A stretch of 63,863 bases of DNA, filler included, from Octopus bimaculoides (Eukaryota), in NCBI RefSeq assembly GCF_001194135.2. It is 8 parts of 8 records of this genome, joined end to end, with 100 filler letters (N's around TTAATTAATTAA, not from the genome) between each part and the next. Parts side by side here need not be neighbours in the genome. Positions count along the whole stretch, not along the records: positions 43,720 to 46,691 come from NC_068988.1; 7 more parts are not named here. One strand, written 5' to 3'. A model generated the notes under the pieces. That model was not told the origin of the DNA, did not search any database, and saw only the letters and a program-made list of their open reading frames with translations. Each line of letters begins with the position of its first letter. Within the stretch, counting starts at the first letter, position 1. Below are positions 1 through 63,863 of the stretch, in pieces. The position numbers were made by a program, and so were the translations under genes.

Positions 1-36
<36 letters not shown>

Positions 37-610
37 TTATCCTGTGAAGATATGTCTATATATATATATATTTCTTGTCAACAAGATAAGTATATACATC
101 ATAACATATTTACTTATACATATATTTTAGAAAAACTGTCTGGTATATAGAATATCAAAATAAGGAAATTGTACAAAAAATTAATATAACATAATTAAAC
201 GTAATAATAAAATAAATATATAAAGTTAAGATATAAAATTTGAATAAATAAATAATATATATAAATGAGTACAAGTAGGTAAAAAAAAAAAAAATCTTGG
301 CGAAACTTAAGGCTTAAATTTGTAAAACAGTCGAAGGCTTTCTTAAAAGTCGGATGTAAAACAAAATGTGAAGTCGAAATATGTACTAGCTTTATAGCAG
401 CAACTCCATCTAAGAATATCTGAAAAAGGAATTGTATTCCGAAATATTATCGGACTATAGATAACTAAATTTCAACAGGTATATAGTCCATTTTTTGTAT
501 TATAGTGCATTGTTGTATCATTCAAAACTTTTTATTCTTTAACAATAACTACACATAAGTACAGGTGGAGGTAAAGAATACGTACACCACGGTTTTCGGC
601 GTAACAAAGA

Positions 611-674
611 CCCTAACCCTAAACCCTAACCCTAAACCCAAACCCTAAACCTAAACCCAAACCCTAAACCTAAC
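611..674 (+). repeat. Short interstitial telomere-like array (CCCTAA/CCCTAAA/CCCAAA variants)
   Basis: ccctaaccctaaaccctaaccctaaacccaaaccctaaacctaaacccaaaccctaaacctaacc inside non-repetitive sequence. Confidence 0.8.
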
Positions 675-961
675 CACCGGATGCGCCTAAGTATATATAA
701 GGTGTAAAGACAGAATATGTATAAGGTGTAACGACAAATTCAAATGCGATATTCAAAATTTTCCGAAAGTCAAAAAATTTTGCTCATGCAGTATATTTTC
801 GGTTGACATTTTAAACTTCGCAAGCGTGCCTGCAGGAATATAAGGGCTCGCGTCTCTGGTTCAAAGCATGTTTATCCTGAAAGGAGATGAAGAACTTTTC
901 TGAGAGGCAAAGATTACATGTCTGTATGATGATACTTTTTCAACACAGCTACGTCTGCACC

Positions 962-967
962 TATACG

Positions 968-998
<31 letters not shown>

Positions 999-1306
999 GT
1001 ATATATATCTCTGTGTGTGTGCATACAAATGTATACATAAATATACGTAAATTCATATACACATACACACACATATATATACATACATGTATGTATATGT
1101 ATTATGAGTATATATATATATATTAATATATGTCTATCCATTTTCTCTCTGTGTGTGTGTCTCTCTCTCTCTCTCTGTGAAATTTACAGAAAAACAAAAG
1201 ACGAAGACAGGTGTATTAACAAGCTGGTGCATTATATATATGTATATATATATATGTATATATATATATCTATATCTATCTATCTATCTATATATATATA
1301 TATATA
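962..1306. repeat. Compound di/tetranucleotide microsatellite (TACA, TA, CA, TG, TC, TATC)
   Basis: Seen directly; runs into an N gap. Similar blocks at 12560-13080, 17060-18060, 23320-23532, 44610-44900, 57090-57500, 63520-63855. Confidence 0.95.
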
Positions 1307-1406
1307 NNNNNNNNNNNNNNNNNNNNNNNNNNNNNNNNNNNNNNNNNNNNNNNNNNNNNNNNNNNNNNNNNNNNNNNNNNNNNNNNNNNNNNNNNNNNNN
1401 NNNNNN

Positions 1407-1509
1407 CGCAGTCATCCTCATTGTCTTCGTCGTTTTCATCACCATCATCGTCATCATCATTATCGTCATAGTCGTCGTTATTGTCGTCGTTATCGCCGTC
1501 GTCGACGTA

Positions 1510-1551
<42 letters not shown>

Positions 1552-1663
1552 TCCATTATCATCATCATCGTCGTCGTTGTCGTCTTTGTTTTTGTTATCA
1601 ACATCGTCGTCGTCATCATCATCATCATCGTCATTATCATCATCATTATCATCATCATCGTCG

Positions 1664-1706
<43 letters not shown>

Positions 1707-1788
1707 TATCATTATCATCATCATCATCATCATCATCGTCATCATCATCATCGTCATTATCGTCATCATTATCATCATTATCATCATT

Positions 1789-1823
<35 letters not shown>

Positions 1824-2460
1824 TATCATCATCATCATCATCATCATCATCACCATCATCATCATCATCGTCGCCGTCGTTGTGGTCATCGTCATTCAAA
1901 ATTATAATTCTCTTCTTGCATTTCTGTATTCTCCTCGTAAAGATCACCATCATCATCACCACCACCACCAAAAACAACAACAACAACAACAACAACAACA
2001 GCAAAAACAACAACAACATCATCATCACCATTATACTCAACATTATCTTAACCATCTTCAATAGAATTCTAATACAATAACTTTAAAAGCAACAGCAAAC
2101 ATTATAAAATCGGTCGAAATCAAAGCCACTACCACTACCACTACCACCACCACCACCACCACCACCACCACCGCCACAGCCACCGCCGCCACCGTTGCTA
2201 CCATCATTACCATTGTGAAAACGTTCACCATCAGTGCTACTACCACAGCTACCATCATCACCTCTACCGTTTCCATCACAACAACCACCACCACCACCAC
2301 TACCACTACCACCAATTCTACCAACAATATTACTATAATCATCATCACCACAATCAGCAAGCCCACCATCACCATACCACTACCACCACCAACACCACCA
2401 CCAACAACAACAACAACAACAACAACAGCAACAACAACAACAATAACAACAGCAGCACCT
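1407..2460. repeat. Compound trinucleotide island (ATC, GTC, GCC, CAA, ACC)
   Basis: Long (ATC)n with (GCC)n, (CAA)n and (ACC)n blocks; source of the poly-H/I/S/D/M ORFs. Similar islands at 18410-19200, 41050-41455, 56245-56880, 60935-61080. Confidence 0.95.
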
Positions 2461-2629
2461 ATACAACCACCACCGCATTCCGTCTTTCGGCGATCGGGAT
2501 TCAATTGTTTGATCTCTGCTGAATTACCAACTCCCTGAATTAACGCGTAAGTGGCTGAGTATTCCACAGACACGTGTAGTGTTTGCGTAATTCTCAAACA
2601 GAATCAGAACGATAAACAGTGTACTTATC

Positions 2630-3005
2630 TAAATTGGTTTCAAATTTTGGCGCAAGGGTAAACATTTTTGGGGGGGAGAGAAGATAAGTCGATTGCATCG
2701 ACCCCAGTGCTCAACATAACAGCAGACAGAATACTGCTAAGCATTTTACCCGACGTGCTAGCGATTCTGTCAGCTCGCCGCCATGTATACATAAGTAAAA
2801 AGGATTTCAAATTTTTGCTACAACGGCAGCTTGGGGGAGGGGATTAAGTCGATTATATCGACCCCAGTGTGTAACTGGTACTTATTGAAATCGACCCCGA
2901 AAGGATGAAAGGAAAAGTTGATCCCAGTCGAGTTTGAACTCAGAACGGACAAAATGCTGCTAAGCATTTTCTCCGGTGTGCTAACGATTCTGGCACCTCG
3001 CTACA
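2630..3005 (-). mobile_element. Two decayed copies of tRNA-derived SINE family B (Meta-domain-like)
   Basis: Matches family B at 9046 and 39578: gtcgattatatcgaccccagtg...actggtactta...cgaccccgaaaggatgaaagg. Confidence 0.75.
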
Positions 3006-3159
3006 GCAACAAACAATATAAACTATTATCATCATTATTACGTTCAGAGTTCAATTCTCACTGAAGCTATCTTTGTGAGTGGACAATAAAATAAAGTATC
3101 ACTCAAATACTGGGGTGTTGGTATCGCCTGTTCCCCCTACTTCCAAAATTACTAGCCTT

Positions 3160-3320
3160 GCGCAGGCATCACGTGGTTAACGTCTTAACCACGTTCACAT
3201 CCCATCGACGTGGTTTCAGGTTCAGTCTCACTACACGGCGATTTAGGTACGTGACTTCTACCTCTGCAGGCCGACCAATGCCTTGTGCTCGAATTTGTGA
3301 TGGCGGAAACTACATCGATT
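3160..3320 (+). mobile_element. Degenerate SINE family A head
   Basis: ggttcagtctcact...cttctacc...ggccgaccaatgccttgtg...ggcggaaact aligns to family A. Confidence 0.55.
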
Positions 3321-3337
3321 CCGTATACATATATATA

Positions 3338-3368
<31 letters not shown>

Positions 3369-3923
3369 ATATACGTATGTGTATATATATATATNNNNNN
3401 NNNNNNNNNNNNNNNNNNNNNNNNNNNNNNNNNNNNNNNNNNNNNNNNNNNNNNNNNNNNNNNNNNNNNNNNNNNNNNNNNNNNNNNNNNNNNNNNNNNN
3501 NNNNNNNNNNNNNNNNNNNNNNNNNNNNNNNNNNNNNNNNNNNNNNNNNNNNNNNNNNNNNNNNNNNNNNNNNNNNNNNNNNNNNNNNNNNNNNNNNNNN
3601 NNNNNNNNNNNNNNNNNNNNNNNNNNNNNNNNNNNNNNNNNNNNNNNNNNNNNNNNNNNNNNNNNNNNNNNNNNNNNNNNNNNNNNNNNNNNNNNNNNNN
3701 NNNNNNNNNNNNNNNNNNNNNNNNNNNNNNNNNNNNNNNNNNNNNNNNNNNNNNNNNNNNNNNNNNNNNNNNNNNNNNNNNNNNNNNNNNNNNNNNNNNN
3801 NNNNNNNNNNNNNNNNNNNNNNNNNNNNNNNNNNNNNNNNNNNNNNNNNNNCTCACAAACCAGATATTGTTATGAAAGATAAAAACAATTAAGTCCGTTT
3901 ATAGTTCAACATGAGGATACCGT

Positions 3924-4135
3924 GTGGCCATAGCATCTCGGCAAAAGAAATATAAAGATTTGCTCATTGAAATCGAAATGTGCCATCTCAAGATGGTTAC
4001 AATACTGGTGGCTGAAGGAACACTTGCAATGATCAAAAACGGAACTAAAAATTATTCAAGAATCATCCCTGGCTTACCATCCATGCAAGAAGTGCAAAAG
4101 ATTGTTTTAACTGATACGTAAGACGTATTGAGAAG
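3924..4135 (+). mobile_element. Decayed C-terminus of an R4/Dong-like RLE non-LTR retrotransposon
   Basis: KYKDLLIEIE...IPGLPSMQEVQKIVL parallels KDLEIEI..MW.LK...QKIALLGTAHILR at 38161-38342. Confidence 0.65.
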
Positions 4136-4500
4136 AGCAGTGTCGCTGTAAATTTTCTTTCCTTTTTTCCGCACTCTGTTTTTTTGTTCCCACTCTTTTG
4201 TTTTTCCTTTCTTTCTTTTTTCCCCACTTTTTCTATCACATGACTTGACTTCGTAAATGAACAACCTGATGTGTTGATTTTAATGGCTTAACAATGTACT
4301 TAGTAAGTTTCTTTGCTTTAGGTGTCGGGAAGACACTCGGTAAGAAATGAAAACAAAATTAAAAGAAATATGTTTGTACAACAACCTAATCCAATAATGG
4401 AAAAGTAATGTTTCAAATCAGTCCAAAAATGCTTCTACGTTCCTTCGTTTTAGTGATGAAGATTTTATCTGGAGGCTGCTCAAAGAGTTTTCATTGCACA

Positions 4501-4875
4501 TGTTGTTGCTGTTGGCACTCCGTCGCTTACGACGTCGAGGGTTCCAGTTGATTCGATCAACGGAACAGCCTGCTCGTGAAATTAACGTGCAAGTGGCTGA
4601 GCACTCCACAGACACGTGTACCCATAACGTAGTTCTCGGGGAGGTTCAGCGTGACACAGTGTGACAAGGCTGACCCTTTGAAATGCAGGCACAACAGAAA
4701 CAGGAAGAGAGAGTGAGAGAAAGTTGTGGTGAAAGAGTACAGCAGGGTTCGCCACCATCTCCTGCCGGAGTCTCGTGGAGCTTTAGCTGTTTTCGCTCAA
4801 TAAACACTCACAACGCCCTGTCTGGAAATCGAAACCGCGATCCTATGAGTCCGCTGCCCTAACCACTGGGCCATT
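4501..4875 (-). mobile_element. tRNA-derived SINE family C, near full length
   Basis: Minus-strand head aatggcccagtggttagggcagcggactc...ggtttcgatt (A/B boxes), (CAA) tail; near-identical to 8631-9015. Confidence 0.9.
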
Positions 4876-6683
4876 NNNNNNNNNNNNNNNNNNNNNNNNN
4901 NNNNNNNNNNNNNNNNNNNNNNNNNNNNNNNNNNNNNNNNNNNNNNNNNNNNNNNNNNNNNNNNNNNNNNNNNNNNNNNNNNNNNNNNNNNNNNNNNNNN
5001 NNNNNNNNNNNNNNNNNNNNNNNNNNNNNNNNNNNNNNNNNNNNNNNNNNNNNNNNNNNNNNNNNNNNNNNNNNNNNNNNNNNNNNNNNNNNNNNNNNNN
5101 NNNNNNNNNNNNNNNNNNNNNNNNNNNNNNNNNNNNNNNNNNNNNNNNNNNNNNNNNNNNNNNNNNNNNNNNNNNNNNNNNNNNNNNNNNNNNNNNNNNN
5201 NNNNNNNNNNNNNNNNNNNNNNNNNNNNNNNNNNNNNNNNNNNNNNNNNNNNNNNNNNNNNNNNNNNNNNNNNNNNNNNNNNNNNNNNNNNNNNNNNNNN
5301 NNNNNNNNNNNNNNNNNNNNNNNNNNNNNNNNNNNNNNNNNNNNNNNNNNNNNNNNNNNNNNNNNNNNNNNNNNNNNNNNNNNNNNNNNNNNNNNNNNNN
5401 NNNNNNNNNNNNNNNNNNNNNNNNNNNNNNNNNNNNNNNNNNNNNNNNNNNNNNNNNNNNNNNNNNNNNNNNNNNNNNNNNNGTTCTCTTAATTTTCCTC
5501 CTCCCTCTTCACCCCCATCTCCTTCTTACATATCCTTCTCCTCCTCCCCTCCTCCTCCTCCTCCTCCCCTACTACTACTGCTGCTACTAATCTTTCTTTC
5601 TCTTTCCATTTATTTTTCTGTTTCGTGATGACGGTCAACTAAACACGGCAAATCCCTTTTTTTTTCTTTCTGCACCTTCATTAGCTGAACAAACTCTCCC
5701 TTTTACCCCTCTCACCTTACTCTTTTTAACCCCTTTATACTACTACTACTCTGTAGCTTTCTTTCCCTCCTCCCTTCCACCTGCTACTTCACCCGTTAAA
5801 CAGAATTTTACGCTTCACTGAACATAGCTTTCTTTCTCTATAACAAGTTTGTCTTTAGTTGTTTTCGTTCTGTCGAGTTGTTGTTGCTGTTATTCTTGAA
5901 CCGTTGTTTCTCTTTATATGCTTTTTGTCTTGTTCCTGTTGTTGCTGTTGTTGTTGTACTTCTGTTCATTTAGTGTTTTTGTTTTGTTCATTTTAATTTC
6001 TTTCTCGTTCATCTAACCGATGGTTTTTTTCTTTCTTTCTTTCTTCCTTTCTTTCTTTCTTTCTTTCTTTATTTATTTCTTTATGTCTTTCTTTCTTTCT
6101 TTCTGTCTGTCTTTCTTTCTTTCTTTCTTTCTTTCTTTTCCAGCTGTTTGTCTGACTGTCTTCGTGACTGGTCTGGACGTACTCTCTCTCGCTCTGTCTC
6201 TGCTTGCCTGACTGTCTGTCTGTCTGTCTGTCTATCTGTCTGCCTCTCAGCCTGTCTGTCTCTTTGTCTATCTGCCTATCACTCTCTCTTTCGTCTTCCT
6301 CCCCGGTTAAAAGTCTAGCTCGGTTGCGTGCTGGTGTACTTGCTTGTAGTTATTTGTAGTTGATTCTATTATTTAGTCAATCCTGATCGAGGAATCACTC
6401 CACAATCAAAGCTGTTCCCGTTTTCTCCTATGTACAGGGAATCTAGTATCAACAGTCATCAACTTGTAACACATGTAATCAAAAACGATAGAATTTTTAG
6501 CAGATCGAGTGACTGACTATGCAGAGGTGGGAACTTTTAGGTTATCTCACCCCCATTAAAAAATTGAATTATCTCCCCCCATTTCATGGAAAATATTGGT
6601 GCTTTTGTTTATGCCCCAACAAAAAGAAAAAAATTAACTCCTCAATAAAACTAAACAAAAAAAAAATGAAAAATTAATAAACT

Positions 6684-6826
6684 GGCGTAGGAGTGGCTGT
6701 GTGGTAAGTAGCTTGCTTACCAACCACATGGTCATGGGTTCAGTCCCACCGTGTGGCACCTTGGGCAAGTGTCTTCTACTATAGCCTCGGGCCGACCAAA
6801 GCCTTGTGAGTGGATTTGGTAGACGG
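6684..6826 (+). mobile_element. SINE family A 5' half (tRNA head plus CORE-like domain)
   Basis: ggcgtaggagtggctgtgtggtaag...ggttcagtccc...ggcaccttgggcaagtgtcttc. Confidence 0.9.
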
Positions 6827-7100
6827 CAAAGATTTGGGGGAGATCCGTTCGCTATTTCTAACAAGTCGAGTGACCACTTTGAAGTGCACTCATTGCTTGT
6901 CTATACGTCTGCAGCGTATATATTTTGCTGTCAGTTTTTATAGTTTATGAAATTTGACTGGCGACTGTCGGTGCTGCTACCTATAGTTGCTTTCAGGGTA
7001 AGAAAAGGAGAAAAAGAGAATTTACTAAGAAATAGAAGGAAGGGTGAAGTTTTCCTTCAAGGGGAGAAAACCACTCTGGGTTTACAATCTTTTTTTTGGC

Positions 7101-7177
<77 letters not shown>

Positions 7178-7189
7178 CATTATTATTAT
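7101..7189. repeat. (ATT)n microsatellite
   Basis: Seen directly. Confidence 0.95.
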
Positions 7190-7298
7190 CAGAGGTCTTT
7201 TTCTTATCAGTGGGAGAACTTATGAAAAGACTGAGAAGACTATGGTAAAGCCCCTTTCTGAAAACTGAGAAAAAATACACAAATTATCTATATTATCT

Positions 7299-8008
7299 GG
7301 TTTGGCTGTGTGGTAAGAAGCCTGCTTCCCAGCTATATGGTTCCGCGTTCAGTTCCATCTGCTTGGCACCTTGGGAAAGTGTCTTCTACTAAAGCCTCAG
7401 GTTGACCAATGCTTTCTGAGTGTATTTGGTAGACGGAAACGTGGTAAGAAGCTTGCTTACTAACAACATGGTTCTGGATTCAGTCCCATCTGAGTGACGC
7501 CTTGGGCAAATGTCTTCTACTATAGCCTCTCGCCAACCAAAGCCTTATGAATGGAGTTGGTAGACGGAAACTGAAAGAAAGCCGTGGTAAGAAGCTTGAT
7601 TTCCAACTATATAGTTCTGGATTCATCAGTCCCATCTGCGTGGTACTTTGGGCAAGTGTCTTCTACTATAGCCTCTCGCCGACCAAAGCCTTATGAATGG
7701 AGTTGGTAGACGGAAACTGAAAGAACCCCATGGTAAGAAGCTTGCTTACCAACCACACGGTCCTGGATTCAGTCCCATCTGCGTGGCGCCTTGGACAAAT
7801 GTCTTCTGCTATTGTCTCTGGCCGACCAAAACCTTGTGAATGGATTTGGTAGACGGAAACTGAAAGAATCCTATCGTATATATTCATTAGAATAAATACC
7901 CGGTCTAAAAGAAAAAAAATGGAGTCAATTCATTCGACTACACGTTCTTCAAGGCAGTGCTTCAGCATGGCCGTAGTGTATTGACTGAAACAAGTAAAAG
8001 GTAAAAGC
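7299..8008 (+). mobile_element. Four head-to-tail SINE family A heads (~143-146 bp period) followed by one family A tail
   Basis: Units start near 7299, 7441, 7584 and 7730 (gtggtaagaagc...gtagacggaaac); tail ends gactgaaacaagtaaaag. Confidence 0.9.
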
Positions 8009-8630
8009 TATAAACCTGACTTGAGCACCCTCAGAAACACTTACATAAGCGCACGCACACATACCACATTCTTTCTATCGATGATATCAACGAAGCTTCC
8101 TCTTTAGCCAACGCTAGCTTGCTTACGCACAAAACATCAACAGCCCTTTCACAAGCGATTTAAAAAAGAGCTGACGGGGAAACCGCTAAGTAGTCTTGCA
8201 TCAACGGTGTTGCTAAATCACTGTAAGAGCATACGAGTACAACAAAAATACATTGCCGTCAGCTGAGAACAATGTAACAATATAAGTCTGCGTCCATTGT
8301 TAGAACTATAAATAGCAACTAAATCTCCCTCAAAACGCACCGTACCGTTTTACACGAGGAAAATTCATATTCGATAGTGTAGTGTAGGACAAAGAACTAA
8401 AAGTATGCGGCTGGATGAGGTAAACTAAATACCAATAAAAACATTGGTTATTAGCAAAATACTTTTATGTCGACAAGCCTACATCGTATTCAGCACTGAC
8501 ATTTTACTCTCTGAAATTTTCCGAACAATGTACTCCACGAATTCGATCGCTCACGCATTCTCTTTAAACTATATCCATACGACCTTCTCTCACGTTCTTT
8601 AATCATATACACAGAGCAATATGTATGTTA

Positions 8631-9015
8631 TTTGTTGGTACTCCGTCGCTTACGACGTCGAAGGGTTCCAGTTGATCCAATCAACGGAACAGCCTGCTCG
8701 TGAAATTAACGTGCAAGTGGCTGAGCACTCCACAGACACGTGTACCCTTAACGTAGTTCTCGGGGATATTCAGCGTGACACAGTGTGACATGGCTGACCC
8801 TTTGAATTACAGGCACAACAGAAACAGGAAGTAAGAGTGAGAGAAAGTTGTGGTGAAAGAGTACAGCAGGGTTCACCACCATCCTCTGCCGGAGCCTCGT
8901 GGTGCTTTAGGTGTTTTCGCTCAATAAACACTCACAACGCCCGGTCTCGGAATCGAAACCGCGATCCTATGACCGCGAGTCCACTGCCCTAACCACTGGG
9001 CCATTGCGCCTCCAC
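8631..9015 (-). mobile_element. Full-length SINE family C with target-site duplication
   Basis: tRNA-like head at the right end; 14-bp direct repeat acacagagcaatat at 8609-8622 and 9014-9027. Confidence 0.92.
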
Positions 9016-9045
9016 ACAGAGCAATATACATCGTATATTGTACAA

Positions 9046-9260
9046 AGGCGGCAAGCTGACAGAAACGTTAGCACACTGGGCGAAATGCTTAGTGGAATTT
9101 CGTCTGTCGTTACTTTCTCAGTTTAAATTCCGCCGGGGTTGACTTTGCCTTTTATACTTTCGGGGTCAATAAATTAAGTACCAGTTGTGTACTGGAGTCT
9201 ATCTAATCGACTGGCCCTCTCCTCAAAACATTTGTGCCTTGTGCCCAGAGTAGAAAAGAA
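9046..9260 (+). mobile_element. SINE family B with probable target-site duplication
   Basis: aggcggcaagctgacagaaacgttagcac...ctttcggggtcaataaattaagtaccag; direct repeat aatatacatcgta at 9023-9035 and 9259-9271. Confidence 0.88.
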
Positions 9261-9502
9261 TATACATCGTACATCTCACGATTTCTAATTAATCGCCTAC
9301 AAATTTAGTTTGAAAACAACAAATTTAAAGTAGCCTAAAGAAGCTTGGTCTTCTGAAAATAGCAAGCAAATTTCCCTCTAATCATATGATATTGATGTGA
9401 ATAAGGAAGGACTACTCTAAAAAAAAGACTGACTGATTAGTTCAATAATGAATTTGAATATAGGTTTGCTTCATCAGCACTGATCTGGTGCTAAACAACG
9501 AA

Positions 9503-9540
<38 letters not shown>

Positions 9541-11085
9541 GTCACTTACCGGTAATAACAGGACACCATCAGTTATGATCAAATTTCAGGTACAAGATGA
9601 AAAAGAAAATTACAAACACAAAAGACTAAAATAATACGAACTGCATTCAACAGTTCTCCGATACTTAGAACTCGCACAGAAGGTATAGTGTAGGTATAAC
9701 GCACAAACATACTTAGAGCATTCACTGGCATTACGCTTGGACCATGCAGAGGAACAACCTAAGTAAAACGTAACTGGTTCAGTTCACTGTGGAATAGCTT
9801 TGATTCCCCAATCCATCTTCCATAATAATAAAAAAAAACAACCCACTTAAATTACGCAACACTATGTTTGCACATCGAAACAAAATACTAAAAATCATTA
9901 GACCGTCTGAAGATGAGAGTATGTTCATGAACCAGATAGTGTTCATTCGTATAACTACTTCTCTTACCTTTCTGAGTCTATATTTCACCTCAGTCTTAGT
10001 CTCTCTACCACCAAAAGCTTACGCGAATCAATTTACGTTTCTACGGTCTGTTATTCAACTTTAGTACGTAAGAAGTGTTCTATTTTCTTTGCCCGATCTC
10101 TAAAGACTTCGTCTTACTTATACTTGTTTTAAACCGGTCTTTTTCGCCACTACATTCAGTTGCAAATTTACCTCTGGCAGACCATCTCTAGATTCCACAA
10201 ACTATGCCCAGAGACGATGTCGAACATCTAGTGTTTCCATTTTCCGTCTTCACACAACAACTTGACTAGGCATTTAATCATTCAAATGTATTGCTCTGGG
10301 ATCCCCTTGGTTATAAGCTAGATGAATGTTGCCGAATTGCTGTTCGAAGTCAATAAAACTATTGCCAATTATCAATGGAACACCACTCAAGATTGATGAT
10401 GTTCCGTAGATCGAGGATTTGCTCACAACGTAACTGTCCTCGTCTGAATCTTGTTTTAATTTCCGTAAAATTATATCAACGGTATTATGAAATCTCTTAG
10501 TAGCACTCTGCAAAAAATACCTTTCGTATGACTAACTTAAATGTAACTCCACGCCAGTTGTTACTATCGACTGTATATTCTTTATGATACTGTATATACT
10601 TCATAATTCTTTATGATCTGATTGGTCAGTGATTTTACAGTACTTGAGATTTGAAGTAACACATCTAGATCAGCAGCTATTATATTTTTCATTACCTTGA
10701 TCTTTCTTTCATATTTTCCACCTCAGAATCCAATTGTGGTTGATGTAGTTAATCTTCTACGTTAAAGAGACCTGTTTGGAGGTTGTTGCAACAATCTTAC
10801 GTGGAAGAGTTCCCTCCAACAGATTAATCAGTCCTGCCAACGCTAAAAACGTTTTTGTCTTTTTCGTCTTTTACTGATATAACTAGTAAACTGCTTGTCT
10901 CAGAAGAGAACTTCAGTGGAAGGGGTTACCAAGATGGAAACTTGCTTCCCTTCCAGACAGTTCTACGTAAAAGTCGAAACGATGCCCAGCAACCAATAAC
11001 CTCAATTTTAAAGTAAGGCAAATAAAGCAAAAATGCAGCGTAGAATGTTTGAGTGGAGTCTCAACAGGGAAACAACACTTGTTTT

Positions 11086-11239
11086 ATGTGGCTGTGTGGT
11101 AAGAAACTTACTTCCCAACCACATGGTTCCGGGTTCAGTCCCACTGCGTGGTACCTTGGGCGAGTGTTTTCTACTATAGCCTCGGGCAAACCAAAACCTT
11201 GTGAGTGGATTTGGTAGACGGAAACTGAAAGACGCCTGT

Positions 11240-11240
<1 letters not shown>
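11086..11240 (+). mobile_element. SINE family A 5' half
   Basis: gtggctgtgtggtaag...ccttgggcgagtg...gtagacggaaactgaaag, then (TA)n and a gap. Confidence 0.9.
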
Positions 11241-11273
<33 letters not shown>

Positions 11274-12559
11274 NNNNNNNNNNNNNNNNNNNNNNNNNNN
11301 NNNNNNNNNNNNNNNNNNNNNNNNNNNNNNNNNNNNNNNNNNNNNNNNNNNNNNNNNNNNNNNNNNNNNNNNNNNNNNNNNNNNNNNNNNNNNNNNNNNN
11401 NNNNNNNNNNNNNNNNNNNNNNNNNNNNNNNNNNNNNNNNNNNNNNNNNNNNNNNNNNNNNNNNNNNNNNNNNNNNNNNNNNNNNNNNNNNNNNNNNNNN
11501 NNNNNNNNNNNNNNNNNNNNNNNNNNNNNNNNNNNNNNNNNNNNNNNNNNNNNNNNNNNNNNNNNNNNNNNNNNNNNNNNNNNNNNNNNNNNNNNNNNNN
11601 NNNNNNNNNNNNNNNNNNNNNNNNNNNNNNNNNNNNNNNNNNNNNNNNNNNNNNNNNNNNNNNNNNNNNNNNNNNNNNNNNNNNNNNNNNNNNNNNNNNN
11701 NNNNNNNNNNNNNNNNNNNNNNNNNNNNNNNNNNNNNNNNNNNNNNNNNNNNNNNNNNNNNNNNNNNNNNNNNNNNNNNNNNNNNNNNNNNNNNNNNNNN
11801 NNNNNNNNNNNNNNNNNNNNNNNNNNNNNNNNNNNNNNNNNNNNNNNNNNNNNNNNNNNNNNNNNNNNNNNNNNNNNNNNNNNNNNNNNNNNNNNNNNNN
11901 NNNNNNNNNNNNNNNNNNNNNNNNNNNNNNNNNNNNNNNNNNNNNNNNNNNNNNNNNNNNNNNNATATATATATAATATGAATATACACACGCATACACA
12001 TTCAGGCTTACATACATACGCATACATTCGCATACATACGCATACGTACATACATACATACACACACATACATGCACACGCACAAACGTACACATGCTCC
12101 ACTTTCGTTACGTTCTAATCCTCACAATAACTCTTTAATACCATTTAATACTATTTGCCCGACCTTAACACGGAACGCTTACGTTTGAACATGTCTTCCC
12201 AAATTCCTTACCTTCAACTACAGATGCAGCATTCGACATTAACACCCATTGTCATGTCCTTCGACTCTCTAAGCAGAAACAATAGAACTGAATTGAGGCA
12301 CGATGATTAATATCCGAACAGGCAGATTCATTCAGCCCAGAAATCTACCAAAATGGATTTTTATTTCCCACGTCACAAACTAACAAAAATGACCAGTTAG
12401 ATGCTTTTAGTGGTGATAAAAGCTAGTGGAATGGGTCACCAAATCTTCAGGAATGTCAGTTACGCTTTTCTCTATTATTTCGCTTATCTATTTTCACCTC
12501 AATGTTCTTCTGTTCTCTGGTAACTCCCTTCCTCTTTCAGTTTGTGGGTGGTCATATAC

Positions 12560-12590
<31 letters not shown>

Positions 12591-12699
12591 TGTATGTATG
12601 TATGTATGTATGTATGCATGCATGCATGCATGTATGTATGTATGTATGTATGTATGTGTGTGTGTGTATGTATGTATGTATGTATGCATGCATGTATGC

Positions 12700-12753
<54 letters not shown>

Positions 12754-13026
12754 GAATTTAGGAACGTATGTACGCACACACACATGCACACGCAGATAAA
12801 CGCGCACTCGCCTCTGTGTGTGCGAAAGTATGTATATGCATGTGTATTATATATGTATGTTCTTACATAAGTGTATGAATACACACACGTACACACAAAG
12901 ACATATATGCATCTATGTATATATGTGTGTGCATGTGTGTGTGTATATACATATATCTATATATATATCTATATCTATATATATATATACACACACACAC
13001 ATACATACATATATACACACACATAA

Positions 13027-13084
<58 letters not shown>

Positions 13085-13244
13085 GAATTTGTATGTGTGT
13101 GTCTCTTCATCGCCCTCACTTCATCTATTTTCTCTCTTCCTCTTCTTTCTCCATTTCGCTCACTCTGTCCCTTCATTTTATTTCTTTACATGTCTTATAT
13201 TTTGGATTCTGGTACAACAGTCAATATAATGCTCTTTACATGCC

Positions 13245-13290
<46 letters not shown>

Positions 13291-13554
13291 ACTACTTCCC
13301 ACTTCCCCCCCAAAACTCACTCTATCTCTTTCTCTCATTTATATACTTTTTTTGCTTTTTCCTTCTTACAAAAATGTCTTACTTCATGGCTGCATATTCA
13401 TTTGTTTTGTGTTCATATATATTTTACGTTTGAGACTAAAGCCAGTAGAACGGAAAGGAAATATGATGGTATAAATGATGATGATGATGATCATAATAAT
13501 GATGACAACGAAGACAACGATGAAGACCGGGCGCGGGCGTCCCTGCAGATGATG

Positions 13555-13621
<67 letters not shown>

Positions 13622-13644
13622 NNNNNNNNNNCCTGCAGATGATG

Positions 13645-38846: not shown

Positions 38847-39253
38847 TGTTTCTTATAACATTCAGGAGATCACAAAATTTAGCTGGCAGTTTGCAATGAG
38901 ATCTTGTCAACATTCCATAAATCAAATGCAGAATTTGCCTGTGATTACCAGAGAAACGTATCACTCCGTTAGTTGGTTGTCCAGGGTCTCTTCTGTACCT
39001 GGTATTGAGCATCAACTAAACTGAATGCAGCTGCATCATCTATAAACACAGTGTCGTTGATAACAGCTGTTTCTTTGGCTTGACATTTTAGTTGTTATAA
39101 CTGCTAATGTTAGCTATCTCCTTATAGCATGTTATTCTTCTTCTTATCAAATATCGTATGTGTTTTGTTTTTTTCTCTTTCCTAGGTAGACCGTTCCAAT
39201 TGCCTTCTTCCTGGCCCTTCAATAAGGTATAAATCCAGGATAGTTTTTTTAGT

Positions 39254-39268
39254 CTTCCGGTGACGTCA
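39254..39268. promoter_or_regulatory. Adjacent ETS (CCGGAAG, minus strand) and full CRE (TGACGTCA) motifs
   Basis: cttccggtgacgtca in unique, relatively CpG-rich sequence. Confidence 0.4.
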
Positions 39269-39577
39269 GGATCTGCGTAACTGAGCAGACAGCATCCGAG
39301 CAGCCGTCATTGCGTTTCATATCTGAAATCAACAGGTGGCCATATTTCCCCACAAATGTTACACCAAGCTAAAGCATATCGACCGCAGCATCGTCTGTAG
39401 CTTTCATTATAACCTAAATTCTATACATATTTCCCGGTACCCTAGTGTCAGCCGGTGTCCTGCTCAGTAAATCTCGGTCACATTGACGATGGTTACGTCC
39501 AACCACTGATATGAGAGCATATGAATATATCAAATAAACAGAGGCGAATCAGTTACCTCTTCCATATTTTTTTATGA

Positions 39578-40000
39578 AGGCGGCGAGCTGGCAGAAACGT
39601 TAGCACGCCGGGCGAAATGCTTAGCGGTATTTCGTCTGCCGCTACGTTCTGAGTTCAAATTCCAACGAGATCGACTTTGCCTTTTACCCTTTCGGGGTCG
39701 ATTAAATAAGTACCAGTTATGCACTGAGATCGATGTAATCGACTTAATCCGTTTACTTGTCCTTGTTTGTCCCCTCTGAGTGTAGCCCCTTGTGGGCAGT
39801 AAAGAAATAAGAAACGTTAGTACGCTGGGCGAAATGTTTAGCGGTATTTCTTCTGTCTTTATGTTCTGAGTCCAAATTCCGCCGAGGTCGACTTACCTAT
39901 TATCCTTTCGGGGTTGATGAATTAAGTACCAGTTGCGCGCTGGGGTCGATCTAATCGGCTATCACCACCTTCTCCCCAAAATTCAGGCCTTGTCTCTAGA
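39578..40000 (+). mobile_element. Two tandem SINE family B copies
   Basis: aggcggcgagctggcagaaacgttagcacgccgggcgaaatgc at 39578; second copy from about 39812. Confidence 0.9.
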
Positions 40001-40021
40001 TTAGAAAAAAATATTTAATAT

Positions 40022-40265
40022 TAGGCGTTGGAGTGACTCTGTGGTAAGTAGCTTGCTTACGAACCACATTGTCTCGTGTTCAGTCCCACTGCGTGGCACC
40101 TTGGGCAATTGTCTTCTACTATAGCCTCTGGCCGTCCAAAGCCTTGTGAGTGAATTTGGTAGACGGAAACTGAAAGAAGTCCGTCGTATATATCTATATA
40201 TTAAAGGCGGTGCTCCAGCATGGCCACACTCAAATGACTGAAACAAGGAAAAGAGTAAAAGAGAT
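40022..40265 (+). mobile_element. Internally deleted SINE family A
   Basis: Head joined directly to the tail ggcggtgctccagcatggcc...gaaacaagg. Confidence 0.85.
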
Positions 40266-40276
40266 ATATTGGAAGT

Positions 40277-40480
40277 TGGCGAGCTGGCATAAACGTGAGC
40301 ACGCCGGGCGAAATGCTTAGTGGTATTTCGTCTGTCTTTACGTTCTTAGATCAAATTCCGCCGAGGTCGATTTTGCTTTTCATCCTATCGGAGTCGGTAA
40401 ATTAAGTACCAGTTGCGTACTGGGTCGATCAAATTGACTGGGCCCCTCCCCTAAAATTTCGGGCATTGGGCCTGGAGTAG
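40277..40480 (+). mobile_element. SINE family B
   Basis: ggcgagctggcataaacgtgagcacgccgggcg...taaattaagtaccag. Confidence 0.88.
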
Positions 40481-41105
40481 AAAATAATATTTCTTGATGA
40501 ATTCATTTTTGCAAGGACGCATGTCTCTCCTTTATGTCTGTTTCCTAACGATAGAAATGTTTGTATACAGCTGTTTTCGATATTAACGTTATTAAAGTCA
40601 TGATTGTCTGGGATTTCTTTTTCCTTTTGATAAAAAAAAAAATTTTTAAATATGTTTTTTGAAACTTTGCAACGAATTTTTTTCGTTAAATTGTTTTTTA
40701 TTATTTTCTGCCTTTTTCTTTTGAACCTGTTTATATTTCATTTTATGTTTCCAAATATTCTTGGGAGCATATATTCTGCTACCACGTCTGCAGTTTCAGT
40801 ATGGCTTCTTCCCTAGACGAAGCCATGTTGAAACTCTCCTGAGCAATATTTTGCTAAAATATAAAAATATATCAAATGTTCCATACAGACATCTTCTTCA
40901 ATTCCACATTAGTGGCGCTTCATGTCGGGAAGTTTTCTATTGGCAAATACAATTTTCATCATATTACCTAGAAACTCTAATTTACCTCCCAGCTATATTG
41001 AAAAAATCCGTTCAACGCACAAAAGAACTATATCAACAGCAATAGAAATGAGGATGATGATGATAATGGTGGTGGTGGTGGTGATAGTGTTGATGGTGTT
41101 GATGG

Positions 41106-41144
<39 letters not shown>

Positions 41145-41189
41145 CGATGATGATGATGATGATGATGATGATGGTGATGGTGGTGGTGG

Positions 41190-41221
<32 letters not shown>

Positions 41222-41248
41222 GTGATGGTGGTGGTGGTGATGATGATG

Positions 41249-41298
<50 letters not shown>

Positions 41299-41339
41299 AA
41301 TGATGATGATGATGGTGATGATGATGGTGATGGTGGTGG

Positions 41340-41373
<34 letters not shown>

Positions 41374-42493
41374 CTTGTTGATGATGAGGAGGATAATTAA
41401 TATGAAATTGATGATGAGGATAATGATGATCATAACAATGATGATGATAGCTATTTATCACTGAGGGCGTCTAATGAAAGAACTACAATTTATAATTTAT
41501 GGAGACTTAAGTAATATTGAGTGAAGGCGAAAATATGAAGAGACGTGAGATAAAAATATATGTAGTCTACAATTTATGAATATATAGACGATATGGTCCT
41601 ACTGATACAGTCCTTGGAATAAAGGCGAGACTCCAGCTGCGGCATTTCAAGAAACCCCAAAGACCAATGGCAATTTAAACGTAAATATCACATATCGTCA
41701 CATAACTGTTGGTCTTCAATCTGCAGGAACATGCGTGGGGAAATCCGATTTACACTAACCACTTTTTGTGAAGTCACCCAGTTTTTCAATAATATACATA
41801 TGGAGACTGCTTCTCTCTCCTTTATCACTTTCCTTCCAATGTAGAGTTTGAACTAGAATCGATAAGTTCTTTAACGTAAATGACGCTGCCTATTCTAGAT
41901 TATTAATTCTGCCACGTCCAGCAATTATTTTTCTTTTTTTTTTTTTTCCACCATAGACACTAAACTAATTAAAGCGACAGAATCAGTTGTCTTCAAGGAA
42001 GTTAGTAATTTAATTTTCTTAATATAATATATTTATAACCGCTTTAAATATGAAAACACGTTTGACATAATTCCAGGTATCAGTAATGCTCAGAAAGTTC
42101 TCAAACAAGATTCAAATCCGTTCAGCAAGGATCCGGCTCTTTTGTTTATCTTAATATTTTAAATGATGAAGTTGAGGATACAAAAAACGAAAAAAAAACC
42201 CAAGAAACAAGAAAGAATCCTTCAATTACTTATATGTCCAGGAAGATAGCTTCAATATGGTACACGTATTTCCGGTTCATCGTAGTCTTACTCCCTCATA
42301 TCTTATATATTATCTAACTGTATATCACAGACCTAATTAGATAATCATTTCCAATGCAGTATTACCTTATTCATCACATTACAATCAAAGCATTGGTAAG
42401 GTAATTGGACCTGCATAACATCACATGAATACATATGTGTGTGCGTGCATGTGTGTATGTAGGCATGTGTGTGTATGTATGTATATATATATG

Positions 42494-43069
42494 CCGTGAA
42501 GAATATTTGCCACCTAAATGTGGTTGACCCATAGGGAGTCGATGCTACTGTTGTTTATAGCGACAGGAAGTCTCCTGCAGCAGTAGCATCGTCCCCTATG
42601 GGTCTGCCACAATTTAGGTGGCAAATATACTTCGCGATTCGGTGGTGCTACTGCTTAATTCTCGCTCAGAGATTTATTATTGCTTGATACTCCTTTTTCG
42701 AGTTCAGCGACAGCTTGTCACTGGAAAAAGCATATAGCATTTTGTGTTTGGAATGAGTTCTCATCGCTGGCTCATGATTATCACACACTGATAACGAGTT
42801 ACTACCCAGAAACCCGAGTCTGTGTGTATCACGTAAGGCTAGAGATAAGAACGACGATTTCCCTTCGCAAATACTAATCGGACACAGACAGTGTGTCGTT
42901 ATCCAGCTGGAAAATATGTCTTCCTGGGGCTATAAACAACAGCAGCATCGTTCTTATGGATCCACCACATTTAGGTGGCATATATACTTCACGATTCCGT
43001 GCCGCTACTGTTTACTTCTCGCTCAGTGATTTACTATTGCTATATATATATATGTGGTTGACCCATAGG
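42494..43069. mobile_element. Second, more diverged HH1 locus: short inverted arm plus ~1.3 direct monomers (357-bp period)
   Basis: ttaggtggca.atatacttc at 42618 and 42975; 42494-42551 folds back on about 42576-42634; (TA)n on both sides. Confidence 0.8.
42775..42831 (+). ncRNA. Diverged type I hammerhead motif (HH1), probably inactive
   Basis: cacaca CTGATAA cgagttactaccca GAAA c-ccga-g TC tgtgtg; G8 mutated to A, stem I compensated. Confidence 0.65.
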
Positions 43070-43410
43070 CGTAGGAGTGGCTGTGTCGTAAGTAGCCTGC
43101 TTAACAACCACATGGTTGCGGGTTAAGTCCCACTGCTAGACACATTCGGAAGCTGTTTTCTACTATAGCCTCCGGCAGACCAAATCCTTGTGAGTGGATT
43201 TGGTAGATGGAAACTGAAAGAAACCCGTCGTATATATGTATATGTATATGTGTGTATATGTTTGCGTGTCTGTGTTTGTCCCCTCAACATCAATTGAAAA
43301 CCGATACTGGTATGTTTACGTCTCCGTGACTTAGTGATTCGGCAAAAGAGACCGATAGAATAAGCACTTGGCTTACAAATAATAAGTCCTGGGGTTGATT
43401 TGCTCGAGCA
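43067..43410 (+). mobile_element. SINE family A, nearly full length
   Basis: aggcgtaggagtggctgtg...gtcctggggttgatttgctcg. Confidence 0.88.
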
Positions 43411-43754
43411 AAGACGATCCTATATATTGTATAAAGGATCGTGGGTAAGTTCAAAACAATGCGAAGAAAATGCCAGGTAATCACAAGAAAACAAATATAT
43501 GAATTAATGTAGACTTATATTGCATTCAAGGTATTGTTTTAGCCTTACACACGATCCTTTATGCAATATATTCTATATTCTACACAATGCTTCAAGGTAA
43601 TTATTCAACATACGTATATNNNNNNNNNNNNNNNNNNNNNNNNNNNNNNNNNNNNNNNNNNNNTTAATTAATTAANNNNNNNNNNNNNNNNNNNNNNNNN
43701 NNNNNNNNNNNNNNNNNNNGTATCTTTGTGCAGCTGAAGATTACTCTGCATTTT

Positions 43755-43965
43755 ACATTCAATGGCACGTGTAAAGACATTCGAGCGAGATCGTTGCCAG
43801 TGCCGCTGGACTGGCTCCTGTGCAGGTGGCACGTAAAAGCACTCACTACACTCTTGGAGTGGTTGGCATTAGGAAGGGCATCTGGCTGTAGAAACTGTGC
43901 CAAATCAGATTGGAGCCTGATGTAGCCATCCGGTTTCACCAGTCCTCAGTCAATGATGATGTAAT
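43755..43965 (+). mobile_element. RTE LINE 3' UTR fragment (family D)
   Basis: ggttggcattaggaagggcatc...gtagaaac...ccagtcctcagtcaa followed by (GAT)n. Confidence 0.85.
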
Positions 43966-44799
43966 GCTCACATTGCTTAAATAAATGGAGTCGCATGAAA
44001 CGATCGTACTGCATTAACCTGGAATATCCTTGTTGCTTATTTTGATATATATATATATATATGTGAATGCATATATATGCATGCACAAATTCATGTATAT
44101 ATGCATGCATACACATAGTTATGCATATATGTATGTATGTATGTGTGTATATCTATTTGTTTGTGTGTTTGTGTCTCTGTCTGTGTATGCATGTACATAT
44201 ATCTATATGTATGCATTATATAAATTCACTGCAGTTTCTGTTCTATTCCCCACCTCCACTTTCTTTTCTCCCCACCTTTTAATACAAGCAAACAAACACT
44301 TGCTTTACACACATCGCAGCATAACCCTTCACCTACTCTCCACCCCATTGCTCTCATCAACTAATTAATTAGCTGAAAGACATCAAATTCTACAACTGGG
44401 CATTGTCATTTGTCCATCCCCAAAATTCTTCACCAAGTAACAGCTTATTAGGCCTCCAGTGTATTCTCTGTAAATAATAATTCTTATGCACTATGCACTA
44501 ATGAATCTGATTTTCACTAGCAGATGTTCATGGTTGCTCTACTGCTTTACCCCCCACCATTCTTTGCATGTCACCCCACTGACTGACAAAATAGACTTAG
44601 CCACTTCATATACATACATACATACATACATACATATAGACACATACATGCATACGTACATATATATACACACACACACACACACATATATATACACATA
44701 TATACATAAATATACACATATATGCATAAATATATATGTATGCATATATGTGTATGTATATATATATATACTTACACATATATATGCATATATGTGTAA

Positions 44800-44850
<51 letters not shown>

Positions 44851-44924
44851 TATGTGTGTAAGTATATATATACATACATGGATATATATATATATATGTA
44901 TGCACAGTTTCTTACTTCTTTATT

Positions 44925-45144
44925 GCTCACAGGGGGCTAAACATAGAGGAGACAAACAAGGACAGTCAAAGGGATTAAGTCGATTAGATCGACCCCAGTG
45001 CATAACTGGTACTTAATTTAGCAACCCCAAAAGGATGAAAAGCAAAGTCAACCTCGGTGGAATTTGAACTCAGAATGTATTGGCAGACCAAATACCGCTA
45101 AGCATTTCACCCGGTGTGCTAACGTTTCTGCCAGCTCGCTACCT
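44925..45144 (-). mobile_element. SINE family B
   Basis: Minus-strand head aggtagcgagctggcagaaacgttagcac at 45144. Confidence 0.88.
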
Positions 45145-45150
45145 TTTGAA

Positions 45151-45301
45151 TTGACTGGACGGGACCCCGGGACAATGAGATCCTGGGGCTGCAATGTGCA
45201 TTTGAGGTGTCGATGTTCACTGAGTCCTACAATTTGCATTAGTTCACACGGATAGCCGCGCTCTTCATCGATGGACAAACTGAGTGATCCCACGTCCAGT
45301 T
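45151..45301 (-). pseudogene. 5.8S rRNA pseudogene, near full length and decayed
   Basis: Minus strand retains 5.8S landmarks in order: GGATCACTC, TCGATGAAGAGCGC, GAACTAATG, AATTGTAGGAC, TGAACATCGACAC, GCACATTGCAGCCCCAGG...CCCGGGG; many differences are CpG-type transitions. Confidence 0.88.
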
Positions 45302-45396
45302 CTGTCTCCCACGGTTTCTGTCTCCCAAATTCACTCAGAAGACATTGGTCAGTCTGGGGCTATCCTAGAAAACCCCTGTCCCAAGGTACCTTGCAC
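45302..45396 (-). mobile_element. Family-A-like SINE CORE segment directly upstream of the 5.8S copy
   Basis: gtaccttgggacaggggttttctaggatagcccc...gaccaatgtcttctgagtgaatttgggagacagaaac parallels family A ggcaccttgggcaagtgtcttctactatagcc...gaccaaagccttgtgagtggatttggtagacggaaac. Confidence 0.7.
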
Positions 45397-45430
45397 ACTT
45401 TCTTACGTACCTTATTAATCTGCCCTCTTG

Positions 45431-45905
45431 TGGAGGCATGTGGCTTAGTGGTTAAGTTGTTGGACCCATGATGGTAAGATTGTGATTTCGATTCCTGGAC
45501 TGGCCGATACGGTGTGCTCTTGAGCAAAACACTTCGTTTTTTTGTTGCACCAGTCCACTCAGCTGGCAAAAATGAGTAACCCTGTGATGACCAGTGTCCG
45601 GTCCAGGTGGAGAATTTATATGGTATGGAATCTGAGAAATCGGCCCTTATGAGTGAGCATGACTCAAGAAGGTAACCTTTACTTACTTTACTCATGATAG
45701 CAACATTGAGGTTTCAATTCCTGGTCTGGGCGATGTGCTGTGCTCTTGAGCAAAACACTTCATTTCTTTGTTGCTCTAGTGCATCCAGCTGGGAAAAGTG
45801 AGTAACCCTGCGATGGACTGGCGTCCCATCCAGGTGGAGAAAATACGCACCATGGAAACCAGGAAACCGGCCCCGTGATTCTGTATGACTCAGGGAGGAC
45901 CTTTA
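45431..45905 (+). mobile_element. Two tandem CORE-like SINEs (family G) with a V-SINE-like 3' segment
   Basis: ggaggcatgtggcttagtgg...tgtgctcttgagcaaaacactt...cctgcgatggactggcgtcccatccagg. Confidence 0.7.
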
Positions 45906-46340
45906 TCCTATCCTAAGCATAGAACATGGACATTAAATGATGGTGATGATGATGATGATGATATGTGTATGTATCTAAATGTCACCAAATTAATGATGGA
46001 TAAAACTACATGTATGCATATATATATGCTTGTGCGTACAAAATAAAGATAGAGAAAGAGCCAGAGAAGGAGAGAAAGGGTGGAGGTTGGAAAATGATTT
46101 ATCATAGTCTGGTCACATTTGCTATTCATTGTTCTCATTGTAGATTATCTTTGTAAATTAATCCTCCCACTAATTTAATCTCTTTTATAGTTTATAACAG
46201 ATACATCAAACTATGTTTTCCGTTTGATGTTCCCAGCTAATTGACAAGTCTCACTGGCTGGCACAAGGTCATCAGTGTAATCAATAGAATAATTACTGCA
46301 AAATGAAAAATATGATACCATTGTTTACTGATGTTCTTGG

Positions 46341-46590
46341 GTGGTGGCGCAATGGCCCAGTTGTTAGGGTAGCGGACTCGCGATTGTAGGATTGCGGTTT
46401 CGATTCCCAGACTGGGCATTGTGAGTGTTTATTGAGCAAAAACACATAAAGCTCTGTGAGGCTCCAGTAGTGGGTGGAGGTGAACCCTACTGTGATCTTC
46501 CTCTCTCTATTTCTTCCTCTTTCTGTTGTACCTGTATTTCAAAGGACCGGCCTTGTCACACTCTTTGCCACGTTGAATCTCCCCGAGAAC
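46341..46590 (+). mobile_element. SINE family C 5' part, followed by family A tail pieces either side of the gap (to about 47025)
   Basis: ggtggcgcaatggcccagttgttagggtagcggactcg. Confidence 0.85.
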
Positions 46591-47149
46591 TATGTTGCAG
46601 CACCGCCTTTAGTCGAGCAAGTCGACCCCAGGACTTATTCTTTGTAAGCCTAGTACTTCTTGTATCAGTCTCTTTTGCCAAACTGTTAATGNNNNNNNNN
46701 NNNNNNNNNNNNNNNNNNNNNNNNNNNNNNNNNNNTTAATTAATTAANNNNNNNNNNNNNNNNNNNNNNNNNNNNNNNNNNNNNNNNNNNNCTATGTGTG
46801 TCTTTGTGTCTGTGTTTGTCCCCACATCATCTAGTGTAACAATTAATGATGTTGGTATGTTTATGTCCCCATAACTAAGTGGTTTGGCAAAAGAGTATGA
46901 TAGAATAAATACAGGCTTTAAAAAATTTAAGTCCTGAGGTCAATTTGTTTGACCAAAACCCTTCAAGGTAGTGCTCCAGCATGGCCACATTCAAATGACT
47001 GAAACTAGTAAAAGAATAAAAGAATATTACAATAACATTAACTCCAGCAGGGGATGGATATAAGGTATTGAGATAAGTAACTCCAAGCTATGTAGTATTA
47101 TATAAAATTTAGTAATTTGCCATTTCTGCCTCTGTTCTGAGTATGTTAC

Positions 47150-47400
47150 TTGTATGATTTGGAAGCTTCAGCTCAGACTGTTTGGTCATATTGTTTGATT
47201 TTCTGAGTAGGGTTCTGCATGCCATGCTTTCTTTTCTGAGGATCTGGTTGGGGTTGGCTGGTCACATGACTCATGGCCACATCCGTAGAGAAAGTATCTT
47301 GTGGACATGGGAACTGACTGGGACACTATTGAGAGGATTGCCAGGGATGACCCAAGAAAGTATCGATGATGTCTTTACAGAGGATCACTTCCATGGAGTA
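47150..47400 (+). mobile_element. Highly decayed RTE-clade ORF2 C-terminus
   Basis: WKLQLRLFGHIV...IARDDPRKYR resembles the RTE R..GH.R...DR..W region. Confidence 0.45.
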
Positions 47401-48963
47401 AAGAATGACTATAAGAGGAATCGAGTTGAGCAGATATAGAAGTAAGTATGTGAATAAACAAATGAAGTATATTAAATGTAACAGTTTGGGTATGAAATAC
47501 AAAATATGTATATATGTGGAAAAGCAAAATGAGAGAAAGCAAAAACTGGAGACTTTCAGACGATGAATATTTAAGTATAAATATATAAACTTATAGCTGA
47601 AGGATTAAAATTAATTGAAGGACATATTAAGTATGTCTACCTGCTGGAAATAACAGTCAAAACTCTTATCTGAATCGCCAAAAATACACTGATAATAACT
47701 ACAGAAGTCAACCGTCTGAGGGCAGACAGTCTCTCAGCATACATTCATGTATTTGGACTCACGTGGACCAGTTTATGGACTGGCATTATAGCCTCACCTT
47801 TCTCAGCATGCGTTACCATGATGGAGAACACCAAGATGTCATATTGAAGTCTGTACTGCAACTGACTCATTTTGCACAGGTAGACATAGTTAGTATGTTC
47901 TTTGATTAATTTTAATCCTTCAGCTATTTAATGCTTTTTTGGGGCCTGCAATTGCCTATATTATTGATTTTGTTATTATCATTTCTAATTGTTACACTAG
48001 ATAATAATAGAGTCAATAATATCTTCGCAAATATTTTCTCCTGAATTATTTGCTCTGTATAGAAACTTATATTAATAGATCCAAATTATACAGAGTACAA
48101 ATGATGGAGAAAATTAAATGGGAGGGAGAAAGGTGTTAGTTCTGGGGGCTCAGAGATCAATCATAATATTGGTAGATTTAGTTCATCACAATATGTGTTC
48201 GTAATGGAAGCAATCAACATTAGATAAGACAATCCTCCATTATCTGGGTAGATCAGATCTTACTTTTCAGATTTTAATGCTGAGAAGTTCAAAGATGGAA
48301 TGATTAAATATGGAGAGCTAGCCGTATTAGAGGGGGCAAGTAGGTGGGGGTCGTTTGTACTCTGTGTAAGTTGGATCTATTAACATAAGTATCTGTATAT
48401 TTATGCTTAAATATTCATTTTTGCTTTCTCTCGTTTTGCTTGTATACATGTATACATATTTTGTACTTCATATCCAAACTGTTATATTTAATATATCTAA
48501 TTTGTTTATCTGCATAACTGCTTCTTTCTCTCTCTCTCTATCTCTGTCTCTCTCTCTCTATCTCTGTCTCTCTCTCTCCTTCTCTCTTTCTCTCTCTCTC
48601 TCTCTCACTGTGTATATATNNNNNNNNNNNNNNNNNNNNNNNNNNNNNNNNNNNNNNNNNNNNNNNNNNNNNNNNNNNNNNNNNNNNNNNNNNNNNNNNN
48701 NNNNNNNNNNNNNNNNNNNNNNNNNNNNNNNNNNNNNNNNNNNNNNNNNNNNNNNNNNNNNNNNNNNNNNNNNNNNNNNNNNNNNNNNNNNNNNNNNNNN
48801 NNNNNNNNNNNNNNNNNNNNNNNNNNNNNNNNNNNNNNNNNNNNNNNNNNNNNNNNNNNNNNNNNNNNNNNNNNNNNNNNNNNNNNNNNNNNNNNNNNNN
48901 NNNNNNNNNNNNNNNNNNNNNNNNNNNNNNNNNNNNNNNNNNNNNNNNNNNNNNNNNNNNNNN

Positions 48964-49023
<60 letters not shown>

Positions 49024-49039
49024 TGTGTGTATGTGTGCC

Positions 49040-49260
49040 ACATAAAAAGCAACCAGCATACTCTGTGGAGTGGATGGCATTAGGAAGGGCATCCAGCTGT
49101 AGAAACCATGCCAGAACAGACTATGAAACCTGGTGGAGCCCCTGGACTTACCAACTCCACTCAAACCATCCAACCCATGCCAGCATAGAAAATAGACGTT
49201 AAATGATGATGATGATGATGATGATGAAGATGATGATGATGAGAATGATGGTGATGATGA
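49040..49260 (+). mobile_element. RTE LINE 3' end (family D) with (GAT)n tail
   Basis: ggcattaggaagggcatccagctgtagaaac...caacccatgccagcat...gacgttaaatgatgatg. Confidence 0.85.
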
Positions 49261-49680
49261 TGATGATGTTTATGATGATGAATGATGATGATGACGATGA
49301 TGATGATGATATATGATTACAACATTGAAGACTCAAGTCAGCCCTTGAGTAATGCACAAAGATTATAAACTTCACTTAAACATTTATTGTTTGTAATATG
49401 GTATAAAAACATTTTGTCATTCAAATCTGACTAAATTGAGCTGCATATATATATANNNNNNNNNNNNNNNNNNNNNNNNNNNNNNNNNNNNNNNNNNNNN
49501 NNNNNNNNNNNNNNNNNNNNNNNNNNNNNNNNNNNNNNNNNNNNNNNNNNNNNNNNNNNNNNNNNNNNNNNNNNNNNNNNNNNNNNNNNNNNNNNNNNNN
49601 NNNNNNNNNNNNNNNNNNNNNNNNNNNNNNNNNNNNNNNNNNNNNNNNNNNNNNNNNNNNNNNNNNNNNNNNNNNNNNNN

Positions 49681-49980
49681 ACCAAAGCCTTGTGAGTGGA
49701 TTTGGTAGACGGAAACTGAAAGAAGCCCGTCGTATATATGTATATGTATATATAGATGTGTGTGTTTGTGTGTCTGTGTTTGTCCCCCTAGCATTGCTTG
49801 ACAACCGATGCTGGTGTGTTTATGTCCCCGTCACTTAGCGGTTCGGCAAAAAAAAAAACCGATAGAATAAGTACTAGGCTTACAAAGAATAAGTCCTGGG
49901 GTCGATTTGCTCGACTAAAGGCGGTGCTCCAGCATGGCCGCAGTCAAATGACTGAAACAAGTGAAACAGTGAAACAGTGA
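49681..49980 (+). mobile_element. SINE family A 3' two-thirds
   Basis: High identity to the family A consensus. Confidence 0.92.
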
Positions 49981-49985
49981 AACAT

Positions 49986-51105
49986 ATAAGAATAGCCTGG
50001 GTAAAGTTCAGAGAGCTCCTACCTCTGCTGGTGACAAAGGACCTCTCGCTCAGAGTAAAAGGTAGACTGTATGACGCATGTGTATGAACAACCATGTTAT
50101 ATGGCAGTGAAACATGGGCCATGACTGCTGAGGACATGTGTAAGCTTGCAAGGAATGAAGCCAGTATGCTCTGCTGGATATGTAATGTCAGTGTGAATAC
50201 TCGAAAGAGTGTAAGTGCCTTGAGAAAAAAGTTGGTCCTAAGAAGCATCAGTTGTGGTGTGCAAGAGAGAGGACTGCACTGGTATGGTCATGTGGTGAGA
50301 ATGGATGAGGATAGCTGTGTGAGAAAGTGTCACACCCTAGCGGTTGAGGGAACCTGTGGAAGAGGTAGACCCAGGAAGACCTGAGATGAGGTGGTGAGGC
50401 AAGACCTGAGATGAGGTGGTGAAGCAAGACCTTCGAACATTGGGCCTCACCGAGGCAATGACTAGTGACCGAGACCTTTGGAAATATGATATGCGTGAGA
50501 AGACCCGGCAAGCCAAGTGAGACCATAATCTGTGGTCTATGCCAGTGGTGTAGCCAGCCTACTTATGTGTACCTTTCCTTCATTGGACACTATACTCTGC
50601 TTGCGAAGACCTGTTGAGGCAAGTGAAATCGAAATCAAATTCAATGACAGCACCGCATGACTGGCATCTATGCTAGTAGAGCACTAAGAACACCATCCAA
50701 GCGTGATTGTTACCAGGGCCGCTGACTGGCTCCTGTGCTGGGGGCATGTAAAAAGCACCATTTGAGCGTGATCATTACCAGCGTCGCCTTACTGGCACTG
50801 TGCTGGTGGCACGTGAAAAACAACATTCAAGCGAGGTCGTTGCCAGTGCCACTGGACTGGCTCCTGTGTAGGTGACACTTAAAAAACACCATTTGAGTGT
50901 GGCTGTTGCTAGTACTGCCTGACTGGCTCTCATGCCGGTGGCAAATAAAAGCACCCACTACACTCTCGGAGTGGTTGGCATTAGGAAGGGCTTCCAGCTG
51001 TAGAAACTCTGCCAAATCAGATTGGAGCCTGGTGCAGCCATCTGGCTCACCAGTCCTCAGTCAAACCGTCCAACCCATGCCAGCATGGAAAGCGGACGTT
51101 AAACA

Positions 51106-51135
<30 letters not shown>
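49986..51135 (+). mobile_element. 5'-truncated RTE-clade LINE: ORF2 C-terminus, long 3' UTR and (GAT)n tail
   Basis: RIAWVKFRELLPLL...MLYGSETWAM...LHWYGHVVRMD...GRGRPRKT...MTSDRDLWK; stops present; 25-bp tandem duplication near 50376-50430. Confidence 0.92.
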
Positions 51136-51140
<5 letters not shown>

Positions 51141-51475
51141 ATATATATAATATAATATAATTTATTTACATCTATTTTTTTTTTTTTTGTATTTCTTTTC
51201 ATTTGAAATTTGTCTTTATTCTCAGGGCAAAGACAGTTGAAGTGATGGTAGAAGCCACTTCTATCTTTTCATGGTTCTGGCTGGCAGCGAATGGGTTTGG
51301 CAATTATCCACAGTAATTCTTTGTATATCAGTTTGCTGCTGGATAGAGAAAAAAAAATAATAATAATAAAATAAAGATAAATTTCAAACAAAAACAGTAA
51401 AATAAACAAATAAAAATAAAAATGAAGAAAAATATAACTAACAATAACAATAACAGCAACAACTACAATAATAGC

Positions 51476-51508
<33 letters not shown>

Positions 51509-52143
51509 AATAATGATCATAAACTCATAGTATGAGAGAGATGAAAGTTATTGATGGTATCTCTGAGTTATATATTATCTAAAAATGTGGATTTTGTGGT
51601 ACTTTGGAATTAAATAGAAAAAATTCTTGGCAGATTTATCATAGAAAGTTGAACGAAAGTATGTTTTAAGGTTAAAAATTAGTAAAAAAAGACAATAATT
51701 AATAAATAGAGGAAACTATTGCTTATCTTGTTTTATTAATCATGTAAATATGAATAATGTGTTTAATATTATATTTAATTATATGAATTCCAGACGATGA
51801 TGCATTAGTATGGATTTTCTGAAGACAGAAATTATGTTTGTTAATAATCTTCAGCTCACCAGAGCGCTGTAGTGCACTGCAGTGCTCTGGTGAGCCACAG
51901 ATTATTAATAATGATAAAATAATGGTTCTCAAGCAATTCTATTTTCCTACATTAACCAATGTGCAATATTTTACATTTACTTAATGATTCTTTCATGTCA
52001 GCTTTAACAGATACTGTAAAAGCTATATCATACTGGTGAGTTCACAATACAGTCAAAACATGTCCAGTGTTGTCTGTCATACTTGTTAAAAACAAGTTAA
52101 AACTATAATAGTACTGACTATATTTTTTTACTTAATACATAAT

Positions 52144-52570
52144 TAGGCGCAGGAGCGGCTATGTGGTAAGTAGTTTGCTTACCAACCACATGGTTCCGGG
52201 TTCAGTCCCACTGCGTGGCACCTTGGGCAAGTGTCTTCTACTGTAGCCTCGGNNNNNNNNNNCCTTGGGCAAGTGTCTTCTACTGTAGCCTCGGGCTGAC
52301 CAAAGCCTTGTGAGTGGATTTGGTAGATAGAAACTGAAAGAAGCCCGTCGTATATATGAATATATATGTATATATGTATGTGTGTTTGTGTGTCTGTGTT
52401 TGTCCCCCTACCATCGCTTGACAACCGTAACTTAGCGGTTCGGCAAAAAGAGACCGATAGAATAAGTACTAGGCTTACAAAGAATAAGTCTTGGGTCGGT
52501 TTGCTTGACTAAAGGCAGTGCTCCAGCATGGCCACAGTCAAATGACTGAAACAAGTAAAAGAGTAAAGAG
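52144..52570 (+). mobile_element. Full-length SINE family A (short N gap with duplicated overlap)
   Basis: taggcgcaggagcggctatgtggtaag...gactgaaacaagtaaaagagtaaagag. Confidence 0.92.
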
Positions 52571-52769
52571 AGTAATTATTTCTCGTTACCTTTTTAATGC
52601 TACTTATGTAAAGTATTTCATCAGTTTCTGCTAATTATGGCAGCTATATTTATCTAACAAAGTAAGTGAAGGGAGGTTTGTATGTTCAATAGTAATGATA
52701 GTAAGATACGTATCTCCCCGGTAGAGTTATAGATAGTTAAGCTTGACAAGGTTAAACTTGAGGATTACA

Positions 52770-53065
52770 AACAAAACATCATCATCATCATCATTACCAT
52801 CATCATCATCATTGTCATCATCATCATCATTGTCGTCATCGTTATCATCATCATCATCATTGTCTTCATCATCGTCATCATCATCATCATCATTGTCTTC
52901 ATCATCATAATCATCATCATCATCATCTTCATGCTAGCATGGGTTGTGTAGTTTGACAAATTACCAGCAAGCCAGAAGATTGTGCCAGGCTCTACTGTCT
53001 GCTTTGGCATGGTTTCTACTGCTGGATGCCCTTCCTAATGCCAACCACTTTACAGTGTGGACAGG
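52770..53065 (-). mobile_element. RTE family D 3' end (another at 53470-53625)
   Basis: catgctagcatgggttg...ctggatgcccttcctaatgccaacc with an (ATC)n tail. Confidence 0.8.
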
Positions 53066-53289
53066 GTGGGTTTTATGCAGCATCAGCAGCAGTGAGGTCA
53101 TCAAATAGCTCACAAGACAAGACCCCCACCCCTCAACAGATTGGTGGGTAGTAGTATAGAGGGAGGTGGCTTTGTGTCAGGTGATGAAAAGTTAGAGTAT
53201 GGGTTGAGGGACAGAGTATGGGTTGAAGGGCAGCAAAAGAGATACATAGCTACGTTAGTAAGAGAGAGAGAGGGAAGAACAGAGAGAAA

Positions 53290-53320
<31 letters not shown>

Positions 53321-53490
53321 AGAGGGGAGAGAAGATGGTGAAGATGTGACGGGGAGGTGAGGGGTACATTCAAGTTACAAGATGTATATAAATGAAGTGG
53401 GACAAAGGATTAGATAAGGTGAGTAAGTGACCCATACTCTGTGAGTGAAATTAAGTAAATAAAGACTGTGTTTAAGGCCTCTTGGTTAGG

Positions 53491-53525
<35 letters not shown>

Positions 53526-54109
53526 CATCATCATCATCATTGTCATCATAATCTAATGTCCATTTACCATGCTGGTATGGGTTGGATGGCTTGACTGGAG
53601 CTGGTAAACTAGAGAACTGTACCATCCTAGTCATAGCGTGTCATGCTGAGCTGTTTTCATATCAATTCAAGAGCAAGTTATTCAATTTCTTGAACAACTG
53701 ATTCTGCATTGCCAAATAATGGACGTCCACCAATGAAGTGAACTCACTAATCACATGTGAGGACAAAATCTGCTCCCAACCCCACCAATATATGGGAAAC
53801 AGTGAGTAATATATTCCCTGATATTGCAATAAGCCATCAGGCTGAATAAAAATTTCATGAATGCAATTGAAGCAGAATTAAATTAAAATAGCCATCTATG
53901 TATCATAATTAGTGTAAACACACCATTGACAGGATATTATGTTTTGGGTTTTGTCTCAAAGAAAAATCTCTTCATAGACATGTTGTGTTAAAAATACAGA
54001 GTAATATATTGCAGTTAAATGAGATGAACACCAACAGAGCATTGACCACAAGAGTGATATTTATCTTGCTCTGATATGTATTGTTTTTTTTTTAATATAG
54101 CATCTGTTA

Positions 54110-54330
54110 CCTTTTATCTATTACTTGTTTTAGTCATTAGGCTGTGGCCATGCTGGGGCAGCACCTAGAAGAATTTTTGTTGAATACATCAACTCGAGTA
54201 TTTATTTATTTTCTTTATGCTTGGTACTAATTCTATTCGTCTCTTTCAACGAATTGCTAAGATATGGGGGCGTAAACACACGAACACTAGTTGTCAAGCA
54301 ATAGTGAAGGACAAACAAATGCACACACAC
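54110..54330 (-). mobile_element. Decayed SINE family A tail
   Basis: gtggccatgctggggcagcac...ttggtactaattctattcgtctc. Confidence 0.65.
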
Positions 54331-54494
54331 ATATATTAATGATAATAATAATATGACAACAAAAGAATGAATGAGACCTCGATATGTAAATAGAGGAATT
54401 TACCTATATATATATGATATAGGACAATCACTTACTGATTGTTCTATATTATACACACAAACAAACACACACACACACACACACTCATATATAT

Positions 54495-55412
54495 ACATGG
54501 ATCCTGTGCAGGTGACACATAAAATACACCATTTCGAGCGTGGCCGTTGCCAGTAAGACATTCGAGCGAGATCGTTGCCAGTGCCGCTGGACTGGCTCCT
54601 GTGCAGGTGGCACATAAAATACACCATTTCGAGCATGGCCGTTGCCAGTACTACCTGACTGGCCTTCGTGCCGGTGGCACGTAAAAGCACCCACTACACT
54701 CTCGGAGTGGTTGGCGTTAGGAAGGGCATCCAGCTGTAGAAATTCTGCCAAATCAGATTGGAGCCTGGTATAGCCACTTGGTCCACCAGTCCTCAGTCAA
54801 ATCGTCCAACCCATGCTAGCATGGAAAGCGGATGTTAAACGACGATGATGATGATGATGATACATTGAGCCTCCCAGAGGCAATGACGGGAGACCAAGAC
54901 CTTTGGAGATATGCTGTGATTGAGAAGACCTAGCAACTAAAGTGAGATTACAGATAGGGCCGATGCCAGTGTTGCATGTCTGGCCCATTTAAGAGTATCC
55001 TTGATGCTTCGGGCGATATGATATGCTTGAAAAGACCTGTTGAGTCAAGTAAAACCAAAATTGTAGCTGTGGCAATTGTCCCCTGACTGTCTCCCGTTCC
55101 AGTGGCACATAAAAAGCACCATCCAAACGTGGTTGATGCCAGTACCCTCTGACTGGCTCTCATGCCGGTGGCACATAAAAAGCACTACCTGAACGTGGTT
55201 GATGCCAGGACTACCTGACTGGCTTCTGTGCCACTGGCACATAAAAAGCATCCACTACACTCTTGGTATGGTTGGCGTAGGAAGGGCATCCAGCTGTAGA
55301 AATTTTGCCAGATCAGATTGGAGCCTGGTGCAGCCGCTGGTTCTCCAGACCTCAATCAAACTGTCCTACCCATGCCAGCATGAAAAACTGACGTTAAACG
55401 ATGATGATAATG
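54495..55412 (+). mobile_element. Two adjacent RTE family D 3' ends (54495-54862 and 54865-55412)
   Basis: Each has 65-bp UTR units, aggaagggcatccagctgtagaa and a (GAT)n tail; the second includes the ORF2 end (gaggcaatgac...gacctttggagatatg). Confidence 0.88.
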
Positions 55413-55747
55413 ACATATATATATATATATATATATATANNNNNNNNNNNNNNNNNNNNNNNNNNNNNNNNNNNNNNNNNNNNNNNNNNNNNNNNNNNNN
55501 NNNNNNNNNNNNNNNNNNNNNNNNNNNNNNNNNNNNNNNNNNNNNNNNNNNNNNNNNNNNNNNNNNNNNNNNNNNNNNNNATATATATGACAGTTTTCTT
55601 TCAGTTTTCATCTACCAAATTAAATCACATGGTTTTAGTTGGTCCAAGTCTATAGAAGACCTGCACTAATGAAAAACTTTTCTCTCAGATAAAAACCACA
55701 GCATCATGCATTCCAAAGGTGTGTATATATGTCAAGTATGATACACA

Positions 55748-55975
55748 GGTGGTGAGTTGGTAGAAACGTTAGCACGCCGGACGAAATGCTTAGCAGAATT
55801 TCGTTTGCTGCTACATTCTGAGTTCAAATTCCGCCGAGGTTGACTTTGCCTTTCATCCTTTTGGGGTCCATAAATTAAGTACCAGTTACGCACTGGGGTC
55901 GATGTAATCGACTTAACCCCTTTGTCTGTCCTTGTTTGTCCCCTTTATGTTTAGCCTCTTGTGGGCAATAAATAA
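55748..55975 (+). mobile_element. SINE family B
   Basis: ggtggtgagttggtagaaacgttagcacgccgg...cctttcatccttttggggtccataaattaagtaccag. Confidence 0.9.
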
Positions 55976-56797
55976 ATATGATACACAGATGGCTAATTTA
56001 ATTTACTGGTGCTTTAATTGAGTACACCGAGTTTGTATGTATGCACGCGCGTGCACGCACATGTGTGTGTTGTGTACACATGGTGGACTTATATACTTCC
56101 TTTCAAATTTCATGTACAACACACTAGGATGGAACCTGGAAACATCTGGTTGCAAGAGAATTTCTTAGCCACACAACTATCCCTACCTATACACTAATAA
56201 TATTGTGTGTCTGGGCAAATGATGACACTTAAGTGTAACAGTCACAGTTGCATCTTCATCATTATCATCATCCTCTTCACCACCACCACTACCACCATCA
56301 CCACCACCACTACCACCACCACCACCACCACTACCCCCACCACCACCACCACAACCTTCTTCTTCTACTTCTTCTTCTTCAACAGGAGAGGGAAACTTTT
56401 TACTACCAATGTAGTGGGGAATATTTTCTTCTTCTTCTTCTTCTTCTTCTTCTTCTTCTGCTTCTTCTTCTTCTCCTTCTTCTTCTTCTTCTCCTTCTCC
56501 TTCTTCTCCTTCTCCTTCTTCTTCTTCTTCTTATTATTATTATTTTGCCAGCACCATCACTTACTGTAATGATAAATCTAATTACCATCCTTATTATTAT
56601 TGTCACCGTCATCACTTTATAATACAATTAAAATCATCATCATCATTATCATCAACATCATCATCATCATCATCATAAGAATAATAATAATTATAATTAT
56701 AACATTAATAACAATTACGATAATACTATTAGCAGTGTCTTAATAACGGTAACAAAATATCAATAATAATTAAGGTAACGCTATTATTAAAATTACC

Positions 56798-56829
<32 letters not shown>

Positions 56830-57090
56830 CGACAACAACGACTGCAATGATGACAACAACAATTACAGCAGCAGCAGCAGTAGTGATAATCATGTATTTA
56901 CTGAAGACATGTTGACCCTAATGATGTTTTAAGTGACAAAGGAAGTACTTAATTGATACAGAACTAGCAAGAAATAGAAAAAGGAAGAAGTGTGATGACG
57001 AAAATATTCATAATGGTGACATTCTTCTGAGACTCTGGAGGGAAAGAAACAGGTGCTAGTCATCATTCTGAAACATGCTTGTTTTATATA

Positions 57091-57122
<32 letters not shown>

Positions 57123-57132
57123 CACATACACA

Positions 57133-57173
<41 letters not shown>

Positions 57174-57519
57174 ATTATATACATATATATATATATGTAT
57201 GTATGTATGCATATATATATATACATACATACATATATATGTATATGTATATGTATATATATATATATANNNNNNNNNNNNNNNNNNNNNNNNNNNNNNN
57301 NNNNNNNNNNNNNNNNNNNNNNNNNNNNNNNNNNNNNNNNNNNNNNNNNNNNNNNNNNNNNNNNNNNNNNNNNNNNNNNNNNNNNNNNNNNNNNNNNNNN
57401 NNNNNNNNNNNNNNNNNNNNNNNNNNNNNNNNNNATATATATATATATATATATATATACATATGCACACACACACACACACACATATATATATACATAA
57501 AACACATGTATGCGTGTGT

Positions 57520-57670
57520 ATTTCACTCTGTTTATTTTCTCGCATTCCTTTATGATGAAGAGCGTAGGCTCGAAACGTAAAAGACTTTTCCATCTTCCCG
57601 AGCATAAAACTAATACATCTAGTCGTTGTTTATACACCTGTCTTCATCTTTTATTTTTATGTAAATTCCA
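57520..57670 (+). mobile_element. Penelope-like terminal segment with a minimal hammerhead (HH2)
   Basis: cttt-atgatga-a-gagc-gtag-gctc-gaaacgta-aaag at 57548-57583. Confidence 0.7.
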
Positions 57671-58125
57671 ACTATATATATATATATATTATATATAATA
57701 TATGATATTATATATATAAAATAGAGCTGGAGAATTAAAATCTCCACAATTTTTGCTATCACATTTTTTATACAGTATATTCTCTTTAAAACTCTGTCCA
57801 ACATATGTTTCTCACACACACACACACACGAAGGTAAGCAGGCTGAACCTTCGAAGTCACTGTTAATGCTATTCTTGTTAAAGAATAATGAATATATACT
57901 CTACAAAAGCTGTTGAATAATTCTTCAGTTTAATGTTAAATTCTTTTTTGTTATACCTCAACATAAAAACCAAACTTTATATTCTATACATACACACACA
58001 CATATATATATATATATATAAACACACACACATGTATATATTTGTATGTTATATATATCTATACATATATATATAAATGTGTGTGTGTGTGTATGTATAT
58101 ATATATGTGTGTGGGTGTGTGTGTT

Positions 58126-58200
<75 letters not shown>

Positions 58201-58214
58201 GTATGTATAAAGAT

Positions 58215-58361
58215 ATGGCATGGGAATAGTTGTGTAGTAAGAAGCTTCCTTCCCAACCACGTGGTTCTGGAATCTTTAGGCTAGTGTCTTCTACTATAGC
58301 CTAGGGCCAACCAGAGCCTTGCAAGTGGATTTTGTAGAGGGAAATTGAAAGAAGCTAGTCG

Positions 58362-58365
<4 letters not shown>
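58215..58365 (+). mobile_element. Degenerate SINE family A head
   Basis: gtagtaagaagcttccttcccaaccacgtggttc...gtgtcttctactatagcc. Confidence 0.7.
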
Positions 58366-58401
<36 letters not shown>

Positions 58402-59175
58402 TATATATATATGTATATTTATATATGTAAGAACGACCGTGTGAACCGAAAGGAGAAATGGTGACGAATGGAAAACAGGCTCCTTTTTTTAAACGCGTCA
58501 CACGGTCGCCACAAAAATATAAAGATGATAAATATGTTATAATTCTATAACATAGAGAACTTAGCAATGCCAGTAAGGAAAACGATATTGAACCAACCGA
58601 TAAAGATGAATAATAGTAAGATTTATTGTAGCATTAAATTGTATGTCTGTGTGTGAGTGGATGCGCCATAATAAAACACAATATAAGACTGGCCGTCATG
58701 TAAACAAAAGAGTGTGTGCGAGTAATACATGTATGTGAATGCGAGAGATACATAGTATAGAATAGAGTCAGTAACGCGTATAAGGAAATATACCAGTTCT
58801 TAGTTAGAGTACACAGTGGTAAGTGTCTGTATATAAGAAGTTAAAGCGTTAGGGGAGAGCGATCACTCGTCGTGATGTTAGGGCTTCTATGCCGGGCCGG
58901 GTTCTTGAATACAGATGTTCTTCGCAGGTGTCGGATTCTGGCTGTTATTTTCGTGGTGAAGAAATCACACAAACAGAGCTGAAAAGTGCTGCGGTTAGCT
59001 GTTGGTAGCTTGTGTACGTGTACAGTCATGTTGACGTTGGCGGCGATGCTGGTAGTCGNNNNNNNNNNNNNNNNNNNNNNNNNNNNNNNNNNNNNNNNNN
59101 NNTTAATTAATTAANNNNNNNNNNNNNNNNNNNNNNNNNNNNNNNNNNNNNNNNNNNNAATAATAATAATAACAA

Positions 59176-59450
59176 CAACAAGAGCACTCAGAGAGCGCAA
59201 ACCTCCGCTAAGGTAATACCAATGTCCTCTCAACGATTAGACGGAGATGATTTTTAAAATAAGAATATCTGAAATAAACTCGACCGCTCTCACAAACGAG
59301 AATACTAAAAATGAATCCGATCGCTTTCAAAAATTAAGTAAAAACATAGACAGGAAAAATAATCCAGAGTCCTTGTCCTGTACCGGATCGATTCCAAAAC
59401 CTAATCAATTTCTTGCCTCATACCCCCAATTATAATCGCATGGGTTACTG
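59176..59450 (+). mobile_element. Possible Helentron-derived non-autonomous element (HINE/DINE-1-like)
   Basis: Starts aacaagagcactcagagagcgcaaacctccgctaagg; the AACAAGAG start and acctccgc..agg motif recall HINE termini. Confidence 0.4.
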
Positions 59451-59654
59451 TGTATGTGTATCGATATTTCTTTCGTTTCGAATTCCTGTGAATGTGTAAA
59501 TAATAATATACCAGTTGAATTAAAGATAAAACATGGTGTGGTTTCCACGTTTTCTTTTATGACATTTTAACAAAATGTCAATTAGATGTACAGAGTAAAT
59601 ATCTTAGAGTGACGCTAATTGAAAGATTAAGATGAAAAAAATAGGAGAGGAAAA

Positions 59655-59685
59655 GACGTTTCGAGCATGGCTCTTCGTCGGAAAG
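59655..59685 (-). ncRNA. Degenerate minimal hammerhead core (HH2-related)
   Basis: Minus strand ccgacga-a-gagc-cat-gctc-gaaacgtc; U4 mutated; stem I not evident. Confidence 0.45.
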
Positions 59686-60082
59686 AGGGAAAATGTCCCG
59701 AGAAGAAAAGGAGGAAAAGCAGACAGTCTGGAGAAAAGCACGTGAATCATTTGTCGTATATATACATATATATATATTTTTTTGCTTGTTTTTGTATAAA
59801 AACATAAATGCGCCGATTCAATATCAAACCAGCCTGCTGGAAGTATGTGAAGCATTATATATGTTAATTTATGATAATTTATGTGAGGAGAATACTGATT
59901 GCGTAACGTGAGCTGCGCTTTCATCCGGCCGGTCATCGGTCAAGCGTACAAGACAAGGATTTGGATAGGAAAGGAATGAGTCTTGTAGGAGCCCAAGCTA
60001 ATGATTTCCATGCATTCATACATACATACATAAACCAAGCACGTGCCACCGTGTATAAAAATATAGTTGCATCTTTATCCGC

Positions 60083-60129
<47 letters not shown>

Positions 60130-61940
60130 NNNNNNNNNNNNNNNNNNNNNNNNNNNNNNNNNNNNNNNNNNNNNNNNNNNNNNNNNNNNNNNNNNNNNNN
60201 NNNNNNNNNNNNNNNNNNNNNNNNNNNNNNNNNNNNNNNNNNNNNNNNNNNNNNNNNNNNNNNNNNNNNNNNNNNNNNNNNNNNNNNNNNNNNNNNNNNN
60301 NNNNNNNNNNNNNNNNNNNNNNNNNNNNNNNNNNNNNNNNNNNNNNNNNNNNNNNNNNNNNNNNNNNNNNNNNNNNNNNNNNNNNNNNNNNNNNNNNATA
60401 TAGGTTCAAAAATAGGAAAAAGACAAAAACAACAACAACGTGAGGACGTGATATAGATAGTATTACTAGACGCTTGGGAAAGGAAGTGTGCACACACACA
60501 CACGCACGCACACACGCACACACACACACACACACACATATGCACTTACATGCATATACACGCGTGCGTATGAGTCGTTGAGAGGTAGTTAGGATGACAG
60601 TATGGGCAGAGTAACGGTGGTGGGGGACGAAGTTGGAAGCTGGAATAAGAGGTTTGACTATAAATGTACTACAAACCGTCCGCAGCGTATACACACACAT
60701 AAGTGTGTGTGTGTGTGTGCGCGATTGTTTGAGACTGCGGCCATTATTGGGGACAGTGTGACACGAGTTATTTATGCAATGAACGCAAGCCTATAGGGGT
60801 TAGCGCTTAGAATGCTAGGTCACAGCAGCTACCCCCCACAATGGCAGTAATTAATTTCGTTAGCTGCTGTTATCCACGCGACACCACGCCTAGCTATATC
60901 GCCACCGTGCCACCAGGCCAAACAATACTAGACTCCCACCACCACCACCACCACCACCAAAAACAACAACAACAACAACAACAACAATGACATCTCCACC
61001 ACCACTACCGCCACCACCACCACCAACAACAACACCAACAACGACATCTCCACCACCACCACCACCATCACCACCACCTCAACACTATTTCACACTGGGC
61101 TCTCTCATTCTATATAATACCGGGCCACTCTATATTCCAGCCCGTTACACCACAGTACACTACACTACATCAGCCTACATCACACTGGACCACTTTATGC
61201 TGTGCTCGTCACTTTATGCTGTGCCGAGTTTATACGGTGCTCATCTTCGCCATATATCCTCTGCGTTTACAGCGCGTTGTTGAGGCTTCACGGAAGGACT
61301 GCCCAATTAAACGCGACTTCTTGCATCAGCGTTTACTTCGCTCAAACATTTTCATATTGCTTTCTTAGCAAAGATAATGGGGCGGCGGTTTGCCATTGCC
61401 ATTCCCCCAGCTGGACGGCCATTGGCCCACGAGGAGATCAACCGGACACCATGTTCGCAGGAATAGCAAGCTACCCGAGTGGTGGTGNNNNNNNNNNNNN
61501 NNNNNNNNNNNNNNNNNNNNNNNNNNNNNNNNNNNNNNNNNNNNNNNNNNNNNNNNNNNNNNNNNNNNNNNNNNNNNNNNNNNNNNNNNNNNNNNNNNNN
61601 NNNNNNNNNNNNNNNNNNNNNNNNNNNNNNNNNNNNNNNNNNNNNNNNNNNNNNNNNNNNNNNNNNNNNNNNNNNNNNNNNNNNNNNNNNNNNNNNNNNN
61701 NNNNNNNNNNNNNNNNNNNNNNNNNNNNNNNNNNNNNNNNNNNNNNNNNNNNNNNNNNNNNNNNNNNNNNNNNNNNNNNNNNNNNNNNNNNNNNNNNNNN
61801 NNNNNNNNNNNNNNNNNNNNNNNNNNNNNNNNNNNNNNNNNNNNNNNNNNNNNNNNNNNNNNNNNNNNNNNNNNNNNNNNNNNNNNNNNNNNNNNNNNNN
61901 NNNNNNNNNNNNNNNNNNNNNNNNNNNNNNNNNNNNNNNT

Positions 61941-62166
61941 TATTATTATTACTATTATTATTATTATTATTATTGAGTGAGAGAGCAGTGCATGCCATCA
62001 AAGTGACACTGGGCTAAAATATACGAAGTCCAGTATACCCATCATGACTACCCGTCTGATAAGGGTACACCAGGCACATGCATCACAACCATATGTGCTG
62101 GACATAGAGAACTCATAGATGCACTTATCGTCAGCCACCAAGGGACATGCTCAACTGGTTAAGGTC
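61941..62166 (-). mobile_element. Retroposon 3' end with an (AAT)n tail, family unassigned
   Basis: Unique sequence ending ...ctctctcactc-aataataat, running into (AAT)n and a gap. Confidence 0.45.
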
Positions 62167-62266
62167 NNNNNNNNNNNNNNNNNNNNNNNNNNNNNNNNNN
62201 NNNNNNNNNNTTAATTAATTAANNNNNNNNNNNNNNNNNNNNNNNNNNNNNNNNNNNNNNNNNNNN

Positions 62267-62303
<37 letters not shown>

Positions 62304-62899
62304 TTAAAACAGTAGGGTAAAAAAATTGGATATTAATTAATATCAATTTAATACCAGGGAACAAACACATTAAAAGAATCAAGAAGATTCAGAAAAAATA
62401 TCTGAGATCTCAAAGGATTATTGTACATGTATATATAAATATATATAAAGGAGACCACTAGGTGGACTGCTAATGTGCTAGAAGAAGATCACATGATTTA
62501 TAAAGACTTATGAATCTTACCATAAGTATAATTTAACAGAACCGTGTACACGTGCTCCACTCGTGGTGTACAACTAGTATGCGATTCTGTAAATTGTATG
62601 TATTCAACGGTCTGTACTGATGAGAAACAGATACTTTCGTATTTTGAAGCAGTATCATCGGAAAAGTTACATTCCAAGAATAGTCCATGCACTCTATGAA
62701 GATGTAGTGGAAATATATAGCCAGTACAAGGTGTTGATGTGTCTGCGTGTATGTTATTAAAATAGTTCATAAAGAGATGCAGAATAAATTCAAGGTCTAT
62801 ATATTTACTACATAAAAATATATTTTGTTTACTGGTCGATAATGATACATAGAATCAATATGTAGAATCTAGTTGACTGAAGCAATCTATGCAAGAAAG

Positions 62900-63412
62900 T
62901 TCAGAGATAGGGAATGTAGATATAACAGCTAAGTGGTGGTTTACAGTCATGTGGCGTAGAGAAATAGACGGACATAGCAATGACGGGAATGGCTCTAAGT
63001 TTAATCGACTAACAAGCAAAGAGCAGGGTTAGCAAGCTGTTTTTATTAATAGAGCGCTAGACATTCTAGAAACTTCTAAGAGAAACTTCTTGAATAATTA
63101 AGAATCACGTCTCATGACACAAATGTTTCGAAAACTTAGGATGGGAGATTACCCTATAATCTTTCCTGCAAGGGAGATCATTCAACTATTTAGCTACGTA
63201 GACCAGTATAAAGATGATTCGGAGTGAAGGGTGGAGTTTTGAGAGTGGCACACGCAAGATGCTTAGAAGACGCACACTTTTCAACAAAGATCGATTGGAG
63301 TGAAGAGGCTACNNNNNNNNNNNNNNNNNNNNNNNNNNNNNNNNNNNNNNNNNNNNNNNNNNNNNNNNNNNNNNNNNNNNNNNNNNNNNNNNNNNNNNNN
63401 NNNNNNNNNNNN

Positions 63413-63440
<28 letters not shown>
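62900..63440 (+). mobile_element. Possible very old RTE LINE 3' end
   Basis: Weak frames NRALDI..., SYVDQYKDD, then (GAT)n after a gap. Confidence 0.3.
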
Positions 63441-63445
<5 letters not shown>

Positions 63446-63811
63446 GATGAGGATGATGATGCTGGAGATATTTCAGAAGGAGCACCATGAAGAGAAATCC
63501 TTTAGTTTACAAGTCGCCAAAAATGTATATAAACATGCGTCTATATATAAACACACACCCATGCATACATATATACATGCATACATATATACGTATGTAC
63601 GTGCGTATATACGTACATACGTACATGTATATATGCGTGCATACATACATAAATGCATACATACACACGTACATAGATATGTACTTACGTACATACGTAT
63701 ATACATACGTATATACATACATAGATACATATATAAATACATACGTACATTTATACATACCTCTCTAATACCTACTTACCTGCCTACCTGCCTATCTATC
63801 TATCTATCTAC

Positions 63812-63854
<43 letters not shown>

Positions 63855-63863
63855 CGGACGGTA

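What the first reader, a model, noticed from the sequence alone, without database searches (positions are those of the whole stretch)
45151..45396. Near-full-length 5.8S rRNA copy fused behind a SINE CORE-like module
Seen: on the minus strand a family-A-like CORE segment (45396-45302, with a duplicated gggagacagaa at the junction) runs directly into the 5' end of a ~150-nt 5.8S-derived sequence, followed a few bases later by a co-oriented family B SINE. No ITS, 18S or 28S flanks are recognisable. Known: SINEs built from tRNA, 7SL, 5S, 28S pieces and snRNAs are described; I do not know of a 5.8S-bodied one. Inferred: either a single template switch onto mature 5.8S during reverse transcription, or a member of a new SINE family that uses 5.8S as its body.
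Basis: partly seen in the sequence, partly recalled or inferred. Interest (0 to 1): 0.75.

Follow-up and report, generated by a model that had tools for sequence, protein, structure and literature searches.

The report
Octopus SINE–5.8S–SINE chimeric retrocopy
A decayed copy of 5.8S ribosomal RNA sits between a fragment of one octopus SINE and a complete copy of another, and all three were most likely pasted into the genome in one reverse-transcription event, which is a known kind of accident with an unusual RNA partner.

Summary
On the minus strand, 45303-45151 is a near-full-length 5.8S rRNA copy: Rfam 63.4 bits against a cut-off of 42, and 88% identical to true octopod-type 5.8S. Of its 18 differences, 17 are transitions and 12 lie at CpG, so it is a dead pseudogene. 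No ITS, 18S or 28S sequence is present.

Upstream lies a headless internal (CORE) fragment of a tRNA-headed SINE, with an exact 12-nt repeat at the junction. Five bases downstream lies a complete second SINE.

A 15-nt direct repeat, GTAAGAAA[G/C]TGTGCA, occurs only twice in the piece and brackets the whole 481-nt composite. No sub-element has flanking repeats of its own. CpG loss is similar in the 5.8S part (12 of 20) and the SINE B part (12 of 18).

Best reading: one LINE-mediated insertion. Reverse transcriptase copied SINE B RNA to its 5' end, jumped to 5.8S rRNA, then jumped to SINE A RNA. This is a tripartite chimeric retrocopy, a known kind.

I could not test whether it is a single locus or a member of a 5.8S-bodied SINE family. 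I put the family reading at about 10%.

The parts
45392..45406 (-). 5' copy of the flanking direct repeat (putative target-site duplication), GTAAGAAAGTGTGCA
   Evidence: The pattern GTAAGAAASTGTGCA has exactly two matches in the piece against 0.01 expected; 0 of 100 shuffles gave 2. The extended alignment is 21/25, and 0.17% of random complex 35-mer pairs reach that score.
45312..45391 (-). Internal (CORE-domain) fragment of a tRNA-headed SINE ('SINE A', OR2-like). It is 5'-truncated with no head, and it ends inside the SINE at ...TGGGAGACAGAAACCG
   Evidence: Alignment with the full copy at L001 18765-18615. BLAST seed at L001 18627-18655.
45300..45311 (-). Second exact copy of TGGGAGACAGAA (first copy 45316-45327), lying between the SINE A fragment and the 5.8S. 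It is a junction scar from re-priming or slippage
   Evidence: Read directly from the sequence. The first copy plus ACCG matches SINE A in L001.
45151..45303 (-). 5.8S rRNA retro-pseudogene. It is near full length: sequence homology to true 5.8S covers nt 5-151 of 159, and Rfam aligns model positions 1-154
   Evidence: Rfam 63.4 bits. 88% identity to true 5.8S in L002/L003. 18 differences, of which 17 are transitions and 12 lie at CpG; CpG count falls from 20 to 8.
45146..45150 (-). 5-nt filler TTCAA between the 5.8S 3' end and the SINE B 5' end. It matches neither parent
   Evidence: 5.8S homology ends at 45151. The SINE B 5' end is defined by the TSD-bounded copy L001 10143-10377.
44911..45145 (-). 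Complete 'SINE B', running from AAGGTAGCGAGC... to ...AATAAAGAAGTAAG, with no simple-repeat tail
   Evidence: 86.4% identity over 235 nt to L001 10143-10377, which is bounded by its own 21-nt TSD (19/21).
44901..44915 (-). 3' copy of the flanking direct repeat, GTAAGAAACTGTGCA. Its first 5 nt overlap the last 5 nt of SINE B
   Evidence: In L001 the SINE B 3' TSD also overlaps the terminal AG of the element.

Best explanation
This is a single, old, non-functional tripartite chimeric retrocopy in an octopus genome.

Inferred sequence of events: a LINE reverse transcriptase began target-primed reverse transcription on a full-length SINE B RNA at a target site whose sequence resembled the SINE B 3' end. 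It copied SINE B to its very 5' end and added about 5 untemplated bases. It then jumped to a 5.8S rRNA molecule about 8 nt from its 3' end and copied it to within 0-4 nt of its 5' end. Next it jumped into the middle of a CORE-type SINE A RNA, at a spot sharing (G)AAAC(C) with the 5.8S 5' end, and stuttered once, giving the 12-nt repeat. It copied about 80 more bases and was then joined to the target, leaving a 10-15-nt target-site duplication.

Shown: the three parts, their co-orientation, their direct abutment without tails, the flanking repeat, and the equal CpG decay.

Inferred: the order of events, the enzyme, and that the locus is unique rather than one of a family.

The insert has since lost 60% of its CpGs and does nothing as a 5.8S gene.
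For: 1. The parts are identified by independent references: Rfam and true rDNA for the 5.8S, and O. vulgaris copies for SINE A and SINE B.

2. All three parts are on the minus strand. They are joined with 0-5 nt between them and no A-rich or microsatellite tail between parts.

3. rDNA homology stops within a few nt of both mature 5.8S ends, and the flanks are SINE sequence rather than ITS. This points to processed 5.8S RNA as the template, not rDNA.

4. The 15-nt repeat GTAAGAAA[G/C]TGTGCA occurs only at the two outer ends of the composite (0.01 expected). Among all 11 combinations of sub-element boundaries, only the outermost pair has a flank repeat: score 13 against 8 or less.

5. The 3' repeat abuts and overlaps the tail-less SINE B end, exactly as in the independent SINE B copy in L001, which has a 21-nt TSD.

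6. CpG decay is similar in two of the parts: 12 of 20 lost in the 5.8S and 12 of 18 lost in SINE B.

7. There is precedent. Bipartite and tripartite chimeric retrogenes formed by single and double template switches, TSD-flanked and including the mouse B2-U6-L1 chimeras, are described in PMC2104539.
Against: Copy number was not measured, so 'single event, single locus' rests on priors.

The classic criteria state that the 3' part is 5'-truncated and the 5'-most part is full length. Here the 3' part (SINE B) is full length and the 5'-most part (SINE A) is an internal fragment.

The first 5 nt of the flanking repeat are also SINE B's own terminal GTAAG. With only two SINE B copies to hand, I cannot fully exclude that AAACTGTGCA belongs to a SINE B subfamily 3' end.

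The two reference 5.8S sequences come from unnamed organisms.

The 12-nt repeat could equally be a later replication slip.
Confidence: 0.65

Rival explanations
1. The locus is a 5'-truncated member of a composite SINE family: tRNA head, CORE, 5.8S body and a SINE B-type 3' part. A master copy would be transcribed by Pol III and amplified by a LINE.
For: The architecture is what a 5'-truncated copy of such a family would look like, and the TSD fits equally well. SINE families are known to arise by module exchange through RT template switching (PMC4758252).
Against: No second copy was seen anywhere I could look. There is none in 20 kb of O. vulgaris. The protein-space searches returned only true rDNA ORFs carrying the 5.8S part. 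These nulls are weak. This copy has no promoter head. No 5.8S-derived TE is listed in the 2024 rDNA/TE review, and 5.8S does not occur in the text of the 2025 L1-chimera survey or the 2026 O. vulgaris repeat annotation. The junction scars (5-nt filler, 12-nt stutter) look like a raw one-off event.
Confidence: 0.1
2. The chimera formed at the RNA level before reverse transcription, through ligation of RNA fragments (RtcB-type) or a fused transcript. It was then retrotransposed as one RNA.
For: RNA ligation before retrotransposition is documented for U6/L1 chimeras (PMC6789731, listed; mechanism summarised). It would also give co-oriented, tail-less junctions inside a single TSD.
Against: From general knowledge: a full-length Pol III SINE B RNA carries a 5'-triphosphate and mature 5.8S a 3'-OH, and neither is an RtcB substrate. 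The 5-nt untemplated filler and the 12-nt re-copied stretch are typical of RT end-jumping rather than ligation. None of this was tested here.
Confidence: 0.12
3. Three independent events happened to land next to each other: a SINE A insertion, a 5.8S retro-pseudogene inserted into it, and a later SINE B insertion abutting the 5.8S.
For: SINEs make up about 11.6% of the O. vulgaris genome (PMC13282606), so neighbouring SINEs are common. The piece itself holds at least six SINE copies or fragments.
Against: No sub-element has flanking repeats of its own (scores 3-8, against 13 for the outer pair). The 5.8S has no 3' tail that a LINE could have used. SINE B starts 5 nt after the 5.8S end, all parts are co-oriented, and CpG decay is equal.
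Confidence: 0.08
4. It is a DNA-level fragment of an rDNA unit (an orphon) or an assembly artefact.
For: rDNA fragments do escape arrays in some animals (review text).
Against: Homology to rDNA stops at the 5.8S ends. The flanks are SINE A and SINE B, not ITS1 or ITS2. The CpG-decay pattern shows a long residence as methylated, non-homogenised DNA.
Confidence: 0.02

Closest known systems
Tripartite chimeric retrogenes formed by double template switching of LINE reverse transcriptase: M. grisea WEIRD-MgSINE-MGL and mouse B2-U6-L1 (Gogvadze et al. 2007, PMC2104539)
   Same: Three different transcripts are fused directly in one orientation, without tails between them, and flanked by one pair of short direct repeats. 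A small, abundant structural RNA sits in the middle or at the 5' end, and a retroelement is at the 3' end.
   Different: The 3' template here is a complete SINE rather than a 5'-truncated LINE, so the first jump was from the template's end. The 5'-most part is an internal SINE fragment, not a full-length RNA. The middle RNA is 5.8S rRNA. The host is a cephalopod.
LINE-1 chimeric insertions with small RNAs in primates: U6, U3, U5, 5S, tRNA, 28S, 7SL, Y and 7SK (PMC11838501)
   Same: Sense-oriented fusion of an abundant non-coding RNA to a retroelement, with TSDs. The same candidate mechanisms apply: template switching or RNA ligation.
   Different: 5.8S does not occur anywhere in that paper's text (0 occurrences). 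The carrier here is a SINE, and the RT is an unknown octopus LINE.
SINE28, the 28S rRNA-derived SINE, and other rRNA-containing TEs (review PMC10946416)
   Same: A Pol I-derived rRNA segment embedded in a SINE-like retroposon.
   Different: SINE28 is an amplified family. No amplification was shown here, and the rRNA is 5.8S, for which the review lists no TE.
Octopus CORE-SINE OR2 (Ohshima and Okada 1994, as cited in PMC4758252)
   Same: The 5' fragment belongs to a tRNA-headed octopus SINE whose body carries the CCTTGG..AAGT-type CORE motif. Octopus OR2 is the CORE-SINE reported for this genus.
   Different: Identity with OR2 itself was not tested, because no OR2 sequence was available. Only about 80 nt of the body is present here.

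Membership tests
5.8S rRNA (Rfam RF00002) | Score at or above the curated gathering threshold over the full model | tested here: met
   63.4 bits against 42, model positions 1-154
5.8S rRNA (functional gene) | Lies in an rDNA unit between ITS1 and ITS2, with 18S and 28S nearby | tested here: not met
   rDNA similarity is limited to 45153-45299, and the flanks are SINEs
5.8S rRNA (functional gene) | Sequence kept by concerted evolution and selection | tested here: not met
   18 of 149 positions differ from two mutually identical true 5.8S sequences. 12 of 20 CpGs are lost. The score is 63 bits against 117
LINE-mediated chimeric retrogene (criteria in PMC2104539) | Parts directly joined in the same transcriptional orientation | tested here: met
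   All parts are on the minus strand, with 0-5 nt between them and no tails
LINE-mediated chimeric retrogene (criteria in PMC2104539) | Whole chimera flanked by short direct repeats (TSD) | tested here: met
   A 15-nt repeat (14/15) occurs at the outer ends only, with p about 0.002
LINE-mediated chimeric retrogene (criteria in PMC2104539) | The 5' part is a full-length copy of a cellular RNA | tested here: inconclusive
   The 5.8S is near full length (nt 5-151 of 159 by homology). The 5'-most part, however, is an internal SINE A fragment
LINE-mediated chimeric retrogene (criteria in PMC2104539) | The 3' part is a 5'-truncated retroelement copy | tested here: not met
   SINE B is complete to its 5' end as defined by the TSD-bounded L001 copy. 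This implies an end-to-end jump rather than an internal switch
SINE family (amplifying retroposon) | Many dispersed copies sharing the same architecture and junctions | not testable with these tools
The collections I could scan contain no octopus DNA: the SINE B control pattern gave 0 hits
SINE family (amplifying retroposon) | Internal Pol III promoter (tRNA-type head) at the 5' end of the unit | tested here: not met
   The SINE A head seen in L001 (18765-18700) is absent from the window copy, and ARAGORN finds no tRNA. A truncated copy could still belong to a family
CORE-SINE (for the 5' fragment) | Conserved CORE central domain behind a tRNA-derived head | not tested
   The resemblance to the MIR/CORE motif CCTTGGGCAAGT is recalled from memory. 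Octopus OR2 is cited as a CORE-SINE in PMC4758252. No CORE consensus was available to align

The most novel reading that the evidence does not exclude
The composite is a 5'-truncated copy of a so far undescribed cephalopod SINE family whose body is a 5.8S rRNA module: tRNA head, CORE, 5.8S and a SINE B 3' part. It would be the first SINE known to have captured 5.8S, a Pol I product.
Probability: 0.1. Interest if true: 0.65.

Novelty: new member of a known kind. Interest (0 to 1): 0.33.

Why it matters
If the best reading is right, the locus is a clean fossil of at least two consecutive template jumps by an octopus LINE reverse transcriptase. It has a complete donor SINE, an untemplated filler, a micro-homologous landing site and a stutter. 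That is the process thought to shuffle modules between mollusc SINEs ("jigsaw" SINEs, PMC4758252).

It also adds 5.8S rRNA to the RNAs found in chimeric retrocopies. 5.8S does not occur in the text of the primate L1-chimera survey, nor in the transposable-element listing of the rDNA/TE review that I read.

It has no functional consequence as an rRNA gene. Only if the junctions prove to be multi-copy would it become a new class of SINE.

Tried and rejected
No depth, copy-number or RNA evidence was obtainable.

2. Fishing for other copies in protein space.
- A 103-aa open frame across both junctions gave one hit in the 5.8-billion-protein index, an O. vulgaris protein with an exonised SINE B.
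- The full HMMER scan of 1.84 billion representatives gave 13 spurious ORFs over true rDNA plus that same protein. None carried a junction.
- A concatenated six-frame query with X at stops returned nothing, not even the known hit, so that search was wasted.
- P0001 as query added only one O. bimaculoides EF-hand protein.

3. Window ORFs are not in the protein collection, so the source contig could not be retrieved. P0015 has no contig on record.

4. The junction pattern GACRGAACTGGAYRKGGGATCAC gave 0 hits in genome contigs and 2 in metagenomes. Neither hit contains a 5.8S, and the one I read (L004) is GC-rich sequence unrelated to the window, so I treat both as chance matches. The SINE B control pattern also gave 0 in genome contigs and viral contigs, so these collections hold no octopus DNA and the nulls carry no weight.

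5. The reference rDNA organisms could not be named.

6. Rejected: the mir-297, mir-466 and mir-3149 hits in 44030-44220 and 44600-44905. All are far below their gathering scores and lie in TA/TG/CA microsatellite.

7. Rejected: reading the 5' flank as a remnant of the SINE A head, as MAFFT placed it. That match is only the heptamer GTAAGAA, whereas the match to the 3' flank is 14/15.

8. Rejected: a second TSD candidate beyond the microsatellite, GAAGTGGCTAAG at about 44595. It needs two gaps and was judged by eye only.

Full report
**What is there**

The piece 43720-46691 is SINE- and microsatellite-rich animal DNA. The only protein-space relatives of its open frames are Octopus vulgaris and O. 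bimaculoides entries that contain an exonised SINE. A 20-kb stretch of O. vulgaris chromosome OX597819.1 (L001) carries copies of the same SINEs. The genome is therefore an octopus; I could not determine the species.

**The 5.8S copy**

Rfam places a 5.8S rRNA on the minus strand at 45303-45152. It scores 63.4 bits against a gathering score of 42, with E = 9e-15, over model positions 1-154.

To get a proper yardstick I translated the open frame that runs through the element and scanned 1.84 billion representative proteins. The best hits are spurious ORFs over genuine rDNA. Two of them led to contigs with 18S, 5.8S and 28S in order: L002 and L003, each with a 5.8S at 117.4 bits. Their 5.8S sequences are identical to each other although their spacers differ.

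The window copy aligns to them at 88%. BLAST of the entire piece against both rDNA units finds similarity only at 45153-45299, which is nt 5-151 of the 159-nt 5.8S. Nothing matches ITS1, ITS2, 18S or 28S.

Of the 18 differences in 149 aligned positions, 17 are transitions and 12 are CpG to TpG/CpA changes. The CpG count falls from 20 to 8. This is the signature of a methylated, unselected genomic copy, so the element is an old pseudogene.

**The flanks**

*Upstream (minus strand).* 45391-45312 aligns with the body of a complete tRNA-headed SINE in L001 (18765-18615, minus strand). The shared sequence runs ...GGCACCTTGG..GTGAGTGAATTTGGAAGAGAGGAACCGAAAG... The window copy has no head and stops inside the SINE at ...TGGGAGACAGAAACCG (45312).

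The motif CCTTGG..AAGT resembles the CORE domain as I recall it from MIR. Octopus OR2 is cited as a CORE-SINE (PMC4758252). I did not test identity with OR2.

Between this fragment and the 5.8S lies a second exact copy of TGGGAGACAGAA, at 45311-45300; the first copy is at 45327-45316. True rDNA reads GAAACC|CTGGACG at the 5.8S 5' end, and SINE A reads GAAACCG at the point where its homology stops. So there is a 5-6-nt micro-homology at the switch site.

*Downstream.* After a 5-nt filler (TTCAA, 45150-45146) a second SINE begins. In L001 this 'SINE B' (10143-10377) is bounded by its own 21-nt target-site duplication (19/21). That duplication abuts both ends with no tail. This defines the element as AAGGYRRCGAGC......AAAGAARTAAG. 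The window copy (45145-44911) is 86.4% identical over 235 nt and complete at both ends.

**One insertion, not three**

The 15-mer GTAAGAAA[G/C]TGTGCA occurs exactly twice in the piece, at 45406-45392 and 44915-44901. That is immediately 5' of the SINE A fragment and at the 3' end of SINE B. Only 0.01 matches are expected, and no shuffle gave two. The similarity extends to 21/25, a score reached by 0.17% of random complex 35-mer pairs from the same DNA.

I scored flank repeats for all 11 combinations of sub-element starts and ends. Only the outermost pair stands out, at 13 against 3-8 for the rest. Neither the 5.8S alone, nor SINE A+5.8S, nor SINE B alone has its own duplication.

The 3' repeat overlaps the last 5 nt of SINE B. 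The target upstream of the repeat (AATAAGGTAC) also resembles the SINE B 3' end (AATAAAGAA). This is what is expected if the nicked target annealed to the RNA's 3' end. The L001 copy shows the same overlap.

CpG decay is matched across parts. 12 of 20 CpGs are lost in the 5.8S. 12 of 18 sites that are CpG in the L001 SINE B are lost in the window SINE B.

No tail separates the parts. A 5.8S cDNA on its own would have had no 3' sequence for a LINE to act on.

**Mechanism**

The best-supported explanation is target-primed reverse transcription of a full-length SINE B RNA, followed by two template jumps.

1. The first jump went from the 5' end of SINE B, with 5 untemplated bases added, to 5.8S rRNA about 8 nt from its 3' end.
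2. The second went from the 5' end of the 5.8S into SINE A RNA at the micro-homologous site. A 12-nt re-copy occurred there.
3. Ordinary 5' truncation and joining to the target then completed the insertion.

Because both 5.8S borders lie within a few bases of the mature ends, processed 5.8S RNA rather than pre-rRNA or rDNA was the template.

Bipartite and tripartite chimeras of exactly this logic are documented, including mouse B2-U6-L1 and a TSD-flanked fungal triple (PMC2104539). End-to-end jumping with untemplated additions is a known property of non-LTR reverse transcriptases; this is my recollection of the R2 work and was not checked here.

The locus departs from the published criteria in two ways. 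The 3' part is full length rather than 5'-truncated, and the 5'-most part is an internal fragment.

A ligation-first route, RtcB-type as shown for U6/L1 (PMC6789731), is the main mechanistic rival. The expected end chemistries of a Pol III transcript and of mature 5.8S, together with the filler and the stutter, argue against it. I could not test it.

**Family or one-off**

- The DNA collections I could scan contain no octopus DNA. A 22-nt SINE B control pattern gives zero hits. So the absence of the junction pattern there means nothing.
- The protein-space searches recovered no second junction. They also barely sample octopus repeats.

On priors, such chimeras are usually unique. This copy has no promoter head, and its junctions carry raw scars. 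The 2024 rDNA/TE review lists no 5.8S-derived element, and 5.8S does not occur in the text of the 2025 primate L1-chimera survey or the 2026 O. vulgaris repeat annotation. I put the family reading at about 10%.

**Age**

Non-CpG divergence is 6 differences in about 109 sites, roughly 5.5%. Overall divergence is 12%. With the calibration quoted in PMC13282606 (JC 0.065 is about 18 My and 0.2 is about 56 My), the insertion is roughly 15-35 My old. It may therefore be shared among Octopus species. This is a rough inference.

**Verdict**

The unit is a 481-nt SINE A fragment / 5.8S / SINE B chimera inside one target-site duplication. It is a new member, in both RNA partner and host, of a known kind of retro-insertion. 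It has no function as an rRNA gene, and its interest is modest unless the junctions turn out to be multi-copy.

Noticed in passing
window 45428-45962 (+): Two co-oriented copies of another tRNA-derived SINE lie head to tail. The first (about 45428-45685) lacks the last roughly 45 nt and any tail. It runs directly into the second, which lacks about 35 nt of its head and ends in (GAT)n (repeats D5 and D6). This may be another template-switch or unequal-recombination dimer.
   Followed up: partly
window 44030-44220 and 44600-44905: Long TA/TG/CA microsatellite blocks produce dozens of sub-threshold Rfam hits to mir-297, mir-466, mir-3149, mir-1277 and others. All score 20-54 bits against gathering scores of 75-100. 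They are low-complexity artefacts, not miRNA genes.
   Followed up: yes
window 46335-46691: A further tRNA-headed SINE on the + strand starts at about 46340. From about 46560 there is sequence whose reverse complement carries the ...CTGGGGTCGA..TCGACT.. module that is also present near the 3' end of SINE B (repeat D7). This suggests a 3' module shared between octopus SINE families and running off the piece's edge.
   Followed up: no
window 43780-43960 (+): This looks like the 3' part of yet another SINE (...GGCACGTAAAAGCACTCACTACACTC...CCAGTCCTCAGTCAATGATGATG), cut by the piece's edge. I identified it only by recollection of octopus repeats.
   Followed up: no
L001 10001-10351 (O. vulgaris OX597819.1), and P0015: The annotated O. 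vulgaris 'hypothetical predicted protein' P0001 is largely a translated SINE B copy (residues 48-116). An O. bimaculoides EF-hand protein (P0015) also carries a SINE B-derived stretch, 81% identical over 37% of P0001. These are SINE exonisation or annotation artefacts.
   Followed up: partly
L002 431-589 and L003 3093-3251: Two rDNA contigs from unnamed sources (Logan run ERR13252635 and assembly GCA_024449705.1) have identical 5.8S sequences but different ITS. Their 5.8S begins AACCCTGGACGGGGGATCAC, which departs from the Rfam consensus start. They are probably octopod, but I could not name the organisms.
   Followed up: partly
tool behaviour: A 1053-aa concatenated six-frame query with X at stop codons collected 6931 word candidates, but none scored E of 10 or better. 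That includes P0001, which scored 37 bits with the 103-aa query. X-rich concatenated queries seem unusable with this tool.
   Followed up: no
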